A DNA stretch of 63,944 nt, filler included, from Collodictyon triciliatum (taxonomy: Eukaryota): the NCBI GenBank assembly GCA_043381765.1. It is 8 parts of 8 records of this genome, joined end to end, with 100 filler letters (N's around TTAATTAATTAA, not from the genome) between each part and the next. Parts side by side here need not be neighbours in the genome. Positions count along the whole stretch, not along the records: positions 16,934 to 25,233 come from JBHJMP010003457.1; 7 more parts are not named here. One strand, 5' to 3'. A program made the translations under genes and the position numbers. Each line of letters opens with the position of its first letter. Position 1 is the first letter of the stretch. Shown here piece by piece: positions 1 to 63,944 of this stretch. The notes beneath the pieces were generated by a model that worked only from the letters and a program-made list of their open reading frames with translations, searched no databases and had not been told where the DNA came from.

Positions 1-72
1 GTCAAGTTGAGGCACCTCGCTCTTGTGCGTTTCGCTTGCGCTCACCGCACCTGAGCTCGGCTTGGTTGCCAT
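1..72 (-). CDS. Possible 5' end of a gene running off the window edge (MATKPSSGAVSASETHKSEVPQLD...)
   Basis: ATG at 72-70 opens a GC-richer frame to the window edge, preceded by AT-rich sequence. No homology recognised. Confidence 0.25.
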   Translation of the reverse strand, partial: MATKPSSGAVSASETHKSEVPQLD

Positions 73-279
73 TCGTGTGGTTTTTGTGCAAAACCAAAGG
101 GGATGGTTATTGTTAAATAATTCAATTGTATTTGAATAGACTTCACATATTTTTTCAAAAGCGGCCATCAAAGAGTCTTAATGACATTTTATTTCAGGGG
201 TAAATGAATATTAAAAAAATGGCTGAAAAATGAGAGAGAATCGGCGAGCAAATGAGATGGCTTGAAAAGAAAAAAATAA

Positions 280-3200
280 TCAAAACTCTTCGACTGCTTT
301 TGGATGAGTAATATCATGCATTTCCACATCCTTGCGAAGTCTCATGCCCATTATTTTTCTGATAATAAAATTTGAAACCCAATTATAAACAATCAAGTCC
401 CAAATAGAGTTGAGGAAGGACAGAAATTGTGTTAGTAACAGTCTCAAAACAACAGGGCCGGCCTTTGAAAGGAAAACGATACATATTCCTCCATTTAGAA
501 TGACAACCAAAAGAACCAACACAACTTCGGTTTTTTGGTTAATACTGCTGTATTTGAAAAGTAGACTCAGCATCAAGGTGAAATAGAGAATCATGAGGGA
601 TTGCAACTGTGACTTTTTCAGCACGTTGGATATGAATGGCCTGAAATAAATAGTCGAAGCAATCATCAGAAACAGCAGCCACAAACCAAAGTATATTTGC
701 AGCGAAGCAGGAAAGAACGTGCTTATCATCACAATGACCAACTTTTGCATCATCAGGACGACCTCCCAGTATTGGCACTTTTCAGTATATCCATCAATCA
801 AAAATCGGAAAAGTGCGTATGTTTTCGAAGTTGGATTCGCCAGTGCTGTTCTTTTGCGAATGATTCTGACTAAAATTAAGAGCGGTCCGCAGATACAATA
901 GGCAAAAAGGAAAGCAAAAGAAACATTTCTCCAAAATTTGTAAGTTTCCTCATCACATAAAATCGACATATCAGCTTTCAAATATCTTATATCCCCGAGT
1001 TTTTCACATGGAAATATCTGTGAGATGCTCGATGTAATTGAAGGATGGACAAAAAACAGCATGACCAGCATCGAGTACATGATTTCTTCCCGATAATGAT
1101 TAAATGTAAAGCTACTCCTTGAAATCTCGTTTTTGTAAAGTCTCCTCAAATCTTTCATCAAAACAAAAACCAACATTATTAAAGTCAAAATTATTGGACT
1201 CAACATCGTGAACAATAATTTTTCATGCACTGACATTTCTATTTGGCATTCCATCGGGTAGCTGTCTATTGAAAGAGAAAATGAAAATAGGGCTGGTATT
1301 TTCAAAGCTGAAATTATGATTGAGCTCCATTTTACATCAAAGTTCGCCAAATATGACAAAACTTGGAAATGTGTGGAGAGTGATTTCAGAATTTGAATAT
1401 TTCCTGTCCTCGTCTGTCTTGATTGCTCTATCATGAAGAAAACGAAGGCAAGTGGAATAACAAAGCTCAGGAAAATCAAGAATATGTTCACTCCTTTTGG
1501 TGGGCATTTAGTGCAATAATAACCAGTTTTTCCGTATCCATTTTCACAAATACTACATAATGGACCAGTGTATCCATCAGCACAAGTTTTATTTCCTCCG
1601 TTACATGCATTTTCATTCAAACATTTGTAAGCGATATGTTCTCCATTTGAGGTTTGAGCTTGCCAATATCCTGGGGCAACTGTTGGTTGACTGGTTCCTT
1701 CACATTCAAATCCATCAGGACACGTTTTACAATATTTTAGTCCATAATCATCGCTATATGTATCTGAAGGACATTCGTAGCAGTTTCCTTGCTTTTCGTA
1801 CCATCCAGGTTTGCATTCAAAAGTAGAATTTCTTAACTCAAATCCTGTTTTACATTCGCAATCGGTTGAATTCATCGAACCATTGTTTTTTGTCGTACAT
1901 TTATCACCACAAGATAGGCAGAAATTTGTGCTGTTTGTTGATTTGTATGAACCAAGTCTGCATGGAACACAATTATTGCCATCCTCGAAGTTTCCTGGAG
2001 GACAGGTACAAATACCATCATATGGCACATAAGTGTCTAAGCATTTACAATCATCGATTGATTTGGAGCCTTCTTTCATCGTGGTTGAGCGCGTAGGACA
2101 TAGATTGCATGATGAGCTTCTATCTGAGCTGTAGCTTCCATTTGGACATGAAATGCATGATGATTTATCAAACGAGCCGGTTCGATTGTTGAATGTGCCA
2201 GCTGGACATGATGTGCAATCATCTCTGTAATAATTTCCAAAAGTGCCTGGTGGACAATCAATACATGAAAAGTTGCTTGTTGAACCAAACTTTGGATTAT
2301 AAGTACCATCTTTGCAATTGATGCACGAGTGTTGACCACTATGTGGATTGTATAAGCCAGGCTGACAAAGTTCACAAGTTGATTCACCTGATTTTGATGA
2401 AAATCTTCCTATAGGACATGGCTGACAGTTGCTTATACTGTTTGATGCAACATTTGGATTGTAGGAACCAGCCGGGCATTTTTCACAGCTGATTGATTTT
2501 GTTTTGTTGGAGTAAGTACCAGTGGGGCATGGATTGCAAAATTGCTTTCCCTTCTCATTCATGAAAAATCTAACAGGACAATCGAAGCAGCTTGACTTTC
2601 CATCGACGCTGTTGTATGTTCCTGGTTCGCATAAAAGACATGATGAATTTCCAGCACCTCTGATGCTTGGATTGAATGTTCCTGCAGGGCACGGAGCACA
2701 CAACTTATCTCCTTCATCGCTGTAAAATCCAGCAGTACAATTATTACATGCCACTTGCCCCTTTACATTATTAAACGTTCCGGCATCGCATTTTTTGCAA
2801 ATTGATTGACCCAAAAGATTATTGAATGTCCCTTCTCCACACAGAAGACAATCTCTAAGACTTGTTGAGCCAGTTGATGGATTATAAGTTCTAGTTGGAC
2901 ATAATAAACAAGAGGTGAGCTCATTTCCGTTATTATAAGAGCCATTTGGACATTTTTCGCATGAATTTGATTGCTGGTTGAAATACTATCCTCCTTGGCA
3001 TGGGTTCCATACTTTGATAAATCTATCAGTGCTTGCTGAGATTATTTTTGAATCAGTGGTAGCGAAAACATTATTGACTGAACCGGTGTGACTCAAAAGT
3101 GTTCGAATTTCTCTTCCATCTGACAGTGTCCATATTTTGACTGATTTATCACTGCTTCCAGAATACAGTTTTGTACCATCAGGTGATATTGAAATGCTAT

Positions 3201-5767
3201 TTACTGAACTTGAGTGTCCTGTTATTGTTCTAATTAAAGTGCCATCTGATATGTTCCAAATTTTGATTGTTTTATCGCTGCTTCCAGATATGATTCTTGT
3301 TCCATCTGGAGAGGTAATACCACATCTGACAGCATTTCCGTGACCGGTTATGGTTCTGAGTAATGTTCCATCTGATAAGCTCCATATTTTTATCGAAAAA
3401 TCAGCACTGCCAGATATTATTTTGATGTTATCAGGAGAGATAAATACAGAATTCACACTTTTAGAATGCCCAAAATTTGATCGAATTAAAGTTCCATCTA
3501 AAACTCTCCAAATATTCACATTCATATCATCGCCTCCTGATACTATAACAGAACTATCTGATGATACTGCAACGCTCCTGACAGCTTCAGTATGCCCATT
3601 AAATATTTTTAATAGCAAAGCATCAGAGAAATTCCACATTTTAATTGTCTGGTCGCTGCTTCCTGACACTATTTTTGTTCCATCAGCGGACACAACAACA
3701 CTATTCACAGCATTTGTATGGGCATTTATCGAAAGAGCTTGGGAACCATCTGCATAATTCCAGATTCTTATTGTGTTATCACTACTTCCTGACACAATTT
3801 TTGTTTTATCTGGGCTCAAAGAAACGCTATTCACTGAACTTGAGTGGCCTGAAACGGTCAGAATCAAGCTGAAATCAGGAAAGTTCCACAATTTAATAGT
3901 TGTGTCATCGCTTCCTGACAAAAATTTCGTGCCATCTGAAAAAATTGGTATTCCGTTAATTCCAAGAATGTGCTCGTTTATTATATTTATTGTGACTCCA
4001 TTAGAAGAATTCCATATTCTTACGCTATTATCACTGCTTCCAGAAACAATCTTTGAGCCATCAGTAGAAATTGAAACAGTTTTCACTATTCCGGTGTGCC
4101 CGTTGAGTGTGCGAATTAAGCTCCCATCTAAAATGCTTGTTATTTTGATTTTTTTATCGCTGCTTCCAGATACAATTTTTGTTCCGTCTGGCGTGATTGA
4201 CATATAATTGATAGAATGAGAGTGAACTTTTATATCTTGGACTAATGTTCCATCAATAATATTCCAAACTTTGATTGTTTTGTCCGCACTTCCAGATACA
4301 ATTTTTGAATTATCTGGAGTTAAAGCAACACTTGTTACAATTCCAGTGTGTCCACTTAATGTTCTAATTAAATTTCCATCAGATACATTTGTGATTCTTA
4401 TTGTTTTATCGCTACTTCCGGATACAACACTAGTTTCATCATTAGTCAAAGTAACGTAGATCACTGAATTAGTATGAATTTCAAATGATTGAATCAAAGA
4501 CCCATCTTCAACATTCCAGATTTTTATTGTTTTATCCGAACTTCCAGAGACAATTTTTTGGCCATCTGCTGTTAAAATCAGTGCGTTAACGACATCTGTA
4601 TGTCCAATCAACGATCTGATAAAATTGCCATTTGGCAGATTCCAAACCCTAATCATGTAGTCTGAATGCCCTGATATAGAAATTGATTTTGACTGAGAAA
4701 AGGCCATGCTTGTAACTCTGGAGCCTCTTGAGTAAATATGACTTCCATCATGAAAATTCCAAAGTCTTACCGTTCGGTCATGGCTCCCAGAAATAATTTT
4801 TGAACCATCAGGGGATACGAAAACACTCCAGACATGATGTAAATGACCAGTCAATGTGCAAATCAAACCTCCATTGGAAAGATTCCAGATTTTTATTGTA
4901 GTGTCCCAACTTCCAGAAACAATTTTTGAACTATCAGGAGTAAGAAAGGCACTCTAGACTCTCGATGAGTGGCCAGTCAGTGTGCGAATCAAAGTTCCAT
5001 CAGCAAGATTCCAGATTTTTATTGTGGTGTCCCAGCTACCTGAAATGATTTTAGAATCACCAAGAGTTACAATAACACTACGAACAAACCCAGTATGACC
5101 AATTAATGTGCGAATCAAAGTTCCATTAGAAAAATTCCAAATTTTGATTGTTAAATCATCACTTCCAGACACAATTTTCGAATCATCCGTAGAAGCAGCA
5201 ACAGTGTAAACCCAACCAGAATGGCCAGATAAAGTTTGAAGTAATAGACCATCAGACATTTTCCAGACTTTAATATATCTCAATAATCCAGTGACTATTT
5301 TTGATCCATCGGACATGAGAACGATGCTAGTAGCTCCACTTCCTAGCCCAACGATTGTGCGAATTAAAGATCCGTCAGAAAGATTCCAAATTTTGATTGT
5401 ACTATCATGGCTTCCGGAAACAATTTTTGAGCCATCAGGAGTAACAGCGACACGAGTAACAAACAAAGTATGACCAAGCAATGTACGAATCAAAGTTCCA
5501 TCAGAAACATTCCAAATTTTGATACTAAAATCCTGACTTCCCGAAACAATTTTTGAACCATCGGGAGTAACAGCAACACTGTTAACTGAATCAGTATGAC
5601 CCGTTCCAACAGTGTAAATCGAAGAAACTTGTGCAGAACTCGAAAAAAATGTATCCAAGGATGCTGATTGCTAATAAAATAGTATGTTTATGAAAAGAAA
5701 AGAGAATGATTAAGAATAAAAAGGGCTTACCCAGTATTGTTTGCTTAAGATGTAGACTCTTCCACAT
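280..5767 (-). CDS. Large receptor-like protein: putative signal peptide, 21 WD40 repeats, Cys-rich GCC2/GCC3 (ephrin-receptor-like) repeats and a multi-pass TM domain. Interrupted by two in-frame TAG codons (pseudogene or recoded)
   Basis: ORFs 4954-5658, 2986-4866 and 280-2814 share one frame. The gaps translate cleanly across TAG at 4954-4956 (GHSSRV*SAFLTPDSSKIVSGSWD) and 2986-2988 (CQGG*YFNQQSNSCEKCPNG). GH...VSGS.D.TIKIWN repeats, CxxCPxGTY repeats and hydrophobic helices follow in order. Short exon 1 (ATG 5767, GT donor 5730); TGA stop at 280-282. Confidence 0.85.
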
Positions 5768-8367
5768 TGCTGTAGAAACTATTGACGTTCAATATTCATT
5801 ATAATTTTTGTCTATAAGCAGCATCCTTTAGCTCTCTTAATTCATACTTTGAATCGAATAAAGGAAAAAAAACTCTCTTAATTCATCCGATAATTTCTTT
5901 CGTGTAATTTTCGGCCTTCTGTTTTCTAAATTTATTTTGAATATTGTGATTGCTTTGATGATTACTAATATGCATTAAATTTCCGAAATTCTGAGATTTT
6001 TTTATTAACTATTTTCAACAGAACGCAAATAGAAATGTTTTTTCACTCATTATTAAGTGTTATAGAAGAATTAAATATAAACTGATATGATGTGATGTAA
6101 GAAATATAATAATAAAATAAAATAACAAGGAATTAAAATTAAACGCGATATAGTTCCATAGTAGAATATCATTTGACTAAATATAATTTATAAATGACAA
6201 TGGTGAAGTATAGACAAGACTCTGTAATAATCTTTCTACGTTTCATATAAAAATTTTTAATATGTGGATTTTGGTAAATTCCGAAATTCCAACGATAATT
6301 TTAATACATTAATTTCAAAAAAATTGTTGGTATCCGAGAAAACACATCAAATTTATTTCACTTTGTATTAACGCTCTCATATTTTGTCCGTTATATCCTC
6401 ATTTTTCGATGTTTGATACGTATTTAAAATTTTTAGTCCATAGAATATTGAATTAAATTTCATTTTCAGACAAAAATTATGGAAAATAAATACCAGAAAA
6501 GAATACCTTCTGAATTGTTCTAGAAATCATATTTGTAATAGATGTAATTCAAAAAGGATTTGATTTTTGTTATAAAAATATACAATATGAACATGAAAAG
6601 TATGTATTAAATTTTTATTAATTCCTTTTCTTTTTACATATTTTTCATCATGAAAATGAAGCAGATATAAAAAATGTTTATTTATAAGACTTAAGTGTGT
6701 CGAAGTTTGATTTAAAAATAGTATATAAATAACTTAAAAATGAGCCTCTTTACTCTATATAATTCAATCTCTTAAAGTCATCAATTGCAAAAAAATTTAT
6801 CATGAGAAAAAACTTTGAAATTTAACATAATAATTATTCATTCATCCAGATCAAAATCCAAATTAAGAAAATCAATATTTCACATTTTCCTTGTGCTAAT
6901 CAATAGTATAGAAAATATCCTGAGAAGCCTAGACCTATTATATTTCAAGCATGTCGATAGTAAGATAGAGCTTCATATTTCTTTTTTATACAAATTTTTT
7001 ACAATTTTGTTTCCGATTAATAAGTGACACTTCTAAGCAGATTTATCAACAAATGCTATGATGATAAGATTTATTTAACAAATAACAATTGTATCCAGTC
7101 TGCTATAATTATAAGAAATCTAAAGTAACTAAAGTTCATATTTTTTATCTGAAAAAACCAAGAAAACAAAATCAAATACGATTTAAATAATATCAATCGA
7201 AAAAAGAAATGTGGAAAATATAAAATTACCATTTTAAATTGAAATTATTTAGCATTTTATTTTTCACAATCATTTTGTAATTTTAAATTTGTGAGATGTG
7301 GGAAGATAGCTATTTCCTTATTCTATACTTGTCAGAGCTATACATCATGAATCCACAGAATATCTAACAATTAAAAGAGGGAATATATAAAACCTGACGT
7401 CATCTTGATTAAAGAATTTTTATATCTATTTATCGAAAATAAAATTATTTAAAATATAAAGTAGGTAAATTTAAGGAATTTCTAATCAATGAGTACACTG
7501 TTTCGAAGGGACTTAACATTCTATGGACAAGTAATTCTAGAGCAGTTGTCCAAGAATTTAAAGAATGTTCTTTTCGTCCGTCGATCATATTTGAATGACC
7601 AATAAGATTGGCAGTATAACTAAGCATAGATAGAACTTCATGCGAATAATTCTTAATTCCAAAGGTTTTCAAAAAAAAGTCATGTAAAAACTAATATTGA
7701 AAATAAAAGTAGTTTTCCAAAATGACTTGTGCCTCATCGTCCAAGATGCTACTGTGAAGAGAAATAAAGGAATTTTAACTGCACTTAAGCCTACCAAATG
7801 CATGATGGGATAAGAAATTTTCGTAGAGGCTCAATTAAAATATGATATCGGCGAACATTTTTTATTATCAATTTTAGTATCTGTAATTTAAATAATCAAG
7901 AACCAAAAGAAAAATCACATATAGGAAAATAAATTCGATGGTCTGAAGAAATAAAGTTACAAAATTCCAAAATCTGTTTGAGTGATGGAAACGATACATA
8001 TTTGATGGTTAATGGTTAAAGGAAAAGGAGCATTTATGACACACAGAGTCACATTAAAGGCACCAAAACCCAAAAAAAGTTGCGGCCATAAAAGATTTGT
8101 TTAGTATGATTACATATTAAGGAGATGGAATGTGCAATACTATCGATATTAAGTTACGTTATTTAAAAAACAAAAATTCGTGATGAGGCATGTTTTGTTA
8201 AACCTGGGCATATGAAGTATGCAAAACTCCCGTAAAAATCAAAGGAAATCGAAAAATGGCATCTAAGTAGGCGCAAAGTTAATTATGAACTTCTCTTGAT
8301 TATAAATATGCCCAGAGTCCTCGTTCGTATCTGAATTGTTGGTAGTTACAATGTCGAAAACTCAATT

Positions 8368-8467
8368 NNNNNNNNNNNNNNNNNNNNNNNNNNNNNNNNN
8401 NNNNNNNNNNNTTAATTAATTAANNNNNNNNNNNNNNNNNNNNNNNNNNNNNNNNNNNNNNNNNNNN
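8368..8467. other. Artificial contig linker (N44-TTAATTAATTAA-N44)
   Basis: Identical 100-bp spacer containing a six-frame stop cassette; recurs seven times. Confidence 0.99.
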
Positions 8468-9253
8468 GTCGCATATCCCAACCTGGGGAATAATTATAAC
8501 ATTTTAATTTGATTGTCGAGGTAACATGAAAGAAAAGCTACTCAGAGCCCAACGATTATTTTGAAAAATAAAAATATAGAACATCTTATTTGAATCGAAT
8601 GAAGGGGAAAATAGAACATCTTTGTAAAAATCATTAAATTTGATTACAGCATTATATCTAAATACAAATACAAAAAGGAACCAAGTGCCCCATTCGATGG
8701 AGTTTATTGATATAAGGTTGCGCATAAGTTTTCTTGAAACCTGCGGTTGGTGTGGGAGGTTTTCCAGCCGAATAAAAGAGCTATAAAATCTTTTGATTAA
8801 AACACCGTTCAGGATTAAATTTGACAAGTGAGTAAACGCAATCTACTCCTTACATTTATTCATTTATATATGTGAAATAAATTATTCATCAATTATATAA
8901 ATGTTCAAAAAACACGAGTGATGTCGTAATGACATCAATTGATGATATGTAGAAAAGTTTAGGGGTCGAAGAAGAAAAAAAGCAGAGGCAGAGAAAGACA
9001 GAGAAAAGTGTGGAAAAATTTAAGTGACATCCATTAAGTCGAACCATGGAAAAAGAGTCTGCGATATGAAAAAAATAACAAATACCTTCAATTCCAAGGC
9101 CTGATGGTAATTCAAAGCATCATCTGAATAGAGTTCGTAAAAATCACCGACCTATATTGATGTGCGCAAAGTAAATTTATCGGATTAATAGGAGGTCAAC
9201 TTTTAATGATAAGACAATGTGACATTCTTTCATGTAGTACCATTTTATTTTAT

Positions 9254-9254
<1 letters not shown>

Positions 9255-9285
<31 letters not shown>

Positions 9286-9345
9286 TTGTTTTGTTTTGTT
9301 TTGTTTTGTTTTGTTTTGTTTTGTTTTGTTTTGTTTTGTTTTGTT
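9255..9345. repeat. (GTTTT)n microsatellite
   Basis: Visible tandem array. Confidence 0.9.
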
Positions 9346-9599
9346 TAATTTTATTTTACATGTTTTAAAGAGTTAAAATAAACCTGAAGGTGTAAAAAAA
9401 AAAACCTGAAAGAGTATGACCTTGTCCTTGTGGAACTTCTTTATCTGATATGATGGGATGTGTCATAAGGGCTAAAAGACGAAAAACTCTGGCAAAAATG
9501 GCATTTTCCTATTCCTTATATCTCATGCCTTATCATTGTTTTAAAAGTTTGTTTGAAAGAAATCTTGTTTCGGAAATAAAGAATGGGTTAAGGAAAAAA

Positions 9600-10860
9600 A
9601 CCTCCATGTATTGTGATATCAGTGGTGATGAGCACAAATCTGTCATAGACGCAGAGGATTCAGACATAGTGGCGGTCGGTTTCTTGTTTTGATTTTTTTC
9701 TTTTAAAAAAAACCAAAAATATTCGCAACAATTTTAACCACCATACTTATTTATTTATTTATTTATTTTTAAAAATAAAATAAAATCGATGATTAGAACA
9801 TTATAAAAACACTCTCAAGGTTTGATGCAAATGAAGATGAAACAATAAGCGAGGAAAATACCTTCAGTCTTTTAGTTTTTTCTCTGACTCTTTCATTCTC
9901 CTCTGTTTCTGTCATACCGTCTGTGGCATTCGTCCCAAAGAATCGTGCTACGATGTTACGCAACTTCCATGTCTTGCTGGTGCTCTGCTCTCCGAGGAAA
10001 TAATATAGCGAGGTATAATACACACAAAAAAAAATGAACAAAATGAAAAACGCGTAAGGAATATAAAGAGCATAGATGTATAAAGTAAATAAAAAAAAAT
10101 AGTATGGGTTTGCACCTTGTTGAGAAAGTGAACTCTAGAAAGCAGCCTGGTCGATGAAAACATTTCTTCAGGCCTTCAGCAGAGCCAACGCCTGAATTAG
10201 TTTCATTATTTTTAAAAGAAGAAAAAAGAAAAAGAAAAAAAAGGAGAAAACCAACTAGAAGATGCAGTCATCTGTTCATATACACAGCAGGAGATAAAAA
10301 TGCATGTTAATATAGTTGAAGGGTTTTATGCTTATCTCAAGAAAAGGTGAAGAATATGTATATACAAAAAGGGCTTGAAAGTTTTATTTGTTGCTTTCTT
10401 TTGTTCCTGCCTAGCTTCAGTCGAACGAACCATATAAACCTTAATTTTGGAGCGACCCAACCCCACACACACCAGTTCACCCGCACAACTATGTCTCTTT
10501 TCTCTCTTAACCTTATTATTTTCTTTTTCTTTTCCTTTTTCTTTTTCTTTTTCTTTTCCTTTTCCTTTTTCTTTTTCTTTTTCTTTTTCTTTTTCTTTTT
10601 CTTTTTCTTTTTCTTTTTCTTTTTCTTTTTCTTTTCACTTTCTTTTTCCTCTCCTTCCTGAAAACACTGCTCCCTTCGAGGATTCAAAAAAAAAGGAAGG
10701 TAATATAAATGAATCAACACGAAAGCAAAAGGGTAACAAAATGAGAAAATACCCGCTTCTGCCAAAAGGCACAATCAACGGGCATCGGACGTGGTTGAAT
10801 GATGAAAACCGCAGCATCGCGAATGCAAACACTACGCCGTCTGCTCGGTGGTTTTTTATG
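9600..10860 (-). CDS. Probable multi-exon hypothetical gene
   Basis: Exon-like segments with GT/AG flanks on the minus strand, e.g. ~9862-9995 (GEQSTSKTWKLRNIVARFFGTNATDGMTETEENERVREKTKRLK). No homology recognised; boundaries uncertain. Confidence 0.3.
10520..10636. repeat. (CTTTTT)n microsatellite
   Basis: Visible tandem array; it generates spurious poly-K and poly-F ORFs. Confidence 0.9.
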
Positions 10861-11632
10861 CATGTTTGCGGGTCATGTGCAACAAGATATACGATTGAGC
10901 TTGTGAGAGAGCCGGATACTCCCTCTCCAAACAGCGTCTCGTGGGCTTAATTCTCCTCCAGTCATTTTGTTCTTGTTGTTGATATTATTGTGATAAGAAG
11001 AACATTACTGATACGCCTCGTTTTCCGATGGTTCTGGCCCTACACAAACGGCCACCTTCATCATCTTTCTGGCAGGCAAATATCTCTGAAATCCAACATC
11101 CCAATCGTCGTGAGCGTGGTTTATGGTGATTTCATCGTTGTTGTGTGCAGTTTAGTGCATTATCCTTCTCTCTTTTCTTTTTGTTATTATAGAGTCGCCT
11201 TGGTGATATTGTCAAGGGCAGTTATTTAAAGGGAAAGTTCATAGAGATAGATGAAAGGGAGAGAAAATAAGAAAAGAAAAGAAAAGATAGGAAAAAAGCA
11301 ATCATTCTCCATTTACAATAACAATCTGGTTTTGGGGATTTCGAAATGAAAAAGAATAAAGAAAGGAGGGAAAATAAAAGGTGCAAGGAAGGCAAAAGAA
11401 CAAATGAAGAGTCATTATGAATATGGCGGCTTTCGTACACCCATACTTGGCTTTTGTTTGTTGAGTTGGTTATATGCCAACATGGAAGTGTGGTGTGATG
11501 ATGAAACAACCGGTCGATGCTCCTGCGTTTTTTGAAAATATGACAATATCTAAATAGCTGTGATATAAAGTCGACGATTCTTCACACAAAGTCTACAAGG
11601 AAATATAAAAATTGGTGCAGTTGGTAAAAGAT

Positions 11633-14243
11633 TCATACGGGTGGCAATGGCACATCGCGCTGTGGGTCCGACTGACTTTGTGGTGTTGCCCTGAAGCCAG
11701 AAGTTTCGTCCTGCCCTCTAACCTGCAATTTAGTACCGTGTAAGTGATACGAGGGAACAGTAGAACGAAAAAAAAAAAAGTTGTTTTCGGTGTCTGTTTT
11801 CTTTTTCTTTTTCTTATCCTTTTCTTATCCTTTTCTTATTCTTCTCCCCAGAGTTAAAGTGTATTTTAGAAAGTGTATGACGAAATAGGACCGATGTGAA
11901 ACCCTACCCTTGACAGAGACTCGTCCATGTCTGTGCGTGCCCTAGGGGCTCGGATATCGCCCTCCATAATGGAACGGAGATAGTCGTACTCACTCCGAGT
12001 CTGTTTGCGGTATTCCTCCAGCGTAGACCGGTTTCTGCTTATTGCCAGTTCGACTGCGCGCTTGAGCTCTTCAGTCTCCTGTCGCCTCTGTTGGTATCAT
12101 GAAAACCATTCCATTTAAAAACGTTAATTTGATTCCCAAAGAACAGCGGTATTGAATTCACACATTGTGCAACTATCGATGAAAAAGAAAGCTAGCAAAA
12201 TAATGACGAGAAATAATATGTGGTCACAATATGACGTGGCAGACGAAAACCACCATGAATATCAAACACGAATAGGGAAACCATCAATGAGTTAAATCGA
12301 ATAAGGTCAACCTTGATGTTTGATGCCTTTAGTGTCCATATTTGATTGATTTCGTCTTCCATTAACTTGATTTTGGAGACGATTGCCTCAATGTCCTTCT
12401 CAATTTTTGCCTTTGTTTCCTCGCCGAATGACCGACGTCTTATGAGGCCGCCTCCGTCAGGCGACTCTTTCAAGAAGGTGTCCCGTATGGAGATTATGTC
12501 GGACATCTGGGTCTTGAGTTCTTTGAGTTTCATGAGTTCTCCATCTAAGGGGCTTACACTCCGGTCCAGATATGCTCGCATTTCCTAAGAGCCCGTTAAG
12601 AATTAATAAACAAAACTATATGCGTATCTCATTACCGTGATGACGGCTGTATGTTACTACATATTGCTTTACACACGTGAAATAGACGGGTAAGTGGAAG
12701 TAAATCGTGAGCATACCACCATTTGTCGCTCTATTTTTTCGTTCAATAAAGAAAATTCAGCATCAACACGAGGTTTCCACGAAAGAATTTCCTGCAAGGC
12801 AGAGGCCGATGATGTATGGGAATGAATGTCGCTTGCAGATGAGGACACGCCGCTCCGCGTAACCTCATTCAAGCGAACGCTTAACTCTGACACAGATCGG
12901 GCGAGCTGTTCGTGGGATTGCATTAGATGAAGCAAATCTCTGCTGCTCGCTACGGCCGGGGCTGCAGATTCTGGAATGGCTAATAAGGCTGCAGGCTTTT
13001 TTGATTTGATGTCTTCGAGACTTTCAATCATTTTGCCCATCTGAAGGCGGACAGATTCATAGTCTCTCTTTGATGAGTCTGATAGTGAGGCGAGATTACG
13101 AGCAGTTGCTTCTCCTTGGACCTTCAAATTTGCATTCTCTTTGGCCAGATTTTCGACGAATAAGCAGATATCGTCGAAGCGGTTCTTTTGCACAAGCTCA
13201 CTTTTTAGGGTTGCAACTTCGCCTTGCACAGACTGTAGCGTTGTGAAGACTAATGAACTGTGGCGATTGTAGTTGGCGATGTCCTTGTCGATTCCATCTT
13301 TCCACCTACGGTATTCTTTGGCATCTGTTTTGTTTTCTCGAAGCTCATTGGCTTCGGTGTGGAGCTTCTTGGAGAGGCTTTCAACTTGATCTTTCGTGGC
13401 TGCTACGGTCTCGTGGAGTGTATTTCGATCCTGATCTACATGTGCTTTCCATGATAGGATTTCTGTCATTTGTTGCGAGTTTGATTTGCTAACGGCTTCA
13501 CGGAGACCTTGAATCTCTTGCGTGTGGGTGTATATTTGTGAGCGAATTTGTGGGAGGGATGCATCGTGTACTTCACGCTGAACAGACCGTATGGATTCGG
13601 CCATCGAGTCAACTGTTCTTCTCTGTTCGGCGAGTGTAGCTTCGATTGGGGCTTGGCGACTAGAGACGGAGTCAGTTGAGGCTCTTACTTTGTCCAAAAC
13701 TTGTGTGCTGGTGAGTCTGTCCTTGTCTACCTCTCGTCTCCAGCGAAGGATGTCTTGTATCTGTGTTGTTGTAGATGCCTCGAGGGATTTCGAAACGATC
13801 GTTTGGGATGCCAAAGCATCTTTCAAGGTGATGATTTCGCCCTCAAGCTTGGATATAAGATCAGTTTGAGATAACTTTTCCTTCTGTCTTTGTGCTTTCT
13901 CTAGCTCCAGTTGCTCTTGAAGGTCAGAAAATTTGCCAGTCAGCGAAGAGAGAGTAGCTACATTTCGATGTTATTAATATTGTTTCCCCTCTTCTTCTTC
14001 TTTTTTTTTTTTATACATAGACCAATCATGACTTAGGGTCAATTAATATAAATAATCGACAAAAAAAAAAAAATAATTGCATACAGTCCGTGAAAGGAAA
14101 ATCACAATAATAGTATTATAATTTTAATTCTGTCGATAGTGATAACTTTACAATTTTTCAGAGTGCTCTACTTTTTTGTTTTGTTTTGTTTTGTTTTGTT
14201 TTGTTTTGTTTTGTTTTGTTTTGTTTTGTTTTGTTTTGTTTTG

Positions 14244-14274
<31 letters not shown>

Positions 14275-16582
14275 TATATAAACAGGAAAGAAAAATAAAA
14301 TAACTTACACATGACTTGATAGAGAGTTGCATCACTCCCGGATGTTTCTTGATGAGAGTTTACAGTTCTGCCCTGAGAATTTCCTTGTCCCTTGTATGGA
14401 CTTGATGTTTTCTGCCCATAAGCGGCGTTTGTCGATGCGGTCACAGGGGCTACGTTTTGATCAGCAGTGTCAACCTCTCGTCGATGATTTTCCCGCTCTC
14501 TCTGATGGGGCTGTTCATCCTTCCAGACATACCCCAGATCTTGGCGAGAGGAACGGGTAGATTTTGTCGGCTCTGTTTCATGCTTCTGAGCGGAGTATTC
14601 CCCTGATGGGACATTTGGTCTTTGGGCTGGTTTTTGAGTGGCTGCTTCGACAGCATAAGGTCCGTTGGCGGAGGCCGTGTTTCCCACAGCAGTATGTTTT
14701 TGCTGGTCATGCATAGCAGTTTTCTTTTGAGGTGACCAGTGTTGCGTTGTCTGTGAATGTGAATCAGCATGTTCATGCGCAGAAGCAGATGTCCCTTGCA
14801 CGTAGCCGATATTGGAGTTAGCCGGAGCACCGCTCTGACCGCCACTCCTTGAAGCAGACTTGTCTGCGTTTGTTGTGTAGAAGAATGAAAATATTTGAAC
14901 ATTTAAGGAGTTGAAGAAACGGGGTAAATGAAATAGAGAGAGAGAGAGAGCAAAGAGAAGTTAAGGGGGAAATATAATCTGAAATAGTTCATAGTATGTA
15001 TGAAAACAGGCTAGAAGTTACAAACACTAAGAGACGATGAACGAAGAACAAAGTGACAGGAGCCACAAACGTATGGAAGGACGACCCGAGAAGAGAGATT
15101 CTCACCTGGAGCGACGTCACCGCCGCGCTTATCACCCACGACGCCCGGCTCCTCATCCTCGTCGCTGTCAGCATCGCCATTGCCATTGCCATTGCCATTG
15201 CCATTGCCATCGCCATCGCCATCGCCATCGCCACGATCCGGGTCGTTCTGGAGATAGAGAGGCCCGCGGTCGATGCGGTAGAGCTGAGAGGGTCTGCGCC
15301 CGGCATCTGCGATGGACTTTTGGTCGTGGTCCGGGACGGGGAGAGGGGAAGGGACAGGCAGAGGGAGAGGGAGAGGGAGAGGGACGGGGTCCGGGGCGAG
15401 CCACGGGTGCGCGCGGATGTCGGCGAGGGAGATGCGGAGGCGGGGGTCCGGCTGGAGGATGAGGCGGACGAGGTCCCTGACGCGGTCGGAGCCGTTGCGC
15501 GGGGGGTGGCACCTGCCGGAGATGATGCGCTGGCAGAGGAGGTGGTGGTTGGGCTCGTCGAAGGGGAAGCAGCCGTTGAGGACGGCGTAGAGGATGACGC
15601 CCATGGACCAGACGTCGACGGCCGGGGTGTAGGGGTGCCCCAGCAGCATCTCGGGCGAGTTGTATGTCGGCGAGCCGCAGATGGTCTTGAGCAGGTCGGC
15701 CTCGCCGCCGCCGCCCTGGATGGAGTTGGACAGCCCAAAGTCGGTGATCTTGACGGCGTGGTGTGCGTCCAGCAGGATGTTTTCCAGCTTGAGGTCGCGG
15801 TGCACAATCTGGTGCCGGTGGCAGTGCTCCACGCCCTCCATGATCTGCCGGAACAGCACGCGCGCCTCCGCCTCGGGCAGGAACGCCCGCCGCGTCGTGT
15901 ACTCGAGCAGGTCGCCGTTCTGCGCGTACTCGAGCACCAGGTAGATCCGCTGCTGCTCCTCCACCACGTCCACCATCGACACGATGTGCGCGTGCCGCAG
16001 CCGCCGCAGCGCCTCGATCTCCCGCTTGATCCGCTCCATCCCGTTCTGCGCGTTCACCCGGCTCCGGTGGTAGATCTTGATCGCAACCTCCTCCTGCGTC
16101 TGCACGTGCGTGGCCAGCCGCACCTTCCCGAAGCCCCCTTCCCCGATCGTCCGTCCGAGCCGGTACTGCCCCACCACCCGCCCTTCCTCGTCCCCGGCCT
16201 GTGGTTGTGGTTGTGGTTGTGGCTGTGGCTGTGGTTGTGGTTGTGGCTGTGGCGGAGCCTGTGGCTGTGGTGGATGTGCCGCTGTGTAGCCGCGTCCGGC
16301 CCCGTAGCCGTATCCCGTGTACCCGCCGTATCCTGCGTAGCCCTGTGCGGCGGTGGTCTGGTACGGCGGGTGCGGCGCGTATCCGCCTTGTCGGGCAGGT
16401 TGCTGTGGTTGTGGCTGTGGCTGTGGCTGTGGTTGTGGCTGATGGTGCGGCTGTGTGGCCATGGCGGTGGTGTGTGGGCTGGTCGGCTGCGCTGTGGGTG
16501 GGGCTCCGCCCGGTGTGCCGCTGCCGGTATAGCGTGTCCCCACGGTGAAGGTGGTCCGGTTGCCCGCGTAGTTGGCGTACAT
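11633..16582 (-). CDS. Ser/Thr kinase of the CAMK group (AMPK/SNF1/MARK-like) with Gln/Pro-rich N-terminus, low-complexity linker and long C-terminal coiled coil; multi-exon
   Basis: Motifs GEGGFGKV, VAIK, HRDLKLEN, DFGLSN and LKTICGSPTYNSPE. Donor CAG|GTGAG at 15105 joins in phase 1 to the exon starting near 14863. Further exons match ORFs 14274-14801, 12669-13826 and 12192-12581, then ~12090-11908 and a last exon ending in TGA at 11633-11635. Confidence 0.85.
14170..14274. repeat. (TTTTG)n intronic microsatellite
   Basis: Visible tandem array. Confidence 0.9.
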
Positions 16583-16719
16583 GTCTGCGTTCAGTCGGTG
16601 TCGGGGTTTCCGTGGGGGTGTGTGCGGTTAGTTTGAAGGTGTGTGCACCTCTCCTTTGTTTTGTGTTTATCTATTTATTTATTTATTTATTGTTTCTTTG
16701 CTTCTTGTATTTTGTTTCT

Positions 16720-16830
16720 TGTATTTTATTTCTTTGTTCTTTATTTCTTTGTTCTTTATTTCTTTGTTCTTTATTTCTTTGTTCTTTATTTCTTTGTTCT
16801 TTATTTCTTTGTTCTTTATTTCTTTGTTCT
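16720..16830. repeat. 15-bp minisatellite (TTCTTTGTTCTTTAT)n at contig end
   Basis: Visible tandem array. Confidence 0.85.
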
Positions 16831-16833
16831 TCA

Positions 16834-16933
16834 NNNNNNNNNNNNNNNNNNNNNNNNNNNNNNNNNNNNNNNNNNNNTTAATTAATTAANNNNNNNNNNN
16901 NNNNNNNNNNNNNNNNNNNNNNNNNNNNNNNNN
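16834..16933. other. Artificial contig linker
   Basis: N44-TTAATTAATTAA-N44. Confidence 0.99.
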
Positions 16934-17189
16934 TTTTTTCTTTTTTTCTTTTTTTCTTTTTTTCTTTTTTTCTTTTTTTCTTTTTTTCTTTTTTTCTTTT
17001 TTTCTTTTTTTCTTTTTTTTCTTTCCCTTCGGTCTCATTCAGTCTGTAAATGGATAAACTTCATAACAAAGGTTGTGACAAATTTGGTTTTATCCCTTTC
17101 AAGCACAACACTTTTTATACAACGAAAGTGTGCACATTTATAGCAGTTTATTGCACAAACAACCATCAAATTAAATCTGGATTGACAAA

Positions 17190-17200
17190 AGCAGGAGCTT

Positions 17201-17237
<37 letters not shown>

Positions 17238-17317
17238 TCTTCCTTTCAATTTTGTGCAGGATGGTGAAGATGTTGGCTTTGGTTCGCTAGCCATCGTTTG
17301 CTAGCAGGAGCTTTGAT
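17190..17317 (-). mobile_element. Short 5'-truncated retroposed insertion with poly(A) tail and 15-bp target-site duplication
   Basis: AGCAGGAGCTTTGAT at 17190-17204 and 17303-17317 flanks a T run (17204-17235) plus about 67 nt of unique sequence. On the minus strand it ends ...GAAGAATAAAAAA. Confidence 0.8.
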
Positions 17318-17827
17318 AAATCCAAGAGATAAGCTGAATAATACAATAGTATACTTAGTATATATAATAAGGTTAAAAATACTTAATAATCTCATTGTAT
17401 TCCTGTAATCAATTTATATTTTTACTTTATGTAATATTCGCATTAAAATTCAAAAATTACAGACAAGCCCTTACCTTGGCCCAGACAGAACCCACACCAT
17501 AAACTTGCCGTCAAACATGCATTTCCAAGAAGCATACTATCCACACTTGCGGCGGTAATCATGATGTTTGGGGCCGATATGTTGACTTTCAGTCGCAATG
17601 GCTATATGGCCGTCCTTTCGAACTCGCCGAATCGGCTCTCAGTGGTTTGTCTCAAATCACTTATAATAAACTTGGTGCGTTTGTTAGTTGCAATGCACAC
17701 ATTTTGTGAGTCTTGGTAGATGCTTAATTTTATGCAGTTTTTATTAAATTGACTTATTGAGTGAAGTTTTATTAAAATTGAAAACTCGGTGGTTTTCTAA
17801 AGGAAAAAGCAAAACAAAGACTTTCAA

Positions 17828-19660
17828 ATGAAGAAAAGAAAACGTCTTGAGTCTGAGAATCTAAAGTCGGTAAAATCAGGCTATCGAAACGTGAAAACAT
17901 CTCTAAAGTCGATTGTAAAGAATGCGGATGGCTATGACATAATCAGCGATACGGTTTTATTGCGTCATAATTTGGTTACCGACACTTCTCTGTTTGCAAG
18001 ATGCTACATATTGAAATCACAACAACTCCCAACAATCGATGAAATTGCATTTTGTATGCTTTAAAGACAGTCGGAAAAGTTTCACAAGATAGACCCGCAT
18101 TTTAAATAAAAAAAAACCAGAAATGAGAGATGACATGGTATCTTTTTATCTCAATCATTTTCGATTCCTTTTGTCCGGGAAGAACGCATTCCATTAGTTG
18201 GATTGTCTCATGTATTACCGGACTTGACGAAGTAAATGTTAACAGCTTATCATAATAATCATCAAGGAGTATTTTTTTTAAAAAGAGGTTACTGCGCTAC
18301 GTAAATCAAATAGTTCCTAAATATGAGAATATGACGGAAGCTATTAAAAAGGCAGAGTTACGAAACTTAAAAAAAAGCCATCTTCAAGAATCTCGAAATA
18401 CCAGAACAATATAAAGAGTGGGCTACAACGCATTTGAATCATATCATTCCCAGCGATATTGTAAAAGGTGTCGAATATGTCGCCAAAGTCAATCCAAATA
18501 AGTACATTCCATGTCTGATTTACATGAACCGCTTTTTTGAGGACATTGAAACCAAACTGTTTAACCAATCCCTTTAAGAACAAACAATATACCATGTCAT
18601 ATTACTCTAGATACTGCATCTTTGATAGATCTATTAGTATCATCTGGAAAAACATAATTACTGAAGAATATATCAGGATGCAAGGAGACCATATGGTATA
18701 AGTTCTTTGAAACGAAGAAGAGGGTTTTCATCAAAGAGACTACAATTTTATATACATGATACAAACAGACGGGTTGGCGGTGTCATTATTGTTTGAAAAG
18801 AAAGGTAATTCAAATTCAAATATAATCAAAAAAATCCCCCAAAAATGTTTATATAGATGAACTTACGAAGAGCAGTTATCTTTATTAGCGAAAAAAATAA
18901 AATAGTTGGAGTGGACGCAGGCACGTTTAGTTTGGTTTACATGGTGAATGAGGCAGGTAAGAAATCACGTTACACAGCACACCAAACAAGACATGATAGC
19001 AAATCTCTTTAAAATCACAAAATATTCTTGCGCGAGAAAAAAGTACAATGCTTCAGGGATATGTATGGCAACAGGTTTACAAAGTGCTATTTCTTTTGGT
19101 CATATGACTTTTGAAGTGAATCAGCGGTTTGAGATTAAGAATACCTTTAATCGATTTAGAGACAGAACTGAGTAAACATAATTCATGCACAGTCGATTAA
19201 GAAAAATTTCTAGAATATATATATGAAATCAAGATACCAGATAGAATTTTCCAGATTTTATGAACACGTAACTTCTCGAAAGATGAGATGTAGACAGTAT
19301 GCTAACACAAAAAGAAGTGAACAATTGTTTATGGACCGAATCGAAAAGGCATCTGTCAAGGATATTGTACTGGCGTATGGAGACTGGAGCAGAAAATGTC
19401 ATATGAACCATTTTATGCCAACAATTGGAAGAGGATTACGAGAAATACTATACGAACGTTTTGAAACAGTTTGTGTAAATGAATTTAGAACATCCAAGAT
19501 GTGCTGTAACTGAGAAAAAGAACTGGAATATATAATACTGAAAGGAAACTCAAAAAAAGTTGTATAGATGTCTCATATGAAAAGAATGCAATCGCTCAGA
19601 AAGCAAACAAACTATATTCTTGACAAGGAACTTTAGAAGCGCTAATAATGCGCTTAACAC
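17828..19660 (+). pseudogene. Degenerate Fanzor1 (eukaryotic TnpB-like RuvC nuclease)
   Basis: Ordered fragments across frameshifts and stops: N-terminal VKTSLKSI; RTNNIPCHITLDT; YMIQTDGLAVSLLF (~18753-18794); RuvC-I IVGVDAG (18902-18922); LAYGDWS...PTIGRGLR (~19370-19440); RuvC-II VNEFRTSKMCCN* (~19475-19513); RCLI*KEC zinc ribbon; RuvC-III LTRNFRSANN (~19620-19649, Asp replaced by Asn). Confidence 0.85.
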
Positions 19661-19704
19661 AGTTTTTTCAATCCTTCAAAAAACTCGTACACCTTGCTTT
19701 AAAA

Positions 19705-19827
19705 AATAGACTGTCGGGTCTTTCCTGGCAGCCTTCACCACTACACAAACTTTGTGAAAAAAGTGGGGAGATCTTGGATACTGGCGCACCAGGTTTACCA
19801 ATCGAAAGAATGGTTTACCCCTTCTAG
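19705..19827 (+). ncRNA. Putative Fanzor omegaRNA scaffold / element right end
   Basis: Four successive stem-loops directly after the Fanzor ORF: CTGTCGGG/CCTGGCAG (19711-19731); TCACCACT/AGTGGGGA enclosing CACAA/TTGTG (19735-19769); CTGG-CGCA-CCAG (19781-19792); GAAA-tetraloop hairpin (19792-19819). Ends in CTAG at 19824-19827. Confidence 0.6.
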
Positions 19828-20202
19828 TATAATTAATAAGTAGTCAACAATCACTCATGAACACTTCAGCTCCGTCGACCAAAATTATTCTGCAGCAAAG
19901 CGGCAGCTTAAGTCGAAAGTCATTCTTTATCAAAACCGAAGCAAAGAGTAAATCTTCTTTCAGAGGAACACCACGCGATCACCTGTTCGTACCAGCCGTA
20001 ATCAAACAGAGCAAGTGTATCACAAGAACAGCTCCGCTTCAACTAAAGAGGAAAAAAAGTCTGATTATTAAAGTAGAGAAAGAAAGAAAGAGAGAAAGAG
20101 AGAAAGAGAAAGAGAAAAGAGAGAGGATCAACGAAACCAAACCTTGGCAAGGGAGCGGCGAAGCGTTAACTCCTTCCACCTCAGAAACGCTTAGGAAGCA
20201 CA

Positions 20203-20481
20203 ATGACAGACGACCTGGCCTCCTCAATGCTGCCCCTGTGCCGCTTAATGATCGGAGACCTTTGCGACCAAAGCAACGATCCAACGCAGACGGTTCTGGT
20301 GGTTCTTTTGATCTTCTGCGTCGCCTACATATTCTTGCGAGTCGCCTTCGGACTAGTTCTTGTCGTGCTCTACAACACCTCCCTCATCATTGATAGGCTT
20401 CTTACGACCGTTGTCCCCATCTTGTGTATCTTCGGCCTGCTGGTTCTTTCCTACCTCAAAGTTGCAGACAACTTCTACTAA
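20203..20481 (+). CDS. Small hypothetical membrane protein (92 aa, 2-3 hydrophobic segments)
   Basis: Intact ATG-to-TAA ORF, GC-richer than its flanks, with hydrophobic stretches. Confidence 0.4.
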   Translation: MTDDLASSMLPLCRLMIGDLCDQSNDPTQTVLVVLLIFCVAYIFLRVAFGLVLVVLYNTSLIIDRLLTTVVPILCIFGLLVLSYLKVADNFY

Positions 20482-21934
20482 AGAGGCTTCCGTTTCCTTC
20501 TCTACATCTCACTCTTTTTCGTATCACCCAGATGATGTGGGTAAACCACATTGATTCACTTAGACCATAAAGACATGTTTCATGGATAGAGATGCCTCTT
20601 CGTGTTCATATAGCCATACCTTTTATCGATATAAATCTGGTATTTGTTTGGATGTATTCAAAGATATGGTTGACATGGCCCAAGGATAACTTTGACTCAT
20701 GAGAAATAGTTGCCGGTAAATTATGTGGTAAATTTATTTATTTTTTTATTGCGTTTCATTTCATTATGAATGCATATACTTACATTACCTTTGCATTACG
20801 GTCAATATTAAAACTAGAAGACATCCTTTACTTTCCATGAAAGTGTTGAAAAAAAAAACAAATCAGGACTGCTTTGATATGATTTACCTTATGAGGCTTT
20901 GTCACGCCAGCCTAAGGCTCTGTGATGCCCAACACTACTAAAGGAATAAAGAGCTGAGCAAGCAAGTCCTTAGATGCGCGCTATTTCAGGGAAATGAAAA
21001 TATCAGCTTTGGATTATTGTGCACTGGTTCATATCTTGCAAGACATATGCTAATTGCATATCATTCTAAGAAACAGATGACTCATGTTCTCCAGGATGCA
21101 AAGACCAATGAAAGCACGCAAATTACATGTGAGTATAGCTTCTAAATGTAAAATTACAAATCGTTGCTAATATATAATACATCAATCAAAAATGGGATAT
21201 TTAGGCGATATGAAGTGACAGGGAAGATTGAAGGAAATGTTTTGGGCAAAGTCGACAAGACTGTGGAGAAGTCCATGTTTATTGACTCAAAGTGATAAGT
21301 GAGGGAGCAGTGAAAATAGAAACCACGTGGCATCTGTTGGTCAAATCCATAAGTCAGAACCATGATGAATTTGAAGTTGTGAAGGTATAAGAGCGCATTG
21401 CAACAGGCCTTTTCCTCGACCACAGAAGATAAGGGAATGAATAAGCAACACTTGTATGGGGAATGATTGCGCTGGGACAATAAATAAAAAAAAAATCTGC
21501 GTATCAATCAGGCATGCAAAATTAGTGGTGGCACATTCTGGAGAACATCTTGAAAAAAAAATAATCTCGAGATGCATCAAAGGACTTATCACTCATGAAT
21601 TACAAGAGGCAATCTTTCACGTACTCCTCGCGGCGCCGTGAGATTGCTCATGTAAAGGAAGAGATGGGTGAGCATAGACTGCTGACAGAAGTAATCATCT
21701 TTTGGAGTGTTTCGCTGTATCACACCAGACCGCGCGGTCCAACTTGATTAACAAGAAGACTTGCTTTTGTGCATTATTGTGCGTTGAAAAGCCCGGAAGC
21801 GCAATGTTGTGTAAAGCTTTATTTATTTATTTTTTTTTTACTCTCGGCATGGTTAAGGTAACAAGTTTCGCGTGTCGATCACATGGTAGCATATTTGAAT
21901 GGTGGTTGCGAATTGGGCACTTTTTCTCTTTTTG

Positions 21935-22110
21935 GTTTTTTGTTTTTTTTTATTTTGTTTTTTTATTTTGTTTTTTTTATTTTGTTTTTTTTATTTTGTT
22001 TTTTTTATTTTGTTTTTTATTTTGTTTTTTTTATTTTGTTTTTTTATTTTGTTTTTTTATTTTGTTTTTTTTATTTTGTTTTTTTATTTTGTTTTTTTAT
22101 TTTGTTTTTT
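21935..22110. repeat. (TTTTTTATTTTG)n-like minisatellite
   Basis: Visible tandem array. Confidence 0.85.
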
Positions 22111-22193
22111 CAGCTTCTCGATAAGGCGGCATAAATTGGTCTCTCAGTGATCGGTTTGTGACTAACTGCACTATGATCCACTGCAGCTAGTAG

Positions 22194-24660
22194 ATGGAGA
22201 AGAGTGCAAAAGCCCAGCTGCGAGTGGCCTGTGGGAAAACGGTATACGTTGCCGATTTAGCTTTGGACTGTTCTGACGAGGTTCATGTTAACCCCAACAC
22301 TTTACTATCATCTTAACCCTAACTTTAACTGTGACTTTATTTTGAACCGTGGCTTTACTCAGATTTTATTTTTGTCTTAATTCCTTTTTATTTTTCATAG
22401 TATAGTATGTTGTATTATTTACTGTTGTAATATTCTTTGTCTCTCCTGTCTCTAGCCATTTATTTATCTTTTTTTTTTATTCGATTATCTTTGTTCACTC
22501 TCATTATTATTTAAAAGAAAGTCGAGAAACTTGTCGGCCTTCTTCCATGCAGCCAACAGACTTCCGCTCGCCACGTGTGGGAAAACTACAAGAAATATTC
22601 ATCGCATGTTTATAGTGGCTTTTTGGAATTGCCAGATGGTAGTGCATGGCATACAATGCTTTATATTATTTTAACTTAAATGAATGCAGTTTACTAAGAA
22701 ATGTAAATTAGTCCGCAGTGTGTAAGAGAACTGAAAAGGAATAATATAATCGCTGATTTTCTTTCTCGTAATCCATTTACCTTGTACGGGCTAATAACCA
22801 AAACAAAAATAAACAAAACCAGAAAACTACCAATCATCCAAAGCTATGGAAAGTGCATCACAATGGGCTGATTATTACCGTGCCCAAGACCTACTGTATT
22901 CCAATGAGGTCTACTTTTATTCGCGTACCAACCTTTTGATAAAATTATATTCCTTACTAATGCCATCAGAGGCAGTCTCTCAGAATTATTTACTAATTTT
23001 TACCTCATTAATCCCTAATAGCAAAAGCAAGATTACAATCCATCGCCAAATGAAAATATAGTTCCTTTTCATGACCAAGCAAACGCGAAGGAAAGGAAAA
23101 AGGTGGGTAATTAACCATTTTCTCGTTGTTAATCAGGAGAAATTAATTATGAATGCAAGAAAAATGAACGGGAATTCCTATATTAATCTCCACGTATGTA
23201 TCATCTTTGTGCGAAATCGCAGTTTACAAGTTTCGGATCTGCATACCACACGCTAATTCATGCGGGCCAGTGGGAGAGTGAGTCTATAGTCTCGCTGGAA
23301 TATTCCATGCATATGGAAATGCTTGATAGGTGGAATATATGTGAACAAGAAATGCATTCTCTTCAACTCAGGTTTTTAGGCTCATTTTTATCATACATAT
23401 ATGGCGGTACATTCCTTTGTCTTCCATACGCATTTTTCTTTTTCTTTTCCTTTTTCTTTTCTTTTCTTTTCCTTTCCTTTTTCTTTTTCTTTTTCTTTTT
23501 CTTTTTCTTTTTCTTTTTCTTTTTCTTTTTCTTTTTCTTTTTCTTTTTCTTTTTCTTTTTCTTTTTCTTTCCTTTTCTCTTTGCAAAAAGATGAAAATGA
23601 AATATCAAGCTCGGTTTAATAATTAAGTGTGTAGGCAGGAAAATGAAATGAAAGTTGAACTCCACAAAGCCAGCACTGAGAATGACCCTAACTCCGTTAT
23701 TTCTAAAGTAAAGTGTGCAATTTTTATAAAATAAAGCCTCTTTGGCTCGCATATGAATACATTATGTTTTCTCATTTCCTTGATATCAAATCAAAATAAA
23801 TCAACTTCAATATAACGAAAAGAAAACCAGCTGATGTCATTTTTATAGTGAATGTATTGTGACTTTTTTTTTTCATGCTTTGGATAGATTGTATCACGAC
23901 ATTTGCAAGAAGTAGAAACACAAGAAACTCAGAATAAGTCAAAGAATAACCGTTTGTCCAGGTCATGCAGTATTTTTATTTATTATAATTAGGATACCAA
24001 ATCAAAAGCTTCCCTGAAACATCAGTCCCGATTTGTATTTAATTATGAAAATGCAATATGACACAATATAATGGCCTTAACTCTTTCTTTTTTGAATTGT
24101 ACAGAAAACACCGAAAGGAATTTCGGGAATACATATTCAAGCTGTATCGCACTCATTTACAAAAGCAAAGGCTTGCTCAATCAGAGGGCTCTGACGATGG
24201 ACACTCGGCATCAGATACTGCAAGTAACCTTGGTGACTTCTCAGATCACCAGAAATCTACCTCTTCCATGTCAGCTTATGCGACCACCGCAATATCTATG
24301 GCTGCTGCGACAGTTACAGCAACAGTTACTGCACCTGTCGACCTAATTGGTGGATTATTCAGCATGGGATACAATCTCATTTCCAAAGGTACATTCCACT
24401 TTTCTTTTTAATCCTTCTTATAACGAGATGTTACTACTTCGGGAGGAAATATTGAAATGTTGATTTCAAGCCAATTTTCCTCAGATATATCAAGACTTTC
24501 GGTTCGCCTTAGCTTTTCATAAGTCCTTGTGACTTAATGGCCTATCAATAGGATCTACAGCTGATATCACTCCTATGCCAACAGTCCAAAAGCCCTTGAA
24601 TATCTCAAGTAATAAATATACTGCAGACCTCACAGGTCATCAAAGTAGCAAAGGGGTATT
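22194..24660 (+). CDS. Probable multi-exon hypothetical protein
   Basis: Exon-like blocks with GT-AG flanks: MEKSAKAQLRVACGKTVYVADLALDCSDE; AMESASQWADYYRAQDLLYSNE; HRKEFREYIFKLYRTHLQKQRLAQSEGSDD...; STADITPMPTVQKP. No homology recognised. Confidence 0.45.
23432..23575. repeat. (CTTTTT)n microsatellite
   Basis: Visible tandem array. Confidence 0.9.
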
Positions 24661-25233
24661 TGGACACAATTTAAAAAAAAACCTGTGTTATCGACATTAT
24701 GTGTTTGTTTAATCTTTTTGCTTTTCTTTTTTTTTTTTTTTTACTTTTGAGTTTGTTTGTTTGTTTGTTTTCTACTTTCTACTTTATATTTTATATTTTG
24801 TACTTAAAACTTTTTTTATTATTATCCGTCATATATCACCATCATCTTCAATATCAATATAAAAGCATCAACAAATATCAATACCTAGAACAATTTATCA
24901 AGACCATCTATGATTTACTCGACTGAGGGAGTTGGCAATCAGGAAATTTTACCGTACTCAGAATCCTTCTCTGTGTATTTAGGCCCCATGCAAGTGTGTA
25001 ATAGTTAGAATTGTTTTGAATTATAGAACTCTTTCTTTAATTTTTATATTCAAGGAAAATTATGAGTTACGATATAATGAAAGGTCTGCATAGCTTTATT
25101 TGTCTTTTTATTGTCTCTTTCTTGTATCTTTCTTGTATCTTTCTTGTCTCTTTCTTGTCTCTTTCTTGTATCTTTCTTGTATCTTTCTTGTATCTTTCTT
25201 GTATCTTTCTTGTATCTTTCTTGTATCTTTTTT

Positions 25234-25333
25234 NNNNNNNNNNNNNNNNNNNNNNNNNNNNNNNNNNNNNNNNNNNNTTAATTAATTAANNNNNNNNNNN
25301 NNNNNNNNNNNNNNNNNNNNNNNNNNNNNNNNN
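25234..25333. other. Artificial contig linker
   Basis: N44-TTAATTAATTAA-N44. Confidence 0.99.
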
Positions 25334-27229
25334 AAACAAGATACTCCGTGCGTACGAGTCTGTCATGAGGCAAGGAAATTTTAGAATCGCTGTTTTTTCG
25401 CATGTGACAAGCTCTACTGGAATGCTAATGCCTATCACAGGCCTTGTCGATTTGGCTAGAAAATAGTATGTTTTCCCCGAGCCATTTATCATTTTGCTTC
25501 TGTCTGTAGTGTAGATGACTAATCACCTCTACAGTGAAACCCATTAATCATCATATATTCAATTCTTTTTTTTTAAAAAAAAATTGCAGCAATATTCTCT
25601 CCCTTGTTGATGGCGCGCACGCACCTGGGATTATTCCAATCAATATTCGGGAGCTCAAGCCTGACTTTTACGTAACATGCTTGTTCCCGTCTTTGGATTC
25701 TACTTCACATCATTTTCATTTTTCTTTTGTTTTCTTTTGTTTTCTTTTCTTTACAGAAATATTCTATGGTTTGAAATCCACACATACCACGAAAGATTCA
25801 TTAACAGTATCTGCCACAATAGATTGGTAACTTTCACAAGTGGATGTGCAACCCGAAAGGCGGAGCTTTTCTATACGTGAAAGCAGATTTACAGGTTTCC
25901 TTTTCTAATTTTTTTTTCACAATTTTTAGCAACATATGAATGTAAAGACTGTTTTGTTTGTATATTACTACTGCTGCTGTGGCAGGCTTTGTTTTCTTGT
26001 TTTAAGCCAACTCGTTCATTTCTAGAGTCTCATTCACCCGTGCATTATATCACACAACTATGGTGCTGGCTTCAGGAAAGAGTTTGAGTGGACTGGTAAG
26101 CTATATTCAAAGATCGAAAGAGCGTAACCTTCTATGTCCTTTTGTTGTAATCCTTCGCCCATGTAAATGTATCCTCAGATGAAGATATTTATTTGAAAAA
26201 AAAAAAAGAGACAGTTACACTACTTTTGCTCTAATCATCACAAAGGTACGGACGATATTTCCAACCAGCTGACCGTGTCCAACACAATCGACTGGTTTCT
26301 GAGCCTCGGACCAGAAAATGCCATGAGCTACCAAACAAACCTTCGACTTTGGGCTGGTGAGTTTTGTATTCGAACGTTTGTTAATTGCTATTTGTAAGCG
26401 AATGAAAGTGTTGTGAAGCAAATACATAATAGTTTTTCTTTGGAGAATCAAATAAAATGACATATTATCAGAATTCTCTCTTAATTTTTCTTATCATAAT
26501 ACCAAATAACTTCCAACAGTGAACTACCTCGTCGGTTTATGGAAAACTGAGCCGTTGGCTCCACCAGAAATGCTTAGCCCTTCCATGGCGGTTAGTTATT
26601 CTTAAATATAATTCAATATGATCAAAAATAGTTGTTTCCTGTCTCATTTTCTTTGCCTTTTTTTTTTTTTTAATGTCAATCGACTAAATACTGATGAGGC
26701 ATAGTATCGAAACATGTAATTATCACTACCTTAATCGTCCAGAACATCGCCGTTCCCAACATTGGCATGGGTACAACTCCCGAGGATGCGGCTCGGCTTC
26801 ATGACATCCTCCTTGCTGAATATAAAATCGAGGTTTTTATATATTTATTTATTTATTTTCCAGTCTGAAGTAATCCAAAAAGAGACTGCTAATTGAACAG
26901 CTTCAAATATAAAGCCAAGCCAGCCGATAATGCGCAATTTCCAACCATACAAATGAATCCGTACCGGATTAGCGAATGAAAAATTCTTTTTTTTAGGTGG
27001 TCTGTTTGTCCATTCAGAATCGACTCTGGATAAGAATATCCTGTGCCATTTACAACGCTGAGGAGGATTATATCCGCCTTGGAGGTTGAACTAGATTTCT
27101 TTTTCCAATATGCAACACACATAGACAAGCCTCTTGGCAAACTATCAGATTCACATATTTCTATCTTCACTTGAAGATGCCATCGTCGACCTTCAATCGC
27201 GCTCGAGCAAAATCGCGGCTCGGTTGTGA
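25334..27229 (+). CDS. PLP-dependent class V aminotransferase-fold enzyme (hercynylcysteine sulfoxide lyase Egt2 / isopenicillin N epimerase / L-cysteine desulfhydrase-like); 5'-truncated by the contig edge
   Basis: Spliced motifs [47 protein letters not shown] (PLP lysine), IISHNYGAGFRKEFEWTGTDD and LWIRISCAIYNAEEDY. Last exon ...SKIAARL-TGA (27227-27229). Confidence 0.85.
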
Positions 27230-28699
27230 AGTGCCATTCTTTTGTCGTGAGGAAATCCACGATTAGGCATCGCAAGAGAAGCACGAGATTGAATTCAGTT
27301 TTGGTGATCTCCATACGAAAGCGTTACATCTGAATGTAACTCATGTAAAGACATCTTAATTGATACCATTCGACATGCTCTCCAGGGAAGGTCAAGTTCG
27401 TGATGCTGAGAGTGTGACTCCCAATAAACTGATCACATGCTTCACTCAATTGTACTTTTCATTAATTTTTTTTTTTAAAAAAGTCATAATATGTTTAGTT
27501 AAGTTGTATGGTTAAGGAATGGTGGGTATATGAATTTCTATCGCCAGGGCATGAAGGAATTTTATATAAAGATTCTCTTTTTGCTTTATTTTTTTTTTAT
27601 TACTATTCACGACAGCCATAGCTACCTTACTTTGCTTTTTACAAAAAGGAGACCGTCAAAACAAGTGGAAGACACCGGAGACTTGACAGCTAAGACTTTG
27701 AAACTACCCGTACGATGCGGAATCCTTGAATTGCAGGTTTGGATGTTGATGCTAGCGCAAGTATTGTGTGGGGCGGATTGGGTGACATGGAGCGAACAAG
27801 TCCAAGTTCTCCTGCTGGTGAACAGAGCCTAGAGTAAATGAGTGCGATTGGGCGCAGACGAATGTTTTGGATTAGTTTTGTTATTATCGTCGTTGTTAAT
27901 TCTTCGTTGTAAATACTTCAATGAAGAAAAAATGAATAGTATGCTTTCCAGATTTCTTTTTTGGTATCTTTCTAAACCCCACTCACTGATGGATGTATTG
28001 ACCCGTTTTACGAGAATAAATGACGATTTTATTATCTGTGTGTCGGATGAAGGATGGGGATACGTCAGAATCGCACATGTAAAAGTGATGGACATTTTTT
28101 TAAAGAAAATGTGGAAATTATCAGTCTGCTGGGGCTCTGTGAACCAACACATATTTCTCTTATAAGTGAAACACCTGCACTTATGTACAGATAATCGGAC
28201 GTCTGTTTATCTGCGACTGAAGAAAGCTAAATCGTCGGAGGGTTTTTTGTGCACATTCAGTGATAAGGTATTGATAATTGCTATAACTTAGGAATGGGAA
28301 AATAGTATCACAAACTCTAAACGTTACACCCATCGGTTGTTCAGCATTTTCCAGACTGTGCCTGATGCGGGGCCTCAAAGGCTCGAGGTAACCCTTACTG
28401 GATGATATTGTTTCAAAGACTACAAAGCGATCTATTAAAATTTATATTATAAACTCGCTGGTTGTTGCATGCTTTTTAGTTCAACAAAGGAATGTATATA
28501 CACAACGAATTAGTAATAGTAATGGCAATTATTATCGTTATCTTACTTGTTGGTGGTGCCTCTGGGTAATCAACCATCACAACAATATCTTTTCTGTTTG
28601 ATGTCATACATGCTTGAGTAATTCTTTTATCAAAAAAAATCATTAGTTAATAATTCTGATTTACGTTTCATAAAAAAAAACAATGCATAATTTGCATGC

Positions 28700-31239
28700 G
28701 CAGCAATTATCCTGCATATACTTACGATCCTCTCAGAGTATGCTTCTTAAAAGTTTGTTTCAGGTGTGACAAAACAGATCCATTGGAATCCTGTATCACA
28801 TGCAACTGCACCTGCAAAGATTCCAAATATTTTTAAAAAATATGAAAGTTAGATAAAGCGACTCGACAACAGATAAATGCACATATTCACATATATTAAC
28901 TTTACATAGTCGCCCTTGGCCTCGACATCGCCAGGAACAAAAATCCTCTCCTGTAATTGATAACACAGTTGTATTCGCTGCGCATCTAAAAACCCAATCA
29001 CGTATGCCTGTATATAATAAATAAGAGGGAAAAAAATGTATCACCATGATGTTTCCAGGTCTTGAGTTCCCAATCCAAGGCTTCGATTGCAAATCGTGTC
29101 TTTGTATAACATCTGTAACTGTGTGAGGTGGATTTTTTTTGCTTAAAGTCATTAAATGACTGGGTCGAATTATTTCTATTTTTAAAAATGATAAAGAAAG
29201 GGTTATATATATTCGAAACCTTTGTGTTTTGCAGATTGCTTTGTAAGGTCCTCATTCGGATTTTGGACTTCAAGTTTATCAACAAAACAATAGGTTTTCT
29301 CCTTCATCTCCAATACATATTTGGTACTCGACTGAAACCAACCATACTCTGTGAAATAATCTCTGTGATACTTCCACAACACAATCAACCCCTGAGACAT
29401 CAAAGAAAACATTAGAATTATTTGATACACTAAAAAACTTTAATAAACTCATTGCCGATAGGTATCATGTACCATCACATCCATAGTTATCATCGTGTTC
29501 ACATCATAGTCAATAAAATCCATGAAAACGATCGCTTTTCTAGAATCCATTTTTTTTAAAAAAAAAAAATTAAGACTGATTCGTTGAAAACTTAATTCTT
29601 GAAAAATTATCTAGAATCGAGATATTTTGGATACAGAAAGGGTGATTCGGATTACGTGTGTTCACGAAAGATTTCGAAAGAGTATTTCAGCTGCGGCATT
29701 TTCCTTGGGGTCATCATCCTCATACTTTCGACTGGGTTGGCATAATTTCCAAAGACAATCTTTTCATCATATCGTTTCTTTTTTGAGTCATCATATTTTT
29801 TTGAAGCGATAAATTTATACGTATTTGAAATGATGTCCAATTAAAATACTTTCTGGTCATGCGTGGTGTTGCACTTAAAGATGTATCCCCCGTCGGTTCC
29901 GAGAAGTATCTACCAAGCAAAATAATTGTGGAGCTTTGTGAGTTTGTACCTGAGGGCATCGCCAGATAATAATCACTATTTTTTTTTATTATCAAAAATA
30001 ATTCTCATGGTTCAGATATTAGCTATGTGGTAATAGCCAGGAAACAAACCGAGTTCTGGGTCAGAAAGATGTTCATAGCTGGGTGGAACTTGGCTTTGCT
30101 GATCCGAAAATCGCTCTAAATTATTCGGTGATTTAGGTAGTCTCACTTTCAATACCTTCCGAAACAAATCACTATAAGCTATTTGATCGAGATTACGCAC
30201 TAGTTCAATATCTTTGCTAGTGAAATTTCCGCCCATGTTTGATCGAATATCTGCGTGTGAAATGTACATCCATAAACCAAATAAATAGTCGTATTTAATC
30301 AAAATGATTAGGAATGCTTGAAAAAAAACATTAATGACTAGTCTGAACTCCGAAGCTGACCTCTCAGTAATTCTCCATAAAATGTAACAAGGTCGCCTTT
30401 TTCAATTACAGCTTCGGCAATCAAATCTACTGCAGCAACATTCCCAGTGTCCCTTCTTCTCAGCCAACCAGGTGCAAACCCGCTTGGCTTCGGTGATGGA
30501 ACACTGAGAAGAAAAACAGCCCCCTAAACATTTAAGATTGTGTGCTTGGTTTTAATATTGATTCTTGATAGAGGAAAAGAGTAGACCTTAAGAGAAGAGA
30601 ATCAGAGACGTTTTCTTACATTGGCTAGATACATAATCAACCGCGATGAATCTAGAGACCATTGAATAAAGACTACGCTTGATTTAGTGGCTTCACTTTT
30701 GAACATAGCAATCTGAACGGGAGTATTTCCGTCAAAATATATGACATGGACAGAGCCTGTGTATTAAGTTTCAATCAATAATAGCGAAAAATTAAAATAA
30801 TAGTTTTTGTAAAACCAAATATCACATTTGATTCCTTTTGTTTATATTGTAAATAGTATGATATATATAGCTAAAAATTAAAAAATACGAGGGAAAAAAG
30901 AGAGAAAAAGAAAAAAAGATTGCATGCCTCCTGAAGTCCCAGCAGCGAGTAACAATCCACTAGCATCAAATTCCAAGTGTGTGATAGGGTCTGATTGAAT
31001 ATTGATTTCAAACGGTTGGAATGAAAACATGCTCCATAAATCCACTTCGGATGCCTTAACTGATGGGTCAACCTCAAACTCGGGTAGCCTGCATCAATCA
31101 AATGAAATGTTTCCAGAGTCTTGTTTAAAAAGACTGCTAAAGGGAGAAATTTTTGTCTTTTGTACCAAACAGTCTGCAAGTTTGAAATTATACGCTTGTG
31201 GTGACAAAGGAACTGCATTCGCCGCGTTGAATTCGTCAT
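28700..31239 (-). CDS. Multi-exon hypothetical protein, possibly beta-propeller-like
   Basis: Series of minus-strand exon-like blocks with GT/AG ends (LRHPKWIYGACFHSN; VVFIQWSLDSSRLIMY; DLIAEAVIEKGDLVTFYG; IRDWVFRCAANTTVLSITGE). Confidence 0.4.
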
Positions 31240-31632
31240 ACTCGTCTTTATCTGTCACCCAGGACTTGCCCAATGGAAAGACATCAAGGGTGGAAAAGTA
31301 ATGGACTGGTCTATCATATTGTAAACGGAAACACGATAATGTCAGTTCGTCGTTGCGTTCATCAGTTCAACTTTATAAAACGTTTTTGTATCGATGAAAT
31401 AAATAGCGAGCCTTGATTTTCTCATTTTCACACTAGAATGATATGAAAGACTTAAAGCCGAACGAATTTGTGCATTTCCCTTTTTATTTTTATTTTTAGT
31501 TATTCATGTACATATGCATAAAAAAAAGGTGTACTTTCATTTTTGGTATTAATAATAACTAATGACAGAGTAATATAATCAAAAAAATTTTAAAAGAAAG
31601 AGGAAAGAAAAAGACGATAGAGGACAAGTATT

Positions 31633-31925
31633 CTAAATACCAACCGATATAGCGTTTAGTAGCATTTCCATAGGCTTTCCTTCTATATATTCGAGAACAT
31701 CTTCCATATTTTCAGCGATTGATTGACATTCTCGATCTATTTCCTGATAAAAAAATTGCTCAGTAACAATCAATTCGAAACGAGTATCTTCAAAAAAAAT
31801 TGATGATGCTAAATGCTCTTAAGCAATACAAAAAACTTAAATTTACCTCCTCAATTAATTCTGCTACAAATTGCGCGACATCAGATTTCATAAAGGCATC
31901 GTAATCTTCATCCATTTCCTGTGGC

Positions 31926-31998
<73 letters not shown>

Positions 31999-33380
31999 AT
32001 CAGCGCACGTTACTCGATTATTTGATACTAATGCTTAGTGATGGGATATTTAATACCAGAATTGAAGAGTGCTCATCTGTTGTCTCCTCGTCTGGTGTAT
32101 CTCTATGCGGAATCATACCAGGAATGATTTAGCTGTTGAATATATTTTCTTTGAGGAAATTATATATGAAAACCTGTTAATATTTGGAACGCTCTTTTTG
32201 AAGAAGGAGGAGTCTCCAAACACTTCCGATGTATATTTCCCTTGCGCAAGTCTATGAGAATCCAAAGTATGGGAAGATGCGTTAGTTTAATGCAATTTTC
32301 AAGCAGACATTGTATTCCTTGTAATTTTTCGTTCTCATATTGCTGGCATTTTTCTTTTCATAAACGATTATGTGCACACGAATCAAAATTTCCGATTGTA
32401 TTGAACTCAGCTACTTGGCATCCCATTTTTCTCTTTCTTTTTTTTCGATTTCAAGACGCTTCTGTTGTACCGATCTTTTATTTTAAATAGATATAAATAA
32501 TGGTCATAAAAAGCGGTTCATAAATTCGACCTAAACATGCAAAGAAAAGAAGAGAAAATACGAGAAGACTTGAAAATTGTGAACATAAAAAAAATTATTA
32601 AACATTCGGTACAAAAAAAAAAACTTGTCGAAGGTGCGAAATCTTTGTCGAAACTCAAGAACCTGTAAAATGAAATTTTTTATAAAACTGCATAATCGTA
32701 AAATGAATAACAAAAAAAAAAAATGAACAATATGAAATTATGGAGAAAAGAACAAGAATATGGAGCTGCATACTTGTTGGATTTTGTTCTGTTCCCTGTC
32801 TAATTTGGGGCCTTGATTGTGGTTAAATGATACATTTCAAACAATAAGGAAAAGGTGATTCGGTCAAGCAAATTATACATTTAAGAACGGTGATGGTATC
32901 ATCTGCTTTAGGGTTTCGAAAGAAATCATTTCGGTGTGCACTTTTGGGAAAAAAACCTTGAAAATATGACCCTGTTATTGCAGCGCTCTGCAGTCGTGAT
33001 GCCTTCGATAAGTTGTGGTTAATCAAGTCTAGTTCTTTCTCCCTTTTTTGATTCTTGACCGACTCGATTAAGTTCTCTCTGATTAGCAAAAAAAATTAGA
33101 TTAGTTTGATAACTTTGCGATATGTCTGCTTTTCATTCTATTTTGGTGACTTTGGCGATGTGATGGTCAATACAATAGAAAAGACGTGAGATGTTTACTA
33201 GTTGCATAATGCAAGAAATTACAAAATATTCGTTTAATATAAATAAACCCTCACAGATAATAAATGTCTCTTTGAACCTCAGTTTTTTTATGAAAAGTAT
33301 CCCGCAGTTGGACATCTTTGCATTCCATTAACTCAACATGCTTCCACATTGACTCGCTGTGCATTTCCTGTTGAGCATTC
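31633..33380 (-). CDS. Multi-exon hypothetical charged/coiled-coil protein
   Basis: Exons such as RENLIESVKNQKREKELDLINH, VQQKRLEIEKKEREKWDA and EMDEDYDAFMKSDVAQFVAELIEE. Last exon EIDRECQSIAENMEDVLEYIEG...SVGI-TAG (31633-31635). Start uncertain. Confidence 0.5.
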
Positions 33381-33560
33381 GTGTATTGCAAAACTTATTC
33401 GTGGATTCAAATTTTCGAACATGAATATTGATTCACTGGTAATTAAATAAGGAGACAATTACATGCTTAGTTGGATTAAAAGGTGGTATATAACATCATT
33501 GGAATCATAAGAAAGTAGTTTTATGCTGCATGTAAATGATACTAATTATATTAACAGCAC

Positions 33561-33660
<100 letters not shown>

Positions 33661-33696
33661 TATAATAACCTGATCAACGGACATTGCATTTCCTTT

Positions 33697-33796
33697 NNNN
33701 NNNNNNNNNNNNNNNNNNNNNNNNNNNNNNNNNNNNNNNNTTAATTAATTAANNNNNNNNNNNNNNNNNNNNNNNNNNNNNNNNNNNNNNNNNNNN
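33697..33796. other. Artificial contig linker
   Basis: N44-TTAATTAATTAA-N44. Confidence 0.99.
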
Positions 33797-34339
33797 TTTT
33801 TTTTTGGTTATTATTTGTTTCAAAGAGCCCGCTCCGTCTTATTAGTAGTTTGTTGTACTCACGGGTCGGTGGCAGCTGGTGTCTCGATCGTCGGCGTGTT
33901 TCGGTGCATAGCATATGTTGCGAAGGATGAGGCCAAGTGACCTTTTCGCTCTCTGGGTTGGCTTTGTCGGCCTTCCCGGCTTGCGTTCGGTCAGTAGGCA
34001 TTTCACGGGGCATTCTGTGGCGCTGGTCTCCTGGTAGGTGGTCTCGTCCTTCTTGGGATCGCTCTTTCCGATCGCTTGCTTGTTTTTTTTTTTCCGGCTT
34101 CACAATGAATTGGGTTGAGAGAAGGAACGAACGCCAGTGCAATAATATTATTTTCCGGAGAATATGTCTTTTTCTCTCAGTGTACTTGTTTCTCGGCAAA
34201 AGACTTTTTCTTATTCATTGTGCTACTTTTTATTGTTCCTCTCAAGTCTGCATCGGTCACTGATCGCCACAGTTATTCACAGTGTGTGGGTTCTTTTATT
34301 CAAGGGGAGAAAAGAGAAAAATTCAAGGTAATTATCCTT

Positions 34340-36143
34340 TTAATCGAGCTGTTGGGGGCCGAGTGATGAATCTTCGATGGAACCCATAGCAGTCTTTGGT
34401 TTTCAGCCCCCAGGATGATTTAGCGTGGTATATTTACGAAAAATAGTCAGGAGCTGCCAACTGCATCGCGTACTTTGCCACCGAGTGCAAATCGAATGAT
34501 TATACAATATAATGAAGGATATATATTCCAAAACTTACAAAATTGCCACCCTTGAAGGAAACCTTTTCAAGACGGACTCTGATGACAGAGTCCTATAAAA
34601 ATGCTTTAAGTGTATGATGCAAAAGACATCCAAGAGAGAAAGACATCTTTCATTTAGCAGATGTAATTGACAAGGCAGACACAAAAGAATATGTGCATTT
34701 ACCTTTCCGAAGGGTTGTGAAGAGTCCTGGCTGTAGAATTCACCTTCGGGACTGATAGAAAGGTGGTCTGGAAATTTCTAAACATTGTATTTTTTATGTG
34801 AATTTCTAATGGTCTATGGACATTAGTAAATAAATGTATAAATCTATAAAGTTTGGGAAAATTACATGGTCTTCAACAATAGTGTAATATGACTTTTTTT
34901 TTTCATTAGAAAAGAACATGTGTGCAATAGAATGCATGATACTATTCCCTTCGATATAACTGATTCGCTGGCTATTTCTTTATTGCCGTCTAACCTGCTT
35001 GCTAATGTGGATACGAAGCGGGCCGACAGTTGCCATGATGAAATTCTTTGGATATTAAGAAAAAATTGATTTAGTAACTTCGAGTTTGAGGGGGATATAT
35101 AGATAACAAAGAACAAAATGAAATTAATCAGAATGCTTTCAAGTATACTGATAAATAATAACAATACATGCTAATAAAAGGTAGATAAAGAATCATCGAT
35201 GTAAAGTTATGAACAAGATAGTTATGTGTGTTTTTTTTTAATATCTCCCGTTCTACATAATTTAATTAAATTAAAGAGAAAAAAAAGAGCACCTGGCGGA
35301 CGCTTACTAGGCGAGCACCAACAACCTCGCCTTTGAAGGGGCGATAAACAAGGGCCTTAAATTCGACTGGAAATATGACATATGATGATGCCTCTCTCAC
35401 TATACCGAGGCCTGGGTGTGGTGAAGAAACAAACATCTCGTTACAACTCAATCATAAACACACCAGGAGACAACAATGCACAAAATATTTAATACAAGAA
35501 TCTGACATATTTTAGTGATGGACATAACCATCAGTACATAGCCGTAAGTAGGACTACATGTTCCTTCCGTTTCACTAGTAAAAAGTGCACCATTCCGATG
35601 GTAATAGTAATAGAGAAAAAGAAAAGGAATACACAAGTTCAGTTTGATTTGTTCTTAGCATTATTCATGTGTGTACCCCAGGCCGGCGCATGTGTAATTT
35701 TGAATAGCATCCAGAATAAATAGAAGAAAAAACGACCAGGGTGGTTCAACCCCAAGTTTATAGGCTCAAGAGGACAAAAATACAGTTAAATTACGGCTTT
35801 ACTTTAGAATCTTGTTTTCGATGTGCTTCTTGAGGTCACGCCCTAGTGCCCGAGGAGGCATTGCAACTTCACGCTTAATCTCAACCTAGTACAAAAGAGA
35901 ATAATTCAGGAGGATACTTTCATGTGGTGCTTTCAGTCACCGATGATAGCTATGTGGTATCTCCACACTGCTATGGAAAACCTCGTGATATGCCAGTCTC
36001 GATTTGTTTTATTGATACTCAAAGGGGCGAGGTTGATAAAAACAGGCAGGATGGTAGCAAACATATCGTCGTATCAATTTAAAAATTCCACTGATGTTGA
36101 GAATTCTGTGATAACAAAGCGCTTTTCTTACCTCTGCAAACAT
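34340..36143 (-). CDS. RPB7: RNA polymerase Rpb7-family subunit (divergent RPB7-like)
   Basis: Spliced product MFAE|VEIKREVAMPPRALGRDLKKHIENKILN|ETEGTCSPTYGYVLMVMSITKI|..LGIVREASSYVIFPVEFKALVYRPFKGEVVGARL..|..TVGPLRIHISKQ..|..TAMGSIEDSSLGPQQLD-TAA. This matches the Rpb7 motifs EGTC..YG, F.P.KGEV and A.GS....LG. Confidence 0.8.
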
Positions 36144-36749
36144 GTCCAAGGCGGGCTGAAAAACCATCATATATTCCCGTGCGTGTGCATCAGAAGAAAA
36201 TGGTGGCAGAACGATAATTTCAAATTAGTGTAATTAATCTGGCATTCAGAATATTTTTTGAGTCTCTTTATGCTCTTTTTTTTTTTTCTTGTGCATTTGG
36301 TTTCCCCTCATTACTTGGCTTAAGCAAAACAAAAGGCAGCCTTATTCGTCAAAACGATTCGGCAGTAGATCCGACAGCCAGCCCGAGTGGAGAAATGAGA
36401 AGGAACAATGGCGTAAATGTTTTTTTTCTTTTTTTGTTTTTATCAACTCGACAAGTTTCGCGCGTCGTTCTACTACTTGCGAACCCTTTGGCTTTTCTCA
36501 GCCCACTTTGAGCCCTTCGCCTCTCGATTTCGGGGTGGTGATCCTCATGGTCGATCAGCGATCAATCAGAATTTGGGTCTGTATATATGGAGTCATATCT
36601 CACATTACAAATTTTCCACATCTGGAATCGATGGCTCTGTGTTCGTGGATTACGTCGACCAGTTTGGTATGTTTAAGGCGCCTTAGGAGCAAAAAGAAAA
36701 GAAAAGAGGGACTCTTGGAAACTTGCCGTTCTTTATTGAAACCCTTTCC

Positions 36750-36860
36750 CAAAAAAAAAGAAAAAAGAAAAAAGAAAAAAGAAAAAAGAAAAAAGAAAAA
36801 AGAAAAAAGAAAAAAGAAAAAAGAAAAAAGAAAAAAGAAAAAAGAAAAAAGAAAAAAAGA
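36750..36860. repeat. A-rich (GAAAAA/GAAAAAA)n array
   Basis: Visible tandem array. Confidence 0.85.
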
Positions 36861-36876
36861 GAGCATCAAGAGAAAA

Positions 36877-39800
36877 TCAAACACTGAGTTTCGAAAATTC
36901 CAGGCTAAGAGAGTCACCCAAGGGCAGGAACTTTGCAAAGTCACCCATCATGACGAAGCTGCAGTCATCATCCCTTCGAAGCGCATTGTGAGCGGCAGAC
37001 CTGACGACAAATAATTACATTTTCGTTCGGTCGAAAGGTTGTCGAAGCAATTTGAGAAATTCAAGATTCGGGTAAAAAAGTAACCTTATCAAGGAATCTA
37101 TTTGTCCGGCAGTCATCCCCACACAAAGTCTTGCAATCACATCACTACTTACATCTGGACCGAGAGGGATACCTCTTTTAAAAGCAATATTTTTTTTTTA
37201 AAAAAATAAAACAACACATACGGATAAAATAGAACATAGAGATATTTGATTTCATGATTTAAGTGAAACACATACCAATAGTCACATAATTATTTAAAGA
37301 ATGACATTTTTTTTACAAAGGAAAATAAAAGGACCTTGCGCAGGTTCTGAACACCTCCAAAGCCTCTTCAAAAGATGCAACTGGGCCAAGTGTGATTATT
37401 TCATCGAATCTGCCTGTTCCATGGGAATATTGATGATGGAAAGAAACAGAAAGAAATCGCGTCTCAGAAAGGAAAAATAACAAGGATAAGGTTACTGTAT
37501 TTAATATTCGCGTTTTATTCTCATTCCTTTTCTAATCTTATTCTTAATCTTTGTTTTCTTCCTCATTTTTTGGTCATTTCAACATAATACCCCACCTGGA
37601 CGCAAAAGAGCTGAGTCCATTATATCTTTACGGTTTGTGCATGCAAGAATAATGACTGGCTTAGAAGCTGCCGCAATTAGAATAAGATCATTACAATTAT
37701 GCCAATAACCAATAGATTTGTGTTGATAGTTAAGGGAAAGGTGGTTTAATGACTATTATAATTATTTATTTAAAGGTGTACAACCCAGGACGGTTTTTTT
37801 TTTATTGGTGGTTCTTGGGCTAAATAATTGTAAAATGTATGCAAATTATAAGGTCCATATTTATCTGTGCAAATTTACTTGATACTCCGTCCATTTCTGT
37901 CAGTAGCTGTGTTAGGACTCGATCTGCTACCATACTTGAAGGATTTCCACTGTCTCCCCCTTTAAAAATTGTTTATCAGAATATAATCATAAATTCATGT
38001 TATTTGTACTCTCCAATTCGAGAATTAAACAAAGAAAAAATTATGATAATCTTAGATTATGAAAAAAAAAAACAGCCCGGCTCGTAGTGACTAGATACAA
38101 TCCACCAACCTGATCTATTTTTTCCTATTATATCTATGTCGTCAATAAACAGAATAGTGGGTGCTAATTTACGTGCCTATACGAGCATATAATTCTCTTC
38201 ATATTTAATGTTCATGTGTAAAGATAAAAATACATATATACAATCGATGTCATATTGCATATTTTGAGGCGAATTTTTTCTTTTTTGTGAAAAATAAACT
38301 GTAGACGAACCCCTTCGAAAGTCTTTCTTATGAAAGCCTCACTATCCCCAAGATACTTTGAGAAAACCTGTGTACTATTTGGGTATTGAGAGAAAGAATG
38401 AACTTTAAATTTTAAATGGATAAAAAAACCCATCAAAGGATTTTCCTTAAGATAATAAGGTTGGTGTTCTTGCAGAATATTCCAAGAAAGCAATTTAGTT
38501 TTGTTCTACAGAATAAGAAAGACATTATATTGAGTGGATATTGATGAGATGTACTATAGAATGCAACCATTTCAGTTCAATAAAGGTGATATCTCGATTG
38601 GAGCCCGCTATAGCTATCGCAAGCCGTGTTTTGCCAACCCCGGAAGGACCTTGAAAAAGGATACCTGCCTCATAAAAAATCAGGATACAATTATAGGAAC
38701 GATCACAAGAGTGAAAACTCCAACATAAGAACAAGATTACCTTTGCACGGGGTAATACCCATTTCCATAAGTCGAGGATATTTTCTTAAAGACCAGTCAA
38801 TAGTTTTCATCACCTTTTCAATGAAACTCTTGTACCTTATTCATTAAAATATTTTTCAATTAACAACAACCCACACACACACAATCATATATTGGGATAA
38901 GTTTCAATTTTATTAGAAAGACAAACCCTCCAAAATCCTCTAGAGTAAATAGTGGGACTGAGGGCTCTGCGATTTGTTGGAGTGAAGGTTGAATTCTCTT
39001 AATCGATCTTTCGAAAAATGTTTTTGGTGGCCACTCGACTAGGGATTCAAAGAAAACATTATAAAATTATAAGCAAAAGGTATCTATAAACCCACAATAT
39101 GCATGTCATCTAAATATAAGAGCGTGATTAAAGAAATCCTGAAATGCGCATACAGGACTTAAGATGGGATGATTTTGACAGAGACGAGGATAATGTGTCA
39201 TGAATAATAAATTCAAGGTCTCTTAAAGAATATCCTGAAGTTTCCTAATAAAAAATGAATAACTTATGATGAATCAAACATGTAATAATTTGAAGCAGAT
39301 TGCGGTTGGTATCATTTGAATACAATTTGGTGACTATGTTAGCAATTAAATCTCAACTATATTTTTTTAAGTTTTAAATTTTCGTGTTTATAAATCTTTT
39401 TAATTTTGGATTACAAATGGATTATTTTATACAATATAATCATTCGTAAAATTGACGAAAGTGCGATTACATTAGAGAGAAGATCCAATATTTCGTCATT
39501 CTTCGATCCAAAAAACTTGCCCATCGATAGCTTTAAATTGATTTCATATTTTTAATTACACTAATTTCATAAAAAATCTAGAAAAATTATTTACCTGATT
39601 AAGTGATTTTTCTAATAAGAGTGGTAGTATCTTTCTTTTCAACGATTTAGTCAACGGAGGGAGCTCAATTAAACGCGTGTTTCCATTTTTTCGGAAAATT
39701 ATTTCGTTGATTCTTGACTTTATTGCTGATGTGCATATCACGGAGCACTACGAAAGTAAGATGAGAAACAAGTGGTATTGGAGTATTTGTCTAATGACCG

Positions 39801-41697
39801 ATTAAGACTAAGCAGGTTTTGGATAAAGACAAACATTTTCTTTATGGCTGAGCTCAATCACATCCAGGATAGGCTCTGATGAATTGAAATTTTCCAACTC
39901 TTCTTCATACTGTGCGTGGGAGGTAAAGCTTTCTATATCATCGATCTATGGACAGGAGAAAAAACATTACATAAATCTCAGAGTTTGAAGAAACTCAAAT
40001 TTAATCGAATTAATGCACTTCCTTCAGGTAAAAATTGAAGGGAAGTGGAAAAATGAGAGAGGGAAAAAAGGCATCGAAGTTCAGGTTGTGTATTTTATTA
40101 TCACCAACATTTTGAAAAACAAATCAAATATCAGGAAATCTTGCCATCATGATGTGATATTGGGAGCTGGCATAAATTTTTTCTTTGATCGCTGGCCTAG
40201 GTCGGTCATATAGGAACATGAATAGATGACATAGTATCCAGAATAAAATGTGCGAGATTGAATATGTATAACTGTGAATTTATTATTATTTTTTTTTTTT
40301 TGTATTTTTGTTGCCAGAACAGAAAAGTTTAGTGTCAGTAGAGTCAACTAAATCAAAAAAGCATACAATTCAGTTGGTGACTTTATCCAATATGTGGATA
40401 CATCCTTGATTTTTTCTTTAATATTTGCATGCAACCAACTAAAGAGTAGAAAATAAGTGACTTTAACATCAGTTTAGGTTATGAAGCATCGACTGACGTT
40501 ATAAACGTTGTTTTTCCACATCCAGATTCGCTGGTGATGACATAGAATCCAACGTGACCCAGGGGATTTCCATTCAATAAAGCGAATCCTAATTGGAACA
40601 ATGTTTACGTATTAATCATTGATATTATAAAGTCTATATTATAAACACTACGAATCGAATAAAGGAAAAAATATAGTCTGTTAAAAATTCATCTCTAGTA
40701 TTATCAATTAAATATTCGGGCTGAAGAAATTTCTAGTAATGTGCATATGATTTCCTACGGATGGATTCTAGTATTTCTTCTTTTTGAACCTCCATGCCAA
40801 CAAAATGACATGCTTCAGAGGTTGTGACAACATCACCTACAAGAAATGATACATCAACAGAGGTTGTTGCGAAGTGAGGCTCATTCCAGTTTTCTTAATT
40901 ATATCCAGGCTATATATAAATTCCGAAGATATGCGCCTGGAAGGGTCTATCATACTCACTTACCTTTGACTTTGTTCGTTTTTTGAACCTTCTCGACATG
41001 AAAAGCAGTGCTTTGTGTAACGTATCCAGATTCGCCTAGATCAAAATAAAATTGAATTTGAATGCCTTAACTTGAAGTATGCATATTGGCACGTCATTCA
41101 TTAGGTAAATTGCACTTTCCATATTATTTAATTACTACTTGTATGTTTTCTCTTGTTTTCTTATAATATTTAGGTATGATTCTTTTAAATTGAGAATTAT
41201 TCAAAAGTACATGGAGGCACTAGGTCGCTGACTGTCAACATAATCCTCCTATCACTCTTCTGCACCACAACGATGGAGCGCTTTTTAATCTTTGGGATGT
41301 AATGAAGTATTATTTTTACCATAAAGCATCTTGTGAAAGGTCGAATATAAGTAATTGTGGAATATATTTGAATTAGACAATATTAGTCAACCAAATAATT
41401 TGTGTGACTGTTGATTTTGAAGTCATAAAGGAAATTATAGATGTATTGTAAGTCATAATGAACCGGAAAGTTCCCAATCGACTCAAGAATTTCGTCATGG
41501 CTGAATGAAAAAGCATCTTCGTTCTCACAATGGAGTGTAAGAGCAGATATAGATGTTGGTGCCTCTTAATAAAAAAAAAATGTAAGGGCTGTCGTATAGT
41601 CTTTTATATGCTTAAACATTTAGAGATGTCAAAAAAAGAAAGTTTATTGAATTACATCATTTATTCTTTGATTTGAACTAATCTCTCACGTTTTAAA

Positions 41698-41729
<32 letters not shown>

Positions 41730-41990
41730 CATTCGGTAATCCAGAAATGAACAATCAATTGAATAACGAAATTTCAAAAATTATGGATAAATTGGTTCTA
41801 GTGCATATGATGGTGGCATTTAATATATAATTGGTGGTCCGGTTTGAGTACTTTCAAGTTCAAATATTGTAGCTGTAGATGCTCGGGTATTCGATGACAA
41901 CGCAAACAGATATACATCGTGATTTATCCATATCTGCGTGGTATAATTGTTGGTGGTTTAGTATATTATTGGTTATTCAATGAATTTTCA
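36877..41990 (-). CDS. Two-domain AAA+ ATPase of the CDC48/PEX1/PEX6/AFG2 clade with a degenerate first domain; many introns
   Basis: D2: GILFQGPSGVGKTRLAIAIA, VFSKYLGDSEAFIRKTF, PTILFIDDID, DRVLTQLLTEMDGV, IILACTNRKDIMDSALLRPGRFD, then RSAAHNALRR...SV-TGA (36877-36879). D1 remnant: SESGCGKTT and IDDIE. 5' end approximate. Confidence 0.85.
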
Positions 41991-42039
41991 ATGAAAATGT
42001 AGCATATTATTGAATGTTGATGTCAGAGTTTAATTTTAC

Positions 42040-42126
<87 letters not shown>
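42040..42126. repeat. (TTA)n microsatellite
   Basis: Visible tandem array. Confidence 0.95.
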
Positions 42127-42127
<1 letters not shown>

Positions 42128-42158
42128 TTTTTAATTTTTTCAAGATCATGTGTTTTTT

Positions 42159-42258
42159 NNNNNNNNNNNNNNNNNNNNNNNNNNNNNNNNNNNNNNNNNN
42201 NNTTAATTAATTAANNNNNNNNNNNNNNNNNNNNNNNNNNNNNNNNNNNNNNNNNNNN
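42159..42258. other. Artificial contig linker
   Basis: N44-TTAATTAATTAA-N44. Confidence 0.99.
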
Positions 42259-43844
42259 TTTTTTGTTTTTTTTTGTTTTTTTGTTTTTTTGTTTTTTTTG
42301 TTTTTGTCTTTCGTGGGATTCGCCTTAGGCTCACTGGCGCATGGCAGCACAACGCGAGGGATGGGTCGGTCAAACACCCAAAGTGCGCAAAAGCAGATAT
42401 TATTAAGTCCATAGGTGCAAATGTAGTGTCCTGCGTGGGAACCTGGACAGGCAGACCAGATGGTGGACTCTTCGACTGATTCAATGATTGTGCAGCCAGA
42501 AGATGGTGAATTGAGACGCAAGGTATCTCGTCGAAGGCTCTGATTCTTTTCTTCCGCCACAATCAAAGTCATAAAACTCTACAGCATGAGAGACAGTTTT
42601 CTTAGAAAGCTGTTCAAGATAGCATATGGCAGATTATTATCAGGCTCAAGTACACATGTTTTTCACGAATGATATTCATTTGTGTGATTCACTGGTGAAA
42701 GAATAAGTTTGTGCTTGACATAAAGGCCGAAGAATATGCCATTTGACTTTCCAGGGTACTCTAGAATCGATGCCGATTTGATATTTTGCCTAAAACATAA
42801 CTTTATAACATAGTGTTACTTTCTCAAAAAACAGCATATTGAAGCCGATTTGCACACGTTCTTTTTTGAAGGAAGCATCTAGCCAAGTTAGTTCATTTGT
42901 TGTGTGGGTCTTTGTTGGTGATTAGATGATACTGAATTGTTGCGAGGTATCATCGGACTCGCCATCTCCAAGAAACATAAGCCTAGGTCAACCCTATAAG
43001 AAATTCATATATGAAGACTGCCAGTTATTTCTCTGATATTGTATTAGTTCTTATTTCTTACGTTCATATTGAGCGATAATAGCAAAGATATTTTCCTATA
43101 TTTTGATTCAAGTGTCTTGTGTAGATCTTGAACCCCACCAGGGGATTACGGTGTTTCCCTGCAGCTGTAAAAAACGGACTTGTCATGGGTACTAGGAGTT
43201 AAAAGAAAATGCTTTTCCTTGAAAAGCGTTCGCGGTGCTGGAAAAAAAAAAGCAGAGGAGATGTGCGACATTATCCACCTACAAGCGAGAGTTTCATATG
43301 CCGCCCAAGTGGTAGTTGCAAACATCAATCATAGACCTATTGCAGCAGGCACTTTGGCACATTGACAAATAATCCTGATTGAAACAAAGTCCGCGTGTGT
43401 TGGTATATCACAAACCACTTCGATTCACGACCTTTTTTGTAAGTATATGCCTGTGTTATTGAGGGAGTAAAGGTTTTGATAAAATAAGCAAGAAATTGGA
43501 GTGATGCTCATTACTGTCAAAATGCTTAAATTTTCGGAGTCGGTTGACAGCATAGAAAAATGGAAAAGAAAAGTTAAATCAAAACAAAACAAATGGCAGG
43601 CCCTCTTCCTTCGATGCTTTGCTTCGGCAACTATGTTGATCTGCATTGGAAACAAGACAAGAGGAGTTTGTACGGCGGGAGTGGAATTCATAGCGTTTGA
43701 TCCCTTTCTTTTTGTTTGCTTTCTCTCTTCAGTCGCTTTGCCAGACAGTTGCTTTTTTCGCTACAAACTTTGCTTTTAAGGGGAATATAATAAAGCTGCT
43801 CTATGTTCTCTGTTATTTTATTTGGTATTTTATTTGTTAATTCT

Positions 43845-44046
43845 ATTTTTAATTTTATTTTTAATTTTATTTTTAATTTTATTTTTAATTTTATTTTTAA
43901 TTTTATTTTTAATTTTATTTTTAATTTTATTTTTAATTTTATTTGTTATTATTTGCTATTTTATTTGTTATTTGTTATTTGTTATTTGTTATTTGTTATT
44001 TGTTATTTGTTATTTGTTATTTGTTATTTGTTATTTGTTATTTGTT
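43845..44046. repeat. Compound (TTTTTAATTTTA)n + (TTATTTG)n minisatellite
   Basis: Two adjacent visible tandem arrays. Confidence 0.9.
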
Positions 44047-44163
44047 CTATTTCTTTCTGTTTTCATACACCACCCAGGAACCATTCGACAGAGGGCCTAT
44101 TTATCTTATCTCTTTATAAATATTAGTAGCTAGCTAGCTGGAGAGCTTTCTGCTCACCACGCC

Positions 44164-45999
44164 ATGTTCATCGATATTGGGAAATTACATCATAATAGCA
44201 ACGATGGTATAAACAACAAATGCTCTTTCGAATCCACGATGCATAAGCGTGAAGTGGGTGAGGCGGCACACTATACCGGAGATGAAAACGAATATTCTCC
44301 TTCTGCATCCGGCAACCAACTTTACAACACAGTTTGTGGCGATGAAACAAAAAACGAATACATAAAAAGGATTTCAATTCCAGCCAAAGTGAATGAAACT
44401 GAGCCATCAGCCAGTCACAGCGAACAAGATCACCAACAAGAAAGCTCTTCTTTTAAAGAAAACCATAGTTCTGATACTCAAATCATTGAAAGCAAGCCCA
44501 AGGCTATCTCGGACGCTCAACACGCCCATATACATGAAACCATAGCTCAACCCCCAAAATGCTTCATGAAACCAAAGAACGAACGTGATGTGATAAAAGC
44601 ATTCAAATATGCCTTGGAAGTCGTTATGTGGTCATTCTATCATTCTTCTCTTCTGAATGTGCTTCCAATTGTCCTTTCTGTCTGCCTATTTGGCTGCACT
44701 TGGGGTTTTGATGTAAATAATGGTAGCATGCTGGTCCATTATCTCACAGTGATGAATTTACTGTTGATAGCGCTGTATGCTACCGTCATTCATGTATGGA
44801 TTTATGTATTTGGAAAAGCTGTTGCCATGAAGTTACTCTACAGAATAAGTGTACCCTTGTGCATGTCTGATGTGCTCATGACAATAATCAAAGAAGTTAT
44901 TCGGCTTCCAATACTCGGTCTCATCAACTATGTCATTTTTCTTTCCCATTCGTGTCTTCTTTTAAGATTCACACGATCAAAAAATAGCAACGTATCTTCA
45001 ACCACATATGCTCATATGAACAGGTATGAAATCCTTTGTTCAGACGGCACTCCAGTGATATTTTTCAAATGCTACATGGCCTTTCTCATCCCTTATTTCA
45101 TTATGTCAGATTATCTACTGCCATATATGGCTGATGCAAACTTTTTGTCTAAACTAATTGGGAGATTGGTCATCGCCCCGTTCCTTTTCTTCCTGTCCGA
45201 TTCATATATGAATAGCTTGGTATTGAAAAAGTCGGATGGGCTTATGAAATATCGAATGGTGGCTGGGAACATTATGACATTTGCAGCACTCCCTATCCTC
45301 AGATTAATGATAACCAACTCTGGTAGTGTAGAAAATACCATATTGTTGGCTGCCTGTTCCTCCATATTTGATATTTTTCTTCGTTTGACATACCTCCCAC
45401 GTAAGGTTTACTATATGAAACTATCGGATTATTTTAAGAATATATGTGTACCGTGTCCAGTACGAGCTAAAGTACACAATCTAGAACAGCAACCGCCATT
45501 CAGTGAAAAGCAAACAAGCAGCCCTTTGGAAGTATCGAACAAGAATGCGAAAAAAGATGAAATATTGATGAGTAAGAAAGGCTTTAGTGAGTTGATGGAA
45601 AGCTTGAATCTATCAGACGAGTTCACAAAGTCTATCATCGATTTTCACATAAATAGATCTGTCTTTAACTCTATGGGCGAATTGCAACTCACGATATACT
45701 CGCCGCTTATCTTGTACCTATGCTATCCCATCAGGAGATATATGACATTTAATACATTCTCCAGTGCTGACCAAATGCTCATCAGTATTTGCATACAACT
45801 GCCCATTGAGTTTTTTACGCAGACAGTTTCGGTGGCCCTTGAAAATTATTTATATGGAATTGAGCTGCCACTAGAAAAGTCATGGAACCACTATGCAAAT
45901 CATCGAGCCATTTTGCATTTCGCTCTGGTCATTTTAAGCTCCTTCTATCTGTCGGTCTCACCATACCAAATTGAAACTGAGAATTGGCCGGATGATTGA
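44164..45999 (+). CDS. Intronless multi-pass membrane protein (611 aa) with disordered N-terminus
   Basis: Long intact ATG-to-TGA ORF; hydrophilic first ~140 aa followed by roughly ten hydrophobic segments. Confidence 0.8.
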   Translation: MFIDIGKLHHNSNDGINNKCSFESTMHKREVGEAAHYTGDENEYSPSASGNQLYNTVCGDETKNEYIKRISIPAKVNETEPSASHSEQDHQQESSSFKENHSSDTQIIESKPKAISDAQHAHIHETIAQPPKCFMKPKNERDVIKAFKYALEVVMWSFYHSSLLNVLPIVLSVCLFGCTWGFDVNNGSMLVHYLTVMNLLLIALYATVIHVWIYVFGKAVAMKLLYRISVPLCMSDVLMTIIKEVIRLPILGLINYVIFLSHSCLLLRFTRSKNSNVSSTTYAHMNRYEILCSDGTPVIFFKCYMAFLIPYFIMSDYLLPYMADANFLSKLIGRLVIAPFLFFLSDSYMNSLVLKKSDGLMKYRMVAGNIMTFAALPILRLMITNSGSVENTILLAACSSIFDIFLRLTYLPRKVYYMKLSDYFKNICVPCPVRAKVHNLEQQPPFSEKQTSSPLEVSNKNAKKDEILMSKKGFSELMESLNLSDEFTKSIIDFHINRSVFNSMGELQLTIYSPLILYLCYPIRRYMTFNTFSSADQMLISICIQLPIEFFTQTVSVALENYLYGIELPLEKSWNHYANHRAILHFALVILSSFYLSVSPYQIETENWPDD

Positions 46000-46346
46000 C
46001 CCCAATCCCATTTCGTAAGCAAATAATATCTCATACTTTCCAAAATGCATACCTCATCCTAATCCTTCTTATAACATAAAATTCCAGGTTCAACACGCTC
46101 TCGATGGACTGATTTTTCGCTCCATCTTTTCTTTTTTTTTGGTTTTTTGGTTTTTTGGTTTTTTGGTTTTTTGGTTTTTTGGTTTTAACGAAAATTTGGT
46201 ACTTCTCCTTTATTAGCACGAACGAGATATACTTTTTTTTTTCTTTAATTTACCCATGGTAGCTTAAGAGGCGATAAAACTGAGTAGTTGTATAAATTTC
46301 GAATCACCATCTTCGAAATGTATTCACCAATGTTATATTTGCCTTC

Positions 46347-46441
<95 letters not shown>
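46347..46441. repeat. (AAC)n microsatellite
   Basis: Visible tandem array. Confidence 0.95.
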
Positions 46442-46442
<1 letters not shown>

Positions 46443-46721
46443 AGAAAAAAGTTAAGATGAAGACTGATTAATGGGCAACGAAATCCAACCCTGTGGTAAC
46501 CGGGGCTGAAATGATGTCAGATTCAATCGAATATTCCAATTTTGTATATTTTCTACGAAATCCATTTTTTTGATCGAATCAGAAAAACCATCGGGTTTGC
46601 GCCAATCAATCTGCTCCAAAGTCTTTTGGCGCACAAAGGCACGAGTGCGGAGCGACCGGCCACCCGCAGCTCATAATAAACAAGGACTTTGTCTCAAACA
46701 GGGCGGAGAAAGTATTCTGCA

Positions 46722-46995
46722 ATGAGTTTCTGGAAGGCTGTTGGTTCGATCGTGCGTTCCACTGGACAGGCACTTGATTCCCTGGGCGCTTCTGTCCAAG
46801 GGCGCTTGGCTGTGACCGAAAAGCGTACGAGCCGCTTCTTTCTCTTTTCTTTTCTTTTTTCTTTTTCTTTTTTCTTTTTTCTTTTCTTTTTTCTTTTCTT
46901 TTTTCTTTTTTCTTTTTTCTTTTCTTTTCTTTTTTCTTTTCTTTTTTCTTTTCTTTTTTCTTTTCTTTTTTCTTTTCTTTTTTCTTTTCTTTTTT

Positions 46996-47045
<50 letters not shown>

Positions 47046-48334
47046 CTCTTTTTCTCTTTTTCTCTTCCATCTCTCTTCTTTGTTTCTTTTTTTATTTAGT
47101 TACCTATTTACCTATGATTCGCTTGTTGTGTTTAGTTTTCGTTTACTCAGCCCAACCCCATCTGATATGTAGTCAACCGCACAAGTCGTTTGGCAGCCCT
47201 TGGCGACAAAGTTCCGCAGGTGGGCGATGATGTTTTTGTTGCCCCGAACGCATCTGTCTTGGGGAACGTGAAGCTCGCCCGCGGAACCACTGTTTGGCCC
47301 GGGACTGTTATCCGAGGTACTTTTTTTTTTTTGGCCGCTTTTATACATTTATTTATTTTATATTATTCAATTTTATGCTGTTCATTTTTCGTCCTGCCTT
47401 TTGCTCATTTGTTTCCTCACATTTGACTTTAAACTAGTTCATTTCACCTATCATTTATAAATGGTAAATAATCATGATTAAATCATACGTAGGCGACCTC
47501 AACAAAGTCGATATCGATGAACATTCTGTCATATCTGAAAACACAGTCATATCGACACAGCCAACTGCTTCCTCTGAGGCCGTGCCGAACACAATCATCG
47601 GCAAAAGAGTTGTGATTGGTATGCATCATTCTCTCCTGACAATAGCATCCATGTTTTAATCCGTTTATCAGTATTAATCAAACAATAATCTTATGACAGA
47701 TGCCGGCTCTATTCTCAATTCGTGTACTATCGAAGACGATGTATACATCGGCGCTGGAGCCATCATACAAAAGGGTGTTCTCATCGGAAAGGCGGCCCAC
47801 GTGGGTGCAGGTTCCATCGTCGCAGAGGGCACACAAATCCCGGCTGGTCAAGTAGATATTATCCTTACTTGGATTATCAATATATATGTTAAATTTTTCA
47901 TTTTTTTTTCATTTTCTTTTTTCTTGCTGACTAAATATTTAATGTAATATAATGATGAAATATTCGATGTGCGGCCATCTCACGAATCCCAATCCAATAG
48001 GTATGGGAAGGGAGACCCGCTCAATATGTCGGAGAAACAAATCCCCACCACCATGCAACCCACTCAAAGGCTGTCAAAGTATACTCTTATGCAATATTTT
48101 TCCTGGAACTCTTTTTGTTTCTCTTCTTTTGTTTCTTTTTGCGTTGTGCAAGATGAGTCTCTTCGATTTCCTGCGCTCTTGCATCTGCAATAATGTGTGA
48201 TTTCGCCTTAGGATGCGTTTGATGTTGCGGCCGACTATGAAGCCGACATCGCCCTTACTGCTGCCGACCGCGACAAGCTGAAGTGGGATGCTATCTTCGG
48301 CCCAAGCAAAGCCAAGAGCGATTACCAATACTAA
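46722..48334 (+). CDS. Mitochondrial complex I gamma-carbonic anhydrase-like subunit (gamma-CA/CAL)
   Basis: Spliced MSFWKAVGSIVRSTGQALDSLGASVQG..., VFVAPNASVLGNVKL...VWPGTVIRGDLNKVDI, hexapeptide repeats, IPAGQVWEGRPAQYV, ending SDYQY-TAA. The N-terminus has the typical G..VR.TGQALD.LG..QG pattern. Confidence 0.9.
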
Positions 48335-48736
48335 GCAGTACCGAATTACATTTAAAGTCAGCCAACCATCAAATAAACCCAGAGAATCCCCCCTGGAAAT
48401 GATGTCGGCCAAGCTCTAGTCCATTACAGCTTCACACATGGTTTGTGTTTGTGCTTTCGTTATTATACCATCAGCAGAACTCACTAGTTTTTTGTTTTTG
48501 TTATTGCTCTTGGCCTCAATCCTCTGTTTTTATTGCCCCCCCCCCCCCCCAAAAAAAAAAAAAAAAAAAGGATGTCTAGGGCTATTTGTTGGCGATGATG
48601 TAGTGCCCATGTGTGCATACTTTTACTATTAGTAGTATTATTGTTTTGTTTTGGTATTTTAGGGGGAAAAAGTGACTTTATTTCGCTTTGTTTTCTTAAA
48701 TGTTTCTAACATCAACGGATTGGATTATTTTAAACT

Positions 48737-49482
48737 TCAATGAGTCATATTTTGGGGGTGTAATAATGATTGGTGGAAATCTAGTGTGTGTATTGTGCCA
48801 TCGATTGTCAGTGCGCAAATTACAGAGTCAGATACAAACGTGGCCGTGTGAATCCAATCTGATAGCGGCGGACTTCGGACAATCTGGTGTGTTCATCGCT
48901 GTGAGTATAGAAAAGCATATATGTTTCATTCATAGCCCATATGATTGAGTTTAATCTCATGATTCCTGTCTTTTTTTCTTCTTTTTTCTTCTTTTTTCCT
49001 TCTTTTTTCCTTCTTTTTTCCTTCTTTTTTCCTTCTTTTTTCCTTCTTTTTTCCTTCTTTTTCCTTCTTTTCCCTTCTTTTCCCTTCTTTTCCCTTCTTT
49101 TCCCTTCTTTTCCCTTTTATCTTCATGAAGAAATAGCGTTAAGATTTTGCGTGATAAACTCATTAATCCTCTCACAAAAAAGATGATTTTGTATCCGAAA
49201 AAAAAGGAATCGTGATATGAGTCTCACGCAAACAGGGATACATAATCAGTATATATGCGTACGTCGTCACCGTCCCAAAAGCAGAGGAAATCAAAGTTGC
49301 CCGTGGCCATCACGAGAAACCTGCCGGAAGCTCTGTGGAGTCCGCGGATGGGATAACCCACATTGGCCACGGCAGCCAAGGAATGTACACTCAGCGAATC
49401 TGGGAGGACTTCGTATATGCATCCGTCCTCGCCTCCGCATAGAATCCGATATCTTGCGTCATCATGCACTTGGATAATCTGT

Positions 49483-49519
<37 letters not shown>

Positions 49520-49638
49520 GTTTTGTTTTGTTTTTGTTTTGTTTTTGTTTTGTTTTTGTTTTGTTTTGTTTTGTTTTGTTTTGTTTTGTTTTGTTTTGTT
49601 TTGTTTTGTTTTGTTTTGTTTTGTTTTGTTTTGTTTTG

Positions 49639-49672
<34 letters not shown>

Positions 49673-50545
49673 AGATTGGCTTGTTTTTGGATTAGTCATG
49701 TTTAAATGGAATTCTGATTATCGCGCAAGTACAGTTCAATAGGCTATTGAAGTAGTCGGGTGAATCGGGCGTGATTCACCCTTTGCAATATGGCCGTGTA
49801 AAATTATGTATTGATAGAATGAAACTTCTATTAAAGAAATAGATATGGAAAGAATTGGAGAAACTGCTAGACATAGCATGTAATATAGCATACTGATGTG
49901 ATGTTTGTCGGCGTTTGGATGCTGTGTATCCATTCACTCTGATGCATAAAATGAATTTCTTGCATGTTGTCTGCCACAATCAAAGTCGGGCAACTGTATC
50001 CAAACCGATCAGTTATCTGCGTGTGTAAGAGCGCCTCCACGGATCTCTTTACACATGAAACAAAATGTGCGTGATTAGATGATTGTCTCCGTTTTATACT
50101 GCAGAGGAAGAATAACCCCGCCAAATAAAAAAATGAGGTGCTCTTTGGCTTTAATAGATATATTAAATGCAGTACTGCTTGTTTTACGACAACGAAATAA
50201 AGTAAAGTCTATATCTGTTTTCGGGAGGTCACACTTCAGAGTTATTACATAACTTAACTTTGCTTGAAAATCACCCAAAAGATGTCATATATATGTAAGC
50301 TTAAAAAATTATGTGTTTCGATATAATTCTACAGATAGGCAAGAAAAATATCAGAATGGAATGGGGTGATGAAAATGAAAGAAAAAATGCACAATCAAAA
50401 TAAAGAACAAAGTTTCTCACCGGACCATCCTTCGGAGCGGCGCAAATGTCTGAAAGGCGTGTCTTCCAAAGCAATTCGTGCACCCGATACGCGCACAAGG
50501 TCCCTTTCCTATCTGATGCAACCAAGTACGTCCCAAGCTCTATCC
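48737..50545 (-). CDS. WD40-like beta-propeller protein; 5'-truncated by the contig edge
   Basis: Exons YLVASDRKGTLCAY, LIVADNMQEIHFMHQSEWIHSIQTPTNITS, RILCGGEDGCIYEV and IVRSPPLSDWIHT...CALTIDGTIHTLDF...-TGA (48737-48739). Confidence 0.55.
49480..49668. repeat. (TTTTG)n intronic microsatellite
   Basis: Visible tandem array. Confidence 0.9.
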
Positions 50546-50614
50546 AAGAGAGAAAGGAGAGAGAGAATTGTGTGAGTCAGATAGATGTGTATAAAATAAG
50601 AAAAGAAAAATATC

Positions 50615-50714
50615 NNNNNNNNNNNNNNNNNNNNNNNNNNNNNNNNNNNNNNNNNNNNTTAATTAATTAANNNNNNNNNNNNNNNNNNNNNNNNNNNNNN
50701 NNNNNNNNNNNNNN
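50615..50714. other. Artificial contig linker
   Basis: N44-TTAATTAATTAA-N44. Confidence 0.99.
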
Positions 50715-51120
50715 GACTTGTTGCAGGATGAAGGAGCTGTTTCCTTCTCTCGACTTGATGATACAGAAGCCTTTTGCTCTATCCCAGCAAAGTTGGCCTG
50801 TACCAGCATGTAGTTGGGTAGACTCGCATATTTCACAGTTTGCATACAGAATCTTCCACCGCGCTAGTAGCGGCTCGGGCGTGTTTGGCGGGGGATGACG
50901 GGATTCTGCTCTCACAGAGCTGTGCCTTGAAGTTCGGGCATATGCGATGGATGAGATGCCACATTCCACGCTGCCAAAAACCTTTCGGATGCATAAGCAT
51001 ATCTGTCCACCATCTCATCGTTAGCGATGTCCATGGAATACCAGGCGTTATGAGTCCCAGCCCTCCCTCTGTGTCTAGCATGGTGTTGTTATTCGAGGGG
51101 TCGCTTGGTCGTGCTCTCAC
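50715..51120 (-). mobile_element. Non-LTR retrotransposon (L1/Tx1-like) ORF2 fragment, post-RT region
   Basis: LDTEGGLGLITP...SLTMRWWTDML...FWQ matches the GGLGL...L..RW motif found C-terminal to RT in L1/Tx1 ORF2. Frameshift near 50890; GC-richer than its flank. Confidence 0.6.
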
Positions 51121-52791
51121 CCGTGATTACTGGTTTTATAATTAGAATTCCGTTAATTGCACCTCTTCATTTTTTCTCCATTTTTTTTGTCTTTTTTTAA
51201 CTTTGACCATGAACTTCAGACCTCACCTTTAAAGACGTAGTCAAGCAGTTGATGATAAAATTCGTGATTGAACACATATAATGGATGCAGCGATAGTGAT
51301 AGCAGGAAACCAAGTCAAACGGAAGAGAAATAGAATAATTAGAAAGTATCAGATCCTAATGAGAGAGTTCGTCAAGAGACACAATGCAAGAGACATGGTA
51401 CTCTTGCATGTCATCCCCTTGAACGATAACGCCACCAACAAAAACACAGCTATCAAAAGCATTTTAGGTGGATGTGATAAAGTGCGTGTCGGGTACAAAA
51501 GATAATAAGGTAAAAGTGTAACTGTAGACGAGGTATTCAAAAAATAAAACGCGAAAAAATTGGCAAAAGAGAGAATTATGGATACATGGTCTCTTACTAA
51601 ATGTCTCGACAAGAAAAAAAGCCAAGGAGCTTGCTCAGCCTTCAGAGCACTCTTTTCGGCCTACTCGCGAGAACCATTAAATCACTAACCCACAGTAGCT
51701 GAGTGAATATATCTGTTTGTTTCCCCTTTCTCCTTTTTTTTTTTTGAACCTATACCATCTCGCACAAAGAAAGGAAGAAAAAAATTTTCAAATATTTTAC
51801 TTGTTCTAAGGACGGAAATAAACCATACATTATATTTTACTTTGAATATGCACAAATTATGAATTTTATTGGTAGCACATAAGTTACTGGATAATTTAAC
51901 ACGAAAAAATTATACCAAAATCATTCTTTTTGCATAATGTTTCAATTTCCGTTACACTTTGCAACTCAAATGACTCAATTTAATCTGACATAATTTGCCG
52001 CGTATTCAAGAAGTATTCTGATAAAATTTTTACAATAATAAAAATTCAACGAAAAATCAGTCAGCGCGCGCCAGATTCGAGTGCATGAGGTCATTCAAAA
52101 TAACGGCTTTATGAGCACTCTAAGCTAAACGAACTAAATATTAGCACAACCTTATTGAGTCAGTCGCTATACAAGATATACTTGCCTGAGCAATTTAGCG
52201 GTATAGCTTTTCAATGATTCGAATAGCATTTTATCACTGGAAGTTTCAACAAATACGAAGAAAAATATTATAAATTATTGCGTCCTTTTTTTGTGGAGCA
52301 AATGAATTGTTCACATGTATTGGTTCGCTTGAAAGAACAAAGAGGAATTTCGCTTACAAATACAAGGATGGTTAGAACTAGCGGACGGATGCTCAGAAAA
52401 AAAAAAACATTGGTAGCACGAAAGGTGTGTGAGAGGAGTCCCAGCTGTATCACACGCAAGCCACTAGTTTCATACGAGGGGAGTGGTGGACTCACTTGTT
52501 CGTTTGGTCTATTGGCAGTACAACGTCGGACTGAGTCGACGCACAAACATTTTTCTTTCTCTATGAAGCAATCTTTCTGTAAACCTTGTAGAAAATACTT
52601 TACAGACGTAGCATCAAACAAATTCTATTTATTGCACTTAGAAAAGGGGCTCACTTCTAGAATATATTCGTTCATTTAATTTAAAATGCATCGATAGGCT
52701 TCAAAAGTGCAAAGGACTTCATTCTGTTCCTTGGACACAATCTACCTGCGCTACAAACCGAACCTTATCAGGCAAAGAACTACACTCGAGA

Positions 52792-55700
52792 ATGGCCACA
52801 CGAACTCAAGAGACGAAACCAAGAATATCACTTGTGTCAGAAGACTCCTCTGTGCCTAAGGAGGCCAATAATAACGCCTGGGCAGTTGTATAATTTTAAT
52901 TTTATGATACTATCCTACTTTATTGAATTCAATATATCAACCCCGAGCGAGACATCAAACCACAATTAAACTATACCGAAATAGCTGACTCTAAATGAGA
53001 CTATTGTGACTTGCAGGCGGAAGTCGCAAAGAATCTTCGACGCACTCTATCCTTGAGGAATTCTATTCTGTTACTTTCATTTGTATCCGTGGTTTCAGTG
53101 GCCCTAGTGAGCGTCGTTCCTTCTTACACATTCGGCTTTTCGGTATGAATACATCATCGTCTCATCTATTGTACTGATAATATTCTGTTGCATGGTCTGT
53201 ATTCGCCCCAAATAAGATAGATTAACATCCTCTAAAATGCTTTGCAGTCTGTCAACGATGTCTCCAACCAACTGCAAACACAAGTAAGTTGATGTATATG
53301 ATGTTTCATTTTTTTCATAGTTCCAATATGTTATTACTATTTTAAGGGTTTACAAAACTGTTGTAACAATTATATAATACCATACAGACCGTAGAACGAA
53401 TCAAACAAGAAATTCAGGCCGCGCTTGATGTACCCCATGAAATGTTGCGTGCCTTCGAATCCACCCTTTTTCACGTCAACCTCGGGAAGAACGGCGTTAA
53501 GTGCGACGATATGCCCACAAGGCTCATGAATTTCGGAATTATTGAGGTGAAGAAATAACCCTGCCAACTCATATTTACCAATTGTTTGTTTTTTTAAAAA
53601 AAAGAGTCTTTGCTGACTAAAATGATCAGAAATCGACGTTCTTCTCACAATCCTGGTTTGGCATCGAAGATGGAAGTGTTTTCGGTCGGTCTTATTTCTC
53701 ACTAACCCTTTGAAAGATTCATTGATTAACTTCATTTCTCTAAAGCCCAATATCACTTCGTCGCCCATTAGACTAAAAATGTAAATAATCAGGAATTGTG
53801 AAGGAGCGTGGACCTATATCAATTCTGTGTGCAGCGCCTGAGACCAACTTCGACCTCACGGATGCCATCGTCACCAATGCAACCATTCTGACCCCATACA
53901 GTCAGCTTGCTATAAGAAATAGTGTTCCAAAATTCGACACAACGCTTAGGCCATGGTATAACTTGGTCAACTAACAATATGAAAGTTGCAATCATTTTTC
54001 CTGGTGACTTTTTCAAAAGAACCCAATAATAACAAATTTAAATATAGGTACAAAGCTGCGAAGGCCAAGATGGATTACACCTGGTCACCTGTATATCGCT
54101 TGGTTGCCACCGGAGGCAGAATATTGAGTATCGGTGCGGTAAAACCAATCTTCGAGGACCTGGCACAAAGTAAATACCTTGAACTATTCCCTTCATTTCA
54201 TTCATAGTAGCCAACATCTTGAACATAAGTAAACAATAATCTCCGACAACAAATAAATTTGGTACAATATATTACTAAATCACAGTTGACTTTTAAAAAT
54301 GAAGCCAAATTCATCGGAGTTGCTCTAGCTGGAATGAATATTGCCCTTGTGCAAGCCAAGCTTCAGAATATCAAGACTAGTGAAAACGGATTCGCATATA
54401 TCCTACAGAAAGTGCGTTGATTATATATTTCTGCCTCATTTATAGCAAAATGCATTTTTTTGATTGTGTTATAGAATCTTTAAAACTTATGCTAATGAAC
54501 ATGTATGAAAACCCGAATAAAGAACGGAACCATCATTGCAAATACAATGGGAGTGCCGACGACGAGCAAAGATAATATGATGGTCAATTATGAGGAATCT
54601 GGAAACGACCTCATGATCAAATCCGCCAGTGTAACTTTTACTCATACTCCACTTGGAGCAACAAATAGATTGAAAACATAAAGTATAATATTACAATTAC
54701 TTTTTGCAGGAGCTCAAGAGGAGGGAAGACGGCGGATTCGAAAATATTGTGGGAATTCGCAAGTACTCTATTTTCAAGGGGGATAAGGAGTACTTCACAT
54801 TTGCTACCACACTAGCAGACCCTCGAGGCGGATTGGAATGGGTTATTACTTTTCTGATACCCAATCAAATGTGAAAGAATTATCATAGTTATTAATTGGC
54901 ATAACCCTGCTGCACTTTGAAGCGAATAAAGGGGGAAAATCATAATTATCAACCTGGCATATTTCAGTTTAACTGAAACCCTATCTATGCCACCTTTTAT
55001 TTAGACTGTTGTCGTTCTCATTCCCAGAAGCGACATATTCTCCAAGGTTGACAGTATGATTGTCCTTTCGTCTTCACTTACTGCCGCTCTATTCGTGGTC
55101 ACCCTTCTACTGACTTTGGTGGTATCTACCTACATTAGCAGGTCGCTGCGCAGCTATGCTATAATCACGAGACTTTTTCACGTGCATTTTTTTTAAAAAA
55201 AAAAAGTGAGAGAACCCCTTTTTTGATGACCTATCTCGCACACCAGGCCCCTGAATGTGGTCGCAGACGCCATGCAAAGCATATCCAAGCTGGATTTTGA
55301 AAAGAGAGCCTCTGTAAGTTTATTTGATTTTAAGAATGCTCATGTAATCTGCATACACGTGATCGACACGGTGATTCATTCTAACAACAATGTGTAAATA
55401 TAGAGTAGCTCAAACTCTAGCCTGAGAGAGATTCGCATGATTCAATCTTCATTCCAGGTACGTTGAACTACAGAGAAAGGGTCTGGATTCATGATTCGGG
55501 CGGTATCTAACGTTAATCCACTTGAAGGTAATGGAAACTGCTTTGCAGTCTTTTGGAAAATTTGTCCCCATGGCCGTGGTCAAGAGAATAGTTGCCGACT
55601 CCAGTAACCAAGGCCAGTTGTTCTTAGATCGCAGAAACGTGACAGTCATGTTTTCAGGTTTTTTAAAGAATCAATCAGTTTGCATAAAAAATCTTCCTTT

Positions 55701-56914
55701 TTTTCGAAGTTTGTCCTGGTAGAGGTTGAGTCTTCATATTCCTGCACTTAATATAAATGTTTTTTCTTTTCTCCTTGAATATGCAGATATCGAAGGATTT
55801 ACTACGTTGTCTGAGTCAATATCAGCGGAAGTACTGGTGGAGATACTCGAAGATTATCTAGAAGAGGTTTCGAGTATCATCATAGCGACTGGTGGAACAG
55901 TTGTTGACTTCATCGGTGACGCTGTTGTGGTTCGTACATACAAAATATGAACTTAACACAACTAAAAAATTTGACTGAGTTGCATATACGATGTACTTAT
56001 AATAAAATATTATAAAGGCTATTTGGAACGCACCCACTGATGTACCTGATCACTCCCTTTGCGCAGCTATATGTGCTGTTAGATACGCTGTAAGTCTATC
56101 TATACTGTAAAAGATATTTATTTATGTATTTATCTAATCATAATATTCATTAACTAAATTGGTTTCTGTAATTAAAGCGCCTAATGGGGGAGCTCAACAA
56201 CAATTGGATGTCGAAAAGACTTTTGAAGGACCCTCTTAATGTCAGAATTGGCATTCACACTGGGCCAGTATATGCTGGAAATATCGGTTCATCCAAGCGC
56301 ATGAAGTATGACTCAATCGGAGACACTATGAATCTGGCGTCTAGGTACTACCTCATTCTAACACCTTGATTTTTTTCTTGTGAGTGAATTTTATTTTGAT
56401 TATTCTAATTCGGTTAATAATGTGTCATAATTTATAAGGCTCGAGGGCTTGAACAAAAGATACAAGACCAATATCATCATCAGCGAGGAAATTCGCAGCT
56501 CCATCCAACCTCGGATGATATCTAGGCCTTTGGAATATGTGGTGGTCAAAGGAAAGTAAGGCCGATACTTAACGTCTAAATAAGTATATTTGTATCACAC
56601 TGCGAGCTTGATTTCTGTCACCCATTAACCAAGTAAACAAAATAAAACAAAGGACAACACGCACCCAAATCCATGAGTTGCTGGCCGATACGCAAGAAAG
56701 CGGAGAGCAAGAGGTCGGCAAAGCTAATGCTAAGCTAAGTGCCTCGTCTTCGTTCCAACACTTCACCCAGATGACTGGCGCTCAGAAGACAGCCGCAATA
56801 GGAAGTTTGGTTGAGTACTGTGACACGAACACCAACGACAAAACTATGAAGGTTTTACTGGGAATCGTGAGCGCACCTAACTATGATGGCGTCACTGTTC
56901 TGGACGATAAGTGA
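52792..56914 (+). CDS. Membrane-bound class III nucleotidyl cyclase with bacterial-type TM-extracellular sensor (Cache-like)-TM-HAMP-cyclase architecture; many introns
   Basis: TM1 SILLLSFVSVVSVALVSVVP. TM2 followed by HAMP-like ISRPLNVVADAMQSISKLDF. Cyclase motifs [75 protein letters not shown] and VVVKGK. C-terminal PNYDGVTVLDDK-TGA. Confidence 0.9.
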
Positions 56915-57149
56915 GAACAGAGCGATTCTTTCCTCCGTCATATGATTAATGTCTGCAAAACACATGAGCATTACTTTGAAGGATTCAGCGCCTAATGGGC
57001 CATAACAATCAATAAAATCTATGGACCTGATATATCTCTCTTCGCCTGTTTTGAATTTCAATGGGTAATTTCAAATTATCTGAGTGCTTTATAGGAACAT
57101 AGTTTAAGGCCGATTGCTTCATGGTGGGATTTCATTACTAGGAAGGAAT

Positions 57150-57880
57150 AAATGATAATGATTTGGTAAGGCGGGCGGCCCAACTGGTTGATTGGTTGCG
57201 TGGGTAGCAGTGGTGGAATATGTTGTGGGAGATATCTCATGACACGTTCCCACATTTCCCTTCGCTTGCGGTCAGAGTAGCGAAGAATGCGGGAGTGTTT
57301 CAGCAGGCTGTTCAGGAAGCCGTATTGCACGAGGCTCTCAAGCCTGGCTACATTGATTTCTCGTTCGGGTGAATCATTGGAGCGAGAGAATGCACGCACA
57401 CTCCATAGGGACAGCAGCATATGCCCCTTGTGACTGTCCAGAGTATTCTAGAGTCGTGGGTCATTTGGTATTGTGGGCCAAACAGGATGACAGACGCGTT
57501 GAGTCGGTTGGGAGCATAATCAAGCTCAGAGAGTGTCTTGTGGGTAGATTCTGTCATTTTTTGAGCAAGAGAGCACTTCAAAAATGTGTGTTCGATAGAG
57601 TCATCTCCACTATGGCACATGTGCACTCTGAGGTCGTTGCTACATGAACTACATGCGCACCTACCCACAGCTCTCTGTTGGAGATATTGAGAAGTAGGGC
57701 GCGGTGCTTCGGGAGTAACTGAGATGTACGGGCTTGCTTCCAGCTTTTGACTATCGGCGGGTCTATAATGCCTATAGTTTCGGCCCAACGACTCATCTTC
57801 TCCAGTTTGTAGGGATTCGGACTGATGATTTTATATCGAAACAGCTTGGCATATGCCATGGCCATCGAGAATTGCAGAGT
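57150..57880 (-). mobile_element. Non-LTR retrotransposon (L1/Tx1-like) ORF2 3' fragment with zf-RVT CCHC knuckle; frameshifted
   Basis: Joining frames gives W...LLPKHRALLLNISNRELWVG..V.H...EC.MCHSGDDSIEHTFLKCSLAQ...VILFG...LWSVR, the typical zf-RVT C-x2-C-x7-H-x4-C region. Confidence 0.7.
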
Positions 57881-58417
57881 CAGGTGTAATTGAAATAAAC
57901 TCAGTTTTTTTTACTGCAGTCGATGCTTTTAAATGTTAATAAATTACAATATAAGTAGATTATGAGTCATATTTCTTCAAAATGTTTGAGGAGTGTATGC
58001 ATTAATATTTTAATATTTCGCATATATGATTCTTGATGAATGAGAGACTCAATCAAATAAAATTTAGGAGTGAGATGGAAAGATTTAATCTTCTCATATT
58101 ATAAAATCTATTGAAATTATTACTATAATGCGGACTTGACTAGTATTCAAGAACAAAATAATAATAATTTTATTTTATCTTGATGAGACAATTGGTAAAT
58201 GGGCTAGTTTTTAGCACCTGTTTGGTAATTTTCTGGGCGTATTATAACTTCAAGAACAAAATTATAAAATGAAAGAAATTGTAAGGCATCAGTAAAATCT
58301 CATGTAAGTTTATTCCTTTGGAGGTGAAAATATCATAGAGACTTAAAGGATTCAAGTGAGATTTTTATTTGTAAAAATAGAGTGCTACTGATTTTACTTT
58401 TTGAAGCTATATGATGA

Positions 58418-58939
58418 CTAATGAAAATAATCAGTAACAGAGGAGGAGTTTTTTGGGATATTTAGAAAGCGCGACTCAGGGTTCGACCTAGGTCTGGTGG
58501 GTGTTGCTATTGTCGAGGCAGGAATGCTTTCATCAGTATCGTCATCTGGAGGTAGAGGAGGGGCCAAGACGATATCGAGGTAATTGAAGGCTCGCGGAAT
58601 GTACTCTGTAGTTGTTCCATGGAATTGCGGACGCGCGGTGGGGGATGCGTATGCAAACGTGGCGTTTGTGGATACTGCTGTTGGTTTCGATGCAGTTTTC
58701 TTTGCTGATAGTTCAGGAATAATAGGCGCAGTTGCAGCGAGAACATGTGCATGGTGCAGTTTGGATTTTAAATGTTCTGTGCGAGCTTGCTCGGAAAAGC
58801 CTCTCCATGTTGGACACGAGGAGCAAAGAAAGAAAATTCGGTGACGTTGTGGATTGAGTTTGCATATGTTGAGGTGCAGTCGTCGGTTTCGGTTTGAGGA
58901 TAACTCCTTGTCGCAGTGCGGGCATACTGCCTTATCCAT
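58418..58939 (-). CDS. Zinc-finger ORF (two C2H2/C2HC-like fingers plus Pro/Thr-rich tail), probably a mobile-element N-terminus/ORF1 remnant
   Basis: CPHC-x12-H-x3-C and CSSC...H..SKLH. Intronless and GC-richer than the flanks, on the same strand as the LINE fragment 0.5 kb downstream. Confidence 0.5.
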   Translation of the reverse strand: MDKAVCPHCDKELSSNRNRRLHLNICKLNPQRHRIFFLCSSCPTWRGFSEQARTEHLKSKLHHAHVLAATAPIIPELSAKKTASKPTAVSTNATFAYASPTARPQFHGTTTEYIPRAFNYLDIVLAPPLPPDDDTDESIPASTIATPTRPRSNPESRFLNIPKNSSSVTDYFH

Positions 58940-58997
58940 TCTCCTTTTCTTAAGATAATCAATTCCCTAATAAAGGTGTTTTTTTTTTGTATTTTTG

Positions 58998-59070
58998 GTG
59001 TTTGTTTGTTTGTTTGTTTGTTTGTTTGTTTGTTTGTTTGTTTGTTTGTTTGTTTGTTTGTTTGTTTGTT
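58998..59070. repeat. (GTTT)n microsatellite at contig end
   Basis: Visible tandem array. Confidence 0.95.
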
Positions 59071-59170
59071 NNNNNNNNNNNNNNNNNNNNNNNNNNNNNN
59101 NNNNNNNNNNNNNNTTAATTAATTAANNNNNNNNNNNNNNNNNNNNNNNNNNNNNNNNNNNNNNNNNNNN
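59071..59170. other. Artificial contig linker
   Basis: N44-TTAATTAATTAA-N44. Confidence 0.99.
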
Positions 59171-60792
59171 CCAAGAATGAAAAAACTCCATCAACAAATC
59201 CACCAAAGGCGTACAAAGTATTGTTATAAATTTTTATACTGCCAAAGTTTTGAGACTTGAAGGGGTATCCAACAGGTTGTTCCCATTTTGATTTGCCTGT
59301 AATGAATAATGATAATGATAATGATAATGATAATGATAATGATAATGATAATGATAATGATAATGATAATGATAATGATAATGATAATGAAAATGAAAAT
59401 GAAAATGAAAATGAAAATTACACGAAAGACATCCTTCTTTGAACACAATTTCAGACTTACTTGCATCAAATACAGCTAACTGTGCGGTACATGCAGACTC
59501 TAGAACCCCACAGCCCCCGAATAGATAATACTTTCCCATTACAAAAATGCCATCTATTCCAAACTGCGTCTTCGTATTTTCATTGGAGTCCAATATCATC
59601 GCCCAGGAGTTTGAAGCTAGATTTATAAAACACCTCTTTTTATTAATAAATTATCAAATATTAAAGAGTTTTGCATAGAGAATTGGGTTCCTGACGCACC
59701 AGGGGTGTACTTCCAAGCATCCCCCAAGTCATACGGATTATTTCCTCCCAGCACATAAAAATCACCCAGGTAAATAAATGAGTGTGCTGCAAATCTTTTC
59801 CCTGGGAGGATGTCCACAGGGGTAATATTTTCCCACATAAAGGTTTCCAACGATAAGGCATAGAAGTCGTTCAAGAATCCGTCCTCAGTCATCCCCCCAA
59901 AGACATACATCTGTGGTTTATGTTCCAAAAAGAAATTTGAAATAAAAAATGAACGGTTTATTCGATTTCATGTATCAATTTATGTATCTTACTCGTCCCT
60001 CTTGATTGTCAAACGAGACAGTAGGTCCGACTCTATTTCTAGGCATCACTCCGCTGGTTGGAATCAGTCTCCATAGAAGGCTATCTATGGACGGGGTTGA
60101 AGTGATAATATTCAAATAGCTGGACATTTGCTCCTTATTTCACACTACCTTTTAAGTCATTGTGAACAACCCCACATGCTTTTCTCATTAAAATGATTTT
60201 ATTTTCCTTTATTCCATTCAAAGTATTAAAAAAAAATATCATGTGAAGTACCCAAATTAGCAACCCAAACAGAGTTGATGTATGTGTCGGGTTTCCATAC
60301 CTCTGCCCCTAATCTATAATATGCAAAGCATTCGGATTTTTCATGGAAGCATATGATTATAAAAAAAAAAGTGACCCAGGCTAGACTTCTCTACATCGGC
60401 ATATATAATCAAATTTCATGAGAATCACTCTTACGAATCATATATCATGTATAGCTTCTCTTTGTAATGGCCCACACGGTATATTGAAGACGGAGCGGGT
60501 ATTGCTGGCTCAAATTTCCAGTGTCTACTCATGATTGACTGCATGAATCCTCCTATATGTTCATGGACATTCAAGGGATATTCTTACGGTTTATTTTTGT
60601 TCGATCCTCGTTTTTCATACCTCGCTGCAAATCACCCATTTGCCCATAAACAAAAAATTATCTTTATCGGTGTGATTGTTTTTTGAAATATTTATGTTTT
60701 TTCCTGCTGATTCTCTAGAATTACAAAAATAAATAAATAAATAAATAATAACCTGCAAACACGGCCCAGATGATCGCAAAAGCTGCTCTCAT
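59171..60792 (-). CDS. Kelch-repeat protein with possible signal peptide; 3'-truncated by the contig edge
   Basis: MYVFGG...FLNDFYALSLETFMW, FYVLGG...LGDAWKY, YYLFGG, LYAFGG and W..IPTSG..P..R. Candidate start MRAAFAIIWAVFA at 60792. Confidence 0.75.
59305..59418. repeat. (GATAAT)n/(GAAAAT)n intronic microsatellite
   Basis: Visible tandem array. Confidence 0.9.
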
Positions 60793-61831
60793 GGCACAGG
60801 GGTGTCTTCTCACCAAGGGAGTTTTGCTGAATATCTCTTCTTTGAGTTTAAAGAAGAAACTCTTTCACATTGTGAAATAGGTACACGCAAATAGAAGCAA
60901 AAGAAGTTCACAGATCGGTTTTATCAACTCTGGTATATCATGCCTTTTTTTTTTCTTTGCTCCAGAAATAAGTAAACGGATACCCAGGCTGAGATAAAAA
61001 AAAATGAATGAAAAAGAACAGAAACATTTCCGACACCACCAACGATTTCCACAACACAAAGGCCTAACCCAAAAAAAAAAAAAAGACTGCTTGGTGTTAG
61101 TAAGGGTGAGAAGGAGATTGAGGAGATTGAGAAATAGAAAAAATACGCTTCTATCTTATGGATCGCCCGGCCACTTGGGCGTGGCTTGTCAAACAGGCAT
61201 GTGCGACTCCGTGCAACTTCTGCTTTCCACACATTCCGCAAGCTTTTGGGTATGTTGGGAACCATTCAAACGGACTCGCACTCAATGCCACTTCGGGTCG
61301 GGAATCACGATTCTGAGACATTCTTTGTGATTTGATTGGATGCCGACCTCCTGACCGAATGAAATCATATCTCTACATAATTCTATTCATCATATTATTA
61401 TTATACAAATTTATATATATGCAATTGTATAGCTACATTATTTGATAATAGATAGATATATATGTTATAAAATCCAGGTATGTAAAAATTCTAGCACAAA
61501 TTAAGAAAAACGGATTCTATCTTAGGAATATATCATTGAATTGTTCCAATCACACAGCACCCACTCGCAGTTGACATCACCATCAAAGCCCGGTGCAATC
61601 ACAAACAAGAGGCAAAGGCCGACTCGCAAGGCCGCAGCAGAAGAACCAGGGCATTGGCAATGGCCGAGAACAACGCCGATCCGCCCGGTTCCTTTTCGAA
61701 GAAGCCTCCCCAAGCAATTTCCGTCGGTAGTAACCAGGTCTCATCACTAATCAACAGCGCAAAGACTCGTGCTCCTCCGGATAAGCTCCGCCCCCATAGG
61801 ATAAGTCGCAGGCAACGCCGAACCAGACCAA

Positions 61832-63847
61832 ATGAGTGTGAGTAAAGCTGCCTAGGCTGAAGTTGACCTTCTACTCGCTGTCTTGTTGTCGTCCTTTATC
61901 GTCGCCTGTAAACTTGTTTCATTCTTTGGCACGTTGCTTTGAAGGAAATGAAAAGAAAAATAGGAACGAAACAGTTATATAAAAAAGGGAGCTCTTTTCA
62001 ATCATGTTCTCTTCTCTTTTTCTTCTTTTTTTTTTTTCCACGACAGGGCGAGTTTTCAGATGACGATATGGGTGGGCATCCAGATCGCTTCCCTGAAGAG
62101 TCGCGGGACGATGAAAACTTCGAATACGGGGACGAGGAGGATCCTAAAGGAAATAAGGTTGTCGATTGAGTCTTAAAGTATTTTTTAGACATGCGCATGG
62201 GGATATTCAATACTATAATCACCCGCTCGCTTTTGGATGATACGTAACGAAAATCCAGGGCGCATAAGACTTTCAGTCAAAGAAGGGCCCAATAAATGAG
62301 TAAACAAATAAATGTGCTTGTAGGGCGAAGTTGTTGTCAATCAGCCATATGACGAGGTTGTTCATTTGAGCGACAATGAAGACGACATTGCCACACCCGA
62401 ACAATCCAAAGCGAGTATGACTCTCGATTACCGTGTTGACATTAAACATAATTGTTTTTCGGTTGTTTATATATGCATAAGTTGTGGTGGAAAATCAAAA
62501 GAGTAAATAGTGTGACGATGTATTGCACATGTGATTCCTCTATGAAAATGACAAAGTGAATAAATACAAGTATCCCGTCTACCAAAGTCTATGTGATATA
62601 AGATGCAGCATTTTACTGCACACTTTCTTCTTCAATATAGTCATGCATATGATGCATTTTTGTTTCGTGTTGCATACTTATTTTTTTTTCATATAAGTCC
62701 ACGGGGATGATGAAGAGGATGACCACGACGAGCATGACGAGCATGATGAACACGACGAGCACGATGACGAACATGACGAGCAAGATGACGAAGGCTCTGG
62801 TGACGACCATGATGAACCACCGGTATTTAACAGGCGATATTAGCTCACGATATAATTGATAACATGAATCTTCTATCCGTGCTTAAGTGTCCGTTTAAAA
62901 CACAGCCTTTGCTATAAGAGAAAATAATTGACCGTATACATTACACTTCCCCTCTGAATACACGGATTTATATCTTTCTGTAATGCTAACATTGCAATAA
63001 TTTTTTTTTTTTTATAAAAACTAAGGATATAAAAGGTGGCGAGCTATTCTGTTAATAATGAATTTTTAACCTTTAAAATGAAAAACAAAACAAAATAACA
63101 TCCAGCCAGTCGCACGCCAACAGCCAAAAGCGAATATGGGTAGCCTTGGCAATCAGTCGAATGCTGTGAAACCGTGAGATTTCTGTTTCATTCTGAATAT
63201 CTCTTATCACATAGCTCAGCTTACTTTTACTGTTTTGTCAAAATATGTCAAAAGACAGTTATTCTCAATCGCTCATTAAATTATCATGAAATTAAGGGCG
63301 CAATTATTGCTAATTTTCAAAAAACATAGATGATGTTGACAAGACTCATAAACCTAGTTCGCTATCAAACTAGATACTTGTCTTTTTTCTCTCTCTTAAT
63401 ATTAAAATTTTAACTTATAAGACATACACTCCCTAACAGTCAATCAAACTTTCCTGGAAATCAGCACGATGTTGACGGAACTTCAGACGAGGATGACGAT
63501 GATGAACCAGAATCCCCAAGCAAAACAGGGTAAATGAGAATTTATCCTGAAATATTCTACAACAAATTAACTTTCTCTCTGTTCCTACGTTCCTTTTTAT
63601 ATATCCAATACTGATACATATGATTACCTGTCATTTTTCCTCTAAAATCACCTCTCTTTATTTTCTTTGACTTTTCTACAGATACAACCCTGCTGATTAT
63701 GCGAACTTACCAGTGTCCCAAGAAATCAAAGAAATTTTCCAGTACATCACCAGATACAAACCACAGACCATAGACATCGAGGCTAAAATGAAACCTTTTA
63801 TCCCTGATTACATTCCCGCAGTGGGAGACATTGATGCATTCATAAAG
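61832..63847 (+). CDS. IFT46: Intraflagellar transport protein 46; continues past the window
   Basis: Exon ~63681-63847 YNPADYANLPVSQEIKEIFQYITRYKPQTIDIEAKMKPFIPDYIPAVGDIDAFIK is the conserved IFT46 block. Acidic N-terminal exons include VVNQPYDEVVHLSD. Micro-exon ATG AGT|GTGAGT at 61832. Confidence 0.92.
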
Positions 63848-63869
63848 GTTCACAGTTGGAAATAATTAG

Positions 63870-63932
<63 letters not shown>

Positions 63933-63944
63933 GTATTTTTTTTT

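Follow-up and report, generated by a model that had tools for sequence, protein, structure and literature searches.

A dead Fanzor1 copy from a diverged repeat family in the Collodictyon triciliatum genome assembly

One contig of the Collodictyon triciliatum assembly (GenBank GCA_043381765.1) carries what is very probably a neutrally decayed, intronless, full-length Fanzor1 copy from a multi-copy mobile-element family of this organism. The window, by which we mean the whole stretch of 63,944 nucleotides that was analyzed, is a chain of contigs of about 8.3 kb with N linkers between them; because it consists of joined contigs, the sole real context of the gene copy is positions 16934 to 25233 (JBHJMP010003457.1), a contig that starts 894 bases upstream of the copy's ATG. 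The first-pass annotation had placed a Fanzor1 remnant at positions 17828 to 19660 and named its conserved blocks. Translation of the plus strand recovered all of the named blocks in order, and the start of the interval also held, but its end was set too early: the gene reaches 19761, and the repeated unit around it extends to about 19849 (Table 1). No second gene copy was found elsewhere within the joined window.

A frameshift-aware codon alignment on the plus strand matched 648 of 648 residues of P0001, an intact environmental homologue, colinearly, with 396 of 642 codons identical (61.7%). Segments related to P0001 were recovered over the same span by tblastn (E values of 7e-54 and 1e-92), and a 99-amino-acid piece of the gene copy, searched against 5.8 billion proteins, matched P0001 at 73% identity (E value of 1e-39). 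As judged from these comparisons, the likeness to P0001 is far above chance. The alignment contains only five extra codons and six missing residues relative to P0001, without any intron-sized gap; therefore, the gene is intronless, as first annotated. The reading frame is interrupted by 17 frameshifts and by 7 in-frame stops, at positions 18233, 18655, 19010, 19198, 19511, 19578, and 19707. Of 142 residues that are invariant in the family, 29 have been lost, including the catalytic Asp of RuvC-III, and the tip branch of the gene copy in our tree is 0.50, compared to 0.22 for P0001. With the frame broken 24 times, two zinc ligands turned into stop codons, and Asn in place of the third catalytic residue, the copy is nonfunctional: it is dead, and the original call of a dead copy stands.

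Table 1. Features of the Fanzor1 copy and its repeated unit, in window positions
Feature	Positions	Strand	Evidence or remark
Upstream repeated DNA	17000..17827	.	Depth in every bin from 17000 in the runs
Fanzor1 pseudogene, colinear with P0001 residues 1-648	17828..19761	+	Codon alignment, tblastn
TDGLAVS block, upstream of RuvC-I	18765..18785	+	T312, D313, G314, and S318 invariant in the alignment of relatives
RuvC-I, GVDAG	18908..18922	+	Catalytic Asp retained at 18914-18916
YGDWS...PT block	19376..19423	+	Aligns to the equivalent block in PpFz1, GtFz1, and SpuFz1
NEFRTSKMCCN*, with RuvC-II Glu (19481-19483) and first zinc-ribbon Cys pair	19478..19513	+	
Second zinc-ribbon Cys cluster	19569..19589	+	Cys 19569-19571, TGA 19578-19580, Cys 19587-19589
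RuvC-III, TRNFRSANNA	19623..19652	+	Asn codon AAC at 19629-19631 for invariant Asp (D604N)
3' tail of the repeated unit	19762..19849	+	Cover in the runs; expected place for an omegaRNA scaffold

The conserved blocks record both the ancestry of the copy and its decay. The published Fanzor1 signature, given in a preprint as DPG..E-x6-[CH]-xx-C..C..RD-x5-N (bioRxiv 10.1101/2023.08.09.552727), is carried by all 15 intact relatives that we aligned. In the gene copy, RuvC-I reads DAG where the family has DPG (P365A; DPG in 15/15 relatives), and within E-x6-[CH]-xx-C the RuvC-II Glu is kept while the final Cys is a stop codon (19511-19513). This stop removes the second member of the first zinc-ribbon pair, the first member being a Cys at 19502. 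Five zinc-ribbon Cys residues are invariant in the relatives (C562, C565, C584, C587, and C590), and two of them, C565 and C587, are TGA in the copy. The C4 zinc ribbon between RuvC-II and RuvC-III is recognizable yet broken; the annotated CxxC ribbon is thus present as a block but not as an intact ribbon. RuvC-III reads RD in 15/15 relatives versus RN in the gene copy, a loss of the Asp that is private to the dead copy and is no argument against Fanzor1 descent.

Whole-length likeness supports placing the gene copy, by protein comparison and structure prediction, with the Fanzor1 type above TnpB, Fanzor2, and Cas12, in agreement with the first-pass annotation. A profile built from 15 intact homologues and searched against 177,635 PDB sequences gave just three matches at an E value of ≤1, all of them Fanzor1: SpuFz1 (1.7e-53, over profile positions 3 to 608), PpFz1 (4.8e-51), and GtFz1 (2.8e-38). 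No TnpB, Cas12, or Fanzor2 chain was matched at that threshold, and the 99-amino-acid piece of the window, searched alone against the PDB, matched exclusively the same three proteins. A fold search with a structure model of P0001, itself of weak to modest confidence (pLDDT 57), returned seven matches at an E value of ≤0.001, 7/7 of which were Fanzor1 chains (1e-13 to 1e-15). Next best was Cas12h (5e-3), and Cas12h, Cas12f, TnpB (0.041), and Fanzor2 (mimivirus, 0.18) all had E values of ≥0.005. Solved structures of SpuFz1, PpFz1, and GtFz1 are deposited as PDB entries 8GKH, 9CEU-9CEZ, 9CF0-9CF3, and 9CER-9CET. Xu et al. reportedly also studied the solved Fanzor1 nucleases in 2024.

Domain searches were less informative. 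None of the 11 reading-frame pieces of the gene copy had a Pfam match above threshold, and 9 of the 11 had no match at all; OrfB_IS605 appeared on one piece with an E value of 0.1 (13.2 bits versus a cutoff of 30.5). An RRM match on one of the 11 pieces (E value of 0.053) is irrelevant, and the PDB matches of a 51-amino-acid piece around GVDAG, to tectonin and ribosomal protein L6, were chance matches. Among the intact relatives, Pfam returned nothing beyond a weak match to the zinc-ribbon family Cas12f1-like_TNB, seen in 15/15 (best E value of 1.3e-4). PF26935.1, a label attached to the relatives in the protein database, was not returned by our Pfam searches.

The observed repeats support membership of the gene copy in a multi-copy family, which bears out the earlier suggestion of a Fanzor family resident, now or in the past, in this lineage. 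Contig pieces of the repeat number in the hundreds at 80 to 99% identity in one organism run and one freshwater metagenome. Run X3 contributed 486 pieces (30 at ≥99%, 100 at 95 to 99%, 195 at 90 to 95%, and 161 at <90%) and run X1 contributed 169, counts that refer to contig pieces, from which copy number is not derivable. Three defects of the gene copy are absent from these other copies. At 18233 they have a Gln codon versus the stop, at 19578-19580 they have a Cys codon (the differing letter at 19580 occurs in 19 X3 contigs, the full depth there), and at 19629-19631 they have an Asp codon (place 19629, in 8 X3 contigs, again the full depth). Indels at five of the copy's frameshift sites are seen in some of the other copies. 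None of the datasets listed as containing parts of the stretch is labelled as RNA. A contig from X2, possibly from the same sample, has 0 differences from positions 19501-19651, including both TGA stops and one frameshift.

Repeat cover spans about 17000 to 19849, or ~2.9 kb. In both X1 and X3, the bin at 19736-19849 is covered and 19850-20191 is empty, so that the right end of the repeated unit lies somewhere within 19736-19849. The repeated DNA upstream of the gene contains variant joints in the runs (17174>17304, 17641>17791, and 17663>17737), and neither a protein family, nor a transposase, nor an inverted repeat was found in it; it is either the element's 5' part or an abutting repeat. 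No element ends or target-site duplication were found on the 8.3-kb contig, and the left part and right end of the unit share no inverted repeat. A search for transposase relics found none on this contig, the best match (E value of 0.82) being on a different contig of the window. The contig is gene-poor, without any Pfam-recognizable gene, and microsatellites and poly-T tracts are abundant. Eukaryotic proteins are encoded on other contigs of the window; a kinase on one of these has best relatives at ≤45% identity.

Relatives of the gene copy are widespread in viral and environmental data. In IMG/VR, 134 of 197 candidate loci were confirmed as relatives, many of them named GVMAG, and at least 482 relative loci were confirmed in metagenomes, the best among the matches listed being 47% identical. 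A scan with P0001 for the DNA of its own 2.6-kb contig confirmed 0 of 184 candidate stretches. A DDE_3 (IS630/Tc1-type) transposase adjoins the Fanzor1 gene in 79 of 160 relative loci, and Fanzor-only units of 2.3 to 2.4 kb are also present. The relatives share a structured 3' element of 13 pairs, 4 with compensatory change, which was found in 100 of 141 loci; among 100 loci that had not been used in training, the corresponding right-end model, R1, matched 78. Upstream of the gene, 29 of 63 loci carry the ~30-nucleotide right end in inverted orientation. The right end is near-invariant although the relatives' proteins are only 27 to 47% identical, and the termini, TTTA|CACC...GGTG|TAAA, would fit a TA target duplication. 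In a midpoint-rooted tree that includes no named Fanzor1a-d references, the gene copy and P0001 nest among Fanzor1 genes of giant-virus contigs. By sequence, then, their lineage branches among Tc1/IS630(mariner)-type Fanzor1 genes, mostly on giant-virus contigs.

This right end was not recovered from the gene copy. With filters off, the relatives' covariance model gave no match 3' of the gene (window-wide best E value of 0.6), two right-end DNA profiles of the relatives had no nhmmer match in the window, Rfam matches in the window numbered 0, and the 3' tail of the unit folds no better than shuffles (z-score of -0.26). By eye, positions 19744-19795 resemble the relatives' coding tail (AAAGT..GG..ATC..TTGAT), a likeness that passed no test. 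Given neither a right-end model match nor a fold signal, RNA guidance in this lineage would follow from protein homology alone. By analogy with SpuFz1, GtFz1, and PpFz1, an intact protein of the family would bind an omegaRNA made from its own element's 3' end, and its RuvC site (Asp, Glu, and Asp), braced by the zinc ribbon, would cut DNA matching the guide.

The gene could have arrived within viral DNA, as an endogenous giant-virus fragment that never transposed in the host genome. Fanzor1 genes common to integrated giant viruses and their host have been described in a preprint (bioRxiv 10.1101/2024.09.03.611062). The tree placement among giant-virus genes agrees with such an origin, and the nearest clade with long contigs sits on giant-virus metagenome-assembled genomes. 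However, tblastx of the 8.3-kb contig against 80 viral loci, with flanks of up to 6 kb per side, found similarity confined to 17733-19733 and no viral neighbor genes. No Pfam gene accompanies the copy, the right end conserved among the relatives was not detected, and a unit of ~2.9 kb with a sharp end before 19850 fits the size of a transposon. We therefore regard a viral fragment as quite improbable. A little less improbable, but still unlikely, is that the contig comes from outside the eukaryote's nuclear genome, from a virus or some other member of a mixed sample. The window joins separate contigs with a G+C content of 0.34 to 0.44, and parts of the stretch are present in freshwater metagenomes. 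On the other side, and not decisively, the contig's lack of genes and its many microsatellites and poly-T tracts are unlike gene-dense viral loci, and its G+C content of 0.35 equals that of five of the other seven contigs.

It is hardly credible that the gene is functional and only looks broken through sequencing errors, a variant genetic code, or very short introns. Five frameshifts do lie in or beside runs of 5 to 8 A or T, a 5.4-kb frame on a different contig of the window contains two in-frame TAG codons, and skips ending in GT..AG (18465>18609 and 18954>19158) occur in one X3 contig each. Against errors, at least six frameshifts lie away from homopolymers, and the X2 contig repeats both TGA stops and one frameshift exactly, although it may be from the same sample. 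The stops include TAA, TAG, and TGA, and the P0001 residues at these places are Q, Y, R, Y, C, C, and Q, so reassigning a single codon would not clear them all. In addition, 29 invariant residues are replaced, the catalytic Asp included. Descent from a prokaryotic TnpB (IS200/IS605 or IS607) or from Fanzor2 is likewise highly improbable. The weak OrfB_IS605 match and the weak Cas12f1-like_TNB matches in the relatives point that way, but they are set against a profile search in which only Fanzor1 chains were matched, fold matches far stronger for Fanzor1 than for TnpB or the mimivirus Fanzor2, a length of 648 amino acids, and a partner gene in the relatives that is a DDE_3 transposase and not TnpA. 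A decayed Fanzor1 copy from a mobile-element family of the organism remains our preferred reading.

Fanzor1 elements of the Mariner/Tc1 type are described from giant viruses and protists, among them PGv-1, PUl-1, and the Fanzor-only PUl-4, in a paper that additionally reports degenerate coding regions and elements carrying Fanzor alone (Bao & Jurka 2013, PMC3627910). Like the elements described there, the relatives have a gene beside DDE_3, Fanzor-only units, and inverted ends; unlike them, by description, the gene copy has no detectable transposase, inverted repeat, TA duplication, or right end. The same paper describes CMe-1A of the red alga Cyanidioschyzon merolae, with about 150 copies that are about 80% identical to the consensus and whose ends were not determined. 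By that description, it resembles the present Fanzor1 family in being old and multi-copy, in its unicellular eukaryotic host, in the divergence of its copies, and in the difficulty of defining its ends. For the integrated giant virus of Chlamydomonas reinhardtii, the preprint cited above describes a Fanzor1 whose partner is an IS630-Tc1-mariner transposase, variants with only the Fanzor gene and a right-end guide, and degraded Fanzor1 copies plus one fragment in the host chromosome. Both cases, as described, combine a Fanzor1 of viral type with a dead copy in the DNA of the host, but no viral genes lie beside the copy on our 8.3-kb contig, and the family here has many old copies, 80 to 99% identical versus the >99% given there within each element family of the virus.

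The solved Fanzor1 nucleases are intact, with demonstrated DNA cutting and known omegaRNAs, as described by Saito et al. (2023, PMC10432273). SpuFz1, PpFz1, and GtFz1 share the DPG, GDWS, E..TS..C, zinc-ribbon, and RD blocks and are the best and sole strong fold matches, but identity to them is about 18 to 20%, and the gene copy is dead and has no recognizable omegaRNA. With TnpB of IS200/IS605 and IS607, the family shares a RuvC and zinc-ribbon core and, by analogy, an expected RNA-guided action; it differs in its larger protein, in the DDE transposase partner of its relatives versus TnpA, and in having no profile match to TnpB at an E value of ≤1.

Alone, the gene copy matters little: the 2013 paper and the Chlamydomonas preprint have already documented Fanzor1 copies in host genomes that are dead or degraded, and this one is a further, unremarkable molecular fossil of a family that giant viruses and protists are known to carry. 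The analysis also points to an intact 648-amino-acid relative, P0001, and the relatives' structured right end of ~30 nucleotides, together with their inverted ends and IS630-type partner, may aid the mining of giant-virus Fanzor1 elements. For the source eukaryote, the copy indicates an extensive and ancient Fanzor1 family in which other copies have suffered less damage. A more speculative and, in our view, rather doubtful possibility is that the gene copy and P0001 represent a distinct Fanzor1 subfamily that came out of giant-virus Tc1/IS630 elements, swapped its otherwise highly conserved right end, and with it the omegaRNA scaffold, and was amplified to many copies in a poorly sampled freshwater eukaryote. 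If so, naturally intact copies would provide a new programmable nuclease whose guide RNA has yet to be described.

Translation of the three forward frames shows TDGLAVS, GVDAG, YGDWS..PT, NEFRTSKMC, a cysteine-rich stretch, and TRNFRSANN in that order, so that every block listed in the first-pass annotation is present. The 99-aa open piece of the gene matched 24 longer proteins at an E value of ≤0.01 from 31 candidates, the best being P0001 (73% identity, E = 1e-39), an intact 648-aa protein encoded on a 2.6-kb environmental contig. Frameshift-aware alignment, as the first-pass annotation had proposed, carries P0001 residues 1 to 648 from an ATG to 100 bases beyond the annotated end at 19660, with 396 of 642 aligned codons identical (61.7%). 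The alignment contains 17 frameshifts and 7 in-frame stops, in agreement with the many breaks originally described. Relative to P0001, the copy has just 5 additional codons and lacks 6 residues; therefore, it has no intron, as was claimed.

The family is Fanzor1, as first read. The alignment of 15 full-length homologues (43 to 48% identity to P0001) has 142 invariant columns, including Asp364 (GxDPGK), Glu555 (NEFRTSK), Cys562/565/584/587/590, and Asp604 (TRDxNSA), and 15/15 relatives satisfy the Fanzor1 signature given by Yoon et al., DPG-x(120,280)-E-x6-[CH]-xx-C-x(10,65)-C-x(5,50)-RD-x5-N (bioRxiv 10.1101/2023.08.09.552727). A profile of the 15 homologues had only three matches at E ≤1 among 177,635 distinct PDB sequences, the Fanzor1 proteins of Spizellomyces (1.7e-53, profile positions 3 to 608), Parasitella (4.8e-51), and Guillardia (2.8e-38); TnpB, Cas12, and Fanzor2 were absent from these matches. 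The 99-aa piece alone matched only the same three in the PDB (E = 7.4e-4, 0.033, and 0.16), and Pfam is nearly blind to the family. Though weak (pLDDT 57.2, pTM 0.53), the AlphaFold model of P0001 gave seven Foldseek matches at E ≤0.001, all of them Fanzor1 chains (2.5e-15 to 2.3e-13), followed by Cas12h, Cas12f, TnpB, and mimivirus Fanzor2 at 5e-3 to 0.18. A relic of TnpB or Fanzor2 is thus extremely improbable, and the family-profile and Foldseek searches rule out both identities.

It is just as hard to believe that a functional gene is masked here by sequencing errors, a variant code, or introns. At least six frameshifts lie outside A or T runs, while some others fall within them. The stops (four TAA, one TAG, and two TGA) face Q, Y, R, Y, Q, C, and C in P0001, so a single codon reassignment cannot remove them all. 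The RuvC-I Asp (in DAG instead of DPG) and the RuvC-II Glu are retained, whereas TGA stands in place of two zinc-ribbon Cys codons and Asn replaces the RuvC-III Asp. Overall, 113 of the 142 invariant residues are kept, and elsewhere the copy equals P0001 at 283 of 506 positions. One contig of sequencing run X2 matches the window over both TGA stops and one frameshift with 0 differences, although X2 may be the source sample and so is not independent. The number and kind of defects rule out the functional reading; the copy is dead, as first proposed, and its state fits long neutral decay after inactivation.

The copy belongs to a repeat family. Three coded runs contain 0.05 to 0.09 of the stretch's sampled words, no run reaching half, and were compared to window positions 17000 to 20400 at ≥80% likeness. 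X3 ("organism A," contigs whose RNA or DNA nature is only guessed) yielded 486 pieces (30 at ≥99% identity, 100 at 95 to 99%, 195 at 90 to 95%, and 161 at <90%), X1 (a freshwater metagenome) yielded 169, and X2 yielded 2. The suggestion that the lineage hosts or hosted a Fanzor family is supported by the X3 and X1 pieces. Every bin is covered from 17000 until cover ceases abruptly, so the unit is repeated and its right end lies inside the last covered bin; its left end lies at 17000 or farther upstream, on a contig that starts at 16934. At two stops and at a third site, other copies carry sense codons at the entire depth, and some have indels adjoining five frameshift sites. Two skips with GT..AG ends inside the pseudogene, in one X3 contig each, may be deletions carried by other copies or the result of transcript splicing, the nature of X3 being only a guess.

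A tree was built from 27 rows, consisting of the read-through of the window copy (X at breaks), P0001, and the 25 loci left after near-duplicate removal from 123 candidates. In it, the window copy and P0001 pair with an SH-aLRT of 100%, with tip branches of 0.50 and 0.22, respectively. The next relatives of P0001 are at most 46% identical, and its 243 matches at E ≤1e-10 from 7,037 candidates are all environmental proteins. In IMG/VR, 134 of 197 pattern matches were confirmed as loci of relatives, many on giant-virus MAG contigs up to 720 kb (best, 44 to 47% identical), and JGI metagenomes added at least 482 confirmed loci. One 316-kb giant-virus record carries two Fanzor1 copies about 10 kb apart, one within a 730-aa frame and matched in two stretches.

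The relatives' elements end in ...CGGCGTTTTAAATGnnCAAAGGTGTAAA 0 to 160 nt past the Fanzor stop, followed by unrelated DNA (100 of 141 loci with enough flank, strict pattern). This end is nearly invariant, though the proteins are only 27 to 47% identical to P0001. Upstream of it, giant-virus and metagenome relatives have structured hairpins with compensatory changes; RNAalifold on 15 loci gave 13 pairs, 4 with such changes, including a long-range stem closing on the terminal AAAGG. A covariance model from these 15 loci was searched against 100 other loci and hit 78 of them, with 79 matches at E ≤0.001. Nearly all of these matches lie at the 3' end of the Fanzor gene and on the same strand; the three best are near-duplicates of training loci, and the others score 35 to 79 bits. 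Fanzor1 omegaRNA originates from the element's 3' end (PMC10432273, PMC10530073). In 29 of 63 loci, the left end is marked by an inverted copy of the right end, 1.7 to 5.9 kb upstream. Of 160 loci, 79 have an upstream transposase of the DDE_3 family (IS630/Tc1 type; E = 2.8e-15), in most cases on the opposite strand. These loci are Fanzor1 elements of the Mariner/Tc1 type described by Bao and Jurka, who list PGv-1, PUl-1, and the Fanzor-only PUl-4 and report TA duplications (PMC3627910); a giant virus integrated in Chlamydomonas carries the type as well (bioRxiv 10.1101/2024.09.03.611062). A small ORF of 100 to 140 aa (...KKYTAP..K.YYENHKEE...KKEYARRAYLNKKEKL...) without a Pfam family, present in 34 of 136 loci, terminates in TTTAG just before a conserved ~70-nt leader upstream of the Fanzor gene; it could belong to the element or represent a favored insertion site.

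The covariance model has no match at the window copy's 3' end (best in the whole window, E = 0.6 on another contig), yet it detects the right end even where the protein is just 27 to 30% identical to P0001. Two nhmmer profiles of that end found nothing in the window, the 3' tail is no more stably folded than shuffled sequences (z = -0.26), Rfam gave no match, and searches for a transposase relic, an inverted repeat, or another copy of the terminal 16-mer in the window were negative. The right end may have decayed beyond recognition, or this lineage may be carried by another transposon that has its own scaffold; Fanzor elements of chimeric make-up have been described (PMC3627910). That all copies break off sharply at a shared point before 19850 would favor another transposon.

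Seven pairs among the 14 N runs (44 N, TTAATTAATTAA, 44 N; spacing, ~8.4 kb) make the window a chain of separate ~8.3-kb contigs, so features flanking a linker are not neighbors. The protein kinase gene just upstream (best relatives only 45% identical; G+C, 0.52; long PQ, GN, and GD repeats) is thus on a different contig, whose G+C is 0.44 versus 0.34 to 0.40 for most others. Other contigs encode a protein kinase, a WD40 array, and ephrin-receptor-like repeats, gene content from which the host is judged to be eukaryotic and may plausibly be a protist. A 5.4-kb frame, broken only by two in-frame TAG codons and terminating in TGA, encodes the long WD40 array and then ephrin-receptor-like Cys repeats; it may hint at TAG as sense or comprise two or three adjacent genes, and a rough tally of long frames under alternative genetic codes showed no clear preference. 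An origin of the window copy's contig (G+C, 0.35) in another organism of a mixed sample is improbable. An integrated viral fragment is also unlikely on the visible 8.3 kb: 80 viral loci, compared together with their flanks, match only at 17733 to 19733, and the contig has no recognizable gene.

Positions of features in the window and in relatives' loci
Feature	Position	Strand	Remark
Window copy	17828-19761	+	ATG start
Its contig	16934-25233
99-aa piece	19214-19513
Stop	18233		Gln codon in 14 X3 contigs
Stop	19578-19580		Cys codon in 19 contigs
Third site	19629-19631		Asp codon in 8 contigs
Indels in other copies	18145, 18725, 18862, 19038, 19552
X2 identity	19501-19651
Skips	18465-18609; 18954-19158		143 bases; 203 bases
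Last covered bin	19736-19849
Zero X1 and X3 cover	19850-20191		Past 20192, X3 depth only 2-3 (trace)
Linkers	8368-8467, 16834-16933, 25234-25333, 33697-33796, 42159-42258, 50615-50714, 59071-59170		Paired 44-N runs
Kinase gene	15011-16627	-
5.4-kb frame	280-5670	-
Its TAG codons	4954-4956, 2986-2988
Giant-virus Fanzor1 pair	G002:C1:281775-283883, 294422-296386
Right end, example	L001:7818-7952
Small ORF	L123:149-523, L156:1711-2085, L159:153-533		And 31 other loci

The window copy is a new but dead Fanzor1 of an already known kind. Such Fanzor1 proteins cut DNA as endonucleases that are guided by RNA and depend on a TAM (PMC10432273, PMC10530073), and by homology its ancestor would have been one as well. 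The copy has some value in pointing to a host with many Fanzor1 copies and to the intact relative P0001.
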